Under the pieces are notes generated by a model. That model saw only the letters and a program-made list of their open reading frames with translations, was not told the origin of the DNA and did no database searches. The position numbers and the translations under genes were made by a program. Shown in pieces: positions 1-64,000 of a stretch of DNA of 64,000 bases (positions are counted from its first letter, which is position 1; each line of letters starts with the position of its first letter). The DNA is taken from the NCBI GenBank assembly GCA_965240325.2, contig OZ251235.1, forward strand, positions 1,302,001-1,366,000, read 5' to 3'. The stretch is from Rebecca billardiae RCC1528. Taxonomy: Eukaryota; Protista; Haptophyta.

Positions 1-1022
1 TCTGCTCGGTAAGGTCGCTGGCTGTCTGTGTGGCCCGGCTCCCCGCCTGATCGTTCGGCGGCGCGACGTCATCATCTGTCTTCGCCGCGTCGCCCCTCAT
101 GCAATGGTCTCTTGCTCTCGCCGCTGTCGCGTCAACCCGCACGCTTCATCGTTTGAGATACGCGCTCGCCTCGCGCCCGTGCGTCGCGCGGGTGCGGCGC
201 ACTCTGACGCGTGTCTGCTCGCCGCGCGTCGCGATCGATCGTGCGCGCGCGGCCGCGCAGTCCTCGTCTCTTCTATTTCTAAACGGGATTCATCAACGAC
301 TACTTGGACGCCCGCTCCAACTTATAAACGGGACTCGCGGGCGCCCTCTCGACCTCGGGCAGCAGCTCAACCGCCACGCCGCTGCCAGCGCCCGCTGTCG
401 TTCGTTGCTCAAATCCCAACATAGCTAACCTGATCGTTCCATGATTGATCATTGTGGTCTGTCTACTCCACGACGCCGCGCGCCGCGACCATCCAGCTCC
501 AGAGTCCATTCGTACCCGACGCCTTGTACGAGCCGGGCATGGCGGAGTGGCTAGACGTGGCGTTATAGGGAACCTATAACTGAGTGTCTATGAGCGACGC
601 CAAGAATCCGGCTCGCACGGCATTCCTGCGTTGTCCTGTGCGCACCGCCGCGCGCAGGAGTCCTGGTGCGCTGCCAATCTGGCCCACAGCGGCGCACCTG
701 CAGGACTCGGTTGGTTACCGCTCACATCGGATCGATCAGGCTTCACTCTCGGGGGCGCCATGGGGCTGCTCACGACGAAGGCGCCGAGCTGGGCAAGGGA
801 ATCGCCTGCATCGGGCACTGCCGGGTGCACGCTCCGCTGCAGGAGGTGCACCGCAGTCGCCGCAGCCCCTCTGCTCGGTAAGGTCGCTGGCTGTCTGTGT
901 GGCCCGGCTCCCCGCCTGATCGTTCGGCGGCGCGACGTCATCATCTGTCTTCGCCGCGTCGCCCCTCATGCAATGGTCTCTTGCTCTCGCCGCTGTCGCG
1001 TCAACCCGCACGCTTCATCGTT
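1..1022 (+). repeat. Direct repeat pair (1-153 = 870-1022); probable split-repeat 3' end of a second YR retroelement, joined into the RT of the next element
   Basis: Bases 1-153 recur at 870-1022 (the first copy may extend off-window). A hairpin motif at 555-587 is shared with 5140-5172. The repeat ends immediately before the RT-like QLRLFSGDCFTDD coding sequence. Confidence 0.6.
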
Positions 1023-3827
1023 CAGCTGCGCCTCTTCAGCGGCGACTGCTTCACGGACGACACCAACTTCTCCATCGTCGGCGTGGACAGAACGGTGCGC
1101 TTTCTCTCCGTCTGGCACCGCGTCACCACCAGCCTCGGCCTGCTCATGGCCATCCCTGAGAAGCGCCAGATCGGCCAGTCCGCGCTCTGGCTCGGCTGTG
1201 ACTTTGTCGTCTGCGCTGGCATCCTCGCGGTGCCGCCGGCCAAGATCCTGCGCGCTCTCGTCATCCTGGACGACTTGTTGGCGAGCAGGCCGGTGCCCTT
1301 CTCCACCTTTCGCGCGCTCGTCGGTCTGCTCGAGCACTTCCGCCCGCTCACGCCGGCGAACCGCACGTTCTTCTACGGCCTTTACGCGCACTTCGGCGAG
1401 CTCGGCCGCCACCCCGCGCGGCCGGTGCCCATCACCGCCGCGCTCCGCGCCGCGTGCGCGCGCTGGGCCGAGCTCCTGCGCTCCACCGCGGGCGTGCTCT
1501 TCTCCGACGCGCTGCCGGTCCCCGCGACCCGCCGGCACCTGCCGGCCGCGGCGCCGCCTGCGTTCGTGCTCTTCTCGGACGCCGCCAAGGATGGCGCGCG
1601 CGTGCCGTCGCTGGGGGGCTACGCCCACGGGCTCTGCTGGAGCCTGCCCTTGCGCGCGTCGGACCTCGCTCTGCCGGTGGTCGCGCTCGAGTTCGTCGCG
1701 CTGTTCGCCAACGTGCTGATCTTCGCGCCGCGCATTGCAGGCGCCGTCATCCGGCTGCGCACCGACAGCTCTGTCACCGACCACATCCTCCACAACCTGT
1801 CCGCGCACTCCCCGCTGCTGCAGCACGCGCACCTCGCGCTGCTCGACACCCCGGAATGGCGAGCGATCGCCGACCTGACCGACTCGGAGTTCCTCCTCTC
1901 TGAGATGAACCCGTTGGCGGACGCTGCCAGCCGCGGCGAGTTTGGCGTCCTCGAGCGCCTGTGCGCCCAGCTCGGCCTACGCCCGACGTGGCTCGCGGTG
2001 CCCATCGTGCGCGTGCAGGCGCTGCTTGACGAGCTCGTCGCGCTGCTCTCGCGTCCGCTCGTCCTCGCTGCCGACCCGCCCATGCCGCTGCGCGGTGAGC
2101 GCGTGGGCGAGGCACGCAACCCGGGGCCGGTGTGGCGGCGCCAGCCAGTCGGTGGCGCGCCGCCCGCGGCGGGCGCCCCTCGCAGCGGCGAGGACGCAGC
2201 GGCATCGGCAGCCCGCGAGTCGCGCAGCACAGGATGGCGGCGGCCGCCGCCCGACGCGCTCTCTCGGCAGTCGCGCTCGCGGCCGGATCTGGCCCTCGCG
2301 CCGGCGCAGGCGCCGGCTCTGCGGGCAGGTGCGCTCTGGCGACGCGGTGCGCATCTCTCGCTTAGCCAGCAGCAGCGGCCCCCCGGCGGCGCCGCGCCCT
2401 CGGGTCAGCCGCCGGCGGTCGTGTGCGCGTATGCTGCTAGCGCGCGCTTCGACTTGCGGCCCCTGCCCGTGCGGCTCTCCTCCGACCCGGCTGCGCCCTC
2501 GCCCGACGGTTTGCCGGCGCTGCCGCCGCCGCCGTTCGGAGGCACCTCGCCGCTCGCGCTCCACCCGGCCGAACCGCTGGCGGCGGCGCGCCTCCACGCC
2601 TCGCTCGCGCGCGCCGCGGCGGCGGCGGCGCCAGTCAACACGCAGGCCAAGGACGCGACGGACTGGCGGCGCTGGTTGGCGTACTGCGCGCTGATGGGCA
2701 CGCCGCCGCTGCGCACCGATGCGGCTGCTAACTCGGGCGCGGACTCGGTAGGCTTCCAGCGCGAGAGTTTCCTCCTCGCCTCGTTCCTCATCCACACGTA
2801 CGAGCGCATGCGGCCGCGCCGCCACTCCGACCCGGGCGCGCGCCCGCAGAGCGCCTTCTCTGTCGTGCAGACGGTGCGCCGTGTCCACCGCAACACAGCC
2901 AACATCGAGCTCGTGCGCGCGCCGCTCATCAAGCGCGTGCTCGCGGGGATGCTGCGCGAGTTCGTGCGTCGCCACGGCTCTGAGGCGCTCCTCCCGCAGC
3001 GCAAGGAGCCGCTGGGGGCCCAGCACCTCCGCGACATCTTTGCGCGCGCCGGCGGCGCGCGCGTGGCGGGGCGCATTGTCGACTGGCGTGATCCATTCTG
3101 GATCGGCATGCGGGCGTTGCTCGTCACGCTCTACTTCGGCGCGCTGCGCAAGGCGGAGGTCGCGACTGCGGACAACGACTCGTTTCACGCCGGCTGCCTA
3201 TCGCGGGCGTCGCTCACTTGGCGGCTGGGCGGCGTCCTCGTCGCGATGCCTTCCGCGCAGCAGCTGCGCGCGCGCGCGCGCGGGGATTTCGCAGTGCTTC
3301 GCCCGCCGTGCTCCAAAAGCGACGCCTTTGGCGACGTCTATGGCGCCGATCCGATCTACCTGCCCGTGCTCCCCGGCGATGCGCTCGATCCCGGTGGCGC
3401 TCTCGCCGAGCACGTGCTAGCCGACCCGGTCGCGCAGGGCGCGCAAGCGTCCACGCCGCTCTTCTGCTCGGCGCCAGGCTCGCGCGCGCCGCTGCGGCAC
3501 CAGCTCGTCGACAGCGTGGTCGACGGGCTGCTCTGCGCCATCATGCAGCCAGCTGACGCACGAAAGTACTCGGCGCACAGCTTCCGCATCGGCGCCGCCT
3601 GCGCTCTTCTCTCGGGAGGCGCCTCCAGGGACCTCATCCAGCGCATCTGCCGGTGGCGTTCGGACGAGTGCCCCCGCATCTACGCGCGTCTGACCGCCGA
3701 GATGTACGCGCAGCAAGTGCTTCGGATGGCTTCCTCGCCGGTGCACAGTCGCTTTGCGGCGGACCTCCCGCCCATCGACAACGACGATATCGCCGGCGGC
3801 GTGAGCATACTCCTCGGCTCGCAGTAG
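1023..3827 (+). CDS. RT C-terminal half + RNase H + tyrosine recombinase polyprotein (N-terminally truncated; ORF track 897-3827)
   Basis: RT FTDD (1050-1061) and WLG motif. RNase H acidic motifs FSDA, LEF, RTDS and NPLADAASRG. YR catalytic set GALRKAE, SKSD, AHSFRIG, CRWRS, IYAR. Confidence 0.9.
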   Translation, partial: QLRLFSGDCFTDDTNFSIVGVDRTVRFLSVWHRVTTSLGLLMAIPEKRQIGQSALWLGCDFVVCAGILAVPPAKILRALVILDDLLASRPVPFSTFRALVGLLEHFRPLTPANRTFFYGLYAHFGELGRHPARPVPITAALRAACARWAELLRSTAGVLFSDALPVPATRRHLPAAAPPAFVLFSDAAKDGARVPSLGGYAHGLCWSLPLRASDLALPVVALEFVALFANVLIFAPRIAGAVIRLRTDSSVTDHILHNLSAHSPLLQHAHLALLDTPEWRAIADLTDSEFLLSEMNPLADAASRGEFGVLERLCAQLGLRPTWLAVPIVRVQALLDELVALLSRPLVLAADPPMPLRGERVGEARNPGPVWRRQPVGGAPPAAGAPRSGEDAAASAARESRSTGWRRPPPDALSRQSRSRPDLALAPAQAPALRAGALWRRGAHLSLSQQQRPPGGAAPSGQPPAVVCAYAASARFDLRPLPVRLSSDPAAPSPDGLPALPPPPFGGTSPLALHPAEPLAAARLHASLARAAAAAAPVNTQAKDATDWRRWLAYCALMGTPPLRTDAAANSGADSVGFQRESFLLASFLIHTYERMRPRRHSDPGARPQSAFSVVQTVRRVHRNTANIELVRAPLIKRVLAGMLREFVRRHGSEALLPQRKEPLGAQHLRDIFARAGGARVAGRIVDWRDPFWIGMRALLVTLYFGALRKAEVATADNDSFHAGCLSRASLTWRLGGVLVAMPSAQQLRARARGDFAVLRPPCSKSDAFGDVYGADPIYLPVLPGDALDPGGALAEHVLADPVAQGAQASTPLFCSAPGSRAPLRHQLVDSVVDGLLCAIMQPADARKYSAHSFRIGAACALLSGGASRDLIQRICRWRSDECPRIYARLTAEMYAQQVLRMASSPVHSRFAADLPPIDNDDIAGGVSILLGSQ

Positions 3828-3898
3828 GCCCTGTCGATGCAGGCAGCTTTTCGCTCGTCGTCCTGTCCCGCGGCCGCTGCTGGCATGAGTGTGCAACA

Positions 3899-4590
3899 GG
3901 GGGCAGCCCCATCGCGGCTGCCCCGGGCTTCCAGCCCGACTGACCAGTGGTGATCCGGTTTCGCTGCCTGCGTTTGCAGCGATGGGCAGCCCCTTCGCGG
4001 CTGTCCCGGGCTTCTCAGCCCGACCGGCTGGTGGATGATCCAGTTCCGCAGCATTCATTTGCAGCGGGGGGCAGCCCCATCGCGGCTGTCCCTGGCTTCT
4101 CAGCCCGACTGGCCTGATTCCTTCCGCACACACCTACTGGCTGGCGGGTCGTGTCGTATCGACCGACCAGTGGTGATCCGGTTTCGCAGCATTCGCTTGC
4201 AGCGGGGGGCAGCCCCTTCGCGGCTGTCCCGGGCTTCTCAGCCCGACCGGCTGGTGGATGATCCAGTTCCGCAGCATTCGTTTGCAGCGGGGGGCAGCCC
4301 CATCGCGGCTGTCCCTGGCTTCTCAGCCCGACTGGCCTGATTCCTTCCGCACACACCTACTGGCTGGCGGGTCGTGTCACATCGACCGACCAGTGGTGAT
4401 CCAGTCTCGCTGCATGCGTTTGCAGCGGGGGGCAGCCCCATCGCGGCTGTCCCGGGCTTCTTGGCCCGACCGGCTGGTGGATGATCCAGTTCCGCTGCAT
4501 TCGTTTGCAGAGCGGGGGGCAGTCCCATCGAGGCTGTCCCGGGCTTCTCAGCCCGACTGGCCTGATTCCTTCCGCATACACCTACTGGCC
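3899..4590. repeat. Hairpin-rich higher-order tandem array (about 223-bp period, 7 copies of an approx. 43-bp core)
   Basis: Core GGGGCAGCCCCWTCGCGGCTGYCCCKGGCTTCTCAGCCCGAC at about 3899, 3984, 4067, 4205, 4290, 4428 and 4515. Confidence 0.9.
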
Positions 4591-4877
4591 CGGCGTGGGT
4601 TGTGTGCCAACGCGCTATGCGTGTGCGTGTGCCCTGCACGTGTACAGGTGTCTCAACCCAACGCCCTGGCTAACTCCCCACCCACCAACAAAAAACAAAC
4701 AAAAAAAACACCCCCCCCCCCCAACCAACAAAACGACGCCGCATCGCCGTCGAATTTCTGCTGCTCGCTGCGCTTCCTCATCATTGGCTTCATGACCATG
4801 TCCCCTGTCGCCCACCTCCATCCTGCTGCGTCGTCCTCATCATCACATCAACGGGATCACTCCTGCTCACAAACAAC

Positions 4878-5940
4878 GGGACCTTGCTGCCACGCTGGCG
4901 CAGTCTGCGCGCAGCTTTGGCACCGTCGGCTCAGTCGCTCTTCCCGTTCAGCCAGGGACAAATCCCCACCTTGCGCAAGTATATATATACATCACCATTT
5001 CTGCATGGCGTGTATCATCGGCATTTGCTGCATGCTCACACATGTGCTGCAATACCTGCCCTCGCATGCACATCACGCAGATTGTGGGTGATGTTCGTCC
5101 ATACTCAATGGCGTCGCGTCGCTTTCTATGCAGGAGGACACGTGGCGTTATAACGGAGTTATAACCGAGTGTGTCGGGAGGCTGGAAAGGCGACGCGCAG
5201 CTGGTGGACAAGGGCCGCCATCGTCTTCTAGGTCCTGCAGGTAGTTGTAGCCGATTTCCGGAGCTCATCGGCCACGGAGCTATCCTTTATCATCATCATG
5301 GCGGCCGCTGGTCCTTTCATATCGGCCAACCACACTGGCTCCTCTATAAGTACCCGCTCCGCTCCACTATCCGGCGCTCGAGATCATATCCAAGATCATC
5401 TTAAGTCGGCATGGCAACGTATTACCAAAGTTCATCAAGCAGCCCACCTATCAGAGCTCGCTCGATCATCGGTTACACGACCTTTCCGCTTTCGGGCCAA
5501 GCTGCTCATCTCTAGGCCACCGCTGCTTGCCTGCGCATCGCCATCAGCAAAGCCCGAGGTCTCATCTCCTCTGCGTTCCTTGCTTGTGCTCGTTGCGAAA
5601 CCCGCCATCCGCCCCTGCAGCCTCCGTTGTGGTTGACGACCTTGTCGTCAGGCCTGTGAGTGCTGAGCTTGCCTGAGCCAGGGACCTTGCTGCCACGCTG
5701 GCGCAGTCTGCGCGCAGCTTTGGCACCGTCGGCTCAGTCGCTCTTCCCGTTCAGCCAGGGACAAATCCCCACCATGCGCAAGTATATATATACATCACCA
5801 TTTCTGCATGGCGTGTATCATCGGCATTTGCTGCATGCTCACACATGTGCTGCAATACCTGCCCTCGCATGCACATCACGCAGATTGTGGGTGATGTTCG
5901 TCCATACTCAATGGCGTCGCGTCGCTTTCTATGCAGGAGG

Positions 5941-5944
<4 letters not shown>
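4878..5944 (+). repeat. 264-bp direct repeat (4878-5141 and 5681-5944) separated by a 539-bp segment
   Basis: Near-identical copies running GGGACCTTGCTGCC...GGAGGACAC. Confidence 0.92.
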
Positions 5945-7490
<1,546 letters not shown>

Positions 7491-7527
7491 ATGACACTGT
7501 ATATATATATATGTATTGACCTAATAT

Positions 7528-9259
7528 GACCGCGTTCCGCGGTCTTTTTCCGTAGAACGAACGTAGTTCGGGGCCCGCGGCGCACCCTCCGTCGGCTGCT
7601 GTCTCAGTCTGACATGTGTAACAGTTCGCCTGAGCTGCCACCGCCAACTCAGTCACTGCCGCCCACCGGGCCGGCGGGCCGAGGACTGTCGCCGCGGGTC
7701 CGCGGGCCGCCGCGGGGACTAGCGGCCGGCGCGCGCGCGCAGGCAGGCCGGGCGAGAGGCGCTGGCGCGGCGCGAGCCGGCGCGTGCGCGCGAGCGGGCG
7801 CACCTGCTTGAGGTACTCGCCCTGCGCCATGCGCTCGACGACGGGCCGCTGGTCGCTCGTGCCGGCAGAGCGAGAGCGCGCGCCACTGCTGGCCCCGGCC
7901 TGCCGGCTGCGCAGCCTCGCACCGAGACCGACCGAGCGGAGCTCGGGGCGGTGGAACGAGGCGAGCGGCGCGTCGCGCCTGCCGCCGCGCGTGCGCGCCT
8001 GCTCCACCGCGCCGCCGTGCTCGCCCGCCGCCTCCTCCGCCGCGTCGGCCTCGAAGACGGCGGCTGCCAGCGGCAGGCTGAGCCGCGCGCCGGCTCACTC
8101 ACACTGTGAGTCACACCCGCGGTCGCCTCGACGGCCAACTATCCACAGCTGCTCGAGCTGCTGGAGGGCGCCGCGACGATGGCGGCGCGGGCGCCCAGCG
8201 CGTCCGTTGCCGCGTCGCTCAGCTCGTCGAGCTCGGCGCCGCACTTCGCCAGCTTGGCGCCTAGCGCCTCCGCGTGTCACGTGCTCGTGCACGTCAGCCT
8301 GCTGATACGCCGCCGCCCATCGGCACTTCTGGCATCTGCGCGCGCAGCTGCTGCAGCTCGACGGCGGAGTCGTCGCGGCTGGCGGCGAGGGTGCGCACCG
8401 CGTCGATTGCCGAGGCCTGCAGCCCGGTGATCGCCGCGTCGACGCGCGCGGCGATTTCCCCACGCAGCTCCTCGCGCCACGTGGCCGCCGCTCGCGTGGC
8501 AGGCAGCTGGGCACCGCTGCGCGACCCGGAACCGGCGCGCGTTTCACTGATGCTCCTGCTCGTCCTCACGCTGCTGCACCTCCGCGCCGCCGTCGACCGA
8601 GTTGAGGAGGAGCTCGCGCTCGGCGTCGAGGCGCGAGCTCGCGTGCTCGAGCTCGCCCTTCAGCCGCGCGAGCTCCGGGCGGCATCCGGCTCATCAGCTC
8701 TGTCGCGCCGCTCGCTCGCAGCGGCGCGCTCTGCTCCGGGCGGCGAGCGACGAGCTCGCGTGCTCCGGACTCGGCTCGCCCTTGCGCGCTGCTCCTCGAG
8801 TGACGAACGCGCCCGCGGGCAGGTTGTTGCCCGTCGCCCCCGCCGCGATCTCGCCGCCCCCGCCGCGATCTCGTCGCGCATGCTCCGTGGCCGTGCGCAG
8901 CGCGACGCAACTGGTGCGCGCGCTCCGTGTCTGGCGCGCGCCTAGTAGTAGTAGCGGCAGCGAGGCTTGTTTTACTATGGTCATGTGCTTATTTACTATG
9001 GTCACAGTCTACCCACAATTACCCACCCTCGCACACTTGGACGTGGGTTTCGTTGATTCCTCTGGATACAAACAAGCCGGACGTGCCCATTTCTCGCTAA
9101 TGGATGTCTCTTTGCGGTCTCAAAATTCGAAATTCGGTCTCCTCCAGCCCTGAAAATCGTCCCCCGTCCCTTTTTTCTTTGATCAAAGATCTTTTTGAAA
9201 CGTGGTTAGTGCCCACGGAGCGGGCTCCACGCTGCGCGCTCCGCCCTGCACCGCGGGCC
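7528..9259. mobile_element. Non-autonomous element, copy 2
   Basis: Same termini and AT flanks as copy 1. Minus-strand helical coding remnants (WREELRGEIAARVDAAITGLQ...ELQQLRAQM) are broken by stops and frameshifts. Confidence 0.65.
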
Positions 9260-9802
9260 ATTATTATAAAGCCTCTCATTCCCAGTCCCTCATATATATA
9301 TTATCTATCGTACCCGAGCAATAGGACTAGTAGCGGAGTCCGAGGCCAGCTGCAGGCGCAGGTCCGAAATCCGAATCAGATCATGTGTGGTGATGCACGT
9401 ACGTCGCCAGCATGGCCATTCGAGAGCCGTAACCGTAAATACCGTTGACTCGGTCGGCCTGTGACTGTGTAATCTGTTTGACTGTTATTCTATAACGGTT
9501 ACTGCTTAGACACGGTATCTCATCAATAAGTCACTGACTGAATGCGTGGTAACTGAACTCTCAAACTCAGACTGAGTCCTCGTAGAATCAGTCCGTACTA
9601 TACCTAGATTACAGTAACCGTGATTCCCACGTCTGGGAGTAGCTTAGGTACTGATTACTTTGTAAATATATATTATAAATAATACGTCGTTAGTATCTGA
9701 TAACACTTAACTAACAGGAAAGACAGCATCACCGTTGTTTATGATACAGGCAATCGCGGGCAATATGTCTGAGCTGTCACGTTAAGAAACTGGGGCTTGC
9801 TA

Positions 9803-12800
9803 CAGTTTACTATGAATAAGAGACGCACACAGCTCAGGCAGGCGAGATTGACGCCCGTACAGTAGGCGCACGGTCAGTGCCTCGCGAGTCAATGACTAAT
9901 GACAATTAACTGTCGGCGGCCGATGAACAGCTAGTCCCGAGTCCGGGGCCGCAGCTACCGGGCGGCCTGGTGTGAGTGGTGTCGGTGACTCGGCTTCAAT
10001 CAGATACAGTTGGCTAAGAATATGATACGCACACAGCTCAGGCAGGCGAGATTACAGTATGCCATATTGGCGATTGCCGCTAGCTGACCTCGAGTCCCGG
10101 ATCCGCATTCTGCGGCATCCGGCGGCGCACAGGCATTGCACAGTGGACCGACCGGACATCGCGTTTGCAACCGATATCTGCGGGTGATCGGCGATCCGTG
10201 CAGCAGCCCGACCGTTCACCATCGGAGTTCGGTCCGCCTTCAAAGTAGTTCACAAATACAACCGGCACTATGGCGGACTGGTCTGCGTGGAACCGTCACG
10301 AACGGTCTGCGGCCGGGGTCCGGGCTCCTCAAGCCACGCGGTTGAGCGCGGTGGTCCTCTGACCTGCAGTGGTGCGACGTGGTAAGCTTCTAGGCGGCTT
10401 GCAATCCATGCCATGAGCGCCCCACAACCGACGATTCTGCCGCCCCCTGGTGCACTTTGCCGGTTTGCCGCGGCATGCAGTGGTGCAACACCCGCGCATG
10501 CGAGTTCTGAGTTCAGTCAGTTTGCTCCTGCGGACAGCGGAATTCGGTCGAGTCGGGCCGCAGATCAGCAGAGTGCATACGCAGCCTGATGGCGTCCAAA
10601 GTAGTGGTGCATCACTCCACGCGCTCTGGGGCTGCACGGCTTCGCCGCGCGAGGCGGCGAGCTCGTATTCGCCCGGGTTATTCGTCCCTGTCCATGACCG
10701 GAGGAGGAGGACGGGGTGGGGTCCTGGTGCGTCCACTGAATGACCGCAGCGCCGCCGCTGATTCGGCAAGCAGTCAAAACAAACCGCGCCAAATTTCTTT
10801 TCAAAAAGAGGCCTCGGCCCGAGAAGAATATCCAGAATATAATACGGTTACCAGCGGTTACAGCTGGTAACCATGTTATCATGGAACGGATAGCTAAGAA
10901 AAGTGGGTGCTAACCGCACCTGTGATGGCTAGAAACCGCAAACAACCCGGCCGGACCCAAAAATGTAGCTCTCCCAAAATCTCGATGGGATCTTGCGATT
11001 TTTCAGGCTGGAGAGTAACCCCGCGAGATGTTTCAACCGCTACCTATCCAACGCTCCATTCGTTCCCGATTTTCCCACAAAGACCGGATTCTGAATATTT
11101 GTTACAACATGAGCACGAGCCGGACTCCCCCGTCTTCAGCGCACTAGCAATCAATACAACTTTCCGGTCAGCATCGAGTCTGAAATCTAGCCGCCGCCCA
11201 GGATTTTGTTAGCTCCCGGTTGTCTCGCCAATCTCGCAAAGCAGGCGCACCCAAGGACGCGGCTTGATCTTGATCAATTGTCGCGCGAGCTGCTTGATCG
11301 CAATTTGCCTCATCGATCAAGCCGTCCGGGGACCGCCCGGGGAGGACCCCCCTCGGGCTGCGCTCCTCGAAAGGAAGCAAAGACTCATCCCCGCCCACGA
11401 GCACAGCACCCCCTTTCCCAACTCCGCCGCCGCCCTCTTCCTGCGCCATGCTCGTCGAGGGGACGCCGGTGATCTGCGCCCAGCCGAGCACGAACAGCCT
11501 CAGCGCTGCGTACACGCTCCAGTCCCTCGGCAGCCACCCCGGCATGCACCCCGGCGCCGTGCAGGCCGTCGCGTATGAGGTGCGCGGCCGCACCGCGTCT
11601 GCGCAACGCAGCCCGCGCGCAGATGGGGGGGGGACCACGGCGCTGACGCGCGCGCCGCCCTCCCGCGCGCTGCTTGGCGCGTCGCACACAGCCACGCGCG
11701 CAGGTCCACCACGAGTACGACCACGCGCAGCCGCCCCCTCCGCCGCCCCAGATGGTCGCGCAGCCGTACGAGATGCACCACCACCACCATGCGCCCGCGC
11801 CGCCGCCGCCCCAGCACGTGGGCATGATGCCGACGTACCAGTACATGCCGGCGGAGGGCATGCACCACCCGCAGGGCATGATGATGCCGCCGCCGCCGCC
11901 GCCGATGCAGTACGTCCCGGCCCCGCAGCACCAGACCCACGCGGCGGCGCAGCCGTACCACCACGAGCAGCAGCAGCACCACATGGTGCCGGCGACGTAC
12001 ATCAACGTCGAGCTCATGCACCCCCGGCCGGACGGCCGGATCGACGGCGCCCCGCTCAAGACCGCGCCGTGGACGGCCGCCGAGGACCACATCATCTCCG
12101 AGGCCGTCGCGCGCTTCGGGTGCAAGTGGCACGTCATCTGCACCCTCGTCCCCGGCCGCACGGTCGCTTCCGTGCGCAACCGCTGGCACCGGCTTGCCAA
12201 GGCGCGCCGCAGCGAGCCGGTCGTGCCGACGAACGGGAGCTACCGCTGTGGCCGGTGCGGCCAGCCGAAGCGCGGCCACGTCTGCCGCGCGGCGGTTGGA
12301 ATCGACCCGCACCGCCTTGCCGTCGCCCGGGAAATGATGGAGCGCCTCAGCCACGTCACGGAGCAGCAGCAGGCCGCGCTCTCGTGAGACTGAGAGTCGT
12401 GAGTCGTGACCGTCACGGCGCAGCTGCGTTCGGCCACCGGCCGTGACACGGCCCTCGGGCCCTGTGGCCGCGGCGGACCAGGCCGCGCTTGACACTTTAG
12501 TACTGAGTCGACGTGGCCATCGCGCGAGGCCCGGCCGCCTCAGATTAGGATCATCTTCGCTTCTCAACAGATTTGTCGTCGCGACGTCACTGACTCAGCG
12601 GCTCGGCTGCCGCCGCAGTGTGATTCTGATGACCTGGTCCGTGACGGCTTCTCGCACCTCATCATGCTGTTCCTGCCGCCGCGCGAATGTTGATACGGTT
12701 TTTCGTCAGGTTAGGTCCATGCTCAGATTCGTTCGCCGACTCGGCCCCAAAGGCCCAAACGCTCGGGCCAACTTTGTTTTAATTCATCATTAGTATGACC

Positions 12801-14755
12801 TGATAACTTGATTAACCCACGGAGCAGAATCGGTGGACCCCGGAAAGCGGGTGATGAGCCACTACAAGTCTTTGCAACACGGTATGAAATCAATAGAGGG
12901 TTCGCCGTTCGCGAGACTTTACGGTTCATTTCGAGAAACCTCGCGCACCTCTCGGCAAAATTGCAACGCATGTCTGCTCGGCTCGTCAAGCAATCAAACA
13001 CCGCATCAACACAGTACATTGGACTTTACGACGCTTCGTCGAGTGCCAAGCTTCTCATACCTACAAGCTTGACCAAGGGAGTAGCCCACTTTCGGCGACT
13101 TGCTGGTAAGAAAAACACCTGAGGAGTCTGAAAAGTGATGAGAATCGGCGAAATTGAGCTTTGGTGATTGATTGCGTTGGGCGGAACGGCGGATCAAACT
13201 TCTGGTCCCTCGCGCGCCGAGTCGCGGTTATCTGGAACGATCATGGACTCCCCGAGTCCCCGCCCACCATGCGAGGCCTACAGTAGGCTCGCCGTTTCGT
13301 TCCGTGTGATCGCGTATCACGAACGGAAGACGACATGTCACAGCCCCTCGTTCCTCAATTGCCGTCTACTTTGTGGCCGAGCCGTCTGGTAGTAGCTGTT
13401 AGCGTAATGCCTGATGCGAATTGACGCGCGGCCAGGTCGCCGGTGTGCACACTCTCAGTCAGCGGGATTCCAGCCAGCTCGACTCCTTCAGAAGCGTACT
13501 CGCGCCACTAGCTGGTGGGACCGGGCCCGCTGCACCAACGACGTATGCCCGAATCCGCATGGCACCAAATCCTCCGAGCACGGTCATCCCGACAGTTCGC
13601 GCTGCGCAATGGTGCCTGACTGAGCCTGGGGTGCGCGTGCGCCTCTTGGATTACATTCTCAGTAAACTGTTGGTGATAAGCTCAGTACATAGTCGTGTGA
13701 GCTACTGCGTCGTCCTGCACCAGGAGCGACTGCGGACTTCGGACCGACAAGCTAGTGACCGACTCACCGACAGACCGGAGAGGCGGAGACTGACTGTGCT
13801 GGCTGGCTGACTGTCTGATACTCTGATGTCTCGGCGTCAGTCAGTCAGCGGTACAGTGTGTCCGTGCCAGGCCGTCTCCCGGCTCCCGCGGGTCCCGGAC
13901 CGCGGCCGTCTCGGACTCTCGGAGTAGGTTGCCACTAGTTCGGCAGCGGGCAACGGGCTGTCCGTCACAAGGACGCGCAGTCACGACTCACTCACCCGTC
14001 GGCGTGGCTGTGGTGGACGTTCTATCTAGCCACGACTGGTCACACTGCATCATGCAACGCAGGCTGATCAATGACGTCAGGCTCGGAAAGTGCGAACACA
14101 GGTGACTCGTGTACGGGTACGGCCGTGTGCCGTGTGGCGTGTCCACGCCCTATCCCCCGTTACGCGCCGGCCGGGCGGGCCGGCCCGGGACCGGCCACCG
14201 CCTCCGCGCCGCGGGGCCCAACCAAGGCCGCACCGGCGCGCCCCGGCGGTCAACACGACGGCCTGGCGGCGCCCGCTGCTGCCGGCCTCCGAGCAGCGAG
14301 GGCGCAGCCAGTCTCCCTCTGGCAGGCCGGCGTGGCAGCTTTCTTAGTCTGAGGGAGCTGGCTCAGCGCTTGCAAAAGCGGGCCGCAGTCGCTGCCGTCC
14401 GCTCTCAGCCGCGGGGCAAAGCGGCCAGTAGCGCGGCAAGTACTACTAGTCTACTAGTCTACTACTGCAACTCATCATACGACACTGTATTCTGTAAGTA
14501 AGCGTCGCGGGACTGCCACCGGAGTACCGGACAGCACTCACAGCAGACTACGTGTACGAACGACTGGCTGTCTTTCGCCACTAGACGTGAACCTCTAACT
14601 CTGAGGCCTGCTGCCCTGCTAGCAACTACAGCCTACAGCCTACAGGAGCCCTTCCGGCGGCGCTACCATCGGCGACGGCTTCATGGGCGGTGACAGTTGG
14701 CGGGCGTCAATCTCGCCTGCCTGAGCTGTGTGCGTCTCTTATTCTTAGTAAACCG
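9803..14755. mobile_element. Putative Tc1/pogo-type element (55-bp TIRs, TA on both sides) enclosing a MYB gene; no transposase seen
   Basis: 9803-9857 and the reverse complement of 14701-14755 match at 53/55 positions. TA at 9801-9802 and 14756-14757. Confidence 0.55.
11448..12387 (+). CDS. Single-repeat MYB transcription factor with P/Q/H-rich N-terminus and CxxC...HxC knuckle (exons 11448-11579, 11704-12387; 271 aa)
   Basis: WTAAEDHII...FGCKWHVICTLVPGRTVASVRNRW and YRCGRCGQPKRGHVC. The GTGCGC...CGCAG intron joins the two frames. Confidence 0.88.
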
Positions 14756-15327
14756 TACCGGGTTTTCTACACTCACTCGTGAAGGCCTGAAGCACCGTGG
14801 GTGGCGGGCCGCGCCCGCCCGCTGCGCGGGCGCGCGGCGCCCCGTGGGCTGCGGCGCTGATTTACTTGAAGCCCGCGCGCTGCCCGGCGCGCACGTAAGT
14901 ACTGCCAGCCGTCAATGCTGGGCGGAATCACTGACGAATGGCCCCGCCGCGCCGGTCGGCGGTCGGGCCACTGCGCCGGGCGGCGTCGCCCGCCGGTGCG
15001 GCGTGCCGGCTGCGCAGGGCGCTGCTAATAATGCGTGGAGTGCGGTGCCGCGGCGCTCAGTGCGGCCGGGCGCTGCTGGCCGGCCGCCGCGTCAGTCAGT
15101 CGTCAGACCGTCACTCAGCAACCGGCGGACTAATAGTACATTAAATAGGTCGGGCGGCGACCGCAGCACTGCCGGCAGTGCCACCCTTACAGTTACAGTG
15201 ATGTCTAATTTAATTATAACGACTACACAACGTAACTACACAATAATAATCCGCGCATCAGCGGTCCCCGCGCCTTATAATAGTTATAATTATATGTTTG
15301 ACGACGTGCCACGTGGCACATATATAA

Positions 15328-16152
15328 TGTTGAGCTGACGAGGCCAGGGGCGCGCATCTCAGCAGATGGCGTCGCCGGCGGTGAGTCAGGGCCGGTGCTG
15401 CAGCAGGCAGACCGGCGGCGCAGCTGCTGCAGAGCAGCAGTGCGGATGAACTGGCACAGTCTGGGGCACGCATCTCAGCAGATGGCGTTGCCGCTGGGGT
15501 GTCAGGGCTGGCGCCGCATCAGGCGGGCCGGCGGCAGCAGCTGCTGCGGAGCAGTGGCTGGCAGCGCGCGCGTCCAGGACGCGCGCGGCAGCAGACGCGC
15601 GAGCGCGGAGCAGCGCGGGCGCAGCGGCGCGGGCGCGGAGCAGCGCGGGCGCAGCGGCGCGGGAGCGCGGAGCAGCGCGGGGCGCGCGGAGCAGCGCGGA
15701 GCGCGCGGAGCAGCGCGGAGCAGCGCGGAGCAGCGCGGAGCAGCGCGGAGCAGCGCGGAGCAGCGCGGAGCAGCGCGGAGCAGCGCGGGCGTCATGCTGG
15801 TACACTGGATTTGTCCAAGGAAAGCAGGTGAGCAGCACCGGACATGGACGAGAAGCAGTGGTACAAAGTTGAGCGGCAACAGGACGGACGGTGCGATCGC
15901 CGATTGGCTGATCGCGGCAAAATCTGGGTAAGTCGGCACGGCGATGATACTACCGCCCCGAGCCCAGGAGCGATCGGAGCTCGATCGCTGTTTTGGCCCG
16001 GCGCAAGAGCGCCGGAAATAAGGGCCAGGTTCAGAGGCTTGAGAGCTGATGAGATCGCGAGGCATGTGATCCTCGCGGTGGCGTCCGTCCTGTCGTGCGC
16101 GGTGAGCTTTTAGCAGGGCTCGAGACGCTCGGAGCTTGCGGTAATCCCAATA
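15328..16152 (+). repeat. 5' LTR (825 bp) containing a (GCGGAGCAGC)n minisatellite
   Basis: Near-identical to 19263-20077; one 10-bp unit longer. Confidence 0.95.
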
Positions 16153-17682
16153 TGCGCGCAGCAACCCCAGGGAGGGAGTTGTCCGCACTGTCCTTTCTCA
16201 TCGATTGGGCTGATGGGCACGAGCGGCCGCGGTTGCAGGATGGGCGGAACGAGGAACTCTGGCGTCGCATGGAATGCAGCAGAGGTTCCTGGCCGAGAGC
16301 GCGGGCAAACTGGCGACGCTCTCGATGGGGCATGGCGCTACGATGCCAGGGATCATCGGCATCATCTCCGCGCATGGCCCGGACGCGGAACTTCGCGTCG
16401 ATTGGGAGGAACAGTACCTGTCGGTGATGAGCCCGACACGACAGCCTCCCGGAAGCTCACGATTGGATCTGAGCGGATGCAGCTGGTGCAGGAGAACTAC
16501 TGCGTGCAGCGGCGGATGACTGAGCAGCGCTACTGGCACGATCGGCGCGAGCACGCACCCCGAGCGCCGGGTGGCTGCACGGCAGCTGACGGCGGCGACG
16601 GCGGGCTCGGCGATCTACTCGGAGGGGCTGGCTCATCAACCTGTCCGGTGGTCTAGGGCACCGGATGGCGGCTGGCAGCTGGACTGGGTTTTGCGGTCCG
16701 GCTGGCACGGCTGGCACGACCGGACTGGACACAGGTCCGGCGGTTGGCACACCCGGATCTATCGGAATCGTCCGGGTGGAATCTGGCGACACGAGCGCCG
16801 TTACGGCGGCGGGCAGTGCTTGGCACTGGTCCTACGCCGGCAGCTGACGCGAGGCGCAGCTGGCAGTGCCACCGAGATGGCGGCGCTGGCGCGACTGTTG
16901 AGTCGCGGGAATCGCGCGCGCGCGAGGCGCGAGCGCGGGATCATGACGGGGCGGCGCAGCGGTGCCGAGACTACGTCTGCAGCTGACGCGAGGCGCAGCT
17001 GGCAGTGCCGCCGAGACGGCGGCGCTGGCGCGATCTTTGAGTCGCGGTATCCGCGCGCGCGCAAGGCGCGAGTGCGGGGTGACGGCGGGGCAGTGCATGG
17101 CACTCGGCCCACGCCGGGAGGTTCAGCTCGATTCCATGCTGCGGGCCGAGATCATTCGGCGGCAGGTGGGGACCCGACGCTGAGGCGTCGGAAGCACACG
17201 CACGGCGCAGGACGCCGGTGCGGCGTGTGTGCGCGCAGCAGCGCGCGGCAGTGGCTCGGCGGCGCTGGGCGCACCGAACCAGGTGGTCGTACGCCCGGTG
17301 GTGGCGGCGGCACCCACACGTCCACGCACGAAGCTCATCGCCTGGCTCAGGCGGCGGTGGCGACGGCGGGGATCGTGGCGGCGGCCAAGACGGCGGAGAG
17401 ATACCGACTGGCTGCGAGGGCGGAGGAGGCAGCGGCGGCGGCGATCAGCGCGCGCCGCGCGCGGAGCAGCTCCGTGGCTTCAACGTACTCTGGTACGTAT
17501 GTCGTGTAGACGACGGACGTCTCTTCACTTGCGTGACGTACGCATCGACGAGACCGACCTGGTCGAGGGGGGGCACTCGTCGCTGGGCGCACCTGACGGT
17601 GGCGCGTACGTGGGTGATGGTGACGGCGCCGCGGTAAGCGGCGGACATCGTCCAGTCGGCGGTGACGCCGACGGTGAGGACG

Positions 17683-18600
17683 AGGACGGCGACGGCGGCG
17701 AGCAGCCAGCCGACGCCGGGAATGACGACGCGACAGAGTTCGACGTCGGGTACGACGACGACGCAGATGCGTCAACGTCGGGGCGCGGGCGCAGCAGCGT
17801 GGACGCGGGACAGCGCGGGTGCAGCAGCGCGGGCGCGGATGACGGCGACGGCGGCGAGCAGCCAGCCGACGCCGGGAATGACGACGCGACAGAGTTCGAC
17901 GTCGGGTACGACGACGACGCAGATGCGTCAACGTCGGGGCGCGGGCGCAGCAGCGTGGACGCGGGACAGCGCGGGTGCAGCAGCGCGGGCGCACAGCCGT
18001 CGACGCCGACGCCGCAGGGCGGGCGTGGCGGGACAGGCGCGTCGATGACGCAGCCGGGTCGGCAGGGTCAGATACCGCCGGCGGAATCACGGCGCGGGGC
18101 CGCAGCAGATGCTGGCGGGCCGCCGCGCGGCGCAGGACGATGACGGCGACGGCGGCGAGCCGCCGGCCGACGCCGGTGACGACGACGCGACGGAGTTCGA
18201 CGTCAGGAACGACGGCGACGCAGATGCGTCGGCGTCGGCGCGCGAGCGCGGCAGCGCGGACGCGGAACAGCGCGCGGGCGCGGCAGCGCGGGCGCGGAAC
18301 AGCGCGCGGGCGCAGCAGCGCGGGCGCGGAACAGCGCGCGAGCGCAGCAGCGCGGGCGCGGAGCGCGCAGGCGCGGCAGCGCAGGTGCGGAACAGCGCAC
18401 GGGCGCGGCAGCGCAGGCGCGGAACAGCGCGCGGGCGCAGCAGCGCGTGCGCACAGCCGTCGACGCCGACGCCGCAGGGCGGGCGTGGCGGAGCAGGCGC
18501 GTCAGCGACACAGCCTGGGTCGGCAGGGTCGGATCCCGCCGACGGAATCCCGGCGCGGGGCCGCAGCAGATGCTGGCGGGCCGCCGCGTAGCACAGGTGC
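17683..18600 (+). repeat. Internal tandem duplications in the LTR element (approx. 155-bp units and CAGCGCGGGCGCG-type repeats)
   Basis: GACGGCGACGGCGGCGAGC...GAGTTCGACGTC unit at about 17684, 17841 and 18143. Confidence 0.85.
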
Positions 18601-18949
18601 GCGGGCGCAGCAGCGCGGGCGCGGGTCAGCGCTGGCGCAGCAGCGCGGGCGCACGGGCGCACAGCCGCCGATGCCGCAGGCCGGCGATCGGGGCGGTGCG
18701 GGCGCGCCATGGGCGCAGTCGCACTGGTGGTATGAGATACCACCGGCGCAACTTTGGCGCGGGACCGCCGCGCAGATGCGGGCGGGTTGCCGCGGGTCGC
18801 AGAGGCGATCGATGGCGGGCTCGAGCGATTCGGCACGAACGCGAGCACGCGGATACGGCTGCCAGAGGCAGCGGCGCGCGCGAGGCTGACCGACGCGGAC
18901 AAGGCGTTGGTCCAGCGCGCGGAGATTGACGAGCTCGACGACTTGCTCA

Positions 18950-19268
18950 CTTTGGGTGACTCTGTTTGGTCTAACAACCCAGGGGAATCCGGGTGGAGGT
19001 CGACGGGTGGCTGCATCATTGTCTTCTACAATGGATCGCCGGTGTCGTGGCACAGCAGCGGGCTGCAGGTTATGGCCCAGCTGAGCTCGACGGAGGCGGA
19101 GTACGTGGCGTGAGGTCAATGTACCACGCCGACATCATGACGAAGGCGACGGACGACGCTGCTACGTTTGAGTGGCACGTCGACGCCATCATGGTGTGCG
19201 ACACCCGACGCGCGCGCGATGAGCGGTGCTACTCGCTCGCGGCTATGGCTGTCGAGGGGGGGTGTTGA
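18950..19268 (+). pseudogene. Copia pol RNase H remnant
   Basis: DSVW...RSTGGCIIVFYNGSPVSWHS..QVMAQLSSTEAEYVA* followed by ADIMTK in another frame; matches the copia RH motifs. Confidence 0.85.
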
Positions 19269-20077
19269 GCTGACGAGGCCAGGGGCGCGCATCTCAGCAG
19301 ATGGCGTCGCCGGCGGTGAGTCAGGGCCGGTGCTGCAGCAGGCAGACCGGCGGCGCAGCTGCTGCAGAGCAGCAGTGCGGATGAACTGGCACAGTCTGGG
19401 GCACGCATCTCAGCAGATGGCGTTGCCGCTGGGGTGTCAGGGCTGGCGCCGCATCAGGCGGGCCGGCGGCAGCAGCTGCTGCGGAGCAGTGGCTGGCAGC
19501 GCGCGCGTCCAGGACGCGCGCGGCAGCAGACGCGCGAGCGCGGAGCAGCGCGGGCGCAGCGGCGCGGGCGCGGAGCAGCGCGGGCGCAGCGGCGCGGGAG
19601 CGCGGAGCAGCGCGGGGCGCGCGGAGCAGCGCGGAGCGCGCGGAGCAGCGCGGAGCAGCGCGGAGCAGCGCGGAGCAGCGCGGAGCAGCGCGGAGCAGCG
19701 CGGAGCAGCGCGGGCGTCATGCTGGTACACTGGATTTGTCCAAGGAAAGCAGGTGAGCAGCACCGGACATGGACGAGAAGCAGTGGTACAAAGTTGAGCG
19801 GCAACAGGACGGACGGTGCGATCGCCGATTGGCTGATCGCGGCAAAATCTGGGTAAGTCGGCACGGCGATGATACTACCGCCCCGAGCCCAGGAGCGATC
19901 GGAGCTCGATCGCTGTTTTGGCCCGGCGCAAGAGCGCCGGAAATAAGGGCCAGGTTCAGAGGCTTGAGAGCTGATGAGATCGCGAGGCATGTGATCCTCG
20001 CGGTGGCGTCCGTCCTGTCGTGCGCGGTGAGCTTTTAGCAGGGCTCGAGACGCTCGGAGCTTGCGGTAATCCCAATA
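19263..20077 (+). repeat. 3' LTR (815 bp)
   Basis: Matches the 5' LTR. Confidence 0.95.
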
Positions 20078-20369
20078 TATAATATTCTGCGCACCAATTA
20101 ATATTGGAAACAATTACATCATCAGCTCTGAGCCAACACTAGTTACTTAAGCAGCCGAATGGGCAGGGTCACCACTCACCTGACTCAGAGTACTCAGACT
20201 CAATGACTTGTCACGGAACTTGTTATCACCTCCGATTAGACCGTATCAGAGTGACTCGGACTAACTCGTCGTCCTAATTTTACTATATATATATATATAT
20301 ATATATCCGAAGGTAAAACTAATAGTCGTCTGAATTATTAGAATATTTATAACTTACTGGTTACCGTTA

Positions 20370-22509
20370 CACCTTGAAAAAGGGCGCAGGGGGTTCGTGG
20401 CATCTCAAGAGCGGTTCTCCTACTTGAAAAGCAAGCCTCAGCCCTGGAATCTCCATAAGTCAGCAGCCATATGCGAAAAAGAAGCCTATTGCGGAGGCAA
20501 CCAATCAAAAGGGCCAAATCGATTTACTCAAGATTCCGGCGAGGCAAGTAATGCGGGTAGGCGCAACGGCGCTGTCTCATTGGTCAGCCATTTGCTATCA
20601 TTCCCTCCCGGCATCCAATCATCTGCAACTGCTCTACGAAGAACAAGGGGCCCGGTCACTTTCGCAAGCTGCGCTCGTCGGAAAGCGGGCGGTCGCCCCT
20701 CTCCGAGCAAGCGAGGGTACCCCGGGCCGGGGGGGGGGCTGGGCCACGCATCGCGTGAGGTCGTGCAGCCGTTCCGTTGCCCTGCTGCGGGCGTGTGCTG
20801 CCTGGGCTGCGGCAGATCAGCACTGTGCTTCAGCCTGCCCCGCAAGTGCTCCTCCTTGACACCGTCTCCGAGTCTGGAAGCCGTGCGCGCGGGTCCCGCG
20901 CGCCCGGTCAATGTTTTGGGTGTGTCGGTATGGTGCAAGCGTGCGCGCGCATGATGCGCGACACCGTGAGTCGGCGTCGCAACTGCCATGTCCGTGAATG
21001 TAGCTCTTCGTGGGCGCATGGTGGGTATCCCCCCGAAGTCCGCCGACGCATTCACTCGCAGTGGCACGAGGGCTTGCGCGCTCCCTCTCTCAGCCGGCGG
21101 TCCGAGCTTTCCGCCCGTCTGCGCAGACGCGCAGGCGAGTACTGGCGAGAGCGCGTTGGGGCTGCTTGAGCTGCAGAACAGTACTATGCTTGCCTTCGCC
21201 GCACGCGCGCTCCTCCTTGACGACGTCTCAGCGTCTCAAAGCCATGCGCGCAGCCGCGCGCCACCCGTTGCGGACTCAAGGGCAGAAGCAGCCGATCAAT
21301 GACGAGCGACACTGTGGACTGCAGGCGTGACCATTACATGCGTATGCAGCCATTCCTTGGCACGCATTGCGCCACCAGAAGCGTATCCATCCGTAGAATT
21401 GTCGCGCACCAAAGGCGTGCACGCTCTCAAGCCCGGCGCCCTGTCAGTCCGCGCCGGTTCCCGCGAATCGGCCGCGGAAGTGATCACTGCAGGTCGTCAG
21501 CTCTCTGCACAGACGTGTGGGCCCATACTGGCGCGAATGATCGCGTGGTAATCATAGCTACGCTCGCCCACGTTCCACAGCGGATCACCCCCCTATATCT
21601 CTCACTATGCACGCGCACCGTCTCAGCGTCTCAAAGCCATGCGCGCCACCCGTTGCGGACAAGGGAGGGAAGCCGATCAGATCCGACTGATCAGCGGGGA
21701 GTGCGCACGCGCGTGATGAGCGACAGGGAGCACTGCAGGCGTGACCGCTACAGGCGAATGCAGCCTTACTTGGCGCATATTGAGCCACCTGGATCGCATC
21801 CACCCGTAGATTTGTCGCGCACCAAAGGCGTGCACGCTCTCAAGCCCGGCGCCGTCATTGAATCCGAGCCCGCGGTTCTGCGGATGGTCGTCTGCTCTCT
21901 GCACAGACGTGTGGGCCCAAGCTGGCGCGAAGGATCGCGCGGTAATCAGGGCTACGCTCGTCCACGTCCCAGAGCGGATCGACTCCCTATATCTCTCACT
22001 GTGCACTTCTCCCTACTGACCTGCTACCGCCGCCAATGACGGGCGAGACCGGTCTGCTTCCGCGACTTCGCGGTTGCACGCCGCCGCGACCAACCCTTCG
22101 AGACCCGCAGGCGGTGGGAAGGGAGAACGTTCGTAGGGCAGCGTCGCGCGTGATGCTGTTCTGCCGCAGCCCATGCAGCGCGCGCCCACTGCAGGGCAAC
22201 GCGGCGACGGACGCGTTTCGTGCGGCCCAGTACAACGGTGGCGGCGGACGGGCGAAGGGCAAAAAGCGCCGCCTCCGTCCTCCAACGAAGACCCACGCGG
22301 CTAGTAGTGAAAGGGTCCACTCCCGAAATCCCTTTGCTGGAGCTTGCGGATCTCCGGCTTCGGCGCCTATCGTCCGAGATTCGCACGCTTCCCAGCTGAA
22401 TATTGGCGCAGGTAAGTGCACCTTAGGCGATCAAAAAATGAGCCCCTATGCAGTTCACGTGAGGTTCTTTTTGCGTCGCCGCGCAGCCCGCCTGTCAGTT
22501 TTCAAGGTG
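20370..22509. mobile_element. Possible non-autonomous DNA element with 11-bp TIR CACCTTGAAAA and an internal approx. 395-bp diverged tandem duplication
   Basis: CACCTTGAAAA at 20370 and TTTTCAAGGTG at 22499-22509. Duplication at about 21225-21619 / 21620-22005. No clean TSD. Confidence 0.4.
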
Positions 22510-22900
22510 ACCTTACTCCTTAGCAGCGTGCGAGGCCACTTGCAGGCGCGCCTATATACGTATATCTATAGCGTCATCTATCATAGACACTGTCCGCCGT
22601 CCGGCCCGGCGCCGATCGCGACCGGAGCCGCTGCCAGTTGGCTGCTTCGCCGCAGGGGCCAGGGCGTCCGGCTCGGCTCGGCCGTGAAGTGCCCGGCTTC
22701 CTGAAGCCTCTCAGAGCATTGCCCCTGCAGGCTGCACATCCATCCTTGAGCACCCACGCACAACCCAGCTCATAGCTCAGCTGAGCCCAGCATCCAACCC
22801 AAGCGCAGCTCAGGCTTGGCGCCCCCTCGCGCGAGCGCCGCAGTCTGTGAAACGAGGCCAGGCGGCGTGTGCATGACTGACTCCTGCGCTGCGGGCTCGC

Positions 22901-23229
22901 TTAGTTCGCTGGAGGTTTCGAGAGCTCTGCTCGGAGCTGCTGAGTGAAATCTCCGTCAGCGTCGTCCTCGTCCCATCCGTCCTGCCACAGCTGCTGGTCC
23001 TCCGCATCCTCATCCGCCGCTACCCATGTCTCTTGCTCAAACTCCTCGAACTCGTCATCCTCCTCCAGCATGTCCTGCGCGCGGCGGCGCGGGGCAAGGC
23101 ATGGTCGGGTGTGCGCAGGGAGGAGCCGCTGAGATGCAGGCGCGTACGGCCGGGGACACGCAGCGCATCCATCCGCACCAGGTCCTCTTCCTTCGTCTTT
23201 GATGCTGGCTGCGCCGCGGCGACCGCCAT
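22901..23229 (-). CDS. SEM1: 26S proteasome subunit SEM1/DSS1 (exons 23229-23179, 23074-22901; 74 aa)
   Basis: Spliced product [17 protein letters not shown]|[17 protein letters not shown]...[23 protein letters not shown]. Hallmark DSS1 acidic motifs and a GT-AG intron. Missed by the ORF track. Confidence 0.93.
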
Positions 23230-23338
23230 GTCTTTACGCGTTGGGTGCTGAAAGCAGCCGCACCCGCGCGCGCGGCCCCTGGCGCTCTAGCTCTAGCTCG
23301 GGAGTGCGCAGCGCGGCTTACTTGTACTCGTGCGTATC

Positions 23339-24632
23339 CCACCCGTTCCAGAAAGGCGATTAGTTCGGACACGGTCCGGGAGCTCAAAAGGTGCAAGTTG
23401 CACCTTTTGAGCTCCCGGACCACAGTGGGAGCACGCGGGGCCGCGGCCGTTGAGAAGGGGCGGGGGCGGGCGGGCGACGTCGACGTCGCGGCGTTCCACG
23501 CGCTCTGCTGTCGATGACTTGCTGTTGGCGGCGCGCGCCGCGCTGGCGAGGTGGCTCGGGCCCATGCGTGCCTTCGAGCGCCCGGCGACCGCGCGCGCAT
23601 CGGCTTCCTCCGCCTGCGAGTCGCCCGCGGCCGCGACCGCCGCCCGCTTTGAGTGGGTTGACTGCGCCCGAGCCTGCTCGCCGCCGAGCGCAGGGATGAG
23701 TCGAGCGCGGCGCGAGGCGGCGATCGTGATCGGGCGATCGTGTGCGCCCATATGCGCCCCATCTGCCACGGCGCGACCGCTTCAGCGTGCGTATGTCACC
23801 CCACTTGTCAGGGATGTCGGGTAGCAGGCGAGCACCGTCGGCCAGTGTGTCCGCCCGCGCCGCGTGCGCACAGGGCCATACGACGCGGAAACACGTCACA
23901 ACCGGCATCAGTGCATGGCCATGGCCGTGTACAGCCCCGCGTGGGCCACCAAGGTCATGCCATCCACTGCTCTGCCAGCTCGCAACGTGCGTCAATGCTG
24001 ACGACAACTCTGGTCGAGAAGAAGTTGCTTCTTGAGTTCTGTCACAGTGGTGCACACGGCATCAGTGGACGTCCCCATGACTACGGATGCGGACCAACCG
24101 TGCCCGCCAGCTTGCGTAGCGAAGACATCACGAGACGCCACGGAGCGACATCCGACGCGTAGAGCCCTTCGCGCACGCGGCGCGGGCGGACACGCTGGCC
24201 GACAGAGCTCGCCCGCTCCCCGACATGCCTGACAAGTGGGGTCACATACGCACGCTGAAGCTGTCGCGCCGTGGCAAATAGGGCGCAGATGGGCGCATGC
24301 GATCGCCCGATCGTGATCGCCGCCTCGCGCCGCGCTCAACTCATCCCTGCGCTCGGCCGCGAGCAGACTCGGGCGCAGTCAACCCCCTCGAAGCGGGCGG
24401 CCGCCGCGGGCGCGGGCGACTTGCAGGCGGAGGAAGCCGATGCGCGCGCGGTCGCCAGGCGCTCAAAGGCGCGCATGGGTCCGAGCCATCCCGCCCGCGC
24501 GGCGCGCGCCGCCCAAGTCACGCATATCTCGGTCCGCACGTCGGCCACGCGCCCACCTGTTCGCCATCCTTCCGCCAGTCCGCCACCAGCCGGGGCGCCT
24601 GGCGGCGGAACAACACCCCGTGGAACGGGTGG
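23339..24632. mobile_element. Foldback-type MITE, copy A
   Basis: 12-bp TIR CCACCCGTTCCA/TGGAACGGGTGG with ATC on both flanks. Internal inverted arms at about 23530-23870 / 24172-24513. Homologous to 50838-52148. Confidence 0.85.
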
Positions 24633-24661
24633 ATCGGCAGTACGCGCCGGCAACGGGCGTC

Positions 24662-25591
24662 ATGCGAGGTGAGGATGGCCTCTCGCATGCACCTCGGGTC
24701 CACACTCCCTCGGTGCCGCCTGCATGGTGGCTGGTGGCGCGCGTTCTCGGGCTGATCGCTCGCGCCACGCGCTGGCGTACGGAGGTTGCCACGGGCAATG
24801 TCACTCGTCACGCGGAGGGCCTCGATCTTGCCGGGCCCAAGGCCGTCAATACTGTCGTGAGCGACGCGTTTGCTCACCTGTCGCTGGTCCTGATCTTCGT
24901 CGCGCGCCTGCAGCGCCAACATCGGCAGGTCGTGCCCGCGCGCCTGCCGCAGCGCCTACTAGACCAGCTCGCTGCTGGAGGCGTCATCATCTGCTCCGGC
25001 CACGTCGGACTCTGGGAGGCCGTTCCATTCGTCGTGGCGCCCGCCCTGCCGCCGGCGGTACGCGCCGCGAGCATTGTCGTGTACCAGCCGCTCCACTGGC
25101 GATGGGCGGACGCGTGGCTGCTCGGGAGGCGGCGCCTGAGCGGCATCGGGCTCGTCCCGGCGCGCGGCTCCTGGCCGCGCCTGCTCGCTGCCCTGGAAGG
25201 CGGTGGCGTCGTTGGCATCGTGGGCGACCAGCGCCCTCGAGCGACCGCACCCTCCGTGTCCCTCCGCTTCCTCGGCACAAATGCGCGCTTCGAGGACGGG
25301 ATCGGCCGCCTCCATGCGGCGAGCAGGGCGCCGGTATGGTTCGCAGCCGTCGTGCACGAGCCGGCTGGTCGCTTCGCGCCACGTGCCATGCGCGTCATCT
25401 GGACAGAGCTGGCCCCGCCACTGGCCGCGCGGCAGTTGTCGACGGCGCAGTGCGTTGTGCAGACTGTGATGGAGCGGTACGCCGATGCTCTCGACATGAC
25501 GATCCGCCAAGTGCCAGGTCAGTACATGTGGATGCACAACCGATGGCGGCGTCTCAGTCATCCCGCACGCAGCCTCAGCAAGTGGTACTAG
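24662..25591 (+). CDS. LpxL/HtrB-like (lipid A lauroyl/myristoyl-type) acyltransferase
   Basis: SGHVGLWE, VYQP, GGVVGIVGDQ, FLG, APVWF and PGQYMWMHNRWR motifs. Start codon uncertain. Confidence 0.85.
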   Translation: MRGEDGLSHAPRVHTPSVPPAWWLVARVLGLIARATRWRTEVATGNVTRHAEGLDLAGPKAVNTVVSDAFAHLSLVLIFVARLQRQHRQVVPARLPQRLLDQLAAGGVIICSGHVGLWEAVPFVVAPALPPAVRAASIVVYQPLHWRWADAWLLGRRRLSGIGLVPARGSWPRLLAALEGGGVVGIVGDQRPRATAPSVSLRFLGTNARFEDGIGRLHAASRAPVWFAAVVHEPAGRFAPRAMRVIWTELAPPLAARQLSTAQCVVQTVMERYADALDMTIRQVPGQYMWMHNRWRRLSHPARSLSKWY

Positions 25592-25797
25592 GTAGACCAA
25601 CCCAACGGCAACGCGGTGATGACCACTCAGACCACTACGAGAGAGGCTGCACACGTCCGGCGGGGCCCCTCCGCCTGGTCCGGTGGTCCCCGGCTCCGGA
25701 TCACGTTGTGCCGACTACCGTCGCGGCGCTGCGGCGCGCGCTGCGGAGAATCTGGGCCACCCTGGACCAGGGCCAGCGCTCTCGCCCGCCGTCGGCG

Positions 25798-27891
25798 ATG
25801 CAGCAGGAGCGCACGGGGCCCGTGGCCATCGAAGACACGGTCTGGTCGAGCTTGCCACTCGAGCTGCAGCTGGCATGCCTCTCCAACCTCGATGCCGCCG
25901 ACTTCTACCAGCTCGAGCGGGCGGCCATCTTCCCCGCAGCGACCCTGTCCAGTGCCATGGAGGCTGTTGCATCCGCGCGCCACCCGCACATCCACGTGCC
26001 CCGCCCGATCTGCGCGGCGAGCCTGCGCTTCGTCGAGGACGTTGAGGCCGTGGAGAACACCCTGTGCACCGCCAAGCCCGACAAGCCCGACGAGCCCCGA
26101 TCCTTTGCGCACGCGGTCGCCGCAGCGCTGGGCCACATCCCGCGTGGCGATGACTCGGGCTTCGGGCTCGGCGGCGAGGCCCCGCGGCGCGCGTACGTGG
26201 ATCGTGTGATGCATCAGCTCGAGTCGCTCGTCACATCTGGACTCGCCAGCCGAGCGCCCTTCCCGGACGCCGCGCACGAGTGCGCGCTCACGCTGAGCGC
26301 GCTCGCTGTCGCGTCCGTGCGCCGAGCGCCGCGCAGCGCCTTTGAGGCGCACGCGCACGCTGCCGCGTCGGTGCTCAAGCTGCTGGTGTGCCACAGCCCG
26401 CGCAACGCGATGTGCATCGCCGATGTCGGCGGGATCGACCTCCTCCTCTCCACCGCGGAGGGCCGGCGCGGCGCCAGCGTGCAGGCGCTCAAGGCGCTGC
26501 GCACAACTGCGTGGGCGCTCGGCGCGAGCTGCGGCACTGGCGGCGCCGGCGGCACCGGCGGGTACGGGCTCGGGCTCTGCCTCGACGAGGACGGGGCGGC
26601 GTGCGTCTCGCGGATTCACGCCGCGCTCAAGCGCGCGGGCACCTCCGCGCGCCTCGCCGCCATGCTCGAGCGCGCGTCGCGCGGCGACTGGCTGCCAGAG
26701 CCTCTTGGTCGCGCGCAGCGGCGCACCGCGCTGGGCGGCGGCGGCAACAGCAGCGACGGCAGCAGCAGCGGCGGCGAGGAGGAGGGCGAGCTCGGCGGCA
26801 GGGGCTCGTACGGCAGCGGCGAGGCGCTGACGGGCAGCGTGCAGCCCTGGCCCCAGCCCTGGGCCCAGCGCCCAGGCCGCCCGTCCCACGCCGTCGTCGC
26901 CTGGCTCGTGGCGGACACGGTCAGCCAGCTTCTTGCTCAGCCCGGCTACGCGGATCTGGACGGAGCGAGCGCGCTCGCTCCCGTGCTCGCGCGGCTGCAG
27001 GCGCACCCGCAGCTGGGCTGGGGTGCGGGGCGGGCGATGGCGACGCTTGCCGCCGCGCTCGATGGCGCGCTCGTACCAGCCGCCCACGCCAGCGCCGGAG
27101 GCGGCCGGGTGGGCCACGACACACACGTGGCTGCCTGCGCGGGCCACCCGGAGGCGACGGCGCAGCCCGGCGCGTCGGCAGTGGCGGCGCATGGGCTGGC
27201 GCTTCGGGATTTGGCACCGGCGCTCGCCCACGCGGTGGAGGAGGCGGCTGACGGGATCTCGAGCGCGCTGCGCTCGGACGCGGCGTCGGCGGCGGACGGG
27301 CTGCGCCGCGTCATCTTCTCCCTGTCCGCGGCCCCGCCGTCGGCGCAGCCGCCCGGGTGCACGGCTGGCGCCAGTCGCAGCGGCCGACCTCTGGAGAGCG
27401 GCGCGAGCGCTCGCCGCGACTCGGCTCGTCGGCGCCTCGTGCGCGTGAGCCTGGCACTCCCCACGCGCGCAGACGCGCTGCGCGCGATCTGGTGCGCGGG
27501 CGAGGGCCACGGCGGCGCGAGCACAGCGCCACCGTCCGTGCAGCTCCGGGCGATGTGGCGCGCCGAGCTCGCGCGCGCGCGCGTGCCCGCGCTTGCGCTC
27601 GAGCTCGTGCAGGGCACGACGAGCGAGCACACGCGCCTGCTCGCCGTGCGCGCCCTCGCCTGCTTCGTGGCACCGACGGGCGAGCCAGGGTACGAGGCGC
27701 GCTCGGTCGCGCGTGCGCTCTGCGCGCGGCCGTGGGCGGCGCTCTGGGCGCTGCTCAGCACGGCGCGGCTCCTCGCGCGCCACGCGAGTGGCGCGGGCGC
27801 GTCGCGCGAGGTGGCGCTGTGGCTGCTGCTCGCGTGCCGCCTGCTCAGCCAGTCGCGTCTGCGCCACGTCCTGCGCTTCGACCTGGCGTGA
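25798..27891 (+). CDS. Hypothetical protein with N-terminal F-box-like motif and ARM/HEAT-like helical region
   Basis: WSSLPLELQLACLSNLD and NAMCIADVGGIDLLL motifs; long open frame. The upstream part of ORF 24724 overlaps the acyltransferase and was discarded. Confidence 0.6.
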   Translation: MQQERTGPVAIEDTVWSSLPLELQLACLSNLDAADFYQLERAAIFPAATLSSAMEAVASARHPHIHVPRPICAASLRFVEDVEAVENTLCTAKPDKPDEPRSFAHAVAAALGHIPRGDDSGFGLGGEAPRRAYVDRVMHQLESLVTSGLASRAPFPDAAHECALTLSALAVASVRRAPRSAFEAHAHAAASVLKLLVCHSPRNAMCIADVGGIDLLLSTAEGRRGASVQALKALRTTAWALGASCGTGGAGGTGGYGLGLCLDEDGAACVSRIHAALKRAGTSARLAAMLERASRGDWLPEPLGRAQRRTALGGGGNSSDGSSSGGEEEGELGGRGSYGSGEALTGSVQPWPQPWAQRPGRPSHAVVAWLVADTVSQLLAQPGYADLDGASALAPVLARLQAHPQLGWGAGRAMATLAAALDGALVPAAHASAGGGRVGHDTHVAACAGHPEATAQPGASAVAAHGLALRDLAPALAHAVEEAADGISSALRSDAASAADGLRRVIFSLSAAPPSAQPPGCTAGASRSGRPLESGASARRDSARRRLVRVSLALPTRADALRAIWCAGEGHGGASTAPPSVQLRAMWRAELARARVPALALELVQGTTSEHTRLLAVRALACFVAPTGEPGYEARSVARALCARPWAALWALLSTARLLARHASGAGASREVALWLLLACRLLSQSRLRHVLRFDLA

Positions 27892-28131
27892 GTGAGCATC
27901 CTGGCGGCCCCGGTGAGGTGATCGGCTGCCAACGTTTCACGGATTCCCCGGCGGGCTCGAGACGTCGCGTACGGTTCAAGCCGATGACGAAAGGTTGACT
28001 ATTGACTGAAGCTTCAATGTCGTTTCATCAGAACGTACTGTATGCACAGCATGACAGTATGATAGTAGTAGTCGTACCTGTGTGTAACCGTCAATCACGT
28101 TGGCGCTTTTCGGACGTCGAGACGAGGGTCG

Positions 28132-29586
28132 ATGGGCATCAAGGGACTCTTCCCGTTCTTGTCCGAGGCCGCGCCCTCTGGCATCAAGGCGCGCAAGGTG
28201 AGCGACTTCACCAATCGGACGCTCGCCATCGACGCGTCAACGTGCCTCTACCAGTTCATCGTGGCCGTGCGCTCCGAGTCCGACGGCTACGCCAACCTGA
28301 CCAACTCTCGCGGCGAGATCACGTCTCACATCACCGGCTTCCTCCACCGCACGCTCAAGCTACTGGAGGCGGGGATCAAGCCGGTGTACGTCTTCGATGG
28401 CGCGCCGCCCGACCTCAAGGCGAGCGAGCTGCGCGCCCGGGGCAAGCGCAAGGCCGAGGCGGCCGAGGCGGAGAAGGTAGCACGCGAGGCGGGTGATGCG
28501 GCCGCCACCGCCGCCGCCACCGCAGCCACGGCCGCCTCGGAGGCGGAGGCCCGTCTCGAGGCGGTGCGCGCGGAGTCCTCTGCCCTCGACCAGAGCGCGC
28601 GCGAAGCCTCTGTCGCCGCGGCGGAGAGACACGTTGAGACGACGCGCGCCGCGGCGGCTGCGGCCGAGCAGGCGGCGAAGGAGGCGTCCAGAGAGGTGGA
28701 GAAGGCGGCGCACCGCTCGACGAAGGTGACGCAGCAGCACAACGAGGACGCCAAGGCCGTGCTGCGACTGATGGGCGTGCCCGTCATCGAGGCGCCCGGC
28801 GAGGCGGAGGCGACATGCGCGTCGCTCGCGCGCTCCGGCCTCGCGTACGCCGCCGTCACTGAGGACATGGACACGCTCACGTTCGGCGCGCCGGTGATGG
28901 TGAAGAATCTGTTCGACACGGAGAACGCGCGGACGGGCGCCGCGGGCTCGAACGCCGAGAAGAAGCCCGTGTACGAGCTCCACCTCGCGCCGATCCTCGA
29001 GCAGCTCGGGCTGAGCATGGCCCAGTTCGTCGATCTGTGCGTGCTGAGCGGCTGCGATTATTTGACGCATCTGCCCAAGGTGGGGCCGGCGACGGCGATC
29101 AGGGCGGTGGTCGCGCACGGCTCGATTGAGGGCGCGGCGAGGGCGAAGGCGCTGCCGCCCGCCGCGCTCGAGATGATCGGCTCCGACGCGTGGCCGCTCG
29201 ATGGCGCGCGGGCGCTCTTCCACGAGCCGGAGGTGGCGCGCCCGGCCGCCGCGGAGCTCGCGCCCGCCGAGCCGAGATACGACGAGCTCAGGTCGTTCCT
29301 GATCGAGCGGCACTCGTTCGGCGAGGCGCGCGTGGACGCGGCGCTCAAGCGGCTGCGCGCGTGCCGCGGCGCGAAGACGCAGACGCGCATCGACCAGTTC
29401 TTCGCCGCGCGCGCCCCCTCCGACGGCGCCTCGCGCAAAGGGGCGGCCGGGGCCGCGCAAAAGTACGACCCGTTTGCCAAGCGCGCGGCCGGCGCGGGCG
29501 CCGCCGGCGCCGGCAAGCGGAAGGGGCCTCCGGCGGCGGCCGGCGGCGGCAAGCGTGGGTCGCCGGCGAAGACCTCGCGCAAATGA
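28132..29586 (+). CDS. FEN1: Flap endonuclease 1
   Basis: MGIKGL, AIDAS..LYQF, GIKPVYVFDG.PP.LK, APGEAEATCA, EDMDTLTFG, GCDY and the PIP box QTRIDQFF. Confidence 0.97.
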   Translation: MGIKGLFPFLSEAAPSGIKARKVSDFTNRTLAIDASTCLYQFIVAVRSESDGYANLTNSRGEITSHITGFLHRTLKLLEAGIKPVYVFDGAPPDLKASELRARGKRKAEAAEAEKVAREAGDAAATAAATAATAASEAEARLEAVRAESSALDQSAREASVAAAERHVETTRAAAAAAEQAAKEASREVEKAAHRSTKVTQQHNEDAKAVLRLMGVPVIEAPGEAEATCASLARSGLAYAAVTEDMDTLTFGAPVMVKNLFDTENARTGAAGSNAEKKPVYELHLAPILEQLGLSMAQFVDLCVLSGCDYLTHLPKVGPATAIRAVVAHGSIEGAARAKALPPAALEMIGSDAWPLDGARALFHEPEVARPAAAELAPAEPRYDELRSFLIERHSFGEARVDAALKRLRACRGAKTQTRIDQFFAARAPSDGASRKGAAGAAQKYDPFAKRAAGAGAAGAGKRKGPPAAAGGGKRGSPAKTSRK

Positions 29587-30026
29587 GCGGGCACAGGGCG
29601 GACGGGCTGGCTGGGCCGACGTCTCGGGTGCTGGCTTCGCATCAGCCAGTGCGGCTCTGCGGCGGGCGCGCGTGAGCCGAGCCGCCTGAGACGGAGCGAT
29701 TGCTGAGTCATTCTTGCGGGCGACGACTGCCCGCCGACAGCGGCGCGAGGCGCCTGCCCCTGGGTGGCCGCGCGGCATTCTTTTTATTATTTATTTATGC
29801 CGCCGCCGCGTGACGATATTATTATAATAACAAATTATATTATTATTATTATTACAATATCGGGTCGCCTCAGGGCCGTGCGGCGCCGCACTACGATTAT
29901 TCCGTTGTCGGCTGCTGGGCCGCGCCGGCACGCGGCCGCTATTATGTCGCGGTCGATGTCGCCGGTGCCGCCCGATCTCACTGCGCTGACAACGCTGTCA
30001 GTCAGTCAGACCACTCACGTAGCTAC

Positions 30027-33000
30027 TCACGCGCAGCCGATCGAGTGCAGCCCCTGCACAGCGATCCCGACGGCGGTGGCGAGCAGCTCGTTGATCGCCT
30101 CGCCCGTCGCGCCGCCCTGCGAGAGCGCGCGGTCGAGCAGGAAGGGGAGCAGCACGGTGAGCGCGAGGATGATCGGCTCCTCGACGCCGAGCGACTGCAG
30201 CTCCGCGAACGACCAGCTGAAGAGCAGGTAGCGCGTCTGCTCCGCGCCAAAGCTGAGCGCGTACGCGACGGCCAGCAGCGCGAGCACGACGTAGATGGCC
30301 CACATGCACAGCCACGCGAGCGCGAGCTTGGCGCGCGGCGGGAGCGCGAAGCGGCGCGCGGCGCGCGTGAGCACGCCGCGCAGCCCGAGCTGCGCGCGCG
30401 CCGCCTTCAGCGCCTCCGCCTCCACCATCTCGTCGTACCAGTCGACAAGCTCGGTGAAGGAGATTGCGCCGTCGCCATCCGCGTCGAGCTCGCGCGCGAG
30501 CGCGCGCACGCGCCGGGCGCGCAGCCGGAAGCCGAGGTTGTCCAGCAGCGCGCCGAACTCGGTCTCGTCCACGTACCCGTTGCCGTCGGCGTCGAAGGCC
30601 TCAAACTTGCGCCGGAGCAGCTCGACCGTGTCGGCGTCGAGGCGGTGGCCGGCGGTGGGCTGCTGCGGCGGCGAGTCGGCGGGCTTGGCGGCGGCGGGCG
30701 CGCCCGGCGTGGGCGCGGGGGGCGAGCTCGGCCGCGGAGGTGATGGTGGCGGGTGCGCGCCGCCATCGCGCGCCGCCGCCGCCACCGGATCGGCGCCGGA
30801 TGGCGCCGAGCCCAGCCGGGGCGAGGCGCGCCACCCGCCCTCATCGCTGCCCGCGGCGCTCCCGAGCTCGACGCCGCGCCTCGGCGGGCCGAGGGGCGAG
30901 CGCTTGGCGGCGTGCGTGCGCGGCAAGGACGGCCTGCGCGCGGCCGAGCGCGGCGGCGGCGCGCTGGGCGCGTGCGGCGGCGCGCGCGGCCTCGGCGGCG
31001 AGGGCGGCGGCGGCGCCTCGCCCGCCTCATCCTCCGCGTCGCTGCACGCCGGGCTCGCGGACTGTGGCGTGTGCAGCCGCGGCTCGGCGCGCGGCGGCGC
31101 TCGGCCACGGGCCGTCCGTGGCTGCGTGCTAGCATGCTGCTGCTTGCCGCGCGAGCCTGGCCGCACGCTGCCCGCCGGCCCGTCTGGGGTGAGGGCGGGC
31201 GGCTCGGGAGGCAGCGCGCGCTGCGCAGCACGCGCCTCCCCCGCCTCCGCCGCACGCCCGGCACCGGCGGCGCCCGCTTGCTGCCCGCTCGCCCTGTGCG
31301 GCACGGGCGGCGCCGCCGAGCCCTTGGCCTTGGCCGCCGCTGGGAACCCAGCGCGCGCGGGCGACGGCGTCGCGGGCGGCGGCTGGGCTGGCTGAGGCAC
31401 GTGCTCGGGCGAAGGCAGCGCGCGCGAGGCGGCGGCGCTGGTGTCACGCGGCGAGACGCGCGCGTCGGCGCGTGCCCAGCCGGCAGCGCTGGGCGCGCGC
31501 GGCAGCGCGACCGGCCTCGGGTTGACGTGGGTCGCGAGGGCTCGCACAGAGCGCCGCTCAATGGCGCCATCCGGCGCGGCATAGGCGTTCGCCTCGATCT
31601 CGCGCAGGAGATTGTCCACCTCGCGCCGGCTGCGCGTCGGGGAGCCGGGCGGGCTGGTGGTGCGCGCGCCGAGCAGCGGCGGCAGCCGCACGCTGCCGCT
31701 CGAGCCGCGCGGCGCGACTCGACCGCGGCCCGCCACCGCCGATGGCGGCAGGTCCGCGCCCGCGCCCGCGCCGCCCGCCGCCCACGCGCGGCGCGCGTAC
31801 TCTGCGCGTTCCTCTTGCGCGCCAGATTCTGAGGAGCGGTCGGAGAGGTGCTCGGACGGCGGCGGAGGGCGGCGGGGCGGCGAGAACTGCTCCTCGCGCG
31901 CCGGATCCGCGGACGGCGGCTGGCGCTTGGCGGTGCCCTCACCAGCCTCCGCGCCGCTGCCGCTGCCGCTGCCGCTGCCGCTGCCGCTGCCGCTGCCGCT
32001 GCCGCTGCCGCGCCCAAGCAGCCGCGCGTGCGCCGCGCGCGCAGCCTCGTCGCCCTGCGCACCGACACCCGGCGCGGGCGTGTGCGCCCGCGCCCCCGCC
32101 GCGCGCGCCTCCGCCTCTTCCACCGCCTCCGCCTCCTGCGGGTGGATCGGCGCGTCGCCACCGCGCGGCTTCGCGCCGCCGTGTGACTGGAGTGCCAGCT
32201 GGCGCGCGACCAGGCCGAGCGCTGAGGCGGCGTCGCGCGGGCTGCCCTGCGCGCCGCCGCCAGACGCAGGGGCCGCCTCGGAGGCGGCGGGCGCGGACGC
32301 GCGCTCCGCGCGCCGCCGGCCCGACAGCACGCCGGCTGCGCGCGAGAAGCTCGAAGCGGCGGCGGGCGCGTCTGCGTCAGTGCCGTCGCCGCCGCCGCCG
32401 CCGCCGCCGCGCATCGCCGCCACCTCAGATCGCAGCCAGGAGCCGCCTCTCCGCCGGTCGGAGAACTTGCGCGAGAAGCGGCGCTCGAGCCCGGCGCCGG
32501 CGGACGCGTCCGCCAGCGCGTCCGCCGCGCCGCGCCGCACCGCGCTCGGGAAGGGCGCGCGCTCGCGCTCGCGCTCGCTCAGCTCGGCCTTGAGGAAGGC
32601 CGCGTAGATGCGCGTCGAGAGGGGCGCCGCGCGCCGGCCGTACCCCCAGCGGAAGATGAGGCGGAAGAGGGCGAGCGCGGGCGCGGTGAGCGCGGCGGTG
32701 AGCAGCGCGGTGAGCACCGCGTGCACCAGGCTCACCGACGCGCCCGAGCCCTCCGCCGGCGCCGACGCGTCGTACAGCATGCACGTGATCACGAGGCCGA
32801 GCATTGCGACAGACCAGAAGACCTGCGCGAGCTCGGCGCGCTTCGAGTCCTCCGGGTCTGCGAACCAGATGCCGAGGAGCGAGTGGTCGGACTGCAGCTT
32901 GAGCAGCACGCGGCGCAGCAGCGAGGTGAGCAGGTGGTCGCTCGAGCGGTCCGCGCGCGCCGACGGCCGCGGCGGCGCGAGCTCGGCGACGGCCGCGCGC

Positions 33001-36000
33001 GCCGTGCGCCCGCGCGCGATGCGCTGCAGCGTGCGCGCGGCCGCGTCCTGCTGCCGGGCGACAAAGTCGTCGAGGTCGTCGAGCCTCGCCTCGAGCCGAT
33101 CGGCCAGGTCGGGCGGCGGGCTGCCGGGCGGCGGGCCGCCAGCCGACGCGGGGGGCGCACCCGACGCGGCGGCCGTGCCGCCGGGCGCGTCGAGGGGCGG
33201 CGCGGCCGGCTTGGCCGCGGCGCGCGCGCGCACGCCTAGGCTTGCTCGCTGCTGCGGCTGCTGCTGCTGCTGCTGCTGCTGCTTGCGCTGCTGCTCCTGC
33301 TCGGCCTCGCGCTGCGCGGCGCGCTCGAGCGCGCGCTGCGTCGAGCGCTCCGCCTCCTCCACGCGCGCCGCGGCCGAGGAGGGCCCCCGCCGAGCCTCGT
33401 GCCGCGCGCCGTGCGCCGAGGCCCTGCTTCCGAAGAGAGACACGAGAGAGCCCACGGAGAAGGCCGCTTCGAGCCGGCTGCGGCGCGCGTGGCTCGGCGG
33501 GCCGCTGTGCTCGCCCCCCGAGCTGCTCGAGCCGGCGGACGTGCGCGTCTCGCGCTGGCCCTTGCCGCTCCCCTCGCCGCCGCCCACGCCGAGCCGCGCG
33601 CTCAGCGCAGCCAGCCGCGCGCGCCGCCGCGCGGCGTCGCGCGCGTCGCGCGCGCCAAGCACGGCCACGCTGAGCGCACACGCCGCGCTCATGCCGAGAA
33701 CCAGCCCGTAGATGTACGGGTTCTGCTCGAGGTCGGGCGGCGCGGTGAGCGTGGCGCTCGCCTCCTCCGCGCTGAGCGTGTTCACGTTGAAGCTCTCCAC
33801 GTCCTCGCGCGCGCCGGCCGCGGACGTCGGCACGGACACGCCCGCAAAGTCGGTCAGGTGCGTGCACGCGCAGTAGCGCGCGGGCGAGCCGTCGTCCGCA
33901 CGCGCGACCACCGTCTCGCAGCCGTCGTCGAGCCACGCGCTCGACCCCTCGTCCCACCACACGCAGCCCCACTCGCCCGCGCCGCCCGCGCCGTCGAGCC
34001 CGGGCACCTCGACCAGCACGCGCCCCTCGTCCGGCAGGTCGGAGATGGTGAGCGCCAGCCCGGCCGACGCCGAGTAGAGCGTGACGGAGAAGACGGGCGT
34101 CACCAGCCCCGACGCGACGGCCGTGCCGTTCGCCTGCGTGGACGGGTCGCCGTGCACGTTGCGCGCGGAGGACCAGAGCACGACGTCGACGCCGCCCTCG
34201 AGCAGCTCGAGCGGCACGCCGCCGAACACGCTCGCCGGCACGCCCACCGAGCCCGCGCCGCCCGGCCCGGGCAGCGTGATGTTGCCGAGCGCGCCCGCGT
34301 CCGCGCGCGCCGCGCTCACGTTGATGGCCTTGCCCACGGCCTCGAAGGGCGCCTCGCCCGGCACGGCGCCGGCGAGCAGCGCGGTGGCGAGCGCGCCCAC
34401 CGCGCTCGTCGCCGCCGCGCCCACCGCCTTCGCCTCCGCCGCGCTCGGCGGCGCGTCGGCGTCGGCGTCGGCGGAGAGCGCCGCGTCCGCCGCGCGCAGC
34501 AGCGCGGCCGCGGTCGGTCCGTCGACGCCCGACGCGGCCGACTGCGACGCGAGGGCGGCGACCTGCTCGAGGCCCGCGGCCTGCGCGGAGGCGTCGAACG
34601 CGCCGGGCGGCGCGGCCTCGAGCACGGCGGCGAGCGCGGACGCACTCGCCGCGCGCGCCTCAGCCGTCGGCGCGGACGCCTCCGCCGCGCCCGCCGTGAG
34701 CTCGAGCAGCCGAGCGAGCGTGGCCGAGGCGACGGTGGCGTTGTCGCCGCCCGCGGGCGTGGCGTCGAGCGCGTCGGCGAGGGCGCTCACGAGCTGCGTG
34801 GCGGTCTCGGCCGCGCCCGTCGCCACCGCGGCGTACGCGCGCGTGAGCACCGAGTCGAGCAGCCCCGCGCCCTCGCCGGGCGGCGCGACGGCCACGGCCG
34901 CGTGCGCGAGCGCCGCGCCGCCGAGCGCGTCCGCCACCCTGACGGTGAGCGTGCGGTTGCCCGCGGGGAGAGTCGCGGTCGCCGAGGCGGCGGCGGAGGC
35001 GGCGCCGAGCGCGGCGGCGTCGGCGGCCACGGCGCCGAGCGGCGCGTGCGAGAACGCGTAGCTCAGCGGCAGGTCCTCCTCGTCGTCCTCCGCCCACCCC
35101 GCCGCGCTCAGCGCAAAGCTCGTCTGCAGCGCCACGCCCGACGCCGGCGCGACCGCGAGCCCTCCGCCGTACGGCGGCCGATTGATCGTGACGCGCACCT
35201 CCGTGTACGCGGGCTGCGCGCCGCCGAGCACGGCGAGGCGGAACGCGTACGTCGCGCCGGGCGCGAGCGCGCCGCTGCGGATCGCGACCGTGCGCAGCGC
35301 CGCGCCCGTCGTGGTCACCCGCTCGCTGTCCGCGAGGTCGAGACCGGCGGGCTCGAGCGCGCCGGCCGCGCCCACGCGCCGCGCGCTCCACTCGTAGCTG
35401 AAGCGCGCCTGCCCCGCCGCCTCGAGCGCGCGCGAGGCGGCGTCGAGGCGCGCGTTGATCGTCAGCCGCTCGGGGTTCCGCTCGAACACCGCCGGCCACT
35501 TGCGCCGCCCGAGCGGCTCGAAGCCGAGCGTGGGCACCGTGCCCGGCACCGCCTCGAGCGCCACCGACGCGGCCGCGGGCGCGCGGCCGGGCGCGGACAC
35601 GCGCACGGTGAGCGCATACACGCCCGGCGGTAGCGTGCCGGGCGCGAGCTCGAAGAGCGCGCCGCTCGTGTTCGCAACGGACGGCTCGAGAGCCACCGGC
35701 TCGAGCGAGCTCGCGTTCGCCACGCTCCACGCGAACGACAGCGGCGGCGTGCCGCCGTCGGCGCCGTCGGCCGTCGGCGCATCGGGGTCGAATGACGCGG
35801 AGGCGTCGACGGCGAGGCGCAGCGAGCTCGGCACGCGGCGGTCGCCGCCGGCGATCACCGCGCGCAGCGGCTGCGGCGCGACGAGCACGCGCACGCGCGC
35901 CGCCGCCGCCTGCGCGGGCGCCGCCGCCATGCTCGCCGTGAGCGCCAGGTCGTACGCCCAGCCGGCGGCCAGCGAGTGCGGCGGCAGCTGCAGCACCGCG

Positions 36001-38184
36001 GTGCGCGCGGACGCGAGGCGCGCGAGCAGCACGTCCGTCGCGGCGGCGAGCTCGCCGGCGGAGGCGCTGCTCGCGTTCGCGCCGCCGCCCACCTGCGCCG
36101 CGCCCTCGAGCGCCCAGCTGAACACCATCGCCGGCTCGAAGCTCGGCGGCCAGCACGGCGCGAGCTGCGCGCGCCCGCTCAGCAGCGTGGGCTCGGAGGC
36201 GCGCGCGCGCAGCTCGGGCGCGCCGTCGATGGCGAGGATCGGGCTGGCGCCGCCGCCGCGCGACACGGGCCACTCGGCGGGCGCGGAGCGCACGCCGAGG
36301 AAGGACGTGACGCGCAGCACGAACACGAACGAGCCGCTCACGCCGAGCTCAGTCGGCGACGCCGCACCGGGCCCGCCGAGCGAGAGCTGAGGCGTGCGCG
36401 CCGGCAGCGCGCTCAGCCGCGCGTTGAGCGACGCCGCGCGCGCCGAGCGGCTCGGGTCGACGCGCCACTCAAAGGTGGCGGGCCCGATGCCGCCGCGCGA
36501 CGAGGCGGAGGCGTCGAGCGCGAGCGACGCGCCCGGGCAAGCCGAGAGCACCGCCGGGCCCGCCACGGCCGCGACGGGCGTCGGGCACGGCACGCCCTCG
36601 CCGCACGGCGCGTCCGCGTCGATGGCGGCGCGCGCGGCGGCGGAGGCGAGGGCGGCGGCGCACGGCGTGCCGCACTGCTCGGGGCGCAGCGCGCCCGCGC
36701 GCACGCCCACCTCCGAGCCGGCGCGCACGAGCGTCGCCGAGCTCAGCCGCGCGACGAGCGTCGAGTCGTCCGTCCAGTAGCACTGCGGCGGCGCGGCCGC
36801 GGCCGCGGCCGCGCCGCCGCCGACCAGCGCGACGGTGTCGTCGTCGAGGACGCGCGAGCACTCGCCCACGCCGCTGCCCATGCCCGCGCGGTCGGTCGGC
36901 TGCGCGTCGAAGCGCAGCACCATCAGCGTCGCCGCGCCGTTGAACGCCGCTCCCTCGAGCACGGGCGCGTGCAGACCGACGAACGTGAACGCGAGCGCGC
37001 CCGCGGGCGGCGGCGTCGCGGCGGCCGCGGGCGTGAACTGCTGGCCGTTGAGCGAGACGCGGAGCTGCGCGCGGCCCGCGGCGCCGTACCGCGTGGAGAC
37101 GACAACCTCGCCCGCCGTGACGCGCGCCGGCGGCTGTGTGGGCGCGTCGCCGAAGCGCACGGCCAGCAGCGCGCCGCCGGCCAGCGCGTCGAAGCCCGCG
37201 CCCACGATCGTCACCTCCGTGCCGCCGTTCGCGTCGCCGCTCGCCGGGCTGACGGAGCCGAGGGTGGGCGGGTCGTACGCGAGGAAGGGCAGCGCCGAGG
37301 CGGTGGTCGAGTCGGCGCTGCCGCCGCCAAGCGAGAGCTCGAGCGCCACGCTGCCCGCCGCGCCGCCCAGCGGCGGCGGCAGCACGCAGCGCGCGCGGCT
37401 CAGGGTTGGCTCCGCCGCCGACGGCGGCAGCAGCGTCGCCGCCGCCGCGCAGCCGCCGCCGCCGCCGAGCACGCAGCACAGCTGGCCCTCGCCGTACTCG
37501 GCAAAGCCCGAGCCCACGAGCGTGACCGCCGTGCCGCCGCCCACCGGCCCGCCCGGCGGGCGCAGCTCGAGCACCGACACGGCCGCCATGTCGTACAGCT
37601 CGAACGAGACCGGGCCGAAGAGCCCGGAGACATCCACGTCCGCGGGCGCGCCCACGGCGCCGAGGGCGAGGCCGACGGTGTACGCGCCCGCGGCGGAGGG
37701 CGCGCCGGACGAGGCGGCGGCGGGCATGGCGCAGCGCAGCCGCGCGTCGCTCAGCACCGTCGCGCCCGAGAGCAGCGGGCCGCCACCGTCCCCACCGCCG
37801 TCGGCGCGCGTGAAAGCACACTGGACCTCGCCAAACTCGCCGCCGGCCAGGCTGTCAAAGCCCGCACCCTCGAGCTCGAGCGCCGCGTCGTCCGAGCCGA
37901 GCGGCGCGCCCTCGCGGCTGCCACTGAGCACGCTCACGCGGATCGCGGGCGGCGGCGGCGGGGGCGGGCTCGGCGGCGGCAGCGGCGGCGGAGAGCTCGG
38001 CGGCGGGTGCGGCGGCAGGCCCGGCGGCGGCGATGGCGGCGGCGACGGCGGTGGCGGCGGTGGCGAGCTGGGCGGTGGTGACGGAGGCGGGCTCGGCGGC
38101 GGGCTCGGCGGCGCCGGCGGCGGGAATGGCTGCGTGCGCGGCGGCGGTGGCGGTGTCGGCGGCACCGGCGGTGGGCGCGGCGGC

Positions 38185-38215
<31 letters not shown>

Positions 38216-41200
38216 TGGGCGGCGGCGTGGGCGGCGCGCTCGGCGGCGCGCTCGGCGGCAGCGATGGCGGCGGCACAGGCGGTGCGAGCGGCGGTGCGGC
38301 TGGCTGGGCAAAAAGTGGTGGCGGGCTCGGCGGCGGGCTCGGCGGCGGTGACGGCGGAGGCGCGGGCGGCGGGCTCGGTGGTGAGGTGGGAGGCGGGCTG
38401 GGCGGCGGCAGAGGCGGTGGTGGGCTCGGTGGCGGGCGCGGTGGTGGCTGGGGCGGCGGCGACGGTGGCAAGCTTGGAGGCGTCGACGGCGGTGGACTCG
38501 GGGGCGGCGATGGCGGTGGCGGGCTTGGTGGAGGGCTTGGCGGCGGCGTTGGTGGCGGAGCCGGCGGAGGTGACGGCGGTGGCTGTGGTGGCGGGGACGG
38601 CGGCGGGCTTGGTGGCGGGCTCGGAGGCGGCGGCGAGGGTGGTGGGCTCGGCGGTGGCGACGGCGGTGGGCTCGGAGGCGGCGATGGCGGTGGCGGGCTT
38701 GGTGGAGGGCTTGGCGGCGGCGTTGGTGGCGGAGCCGGCGGAGGTGACGGCGGTGGCTGTGGTGGCGGGGACGGCGGCGGGCTTGGTGGCGGGCTCGGAG
38801 GCGGCGGCGAGGGTGGTGGGCTCGGCGGTGGCGACGGCGGTGGGCTCGGAGGCGGCGATGGCGGTGGCGGGCTCGGCGGTGGGCTCGGTGGCGGGCTTGG
38901 CGGCGGCGATGGTGGCGGGCTCGGAGGCGGCGGCGCCGGCGGTGGGCTCGGCGGTGGCGACGGCGGTGGGCTCGGAGGCGGCGATGGCGGTGGCGGACTT
39001 GGCGGCGGGCTGGGAGGCGGGCTCGGCGGTGGCGACGGCGGTGGGCGCGGTGGCGGTGGGCTCGGCGGCGGGCTCGGCGGTGGGGTCGGCGGCGGGCTTG
39101 GCGGTGGGCTCGGCGGCGGCGGTGCGGGCGGCGGGCTCGGCGGCGGCGACGGCGGAGGGCTTGGCGGCGGCGACGGCGGTGGCGGACTTGGGGGCGGGCT
39201 CGGAGGCGGGCTCGGTGGTGGCGACGGCGGTGGGCTCGGAGGCGGTGGGCTCGGTGGCGGACTCGGCGGCGCGCTCGGCGGCGGGCTCGGAGGTGGGCTT
39301 GGCGGTGGCGGGCTCGGTGGCGGGCTGGGAGGCGGGCTCGGCGGTGGGCTCGGCGGTGGGCTCGGCGGCGGTGGGCTCGGCGGCGGGCTGGGAGGCGGGC
39401 TCGGCGGCGGGCTCGGCGGCGGGCTCGGCGGTGGCGGGCTCGGTGGCGGGCTCGGCGGCATGCTCGGAGGTGGGCTCGGCGGTGGCGATGGCGGTGGCGG
39501 GCTCGGAGGCGGGCTCGGTGGCGCGCTCGGCGGTGGGCTGGGCGGTGGCGACGGTGGCGGTGGGCTTGGGGGCGGGCTGGGGGGCGGGCTCGGCGGTGGC
39601 GACGGCGGTGGGCTCGGCGGCGGCGGGCTTGGCGGCGGGCTCGGAGGTGGGCTTGGCGGTGGCGATGGCGGTGGGCTCGGAGGCGGCGGGCTTGGGGGTG
39701 GGCTTGGTGGAGGCGACGGCGGCGGGCTCGGAGGCGGCGATGGCGGTGGTGGGCTCGGCGGCGGGCTCGGCGGCGGGCTTGGCGGAGGCGACGGTGGTGG
39801 GCTCGGTGGCGGCGGGCTTGGCGGTGGGCTTGGCGGTGGGCTTGGCGGCGGCGATGGTGGCGGGCTTGGTGGCGGCGGGCTAGGCGGCGGGCTGGGTGGC
39901 GAGCTCGGAGGCGGGCTGGGCGGTGGCGACGGCGGCGGGGGGCTGGGCGGCGGGCTGGGCGGCGGCAAAGGCGGTGGGCTCGGAGGCGGCGATGGTGGCG
40001 GCGGGCTTGGCGGTGGGCTCGGCGGCGGGCTCGGTGGCGGCGACGGTGGCGGTGATGGAGGCGGCGGGCTTGGCGGTGGGCTGGGTGGCGGCGGGCTCGG
40101 TGGCGGGCTTGGCGGTGGTGATGGCGGCGGACTTGGCGGCGGCGATGGCGGTGGCGGGCTCGGCGGAGGGCTGGGCGGTGGCGACGGTGGCGGCGACGGT
40201 GGCGGCGATGGTGGCGGCGGACTCGGCGGTGGGCTTGGCGGCGGTGAAGGTGGCGGGCTCGGTGGCGGGCTCGGAGGCGGCGGGCTCGGCGGCGGGCTCG
40301 GTGGCGGTGATGGCGGTGGGCTCGGCGGCGGGCTCGGCGGCGGCGGGCTGGGAGGCGGGCTCGGCGGCGGCGAAGGCGGTGGCCTCGGCGGAGGGGACGG
40401 TGGCGGTGGGCTGGGCGGCGGGCTCGGCGGCGGGCTCGGCGGTGGCGATGGCGGCGGGCTCGGCGGTGGCGGGCTCGGAGGCGGGCTCGGTGGTGGCGAG
40501 GGCGGCGGGGAGGGCGGTGGGCTCGGCGGTGGTGGGCTTGGCGGCGGGCTCGGTGGCGGCGACGGTGGTGGACTCGGTGGCGGCGACGGCGGCGGCGGGC
40601 TTGGCGGCGGGCTCGGCGGCGGGCTCGGCGGTGGCGATGGCGGCGGGCTCGGCGGTGGCGGGCTGGGCGGCGGGCGGGGTGGCGGCGACGGCGGCGGGCT
40701 GGGGGGCGGCGACGGCGGCGGCGGGCTTGGCGGCGGTGATGGTGGCGGCGAGGGCGGCGGGCTGGGTGGCGGCGAGGGCGGCGGGCTGGGTGGCGGCGAG
40801 GGCGGCGGGCTGGGTGGCGGCGAGGGCGGCGGGCTGGGTGGTGGCGAGGGCGGTGGGCTCGGCGGCGGCGACGGCGGCGGTGGGCTCGGCGGCGGGCTTG
40901 GCGGCGGGCTGGGCGGCGGCGACGGCGGCGGGCTCGGAGGTGGCGGGCTCGGCGGTGGGCTCGGCGGTGGCGATGGTGGTGGACTGGGTGGCGGGCTAGG
41001 AGGCGGCGGGCTCGGCGGCGGGCTGGGTGGCGGCGATGGCGGCGGGCTGGGCGGCGGCGACGGCGGCGGCGGGCTTGGCGGCGGTGCTGGTGGCGGCGAG
41101 GGCGGCGGGCTGGGTGGCGGCGACGGCGGCGGGCTGGGTGGCGGCGAGGGCGGCGGGCTGGGTGGTGGCGAGGGCGGCGGGCTGGGCGGGGGCGAGGGCG

Positions 41201-44200
41201 GTGGGCTCGGCGGCGGCGACGGCGGCGGTGGGCTCGGCGGCGGACTGGGCGGCGGGCTGGGCGGCGGCGACGGCGGCGGGCTCGGAGGCGGCGGGCTCGG
41301 CGGCGGGCTCGGCGGCAGCGACGGCGGCGGGCTCGGCGGCGGTGACGGCGGCGGCGGGCTCGGCGGTGGGCTTGGCGGTGGCGATGGTGGTGGACTGGGT
41401 GGCGGGCTGGGAGGCGGCGGGCTGGGCGGCGGGCTGGGAGGCGGTGACGGCGGCGGGCTGGGGGGCGGCGACGGCGGCGGCGGGCTTGGCGGCGGTGATG
41501 GGGGCGGCGAGGGCGGCGGGCTGGGTGGCGGCGACGGCGGCGGGCTGGGTGGCGGCGAGGGCGGCGGGCTGGGTGGTTGCGAGGGCGGCGGGCTGGGCGG
41601 GGGCGAGGGCGGTGGGCTCGGCGGCGGCGACGGCGGCGGCGGGCTCGGCGGCGGACTGGGCGGCGGGCTGGGCGGCGGCGACGGCGGCGGGCTCGGAGGT
41701 GGCGGGCTCGGCGGCGGGCTCGGCGGCGGCGACGGCGGCGGGCTCGGCGGCGGTGACGGCGGCGGCGGGCTCGGCGGTGGGCTTGGCGGTGGCGATGGTG
41801 GTGGACTGGGTGGCGGGCTGGGAGGCGGCGGGCTCGGCGGCGGGCTGGGTGGCGGCGACGGCGGCGGGCTGGGGGGCGGCGACGGCGGCGGCGGGCTTGG
41901 CGGCGGTGATGGTGGCGGCGAGGGCGGCGGGCTGGGTGGCGGCGAGGGCGGCGGGCTGGGTGGCGGCGAGGGCGGCGGGCTGGGTGGTGGCGAGGGCGGC
42001 GGGCTGGGTGGTGGCGAGGGCGGTGGGCTCGGCGGCGGCGACGGCGGCGGCGGGCTCGGCGGCGGGCTGGGAGGCGGGCTGGGCGGCGGCGACGGCGGCG
42101 GGCTCGGAGGCGGCGGGCTCGGCGGCGGGCTCGGAGGCGGCGACGGTGGCGGGCTCGGCGGTGGTGACGGAGGCGGCGGGCTCGGCGGTGGCGATGGCGG
42201 CGGGCTGGGGGGTGGTGACGGCGGCGGGCTCGGTGGCGGCGGGCTCGGCGGCGGGCTCGGCGGCGGCGACGGCGGCGGGCTCGGCGGCGGCGACGGTGGT
42301 GGCGGGCTCGGCGGCGGCGACGGCGGCGGTGCTGGCGGCGGGCTGGGCGGCGGTGATGGCGGCGGGCTGGGCGGCGGCGACGGCGGCGGGCTCGGCGGTG
42401 GCGAAGGCGGCGGCGGGCTGGGCGGTGGCGATGGCGGCGGGCTGGGCGGTGGCGATGGTGGTGGCGATGGCGGCGGTGGGCTAGGTGGCGGGCTCGGTGG
42501 CGGGCTCGGTGGCGGGCTCGGTGGTGGGCTCGGCGGGGGCGGGCTCGGCGGCGGGCTTGGCGGCGGGCTCGGCGGCGGCGAGGGCGGCGGGCTCGGTGGC
42601 GGCGAGGGTGGTGGGCTCGGCGGAGGCGAGGGCGGCGGGCTCGGCGGCGGGCGTGGCGGCGGGCTGGGCGGAGGCGAGGGTGGGGGGCTCGGGGGCGGCG
42701 GGCTCGGCGGTGGGCTCGGCGGCGGACTCGGTGGCGGGCTCGGCGGCGGGCTCGGCGGCGGCGGGCTCGGCGGCGGGCTCGGCGGTGGGCTTGGCGGCGG
42801 GCTCGGCGGCGGCGATGGAGGCGGGCTCGGCGGCGGGCTCGGCGGCGGGCTCGGCGGCGGGCTGGGTGGAGGCGAGGGCGGCGGGCTCGGCGGTGGCGAT
42901 GGTGGCGGGCTCGGCGGCGGCGGGCTCGGCGGCGGGCTCGGCGGCGGCGCGGGTGGCGGGCTGGGCGGAGGGCTCGGCGGCGGCGGGCTGGGCGGTGGGC
43001 TCGGCGGTGGCGATGGAGGCGGGGCAGGCGGCGGCGCGGGCGGCGGGCTCGGCGGCGGGCTCGGCGGCGACGCTGGCGGCGGCGAGGGTGGCGGCAAGGG
43101 GGGCGGTGGACTTGGCGGCGGCGCGGGAGGTGGGCTGGGCGGCGGGCTCGGCGGCGGGCCCGGCGGCGGCGATGGCGGCGGGCTCGGCGGCGGCGATGGC
43201 GGCGGGCTCGGCGGCGGCGAGGGTGGCGGGCTCGGCGGCGGCGATGGCGGCGGGCTCGGCGGCGGCGAGGGTGGCGGGCTTGGCGGCGGCGACGGCGGTG
43301 GGCTCGGCGGCGGCGGGCTCGGTGGGGGGCTCGGCGGCGGGGCCGGCGGCGGCGATGGCGGCGGGCTTGGTGGCGGGCCGGGCGGCGGGCTCGGCGGCGG
43401 CGATGGCGGCGGCGACGGTGGCGGGCTGGGCGGAGGTGGGCTCGGCGGCGGGCTCGGCGGCGGGCTCGGCGGCTGCGCGGGCGGCGGGCTGGGTGGCGGC
43501 GCCGGCGGCGGCGGGCTCGGCGGCGGCGTCGGCGGTGGCGCCGGCGGCGGGCTCGGCGGTGGGCTCGGCGGTGGGCTGGGCGGTGGGACTGGCGGCGGCG
43601 GGCTTGGCGGCGGGAGCGGCGGCGGTGGGCTCGGCGGCGGCGCTGGCGGGGAGGGCGGGCTCGACGGCGGCGAGGGCGGGTACGGCGGCGGCGAGTTGCA
43701 CGTCGGCAGCTGCTCGGGTGCAGGCACCAGCACCTCGTCCGGGACCACCGCCGCGCCGCAGATCGCGGTGCCCGTCCAGTCGAACTCGGCGAGCTGGGCG
43801 AGGCCTGCGAGCGAGGCGGGAATTGTACCGACCACGCCGGAGTTGTACTCGAGGCTGATGAGCGTGACCGCGCTCAGGGCGCCGAGCTCCGAGGGGAGGT
43901 AGCCGCTGAGCGAGTTGGACGCCACGTCGAGCTCGGTGAGCAGCGTGAGCGCGCCCAGCTCGGACGGCAGCGTGCCCGCCAGCGAGGTGCCCTCGAGATC
44001 GAGCACCGCCAGAGAGGCGCTCAGGTTGAGCAGCAGAGCACCGGGCAGCGCGCCGGTGAACGAGTTGTGCCGCAGGTCCAGCTTGGTGAGCAGCGGCCAG
44101 TGGCCGATCGCCTCGGGCAGCGTGCCGCTGAAGGACTGGAAGGGCACCTCGAACAGCGTCAGTGCCGTGAGCGCCTCGAGGATCGCACCGGGCAGCGTGC

Positions 44201-47200
44201 CGTTGAAGCCTTCCCCGCCGCCGAGCCCAAACGTCTCGAGCTTGGTCTTCCCGTTGATCAGCTCGGCCGGCAGCGGCCCGACGAGCGAGTTCCACGACAT
44301 GTCCAGCTCGAGCAGGTCGGGGCTGAAGCCGCCGAGCTCCGTCGGCAGCGTGCCGTTGAACGAGTTGCTGCGGATCTTGAACCGCTCCAGCGCGGAGAGG
44401 AGGCCGAGCTCGGTGGGCAAAGTGCCGGTGAAGGAGTTCTCGTCGATTCCCAGCTTGGAGAGCTGACCCCAGGCCACGCCCAGCTCGGTCGGCACCGTGC
44501 CCGCCAGCCAGTTGTCGCGCAGGCTGAAGTCGGTGAGCGCGGTGAGGAGCGTGAGCGACGCGCTCGCCTGCAGCCGGTTCTCGTACAAGGTCAGCGTCGT
44601 CAGGTTGCCCAGCTGGAACCAGCCGTACTCGGTCGGGACCGTGCCGGTGAGCGTGTTGGTGCGGACGTTCAGCTCCGTCAGGCCGCCAATCTGGCCGAGC
44701 TCGGTGGGCAGGCTGCCGGTGAGCGAGTTGCGATTCAGGACGAGCTTGGTGAGCGCGCTGAGCAGGCCGAGCGCGGTCGGCACCGTGCCCGTGAAGCTGT
44801 TCTGCTGCATCTGCAGGCTCAGGAGCGAGGTGAGGTTGGCAGCCCAGGGCGCAGCCGCGGCATCGAGCGAGCCCGTCAGCGCGTTGTTCTGCAGGCGCAG
44901 CTCGGTGAGGGCGCCGAGCGCGGCCAGCTCGGTGGGCACCGGGCCCGTGAGCGAGTTGGCGTGGGCCTGCAGCCTCGTCACCGCGCTACACAGCCCCAGC
45001 TCCGTGGGCAGCGTGCCCACGAGGCTGTTCTTCCACCAGTTGATGCTGGTCAGCGCAGTGAGCGTGCCCACCTCCGTGGGGATCGTGCCCGTCAGGCCGG
45101 CAGCGGAGAAGTGCGCCGTAGTGCAGCTCGGCGGGTCCGCCAGGCAGGCCTCCAGAGCCGCGCGCAGAGTGGGCGCGGGCGGCGGCGATGGTGGCGGGTT
45201 GGGCGGCGGGCTGGGAGGCGGCGCGGGTGGCGGTGGGCCCGGCGGCGGGCTCGGCGGCGGCGCCGGCGGTGGTGGGCTGGGCGGCGGGAGTGGTGGCGCC
45301 GAGGGTGGCGGTGGAGACGGCGGTGGGCTCGGCGGCGGCGGCGACGGCGGCGGGCTAGGTGGCGGGCTGGGTGGTGGCAGGGGCGGCGGAGGGCTCGGCG
45401 GAGGGCTCGGCGGCGGGCTCGGCGGCGGGCTCGGCGGCGGGCTTGGCGGCGGGCTCGGCGGCGAGCTCGGCGGTGGTGGGCTCGGCGGCGGGCTCGGCGG
45501 CGGGCTCGGCGGCGGGCTCGGCGGCGGGCTCGGTGGCGGGCTCGGCGGCGGGCTCGGCGGCGGACTCGGCGGCCGGCTCGGTGGCGGGCTCGGCGGCGGG
45601 CTTGGCGGTGGGCTCGGCGGCGGGCTCGGCGGTGGTGGGCTCGGCGGCGGGCTTGGCGGCGGGCTCGGCGGCGGGCTCGGCGGCGGGCTCGGCGGCGGGC
45701 TCGGCGGCGGGTTCGGCGGCGGGCTCGGCGGCGGGCTCGGCGGCGGGCTTGGCGGCGGGCTCGGCGGTGGGATCGGCGGCGGGCTCGGCGGCGGGCTCGG
45801 CGGCGGGCTCGGCGGCGGGCTCGGCGGCGGTGCTGGTGGCGGGCTCGGCGGCGGGCTCGGCGGTGGCGGGCTCGGAGGCGGGCTCGGCGGCGGGCTCGGC
45901 GGCGGGCTCGGCGGCAGGTTCGGCGGCGGGCTCGGCGGCGGGCTCGGCGGCGGGCTCGGCGGCGGGCTCGGCGGCGGTCTTGGCGGCGGGCTCGGCGGCG
46001 GGCTCGGCGGCGGGCTTGGCGGCGGGCTTGGCGGCGGGCTCGGCGGGGGTGGGCTCGGCGGCGGGCTCGGCGGCGGGCTCGGCGGCGGGCTCGGCGGCGG
46101 GCTCGGCGGCGGGCTCGGCGGCGGGCTCGGCGGCGGGCTCGGCGGCGGCGGGCTCGGCGGCGGGCTCGGCGGCGGGCTCGGCGGCGGGCTCGGCGGCGGG
46201 CTCGGCGGCGGGCTCGGCGGCGGGCTCGGCGGCGGGCTCGGCGGAGGCGACGGCGGAGGGCTCGGTGGCGGGCTCGGCGGCGGGCTCGGCGGCGGGCCCG
46301 GCGGTGGTGGGCTCGGCGGCGGGCTCGGCGGGTTTGGGCAGGACGGGAACGAGTTTGGCTGCACCGCTGCCACGACCTCGTCGCCGCACACGGAAGTCCC
46401 GCTCACGTCAAAATCGGTGAGGGCAGCCATCAGCGACAGCTCCGTCGGGATCGTCCCCGCAATGGCCGAGTTGTTCGCCAGCTGGACGTACTTCAAAGCC
46501 GTGAGCCGTGAGAGCTCGGTCGGCAGCGGGCCTGTGAGCAGGTTCTGCTCCGCCCGGAAGAAGTTGACGAGGCGCGTGAGGTGCCCGATCTCGGTGGGCA
46601 GGGTGCCCGTCAGCGAGTTGGTGTCGATGCGCACCTTCACCAGCAGCGGGAAGCTGGTGGCCAGCTCGGTCGGGAGGGGGCCGGTGAGACTGTTGCCGTG
46701 CAGCCGCAGCAACGTCGTGCTGTCGAGCACCGACCAGCCCGTGTCATTGAGCCGGCCCTTGAACTTGTTGAACTGCACCTCTAGGTGGTTGAGGTCGCTC
46801 ATCGTCTGCAGCGGGCCTGGCAGTGTGCCCGTCAGGTCGTTGGAAAAGAGGCTGAGCTCCGTGAGGGCGGTGAGCTCAGCCATCTCGGTTGGCACGCCTC
46901 CGGTAAGGTCGCACTTGCTCAGGTCGAGCCGCGTGAGCGCCGTCAGCAGGCCCAACTCGGTCGGCAAGTTCCCATTGAGCAGCGGGTGGTTGGGCAGCCT
47001 GAGAAAGGTCAGCGCAGTCAGCGTGCCAATCGACGTGGGGATCGTGCTCGACAGGCTCCCGTCCGTTATCACCAGCGAGAGGCACGCAAGTGGGGCTGCG
47101 ATGCACGTGGTGTACGCGGTGCTGTCGGCGAGCGCAACATAGGCCGCGTCCGCCCCGTCGGGCCTTGCCAACAGGAGCAACGCCCAAGCTGTGATGCGAC

Positions 47201-47246
47201 GCATCTCCGCGGGGAGCGAGTCGTGGACCCACCTCGCTGGGTCCAC
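30027..47246 (-). CDS. Giant polycystin-1-like surface receptor: signal peptide, LRR, (SPPP)n, LRR, long (SPPP)n, IPT, REJ, GPS, 5 TM, IQ motif, EF-hand pair
   Basis: Uninterrupted 5739-aa ORF (likely start 47204). LxGxxPxExxxL LRRs; AVIAGGDR/DASASFDPD/NRPPYGG REJ motifs; GPS CVWWD...W...GC...CACTHLTDFA; IQ AARTLQRIARGR; EF loops DADGNGYVDETE and DADGDGAISFTE. Confidence 0.9.
37950..43690 (-). repeat. Coding extensin-like (Ser-Pro3/4)n tract, approx. 1900 aa
   Basis: GGCGGCGGGCTC-type repeats on the + strand with a recurrent 21-aa (63-nt) period. A second tract lies at about 45175-46335. Confidence 0.95.
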
Positions 47247-47761
47247 TCGTCACCGGGTAAAAACCCCAACTAGATTGTATGTGTTAAATGATAAATCATA
47301 GCGTGGGTGCACACTCAACCAATATTCAAAGGACCCAACCGAATCCCTGAATACTGTACTTAAACCACATATCGCGGGGTGTACTGTATGATATATATAG
47401 CCGCCCATATATATAGTATCGTGGTCTGAACCCCCTGATGACGCACAACACACTTTTACCTGATGCTCCCCCCCCGACTCCTCTACCATATTTGCAAATA
47501 CGACATTGTTCGCGCGCGAGGCGTCCAATCTTCGTATGTGCGAAATCGTTTACTTTCATACAAACGGTCCTCCTAGGACAACCTACAAGAATGTGTGGAG
47601 AGGTACTCACTCGCATATGCCATTCGTGCTATCCTATGCCGTGCGGAACGCCTTGCCGTTTCGATAACCGACCACGAGCATCCGCGGTGCACCCCGAGTT
47701 TTTGCTGACGACGAGACGTGTGGCCCTCGCGGCCCTGGCCGGCGCAACGGCGGTGGCCGCG

Positions 47762-49156
47762 ATGGCCGAAAAACCGCCGAAGCCGCCGAGCCCGGCCGCG
47801 CTTGTCCTCGAAGCTCTTTGCCGTACGTCGGCCTGCGTCCCAGAGTGGATGCACGGCCCACGAGAGGAGGTCCAGCGTGCAATTCCGTTCGCACGTGGCG
47901 TGGTCCGGCGTGAATCGGCCGGGATGCCGACGGAGCCGCTCGCGACGCGCGGGCTGCACATGGCGGGCGTCGACCCCCTCGACGCGACGGAGACGCACAT
48001 CGCCATGTTCACACGCGCGCTGCGCCGCACGCCCGCGCACATGCCCGACGCTCGTGCGTGCGTCTGGCGCGCGCTGCGCGAGGCGCAGGGCCGTCCCCGC
48101 CCGGTGCCCGCTAGGCGACAGCCGCGCGCGACGCGCGGGCTCGATTTGCCGGGTGTCGACGCCTCCGACGAGACGGGCACCCAGATTGCTGTGCTCGAGC
48201 GCGTCACACGCGCCGTGCCCGCGCACATGCATCACGTTCTCGCACGCGCGCAACGCGCGCTGGACGTGGCACGCCGGCGTGCCGTTGCCGAGCAGCAACA
48301 CGCGCTCACGGACGCGCGCACACGCGATCGGGCGCTGGCCACGGAGGCGCGCCTGGCGAGGCGACGCGCGCGCGCGGCACAAGCGCAGCGCGCACGTGAG
48401 CGCGTGCGCGCACGCGCCCGCCGAAGCGGAGCTGGCCGGCATGTGTTCGCGCAAGGGCGCCAGCGCATCTTTGGTGGCGGCGGCCGGGAGCGCACGCGCA
48501 GGCGGCGAGGCCGCAGCGGGTCCAAATCTCGGAGCCGGCCGTCACGCGCCTCGCCCGGCGCACGCGCGGGCGAGCGTCCGGCCGCACCGCGCCAAGCCAA
48601 CCTCAACAAGGCTTCTATCATGCGCAAGGCGATCGCCGAGCAGCGCCGCGCGCTCGACGGTGTGCGCGCAGCAGTGGAGCTCGCGGACGGTGGTGGGGCA
48701 GAGGGCGCACGACGCGAGGCGTGGGTCGCGAGCGTGCGCGCCGCGTGCTCGGCGTTGCGCGTGCCCGACGCTCGCACGCTCGTCTCCACCGACGACGTCG
48801 CGCTGCTCGACGTGGCGATGACGACCATCGCGCGCGCTTGGCTGCTCCGACACAGCCGCGCGCCGCCACTGCATCTGCTCGAGGCACCAGCCGCGGCTGA
48901 GCTGCGAGCGCTCTCCGCTGTCGCTCGCGCCTCGAAGGCGGAATCGGGCTGGCGAGACGTGGCGTTTGCCGTCGCTCACGCGCGGCTACGACGCCAGCGG
49001 GCCGCGCGCGCCATCCAACGGCGCGCACGCCCGCTCTGGCGCATCCGCGGCACCGCCGCTGGCGCGAGTAGACCTCCCTTGACTGTACTGTCGTTACGTT
49101 CCATGATGGCCACGCTTCGCCCCCGAGGGCGCGAGGCGGCGGCGCCGCGTGCGTAG
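47762..49156 (+). CDS. Hypothetical protein with an internal duplicated domain and basic region (possibly TE-derived)
   Basis: RGLHMAGVDPLDATETHIAMFTRALRRTPAHM repeated as RGLDLPGVDASDETGTQIAVLERVTRAVPAHM. Confidence 0.45.
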   Translation: MAEKPPKPPSPAALVLEALCRTSACVPEWMHGPREEVQRAIPFARGVVRRESAGMPTEPLATRGLHMAGVDPLDATETHIAMFTRALRRTPAHMPDARACVWRALREAQGRPRPVPARRQPRATRGLDLPGVDASDETGTQIAVLERVTRAVPAHMHHVLARAQRALDVARRRAVAEQQHALTDARTRDRALATEARLARRRARAAQAQRARERVRARARRSGAGRHVFAQGRQRIFGGGGRERTRRRRGRSGSKSRSRPSRASPGARAGERPAAPRQANLNKASIMRKAIAEQRRALDGVRAAVELADGGGAEGARREAWVASVRAACSALRVPDARTLVSTDDVALLDVAMTTIARAWLLRHSRAPPLHLLEAPAAAELRALSAVARASKAESGWRDVAFAVAHARLRRQRAARAIQRRARPLWRIRGTAAGASRPPLTVLSLRSMMATLRPRGREAAAPRA

Positions 49157-49186
49157 GCACGACCCCCACAACCTGCGCGGGCGCGC

Positions 49187-50596
49187 ATGACGGAGTGGGG
49201 AGGCCCTGCCTGCCCATCCGTTCTCCTCCCCGAGCCGAGCGCTCCACCAGCCTCGCTTGCCACCGCGCAGAGTGCATCGCCAATGCGCACGCGGCCGACG
49301 CGATTCGACGACCTCGACATTGACAAGATCCCACCGCCCACGGACGGCACGGGGCAAGGTCAGCGGCGCCACGGCGTACGGTCTGACCCTCAACATGCTC
49401 CCTCCAACGTGCTGCCGCGCTCCAACGTGCAGGCGGCGCAAGTGACAGCCAGCCGGACATCCTCGGCCAGGCCCATCGCCAGCGCGCTCGCCGAGTCCTC
49501 CGGGTGCAGGCTCAGCCTGCTGAGCCTGCGTGCCCACAACACCGCCCGATGGGGCAAAACCACCTCGGCCCACACAGGCCTAAAACGTGCAGCCCCCACC
49601 GGCTTACTAGGTGTGACACCCGACTGCCATGCCCCTGGGGCTGGGACAGCGCAGCTACTACTGCGACACCCGCACCGTGGATATGGCCTGGATGACCGCT
49701 GCTTGCTGCCAGCGAGCAAGCAGACACTGGCTGATGAGCTGCCGTGCACAGGCTACGTCGTAGGCGATGCCCGGGGGCAGACAGTGGCGCTAGTTCAGGA
49801 CGGGCCCTCGGTCCCGCCGTGCCCAGCCTGGCCGGCTGCCTGCGGAGCCTTTCGCAGCCCTGCTGACACCGGCCGGGCTAGACTCATCCTCGGTGCTGAG
49901 AGCTGGCCAGGCGACGAAAATGACGGTTGGAGGCTGGTGAAAGCCCGACATTCGTCCCGACGGCGAGGGCAACGCCAGCGTGCAACGATACCTAAGGTGG
50001 GTAAAGCAGCGCCCCAGGGTGATGACTATCACGCCTCGTGGGGAGCCCATGACGAAGCACCTGTGGCGCCGCCTGGCGCCGCGGGTATGGCCCGGCAAGT
50101 AATTGCTGTGATGAATGCGCCTTCAAGTATGAGTACCGGAGGGAGATACCATTGCCTCGCGACTGATGAGAGTGCGGACGATGATGCCACACCTCAGACA
50201 GACCCGCCACAGCATACTCCGTTGCTGGGTAAACGGCGCCGCGGCGCGCGCGCGCAGCGGGCCGGTGCTGGTGCTTGGGCCAAGACGCCTGGCGCGGGGG
50301 CGCAGGCATCGGCCGAGCCGGGCTTGCCGAACGCGCACGTGCACTGCGCCAAAGGCAACGCCGTCGCTACTCTCCCCGATGACAGGATGCGAAGGGCGGC
50401 AGCGGCGATGGCCGAGGACACGGGCCGCATGCTGCCGCACGACATGGCCTCCACGGCCACCGTGCTCGCTGGCGACCAGGCGGCGGAGAAGGTAAATGCC
50501 GAGGTGGGCACTTCGTCTCGCCCCGTCGCTTTCGACCACGCTGCCCGGATCGTATGGCTGGCCCACGCTGTGGTGGCAGCACTGCTGACCCCCTGA
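49187..50596 (+). CDS. Hypothetical ORF, possibly a retroelement ORF1-like remnant
   Basis: 469-aa open frame with less GC-biased codon usage than neighbouring genes; no recognisable domain. Confidence 0.25.
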   Translation: MTEWGGPACPSVLLPEPSAPPASLATAQSASPMRTRPTRFDDLDIDKIPPPTDGTGQGQRRHGVRSDPQHAPSNVLPRSNVQAAQVTASRTSSARPIASALAESSGCRLSLLSLRAHNTARWGKTTSAHTGLKRAAPTGLLGVTPDCHAPGAGTAQLLLRHPHRGYGLDDRCLLPASKQTLADELPCTGYVVGDARGQTVALVQDGPSVPPCPAWPAACGAFRSPADTGRARLILGAESWPGDENDGWRLVKARHSSRRRGQRQRATIPKVGKAAPQGDDYHASWGAHDEAPVAPPGAAGMARQVIAVMNAPSSMSTGGRYHCLATDESADDDATPQTDPPQHTPLLGKRRRGARAQRAGAGAWAKTPGAGAQASAEPGLPNAHVHCAKGNAVATLPDDRMRRAAAAMAEDTGRMLPHDMASTATVLAGDQAAEKVNAEVGTSSRPVAFDHAARIVWLAHAVVAALLTP

Positions 50597-50837
50597 TGAA
50601 TATGGTAGCAGAGATTAATGGTCGTTATCGTAGATGATAGTATTTATGAACCAACTGGTCCCCACGGTATGATACACTTGCGGGTAAAGTAGGTGGGCCT
50701 CTGAGCCGAGCTCGCCAGCCAACCTCCCAACAGTGCCAGTCAGGCGGTTGCAAGGGCGGTGCAAGCGCGGTGACTGAATGGCTCGGATTAGCCCGGCTAC
50801 CCTGGTTGATATGTGATGAACATCGCCGGTAACCACG

Positions 50838-52148
50838 CCACCCGTTCCAGAAAGGCGATTAGTTCGGACATGGTCCGGGAGCTCATAGGTCGTGACACGA
50901 CCTATGAGCTCCCGGACCACAGTGGGAGCACGCGGGGGGCGCGGCCGTTGAGGAGGGGCGGGGGCGGGCGGGCGACGTCGACGTCGCGGCTATCCACGCG
51001 CTCTGCTGTCGATGAGTTGCTGTCGGCGCTGCGCGCCGCGCTCGCGGGGTGGCTCGGACACATGCGCGCCTTTGAGCGCCCGGCGACCGCGCGCGCATCG
51101 GCTTCCTCCGCCTGCAAGTCGCCCGCGACCGCGGCCGCCGCCCACTTCGAGTGGGTTGACTGCGCCCGAGTCTGCTCGCCGCCGAGCGCGGGGATGAGTT
51201 GAGCGCGGCGCGAGGCGGCGATCGCGATCGGGCGATCGCATGTGCCCATCTGCGCCCCCTTCGCCACGGCGCGACCGCTTCAGCATGCGTATGTGACCCC
51301 ACTTGTCCGGGATGTCGGGAGCGGGCGAACATTGTCGGCCAGCGTGTCCGCCAGCGCCGCGCGCGCGCAGTGCTCGTTCGGATCGGAGGTCACTCCGTGG
51401 CGTCTCGTGATGTCTTCCCCGCGCAAGCTGATGGGCACGGTTGGTCCGCATCTGCCGTCATGTGACGTCTACTGATGCCGTGTACACCATTGTGACAGAA
51501 CTTGCTAAGCAAGTTCTTCTCACCAGAAAGTTGTCGTCAGCATTGACGCACAGTGCAAGCTGGCAGAGCAGTGGATGGCATGACCTTGGTGGCCCCATGC
51601 GGGGCAATACATGGCCATAGGCATGCTCTGATGCCGTTTGTGACGTGTTTCCGATCCGAACGAGCCTTGCGCGCGCGCGGCGCGCGCGGACACGGTAGCC
51701 GACAATGTTCGCCGGCTCCCGACATCCCGGACAAGTGGGGTCACATACGCATGCTGAAGCGGTCGCGCCGTGGCGAATGGGGCGCGGATGGGCACATGCG
51801 ATCGCCCGATCGCGATCGCCGCCTCGCGCCGCGCTCAACTCATCCCTGCGCTCGGCGGCGAGCAGACTCGGGCGCAGTCAACCCACTGGCCACTCGAAGC
51901 GGGCGGCGGCCGCGGTCGCGGGCGACTTGCAGGCAGAGGAAGCCGATGCGCGCGCGGTCGCCGGGCGCTCAAAGGCGCGCGTGGGTCCGAGCCATCCCGC
52001 CCGCGCGGCGCGCGCCGCCCAAGTCACGCTTCTCTCGGTCGCACGTCGGCCACGCGCCACCTGTTCGCCATCCTGCCGCCACCGCAGCCGTGGTCGCGGG
52101 GCCGCCTCGCCGCCCTGGCGGCGGAACAACACCCCGTGGAACGGGTGG
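50838..52148. mobile_element. Foldback-type MITE, copy B (core inverted relative to copy A)
   Basis: Same 12-bp TIRs and inverted arms as 23339-24632; no TSD visible. Confidence 0.85.
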
Positions 52149-52450
52149 GTCATGTATCATCACCGTGTCTGTGTCCGTGTTGCTGCTGGGCGACATCATT
52201 CATTAAAACTTCGGTCTGGGCGTTCGGAAGTGACAACCGGCGCGGAGTCGTCCCGGTGGCGGTGCCAGTAAGACTCTGCTCGTACAGCCCGGCAGCGAAA
52301 GCCCGGGCTCACGCGACAGATCCGGGCCGCCGGTCGGGTTGCCAGCGAGCGCACGGTCGTGGATACGGGGCCGATGGACTCGGCCGCGGTGATGCTCTGA
52401 CACGCCCATGCCCACAGGAGTCGGCCACCGTGCACGCGCATCGAGGCGTG

Positions 52451-53581
52451 TCACGGGTTTGGCGTCGTCGCGTATTTGCCCGTCCACTTCTTTGCTGCGC
52501 GCGCGGCAGCGAGGGCAGAGCGCGGCCCCGATCAGCGCACGAGGGCGCGGCGCAGCGCGCCTGCGCGCGCGCCAGCCCGCGCAGCGCGCGCCGCGCGCAC
52601 CCTCCGCGATCGCCGCCGCTTCGTTCGACTTCCAGTGGTCGGCGACCGACGCGTCGAGCGGGTCCTCCGGGTTGGGCGCCGAGAGCAGCGCCTGGATCGA
52701 GAGCAGCACCGTCCTCACCTGCAGCGCCGGGCTCCACTTGTCCTTCAGAATGTCGAGGCAGATGCGGCCTGCGCGCGGCGGGTGGCGCGCCGAGTGCGTG
52801 AGCGCGCAGCCACGCCGGCGCCCGGCGGGCTGTGCCGTCTTGCGCGCCTCCGTGCCGGGCTGGCTGGCTGCGACGGCGTGCGAAGGCGCGCCGCGCGCTC
52901 GGTAGTACATGCGCGCGCGCCGCACCGAGCTTATCGATGTTAGGGTGGTAGATTTTCGTCAGGAAGCGCACCTTGGGCGGAGCCATCGGGTACTCCTCCG
53001 GCAGGAAGAGCTCCAGCCGGAAGATGCCGCCTGGCGGAGCGGCGCCCGCCGCAGCGCACCGCAGCGCACCGCATCGCGCAGCGGGTGCGCGAGTGAGCGC
53101 ACGCGCGTGCGCAGACTGCCGGTGCGGAGGAAGATGCCGCGCGATGACGAGGCGCACGAGACGGTGCGTGCACGCACCTTCGTACGGCGACTGGGCGGGG
53201 CCCGCCAGTATCACGTTGAAGTACCGGAGGTTGTCCTGGTACGGCGCCGCGTTGATGCCCGCCACTGCAGGCCATCGTCACGCGAGCGCGAGGGGCGCGA
53301 GCAACGCGTGAGCGATGCGGCAAGCGGGCGGGCGAGCGCGTGAGCGCGCAGTGTGGACATACCAGGTTCACTCATGAGACGCTGCGTCTCCTGCACACGG
53401 TGTGGGCAGCGCAGCGCGCACACGAGGCAGTGAGCGATCGCATTCCTGCGAGTCGCAGGGCGTTGCGGTGATCGCGCACGCGCCGATGCGCGAGCGAAGG
53501 CTCGCGCTCGCGAGAATGTCCATGGGCGGGCTCACTGGCGGTGCGACGCACTTTCTGGATTCGCCGCGGCAGTTCGCCCAT
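52451..53581 (-). CDS. UBC13: Ubiquitin-conjugating enzyme E2 N (exons 53581-53552, 53390-53363, 53264-53178, 53030-52926, 52768-52601, 52494-52451; 153 aa)
   Basis: [19 protein letters not shown]...[39 protein letters not shown]. Five GT-AG introns restore the frame. Confidence 0.96.
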
Positions 53582-53741
53582 ATCTGTGACGGCGCTGAAG
53601 CGCGCGACCGGTCACCACCTAGCCAAGCCGGGGCGCGAGAGCCAGCAAGCGTCTTGCCAAGCGATGGGCGCGGAGGCGCACGCGCGCCCGGAACCAGTGT
53701 GCCCGGACTGGTCGCCTCGCGCTGCCACGGCCGGAGCTGTG

Positions 53742-54374
53742 ATGGCGCTCTCGGCACTGTCGCCACGATCGGGGAGGTTGGCCGCCGTGGCGCTCATGGT
53801 GACCATGGCACCCGCATGCGACTGCACCAGCCTCGATGGACGCCGTATGCCCACTCGCCCGCTGGCGCGTCGCGCGGCCACTCATCGGCGCACGCAGCCC
53901 ACGCTCGCCGTGCCTGCGGCACTGCCGTGGGTGGGCGGTTGCGTGCTCGCAGGATGGAGCGGCACGCCCTTCGTCATCCCAGCTATCAAGTCGGGCTGGT
54001 ACGATACCATCGAGAAGCCGCCATGGTGCCCGCCCCCCGGAACATATGCGCCCGCGTGGACTGTGCTGTACGCAAGCATCGGATATGCGGCCGCGCGTGT
54101 CGCCTCCGCGGCGTCGGCGGCGTCGCGTACGGCTCTCGTCATCTGGAGCGTGCACCTCGGCATCAACCTTGTATGGGCCCCTCTTTTCTTCGGGCTGAAG
54201 CGCATCCGCCTGGCCGCGTGGTGGAACGTGCTCCTCCTGGCTGCGATCGCCGCCACGGCCACCTCCTTTGCTCGCGTCTCGGCGCTGTCGGCGTGGGTGC
54301 TCGCGCCATACGCGGGATGGTGCATTTTCGCCACGGCGCTCAACTTCGACATCGCGAGGCGCAATCGCCAGTGA
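53742..54374 (+). CDS. TSPO: TspO/MBR tryptophan-rich translocator protein with N-terminal extension
   Basis: WYDTIEKPPWCPP...AWTVLY, NLVWAPLFFG and LAPYAGWCIFATALN. Confidence 0.92.
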   Translation: MALSALSPRSGRLAAVALMVTMAPACDCTSLDGRRMPTRPLARRAATHRRTQPTLAVPAALPWVGGCVLAGWSGTPFVIPAIKSGWYDTIEKPPWCPPPGTYAPAWTVLYASIGYAAARVASAASAASRTALVIWSVHLGINLVWAPLFFGLKRIRLAAWWNVLLLAAIAATATSFARVSALSAWVLAPYAGWCIFATALNFDIARRNRQ

Positions 54375-54745
54375 GACGTGAGGTACGGCGTGGCAGCCGT
54401 CGCCAATCAACGCCGCGCAGCCACGGGTGACGCGTGGTTCATCGCCATCGGCTGTGCTGGTCACGGGTCGTAACGCGCCCGTCGGCCAACGAGTAGGCAG
54501 CGCTGACCCGGACCGTATGTGTCAGTGTCTCTTAATCTCTGATACTGACAGTATATATGCGTGTTAGACTGACGAGACTCAGTCAACCGTTGCGCAGCAG
54601 AAATACCGCCCTTGGCAGAAACTATACGCTGTCTACTCACTGGTGACGGTGACCGCTGAGTTGACACTGATGACGCCGGATTACTGAGAATTTTAAGTAC
54701 TAGCAGCTCAGAAGTAGCAGCTTTAAGTAACTCACTAGTACTGTT

Positions 54746-54862
54746 GAGCTGTGTGCGCCTCTTATACTGTACTTTATTCTTAGTAAACTGATGTAGGTCG
54801 TATGGGTACTGTCAATCTCGCCTGCCTGAGCTGTGTGCGTCTCTTATTCTTAGTAAACTGTA
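54746..54862. repeat. Solo and partial copies of the 9803/14755 TIR sequence
   Basis: GTCAATCTCGCCTGCCTGAGCTGTGTGCGTCTCTTATTCTTAGTAAACTG-TA at 54811-54862; partial copy at 54746-54790. Another partial copy at 10027-10053. Confidence 0.85.
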
Positions 54863-54961
54863 CCGCGCCGCTCGACGATTCGAATAGCTGGCAAATTAGA
54901 ATCAAGTCGAAACCGCAAAATAATACGCCAATCGCCATACATCGATGGCCGCCGAGCAGCC

Positions 54962-55822
54962 ATGCTGCTCGCCGACACCTCGCACCTGCAGTCGGCCGTG
55001 CGCAAGGCCGAGATCGAGCGGCAGTACTCGCATCTTCTCTTGTACATCGACCGCTTGAATTCGATCACAAGCCAGGCGGTTCTCATTGCCGGCTTTGCGA
55101 CCATGAGCCTCTCGGCCGACTCGCTGCAGTCGATCGGTGGGCAAGCCGACCCACATTCGGACGAGGCGGCCAACTTGACGACCCAGCTCTTCGTCCTGTC
55201 CGCGGGCGGTGCCGTGGCTCTCTCTGTTTGGGTCGTGTGGACCTCCCTCCACGTGTCGAACAAGGCGGAGCAGCTTGCGCTCGAGGGCGAGCAGGGCTCC
55301 GTCGCGCACGCATCCGCAGCGCTCATCAAGCAGAGCCGGATCATCATTCGCGTGCACACGACCGCGCTGTGCTTCGTCGGCCTCTCCCTCTGCGTGCTCT
55401 GCTACGTCTTCGTCGACCACACGACGACCATCCTCTTCTGCACGCTGCTGGCGGCAGTGGGCGCGCACGCCGCCTTCTTCATGCACAGGACGACGCTGCT
55501 CTTCAGTGGGGAGCTCTCCACCACGAGCTGGGCCCATGACCGATCAGGGGCGCCCGACGGCTTCGCCGCGCCAGGCGAGGGGGCCGCTCTGCGTGACAAG
55601 CTCATCTCCCCCGCTTCTGGCTGCAACACAGTAGCACGCCCTGCGACGAGGGTGCGCATGGCTGAGGCCGCGTTGAGGGGCGAGCAGGGTCCACGTCTCG
55701 CCTCGTACTCGGGCCGGGGGGTGCAACCATCGAATGGCCCGGAGCTCGAGCAGGATGACGAGATGTCGCCACTTGCGCTCAATCGGCCGCTGCCAGGGGG
55801 ACGCGCCCGCGGGCGGCTGTGA
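54962..55822 (+). CDS. Four-TM membrane protein, Orai/CRAC-like
   Basis: RLNSITSQAVLIAGFA resembles Orai TM1 KLKASSRTSALLSGFA; four hydrophobic segments. Confidence 0.55.
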   Translation: MLLADTSHLQSAVRKAEIERQYSHLLLYIDRLNSITSQAVLIAGFATMSLSADSLQSIGGQADPHSDEAANLTTQLFVLSAGGAVALSVWVVWTSLHVSNKAEQLALEGEQGSVAHASAALIKQSRIIIRVHTTALCFVGLSLCVLCYVFVDHTTTILFCTLLAAVGAHAAFFMHRTTLLFSGELSTTSWAHDRSGAPDGFAAPGEGAALRDKLISPASGCNTVARPATRVRMAEAALRGEQGPRLASYSGRGVQPSNGPELEQDDEMSPLALNRPLPGGRARGRL

Positions 55823-56295
55823 TGGACATGGCTCACGAACAGCGCGCTCTCGAGTCTGGTGGTCCGTGCGCGTGACCGGAGTGACCGGGCTCTGGTCTCA
55901 TGGCACTGCTTGCTGCGCCGGGGACTGGCAGTCTGGCACTTCTTTGACCGTTGGGCCGTACGACGCGCCGCCGCGCGCGCGGGCCGGACTGGTCAACCCG
56001 GCGGGTACGGGCCGGAGCTAATAATGGCGCACAACCCCCGCCCCAAAATGAAAAGGCTGAGCGTGAGCGAACTAGGCAAAGCCGGCCGGCCGGCCGCGCG
56101 GGGCCCGCCGGGGGCCGGCGGCGGCGCACGCGTGCGGCTCCTAATAAAAAGATAATGCGCGAGATAATGCGACGCGCAGGATATATGGGGGTATATCCGG
56201 AAGGCGCGGACGCATTCTATGTGTCTGTTGCACTCTGAGCCTGACGCTTGTCCGATGCTGCCACGTCGTTAAATATATATATATATATATATACA

Positions 56296-58338
56296 CAGTG
56301 AACAAAAACGGGATTATCGTTACCGTAACCCGTCCGACACGAGCCGATTTTCGGGGAAATTCTCGCGCGGGCCGCACGAGCGCACAGAAGACGCTACGGT
56401 GGCCGCGCAGGCGCCTGACGAGTGCCCCGGGCATGGGACTGCAACATCCCACCCAGCCTCCCCATCCCTCCGCCCCTCTCTGCCTCGCCGGGTTGCACGC
56501 GGCTGGCCGGTCACGTACAGCTCGTGGTGAGCCATTCGTGAGCGTGGAGCCCTGCTGCTCAGTGCGGCGATGCAGCGAGGCGAAGCGGCGCGTAAGATGG
56601 CGCATCTTACTCCAAATGCAGTCTGTTGCCAGCACAGCCGCCCTCGCCGGAGTGCCTGGTCGTCACCTTCGTCGTGTGCACGTGTCGCGCGCTGCGGCAT
56701 CAACGAGCGATCGTTCAGGCTTCTCCGGAGCCATTCAAGCACGCTCGTCCTCGACGAGGCGTGCGCGAGGCACCGCGCGAGCGCGGGAGCGGCCCTTCCT
56801 AGCGTAGACCTGCACGGCCATCCACCTCGCCACAGCCTGCCATGTCAAACTCCTCCCCGCACACAGTGCTCGCGTGCCGCGTGCAGGTCGGTCGACTCAC
56901 CTGGCAGAAGGGTGCACAGATCTTTTCGACTGCGAGGAGACGGCGGCGAGCACAGGCGTGCGGCGCTGTCCCACGCTTCATTGGGCTGTTCTAGACCAGT
57001 CACGCGCCCGCGGCACCCCACCCGCCCTCTCCGCGTCGCGTGCCACTCAACGCCGCGCGCGCCCTCTCGGGCGATGCGAGTCTCGCCATCGACGGCGATC
57101 TTGCGGCTGATTCGTACCCGCATGTATTCAACAAATACGACAAATCGCCGAGCTGAACGCACCTCGTCGCGCGATGGCATGGTCGCGCTGTGTGACGTCG
57201 CTCGCCGCAGGAAATTCGGTACGCGACGAGAGCACGGCGCACGCGCACGGCGCGGCGTGGGAGGCGGGGCGGTGGTGTCCTCGAGCCATCCCGCCCGCGC
57301 CGCGGTGCGCCAGCCGCCACCTCGCCGCGCCGTGGCCCATGCCGCGCGGCAGGTGTCGACCAGACCGACCTTGCCGCCCAACAGAGGGCCGCCACGGAAA
57401 TTCTGTATTTGTTGAATACAGACTTACCCACGTGCCCGCGATGCGGCGGCGCCCGTGGCGGCGGCCTGGCGCGGCGGCGGCGGCGCGGGCAGCCTGACGG
57501 GCCAGATAGGGCGCGCCAGGTCGGGGCGATCGTGATGGGATGGTTCCATACGCATCAGTGCGTGCTCCTGTGCATCTCAAGAGCGCGCTGGGCGCCCTCT
57601 CTCGCGCCTATGCCCATCCCACGCGGTCTGAGAAGCCTCCCGGTTTGGCCATTGTCGTGCCGTGCTCGGTCGTGGCTGCCCGGCGGGTCGGAGAGGTCGA
57701 GGCGAGCCGGGTCGTTCGCTACGGACGATGCCTATGGGTCATGGCGAGTGCCAACACGCAGCTCGGGCGCGCGCCCGGCGCCTCCTCGCCGCGCTACATC
57801 CACACCAAGATCTGGCCCAAAAACAGGCTTCAAGAGCGAAAGTCAGTCTGGGAGCTGCTCAGGCCGCTGTGTGCGGTTTGAAGGCGCGCAAACTTGTGGA
57901 GCGGGTGCCCACATGGGTTGAGCACAATGCTATAGAACGTTTTTCCGCGAAACACCACTTCCTCGCCTCTCCGCGCGCGTGCCGCGCGGCCCCCGTGAAG
58001 CCATCTCAACAGCTCACGTGTGGCCGCCCGTGGAGCGAGGGTGGGCGAGGAGGGGCGGGCGAGGGTGACGCCGCCCCGGGGAACCGCCTTGGCAAGCCGG
58101 CCGACGCCTCGCAGCCCCCCTCGCGGCACACATGCGCGCACGCCCGCCGCTCGGAGCGCGCCATCGATTCGAATGGGCGTGCGCACGAACGACCATGCTC
58201 AACTGGCTTCGGCCCGATCTTTCTCCACTGTGGCGGCGCGACGTGCCGCGAACGCGGCATGAAAAAAATTCCCCCGCATCCCCACTGGGCCGAAGTGCGG
58301 ACGGGTTACGGTAACGCCGAAAATCGATTTCTTTACTG
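56296..58338. mobile_element. 2-kb non-autonomous CAGT-ended TIR element within (TA)n
   Basis: Both ends read CAGT-N18-CGTTACCGTAACCCGTCCG in inverted orientation, with (TA)n tracts at both sides. Confidence 0.75.
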
Positions 58339-58375
58339 TATATATATATATATATTAACGACGTGGTATGCAACG

Positions 58376-58990
<615 letters not shown>

Positions 58991-59137
58991 TATATTACTT
59001 GGCAGCGGGGCCCGGATTTTGTAGATCGACGGAATTAGGAGGGAAACGGATGTAGTGAGGCACAGACCGCACGGTCGCAGACGACCGAGTCACACTTCCG
59101 AGCCTAACTTACTACCCGCGACAGGCAGACTGCAGAC

Positions 59138-60007
59138 TGACGTGACCCGTTGCACGGGTGAGTAACCGTGAGCGTATGAAAAAACGACAAGCGTATGAAA
59201 TCTCGCGGTTTTGTCGCTCGCGCTGCCGCATGGCTGACGTCCGCGCCGATCCGAGCGCAATGGTGCATTGCGAAGCCGATTCGCAATGCACCAATCCAAT
59301 CCGTATGTCAATCGACCCAACCGTCGCTGAGAACGAACGACAAAACCCAGGGCAGGTGTCCACCACGAAGCCACGCCGCGCGCGCGCTGGCAGCGTGAGC
59401 CGGCGCGGTTGCAAAGGGTTGCCCAAAGGCAGAGAGATCAGCCAATGCGGCTACCTTCGGCAAGCACGCCACCTCAGCGTCAGCATCGGGTGGGGCCGTG
59501 AGGATACATGCCCTTGGATGCGGCTCCAGCCAAACGGCTCTCGACGCGGGGAGCCGCCATCGGCCGCGAGCGCGTACACGGATACACGTGCTGTCCTCGT
59601 GAACGAGGATTCAGGAGACGAGGCGCGGCCCGCGATGCGCAGGCAAGACCTAGGGAGTGGCTCACGCTTTGATCGCGGGTACGGGTACAGAAGGCGTGCG
59701 CACGCAACCACACCGCCTTCGTGAAGCGCGTGGGCAAGCTGCTGAAGCTCTCACGATGCGCGCTTACTTCTCATCTCCGTGCGCTCGCCGACCGCTCACG
59801 CTGCCTTCCGCGCGGCGGACCTGGGAAACCTGCCACCTGGCGCGCACGACGCAGCGCGTAACGCGGAAGGTGGTAGATCTGCTGCCACGCTCCCGCTGCC
59901 GCCGCCGGCGGCGGCAGCGGCATGCCCACGATGCGGCGACGGTGCTGATGACTATCACTGCCAAAGTGTCGTTTTTTCGGCGCTCACGCGTGCAACGGGT
60001 CACGTCA
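59138..60007. mobile_element. Approx. 870-bp MITE-like element
   Basis: Perfect 19-bp inverted repeat TGACGTGACCCGTTGCACG plus a subterminal IR GTGAGCG..GAAAAAACGACA (59168-59189 / 59967-59987). Confidence 0.7.
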
Positions 60008-60689
60008 CTGACCGCCGCTGCCGGAGCCGTCAGCCGAAGCAGCGGTGAAGGCAGAAGCGGGCCAAGGGGCCGCGCGCCGCCCGCCGGCCCTGGGCCTGAC
60101 TCACTGAGCCGGGCCCGGGGCCGGGCACGGTTGAGTACAGAATACCGTAGAATCGGAGAATGTGATAAGTGTTAGTGACTAGTGAGCCGCCGGCAATTTT
60201 AGTGCCGCCGCCGAGGCACAGCCACCGGGGGCAGGCGGGCGCACTCCGCGCAGTCGTGGCTGACCGCTGAGCCGCGGGCGCGGACTAGTGACCGTTCAGA
60301 TTTATTCACTGAGCAGTGAACCGAGCAGCTGATTACATGGTCACGCCGGTTTTATAACAGGCTATATATATATATATATATGATATATACTCGACAGACG
60401 TACTACATGCTGCGATGATGATCTGACGACTACTGCTGACGACATTTGTCATTTTAGATATATATATGATGAGACACTCGGTCTGCGCAGCAGAGTCTCA
60501 GGCAGGCTGCTGGAGCCGACTTCGACGGCCGCACTGATTGACTCTGATGACGCCGACGGCTGGCTGACCGTCGGACCGCTGGCTCGTCGGCATCCGGGCA
60601 GTCAACTTGCTCGCAGCAGCCAGCAGACTGTAGAGTTCCCGGCCAGCTCGGGGACGGCAGGTGTGCCGAGGCAGGCAGAGACGCACTCA

Positions 60690-61280
60690 TCATTGTGACG
60701 GCCCGCCGGCCGAGGACTGCGCTGCCTGCTGCTGCCGCTGCGCAGCCTGCATCTGCTGCGACTTCTGCTGGATGACCATCATCACCTGCTCCACATTCTG
60801 GCGCTTGCCGTTGAGCGCCCCCTCCAGCTCGGCCAGCTTGCCCTTCACAAGCTCGATCTTGCGGCCGAGGAAGTCCTGCGCCTCTTGTGCGGACTTCTCG
60901 ATGTAGTACCCCGTGCCGACGTCGACGATCAGGCTCTGCACGTTGTCGACGGTGCCCTGGACGTACAGCGAGTTGGTGAGCGGCACGAGCATCTCCTGCC
61001 CTGCTCGCGCGGCGTTGGCAGGGCGCGCAAGCGGAGGGGAGGTCAGCGCGGCCAGGTGTGTAGGGCCATGTGAGCGCACAGTGACGGCACACGCACCTGG
61101 CTCCTGCTGCGAAAAGGTCTTGATGGTGTCCTTGCTCGTTGAGTACCGCTGGAAGGCCACGCGCAGCTGCATATACGAGGAGCTCAGTGCCTCGACCTCG
61201 GACTCGAGCCCTTGCTTGAGCTGCGTGAGCTGCTCGAGCGAGAGCTGTGCGAGATTGATCCCACCCTCGCTATCCGCCAT
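60690..61280 (-). CDS. PFDN5: Prefoldin subunit 5 (exons 61280-61097, 61000-60690; 164 aa)
   Basis: LSLEQLTQLKQGLESEV and EMLVPLTNSLYVQG...IVDVGTGYYIEKS; 96-nt GT-AG intron. Confidence 0.95.
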   Translation of the reverse strand: MADSEGGINLAQLSLEQLTQLKQGLESEVEALSSSYMQLRVAFQRYSTSKDTIKTFSQQEPGACAVTVRSHGPTHLAALTSPPLARPANAARAGQEMLVPLTNSLYVQGTVDNVQSLIVDVGTGYYIEKSAQEAQDFLGRKIELVKGKLAELEGALNGKRQNVEQVMMVIQQKSQQMQAAQRQQQAAQSSAGGPSQ

Positions 61281-62334
61281 GCTGACGCCGAGTGCTGGGG
61301 CGTCGCCGCGGCGCAAGTGCGTGCCGCTGTTGCACCCGTCGGCAGAGAGCCGTTCGCGCCTCCCCGCGATTCGGCGGTTGACGATGGCGGCGGCCGACCG
61401 ACCTCGTTGGCAGCCATTGCCCATTTGGCATTATTTTTTTCGAAGGCTGACAGCATTACAGCAAGCATCGCGAAAAACAATTGCGGCATCAGAATGGCGG
61501 CGCACGCTGACACGATGATAGCTACGTTCAGACGACCAAGCAGTGATGTGATTAGATCTGAGATAATTGTCAAGATGATGTAGTGGTGGTACTACTGTAC
61601 AGTACGCACGAGTGCCGGTTGGAGACTTGGACTTGGAGCCGAGGCTCCGCGCAGACCGTTCCGCCTTCCGGGCGTTGCCGTTCGCCTCCGAGGCGAGTGA
61701 ACTAGTCGTCAGATTAACTGATAGCTTATTATTATAAGTGCCGCCACTCGGAATATAATGCGGCGGCGGCGCGTGCCTTTAGGGCATTATGATAGTGAAA
61801 CTGATGGCTTTCCCGTGTCCGCGACGCGGGATGAATCCTGACACTCGGCCTCGGGAGTGATACTGACCGCGATTCAGACCGTGTATTAACTTTAATAACT
61901 ACATGCATGACTGATCCGGTGAATGTGATCGCGCTGCAAATTTACCGATACTGATTATTAATAATATTATATTAGTATCGGAGCCACGACGCGCAATTAA
62001 TAATGCTTCGATCGAGTTATTATTATAATGAATATTACGACGACAGCAGTTCTCACCGAGTCTCAGCCGACTCGGGAAAACGTCAACCGCGTCAACGTGA
62101 CGATGACGAGACTATCCGACTGGCAACAGTGACACCGCTGATATTGTGTTCATCCGACACGATCAACAGAGCCGTCCGTATCGCGGAGTGGCCTGTCGTC
62201 GTCGGACCCGCGATCGCGCATCGTCAGACCGGGTCCCACACTGGCTTTCGGCTCTGGCCGCAGGCGCGGCGCAGGCCGCCTCGCTCCGCCACAGCCGCGC
62301 GGGCGCGCGCCGCGCCAGTGCGCGCGAGGCGGGC

Positions 62335-64000
<1,666 letters not shown>

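Follow-up and report, generated by a model that had tools for sequence, protein, structure and literature searches.

The locus examined here raises the question of how separate enzymes could be obtained from a retroelement that encodes reverse transcriptase (RT), RNase H, and a tyrosine recombinase (YR) in a single frame, and of whether a short peptide located between the RNase H and the YR acts as a 2A (StopGo) element. The window, that is, the whole stretch of 64,000 nt that was analysed, encodes this peptide, LRGERVGEARNPGP, in fourteen forward-strand codons (CTG CGC GGT GAG CGC GTG GGC GAG GCA CGC AAC CCG GGG CCG), of which those at 2118-2129 specify the terminal NPGP. A check of the translation confirmed that the motif noticed in the sequence-only reading is real and lies in an uninterrupted frame of 976 aa. 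The motif is placed 65 aa past the N..AD..SR motif of the RNase H, within a disordered stretch, and the three WRR motifs described downstream of it in the linker were also present (at 2133, 2235, and 2337). By itself, the NPGP-coding pattern was not significantly enriched in the window (2 matches versus 0.72 expected; at least two matches in 18 of 100 shuffles). The features of the locus are listed in Table 1.

Table 1. Positions of the retroelement features, the motif, and the flanking repeats in the window.
Feature	Position	Strand	Basis or remarks
Exact 153-nt direct repeat, first copy	1-153	+	Identical to 870-1022
153-nt repeat, second copy	870-1022	+	Not element-derived; adjoins the site of the missing 5' part of the element
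Stop-free frame, 976 aa including the stop codon	897-3827	+	Element-derived portion 1023-3827, in the order RT tail, RNase H, motif, linker, YR
RT C-terminal part (motif C, then thumb/connection)	1023-1560	+	Motif C FTDD at 1050-1061; family consensus, fold search
RNase H domain	1561-1940	+	SDAAKDG 1575-1595, LEFVA 1686-1700, RTDSS 1758-1772, NPLADAASRG 1908-1937; Ty3 RNase H PDB profile match, Foldseek
Helical C-terminal extension of RT-RNase H	1941-2087	+	Conserved (L..LC..LG..P..L.VP), then disorder begins
Motif LRGERVGEARNPGP	2088-2129	+	Core RVGEARNPGP at 2100-2129
Proposed skipped bond	Between Gly 2124-2126 and Pro 2127-2129	+	
Disordered A/P/R-rich linker, 177 aa, with three WRR	2130-2660	+	Not conserved among relatives
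Tyrosine recombinase	2661-3824	+	R in GALRKAE 3138-3158, HxxR in HSFRIG 3576-3593, W in CRWRS 3648-3662, Tyr in IYARL 3678-3692; catalytic residues, Phage_integrase, Cre/Xer matches
Three 223-nt tandem repeats, G+C-rich hairpin units	3937-4605	+	Element 3' region; common to other copies

Pfam did not detect the RT or the RNase H in the window ORF or in the full-length copies, and RVT_1 was matched in only 1 of 26 relatives, the RT being too divergent for Pfam; therefore, the support for these domains comes from their fold. The AF2 model of residues 400-1035 of P0001, a full-length copy that is 96% identical to the window element, had a pLDDT of 83, and a Foldseek search with this model retrieved the RT-RNase H of MMLV, HERV-K, HIV-1, and CaMV (E 7e-13 to 1e-10). 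A PDB profile search also matched the Ty3 RNase H (E 0.015). The motif sits after the last helix of the RT-RNase H model, in a segment with a pLDDT of about 30. Regarding the recombinase, Phage_integrase matched the window frame with an E value of 2.8e-5, which is under the gathering score, as well as 13 of the 26 relatives, and the region also matched Cre and Xer (E 0.002-0.1). The element resembles the DIRS order in that it combines a predicted retroviral or LTR-type RT-RNase H, of which the window copy carries only the part from motif C onward, with a YR that has the R...HxxR...[H/W]...Y residues and appears to replace the DDE integrase; neither an integrase nor a protease was found in the element. 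The gene order, RT-RNase H and then YR with no methyltransferase, is likewise that of the Ngaro/VIPER-type elements. Unlike DIRS-order elements, which usually have separate or overlapping ORFs, the RT-RNase H and the YR share one frame here; this had been taken as exceptional, but it is rather the norm in the clade, being the arrangement in most of the 81 representative proteins that span the junction.

The observation that RT, RNase H, and YR occupy one frame held as far as the single frame is concerned, but the RT is incomplete. Homology to the element family begins with motif C, directly 3' of the second 153-nt repeat, and motifs A and B are missing (the family RT consensus is DDxxDxF, LGFG..SN.AQR, and YTDD). 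The window copy, a 5'-truncated relic devoid of most of the RT, is probably dead. The 72-Mb genome yielded no complete copy with a YR; at the element ends, only the 223-nt tandem repeats downstream of the ORF and 5' truncations of varying extent were seen. The 153-nt repeat was also considered as an intron (gtaagg...ttcag) between an upstream exon and the element, but on inspection by eye the join was out of frame, and this reading was set aside.

The presence of the motif in related elements had been proposed as a check of its relevance, and the relatives did carry it: distant relatives have R[IVF]GEAx[NH]PGP between their RNase H and recombinase, and the motif was conserved in relatives of 31-57% identity. 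In five of them, with 31-39% identity (P0015, P0113, P0138, P0028, and P0114), the sequence [GA]VR[IFV]GEAS[NH]PGP lies at the same junction, 61-70 aa past the N..AD..SR motif of the RNase H and inside an otherwise unconserved linker. Two other relatives have near-canonical 2A-like sequences at this junction, LIALCGDVHPHPGP twice in P0080 and GERIHPHPGP in P0092. The residue at -3 (counting back from the proposed Gly-Pro bond) is K in P0014 and V in P0082, and in P0106 the motif is placed after the recombinase. Given that only about 7 of the 81 representative junction-spanning proteins carry a GEA-type motif, it is not required for a working recombinase. Its distribution on the recombinase-domain tree is patchy; many of the entries marked 'none' come from fragments that lack the linker, and therefore the tree does not separate one origin followed by losses from repeated gains.

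GEAx[NH]PGP had 21 matches in the 72-Mb genome, and the reversed control had 0; transposons account for 19 of the 21 sites. The element's own copies contribute three sites in subfamily A, seven in B, and one in C, and the motif is also present in eight copies of an unrelated LINE with a single ORF of 2218 aa, in which RQGEAKNPGP (aa 801-810) is located 11 aa ahead of the Exo_endo_phos (APE) domain (821-1054), with RVT_1 at 1531-1814. No site for D[VI]ExNPGP or G[VI]Ex[NH]PGP was found in the same genome, and a word-index protein search with region 780-1300 of the LINE gave no matches. The motif of subfamily A is distinguished from that of B by two synonymous substitutions and one change at the variable position -4. 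Subfamilies B and C have lost the recombinase, but the motif persists in them, 18 and 12 aa, respectively, ahead of the stop; a recombinase in an overlapping frame of subfamily B was ruled out, this subfamily being a deletion derivative without a counterpart of window 2363-3849. The role initially suggested for the motif was to release the recombinase from the polyprotein. Its position at the YR junction agrees with that role, but since two recombinase-less derivatives retain it, recombinase release cannot be its sole reason.

The motif is also present well beyond this genome. The IMG/VR scan required R at -9 and a hydrophobic residue at -8, a pattern that does not capture LINE-type sites such as RQGEAK. 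It gave 61 in-frame instances in at least 51 RNA-virus contigs, versus 3 contigs for the backwards control. The viral ORFs have RdRP_1 or RdRP_3 and up to three instances each, and the homologous position of the motif is kept among viral relatives; in L047, for example, the RdRp (137-520) is followed by the motif at 799 and by the coat domain at 1086-1217. The same scan of metagenomes yielded 122 in-frame instances in at least 120 contigs, several of them directly before an APE domain (L253, motif 1943 and APE 1966; L321, motif 1317 and APE 1343). In the LINE L258, the GEA motif is in the same frame as REGVEPNPGP, a class-B-like sequence located 7 aa before the APE. A BLAST comparison of 119 metagenomic motif-bearing ORFs with the window element and the LINE produced only three weak RT matches; they are not close relatives, and none has the window-type recombinase. 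The convincing instances were confined to eukaryotic elements and eukaryote-type RNA viruses. The suggested enrichment at domain boundaries was observed as well: the motif lies before the LINE APE or between RdRp and coat, or is repeated in viral polyproteins. Conservation and recurrence at the domain junctions of unrelated polyproteins were found far more broadly than the sequence-only reading had asked for.

The alignment of these sequences revealed a module of about 17-20 residues with the consensus ..[P/G/W]-[L/Y]-x-G-x-R-[I/V/F]-G-E-A-[S/K/x]-[N/H]-P-G|P. The window copy agrees with its extended part, having Leu at -13, Gly at -11, and, just 5' of the segment given in Table 1, Pro at -14. 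Every synonymous codon is used at the motif positions, and the constraint acts on the peptide, not on the nucleotides. Position -8 was I, V, or F, even though the scan also permitted L and M. When +1 was left free in the IMG/VR scan, Pro occupied it in 41 unique instances; the instances with another residue were almost all chance-like and in phage contigs, and only L170 (H) and L210 (F) looked real. With -3 left free, N was found 35 times, H 17, and K 8, and about 15% of the plausible viral instances have K, R, or D at this position. In 134 non-redundant instances, the N:H ratio at -3 was 79:55, -4 was mostly S or K, Gly was at -11 in 65, and the upstream bias covered -10 to -16. From -16 to +1, the relative entropy of this set was above the null, whose 95% point was 0.17; from +2 to +13, it did not exceed 0.21 and was at the baseline. 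A nascent-chain signal would be expected to leave such a one-sided footprint, in which conservation is only upstream and stops at the Gly-Pro bond. The motif shares with 2A peptides the C-terminal NPG|P with Pro at +1 and a constraint located upstream of the bond (about 18-22 residues in 2A) with none downstream. It is also in frame between modules and outside the folded domains, the flanking modules being RNase H and YR, an unknown N-terminal part and APE, or RdRp and coat.

2A peptides are in standard use for co-expression, and they also serve as a model for the control of the ribosome by the nascent chain. Those of class A (FMDV F2A, P2A, T2A, and E2A) have the core (G)D(V/I)ExNPG|P and a Leu-rich upstream part. 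To our knowledge, this was the single sequence class before 2025, and the 2026 surveys looked only for near-variants of the two classes now known. The motif is similar to class A in ending with NPG|P with a nearly invariant Pro at +1, in constraining about 18-20 residues that are only upstream, and in lying between the functional modules of single-frame polyproteins in RNA viruses and retrotransposons, with several copies in some polyproteins. In contrast, where class A has G-D-[VI]-E-x, the motif has R-[IVF]-G-E-A-x, with Glu at -6 instead of -5 and no Asp; it also has an invariant Arg at -9 (required in the scans) and frequently Gly at -11, generally lacks the Leu-rich helix, and commonly has His at -3 (41%), which is rare in class A. 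With V-G-E-A-R-N-P-G-P, the window sequence matches neither the class A core (G/H)D(V/I)ExNPGP nor its relaxed form (D/G/C/N)(V/I)ExNPGP, and all motif instances, with [IVF]-G-E-A-x at -8 to -4, fall outside that core.

A second class was defined in 2025, class B, with the consensus W...L..EG[IV]EP[N/H]PG|P; N and H at -3 were both shown to be active, and the replacement of Asn at -3 by Ala abolished skipping in one tested peptide (Rao et al. 2025, PMC12338488). As in class B, the motif has Gly at -7 and a comparable ratio of N to H at -3, and sequences of this kind are carried by TSAR protists, dinoflagellate-type LINEs, and unclassified metagenomic viruses. It differs in the lack of the invariant Trp at -15 and of Pro at -4, in the opposite order of the residues around Gly -7 ([IVF]-G-E versus E-G-[IV]), and in the invariant Arg -9 and Ala -5. 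Accordingly with these differences, neither a Trp about 15 residues upstream nor EG[IV]EP[N/H]PGP characterizes the motif, which has W at -14 in 13 of the 134 instances and Ala at -5. 2A-like sequences are also known in the APE-type non-LTR retrotransposons L1Tc, Ingi, CR1, L2, Rex1, and Crack (Odon et al. 2013, PMC3708506); like them, the LINE of this genome, L253, and L321 carry the motif a few residues before the APE, but the retrotransposon sequences reported have the D(V/I)ExNPGP core. In the papers searched, no 2A-like sequence was reported for a tyrosine-recombinase retroelement, and a literature search with the motif core strings found no paper describing a GEA-type motif. Five variants of the motif were likewise absent from the supplements of the 2026 eukaryotic 2A-like screen.

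On balance, these comparisons incline us to the view that the motif is one case of a portable peptide module acting like a 2A/StopGo element. The broader proposal seems to us to have about an even chance of being right: that the motif, with Gly -11 and a bias extending to about -16, would represent a third, sequence-distinct class of ribosome-skipping 2A, missed by the 2025-2026 profile surveys and used by picorna- and tombus-like RNA viruses, LINEs, and tyrosine-recombinase retroelements of algae and other protists. According to this model, the nascent ...GEAxNPG would occupy the exit tunnel and the peptidyl-transferase centre of the eukaryotic ribosome, and its bond to the incoming prolyl-tRNA would not be formed; the upstream product would be freed, and translation would resume from Pro. 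An intact element would yield two products, whose ratio might also play a role: an RT-RNase H ending in ...GEARNPG and a recombinase starting with PVWRR, whose long N-terminal tail would be basic and disordered.

Several observations go against ribosome skipping. The core departs from both published 2A consensus sequences, and -3 tolerates K, R, D, or V. Most fused relatives are devoid of the motif, and the fused frame works without it; the recombinase-less subfamilies retain it, and P0106 has it after the recombinase.

If the proposal is true, the third core, with Glu shifted by one, Arg -9, and Ala -5, would be another way to hold the peptidyl-transferase centre non-reactive, and it would provide new co-expression parts, possibly good in algae and protists. 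Many environmental RNA-virus and transposon polyproteins would have to be re-annotated. It would also explain how separate enzymes arise from the single RT-RNase H-YR frame of tyrosine-recombinase retroelements, and a 2A-type separator would be reported for the first time from the DIRS order.

Other explanations of the motif were considered. It is hardly credible that the window sequence is a functionless, chance NPGP in a G+C-rich, Pro/Gly-rich frame, as the unenriched NPGP-coding pattern and the truncated, probably inactive copy could suggest, because this idea is already contradicted by the counts in the genome (21 versus 0), in the relatives of 31-57% identity, and in the collections, with hundreds of instances elsewhere; moreover, the changes between subfamilies A and B are synonymous or fall at the variable -4. 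We also regard as quite improbable that the motif is a conserved tail of the RT-RNase H, such as a contact or regulatory segment, and that its likeness to LINE and viral sequences reflects convergence on a G/P-rich turn without any shared function. The fixed distance of 61-70 aa from the RNase H motif, the survival of the motif after the deletion of the recombinase, and its absence from most fused relatives would agree with a tail. However, an identical string of 10-12 residues is present in proteins without an adjoining RT-RNase H module, the same upstream biases are seen in P0113 (VRPKDKAVRFGEASHPGP) and in the viral L050 (IRPRDKAVRFGEAKNPGP), the segment is predicted to be disordered, and P0080 has the 2A-like GDVHPHPGP at the same place.

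A post-translational site, at which a conserved host protein would dock or a protease would cleave, with no translational recoding, is unlikely in our judgment but carries more weight than the former two; viruses and transposons would then have positioned the site in disordered linkers. The motif is always found in disordered, variable segments, and some viral polyproteins contain two or three copies of it, a pattern that host-binding motifs can also show; the tolerance of K, R, or D at -3 and the retention of the motif near the C-terminus of recombinase-less derivatives would also fit such a site. Nevertheless, ten nearly invariant residues plus 6-7 biased positions are long for a docking motif, and the conservation is only upstream and stops exactly at the Pro that follows the Gly. 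All known 2A peptides share the final four residues of the motif, N and H alternate as in class B, and the preferred sites of the motif, before the LINE APE and at the RdRp/coat junction, are known 2A sites (PMC3708506).

The presence of the motif that the sequence-only reading had proposed as a candidate 2A/StopGo peptide was confirmed: it is encoded in a stop-free frame and recurs in some relatives (residues are numbered from the Gly(-1)-Pro(+1) bond). The same reading had placed reverse transcriptase (RT), RNase H and tyrosine recombinase (YR) in one frame; the frame is indeed uninterrupted, but the RT of the window copy is truncated, lacking ~670 N-terminal residues of the polymerase and beginning at motif C with QLRLFSGDCFTDD. 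Profile matches were to Ty3 RNase H for the RNase H and to Cre/Xer for the YR, and the sole Pfam match in the frame was a sub-threshold Phage_integrase (E 2.8e-5), a domain that Pfam detected in 13 relatives out of 26. For P0001, a full-length copy 96% identical, an AlphaFold model of the RT-RNase H (residues 400-1035, pLDDT 83) matched the reverse transcriptases of MMLV, HERV-K, HIV-1 and CaMV (E 1e-12 to 1e-10); the 16 residues immediately N-terminal to the motif core were disordered in it. This domain make-up, RT-RNase H followed by YR, indicates that the element is a tyrosine-recombinase retroelement, with a gene order like that of Ngaro/VIPER and no methyltransferase between the two parts.

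Features of the element, its motif and the motif-bearing loci (C, contig of the R. billardiae assembly G000; L, locus in this genome, IMG/VR or metagenomes)
Feature	Position or loci	Strand	Basis or remark
Motif peptide LRGERVGEARNPGP	2088-2129	+	translation
Stop-free frame, 976 aa	897..3827	+	
Start of element-derived part	1023	+	homology to other copies begins here
Exact repeat, second copy of 1-153	870-1022	+	outside element
RNase H residues SDAAKDG	1575	+	
RNase H residues LEFVA	1686	+	
RNase H residues RTDSS	1758	+	
RNase H residues NPLADAASRG	1908	+	
Conserved helical tail of RT-RNase H	between RNase H and motif	+	
Ala/Pro/Arg-rich linker, 177 aa, three WRR motifs	downstream of motif	+	
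YR with GALRKAE, HSFRIG, CRWRS, IYARL	after linker	+	
Subfamily A	window 1023; C23 (L001 ~1492); C33 (L042); C12 (L004); C38 (L012)		
Subfamily B	L005-L011, L039/L043		
LINE	G000:C5:108457-115110 (L037:2457-9110:-)	-	7 more copies: L017, L022, L025-L027, L029, L033
LINE-like ORFs, motif near frame start	L218, L233, L247, L264, L273, L275, L283, L285, L291, L302		
IMG/VR loci with K, or rarer R/D, at -3	L050, L110, L115, L127, L134, L138, L151, L155; L153, L154; L149		

The two copies of the 153-nt direct repeat are spaced 869 nt apart, the second stopping exactly at the truncation point of the element. The repeat edges resemble splice sites (start ...ctcg/gtaagg, end ...ttcag/), and a splice-like joining of these edges to the element frame was rejected as out of frame. 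The 3' region of the element ends in a long microsatellite, (AC)n/(ACAT)n/(AT)n at 5927-6094, which forms a perfect palindrome.

The 72-Mb assembly (41 contigs) contains three subfamilies of the element. In subfamily A (the window, C23 and C33, with shorter pieces on C12 and C38), the linker and recombinase downstream of RVGEARNPGP total 565 aa, and all copies are 5'-truncated, each at a different point. Subfamily B (seven copies, ~95% nucleotide identity; the Logan protein P0001 is also of this type) has a complete 1481-aa polymerase frame with RVGEASNPGP and an in-frame stop 18 aa past the motif, its copies sharing one deletion of the remaining linker and the entire recombinase. The A and B versions of the motif are separated by two synonymous substitutions and a single amino-acid replacement, which falls at the variable -4. 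In subfamily C (C5, 57% amino-acid identity, motif region GVRFGEATHPGP) a stop lies 12 aa past the motif, and no recombinase was found within 7 kb. No copy with both polymerase and recombinase intact was found in the genome; the defective sets are complementary, A keeping the recombinase and B the polymerase. Directly past the subfamily C stop that follows RFGEATHPGP, a long inverted repeat (GGTAAGATGACGAAGCGTTTTACCG...CGGTAAAACGCTTCGTC.TCTTACC; L044:2590-2760, G000:C5, ~3000590-3000760) recalls the hairpin units of the 223-nt tandem repeats at 3937-4605 of the window.

An exhaustive phmmer search recovered 1941 relatives (355 with E <= 1e-30), and in 81 of the best 150 one protein spans the RNase H-recombinase junction, so that a fused RT-RNase H-YR frame is normal for the clade. 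The motif recurs in related elements: P0015, P0113, P0138, P0028 and P0114 carry [GA]VR[IFV]GEAS[NH]PGP in the linker. Most relatives' linkers lack any PGP motif. Weaker forms occur in P0014 and P0082 (GEADKPGP, GDAAVPGP), and sequences like published 2A cores in P0080 (LIALCGDVHPHPGP twice, on either side of a 176-aa segment) and P0092 (GERIHPHPGP). In relatives with a locatable RNase H motif, 61-70 aa separate N..AD..SR from the end of the site (65 aa in the window). In the recombinase-domain tree, six of seven rows with the GEA-type motif fall with the window in one well-supported 45-row clade, scattered inside it; many unlabelled rows are fragments. In P0015, a ~35-aa segment ending in the motif is tandemly duplicated (residues ~1000-1067), the first copy being degenerate (GVRIGEASNEGP) and the second intact (GVRFGEASHPGP).

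The NPGP-coding pattern by itself was not enriched in the window. Genome-wide, GEAx[NH]PGP gave 21 matches versus 0 for the pattern read backwards: 11 in copies of the window element (subfamilies A, B and C), 8 in an unrelated LINE and 2 in short ORFs, chance-like; D[VI]ExNPGP and G[VI]Ex[NH]PGP had zero sites. The LINE is a single 2218-aa ORF in which ~800 aa without a Pfam match precede RQGEAKNPGP (801-810), with the endonuclease (APE; Exo_endo_phos, 821-1054) 11 residues past the motif and RVT_1 at 1531-1814. It may have been active recently, because copies L037 and L041 retain very long open frames.

Scanning IMG/VR at the DNA level with a degenerate pattern that encodes R-[IVFLM]-G-E-A-x-[NH]-P-G-P matched 51 contigs versus 3 for the backwards control. 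All 61 of 61 instances were in frame, mostly in long ORFs on short contigs and up to three per ORF, and one additional match, on a 56-kb contig, was chance-like. These ORFs encode picorna-like RdRP_1 or tombus-like RdRP_3. In the viral locus L047, the motif (799) lies between RdRp (137-520) and coat protein (1086-1217); in its relatives the motif recurs at the homologous place and additional copies occur, the variant forms including NSFGEASNPGP and VRYGEADNPGP. Lys at -3, often as RIGEALKPGP, was observed in long RNA-virus ORFs.

Metagenomes contained at least 122 in-frame instances on at least 120 contigs, and the ORFs sampled among the matches listed were mostly non-LTR retrotransposons. Several LINEs carry the motif immediately N-terminal to the APE (L253, motif 1943, APE from 1966; L321, motif 1317, APE from 1343). 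Enrichment at domain boundaries, which the first reading had proposed to test, was borne out at RNase H/YR, at RdRp/coat and directly before the APE. In other ORFs the motif is near the N-terminus, preceded by a hydrophobic stretch; in many LINE-like ORFs it lies ~30-120 residues from the start of the open frame, and the stretch directly ahead of it resembles a transmembrane segment. In one frame of L258 (Ga0126338_10006842, - strand) the order is GEA-type site, OTU protease domain, in-frame stop, the class-B-like REGVEPNPGP 7 residues ahead of the APE, and RT; two kinds of putative separator occur within one element. A long-ORF family (L234, L237, L239, L282, L292, L319, L323) has ..C(S/A)(R/K)....R[IV]GEA.NPGP and a C-terminal part past it that has no Pfam match and is constant in length (322-327 aa).

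Every synonymous codon is used at each fixed position of the motif, which indicates selection on the peptide. The search also permitted L and M at -8, yet this position held I, V or F (I66, V45, F16, L6, M1). When -3 was left free, unique in-frame instances had N (35), H (17) or K (8), with a small number of R or D instances from long viral ORFs, and the other matches were chance-like, in phage contigs; with +1 free, Pro was present in 41 instances, and only two plausible sites lacked it. Among 134 non-redundant instances, relative entropy from -10 to -16 was 0.69, 1.18, 0.24, 0.64, 0.49, 0.43 and 0.33 (null 95% point 0.17), Gly occupying -11 in 65 of 134, and it fell to baseline upstream of -20 and downstream from +2. 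The footprint is one-sided, ~17-20 residues long, and stops at the Gly-Pro bond. The window motif fits positions not imposed by the search (P-14, L-13, G-11), and the extended motif is nearly identical in the retroelement P0113 (VRPKDKAVRFGEASHPGP) and the RNA virus L050 (IRPRDKAVRFGEAKNPGP). The motif is a real, conserved and portable module.

Published 2A peptides include the Leu-rich class A (GDVExNPGP) and class B (W...EEGIEP[N/H]PGP), which uses N or H with equal likelihood, was active in tests of either form and skips at Gly-Pro (Rao et al. 2025, PMC12338488). Retrotransposon 2A-like sequences have been described upstream of the APE, and N to H lowers 2A activity (Odon et al. 2013, PMC3708506). 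One 2026 preprint describes 2A peptides from RT elements, LINE-like and other, and adds a 'class X' for cores that differ from class A by a single substitution; a second screened 4218 eukaryotic NPGP peptides, and none of five GEA variants was in the supplements searched. In the literature searched, we found neither the motif strings nor tyrosine recombinase, retrotransposon and NPGP together. The motif shares [N/H]PG/P and Gly at -7 with the known classes but fails both consensus cores, and its Asn position (-3) is more tolerant than that of class A.

Judged by position and footprint, the motif behaves like a 2A peptide; a signal read inside the ribosome would leave such a one-sided footprint, with its edge at the Gly-Pro bond. 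The main reservations are the tolerance at -3, the lack of the motif in most relatives, its retention in the recombinase-less derivatives B and C, and the truncation of the window copy. The likeliest alternative, a post-translational docking or cleavage motif, seems to us rather improbable, and we regard ribosome skipping as the more probable mode of action. If the motif does skip, the viral variants with K, R or D at -3 would probe the limits of variation at the Asn position.
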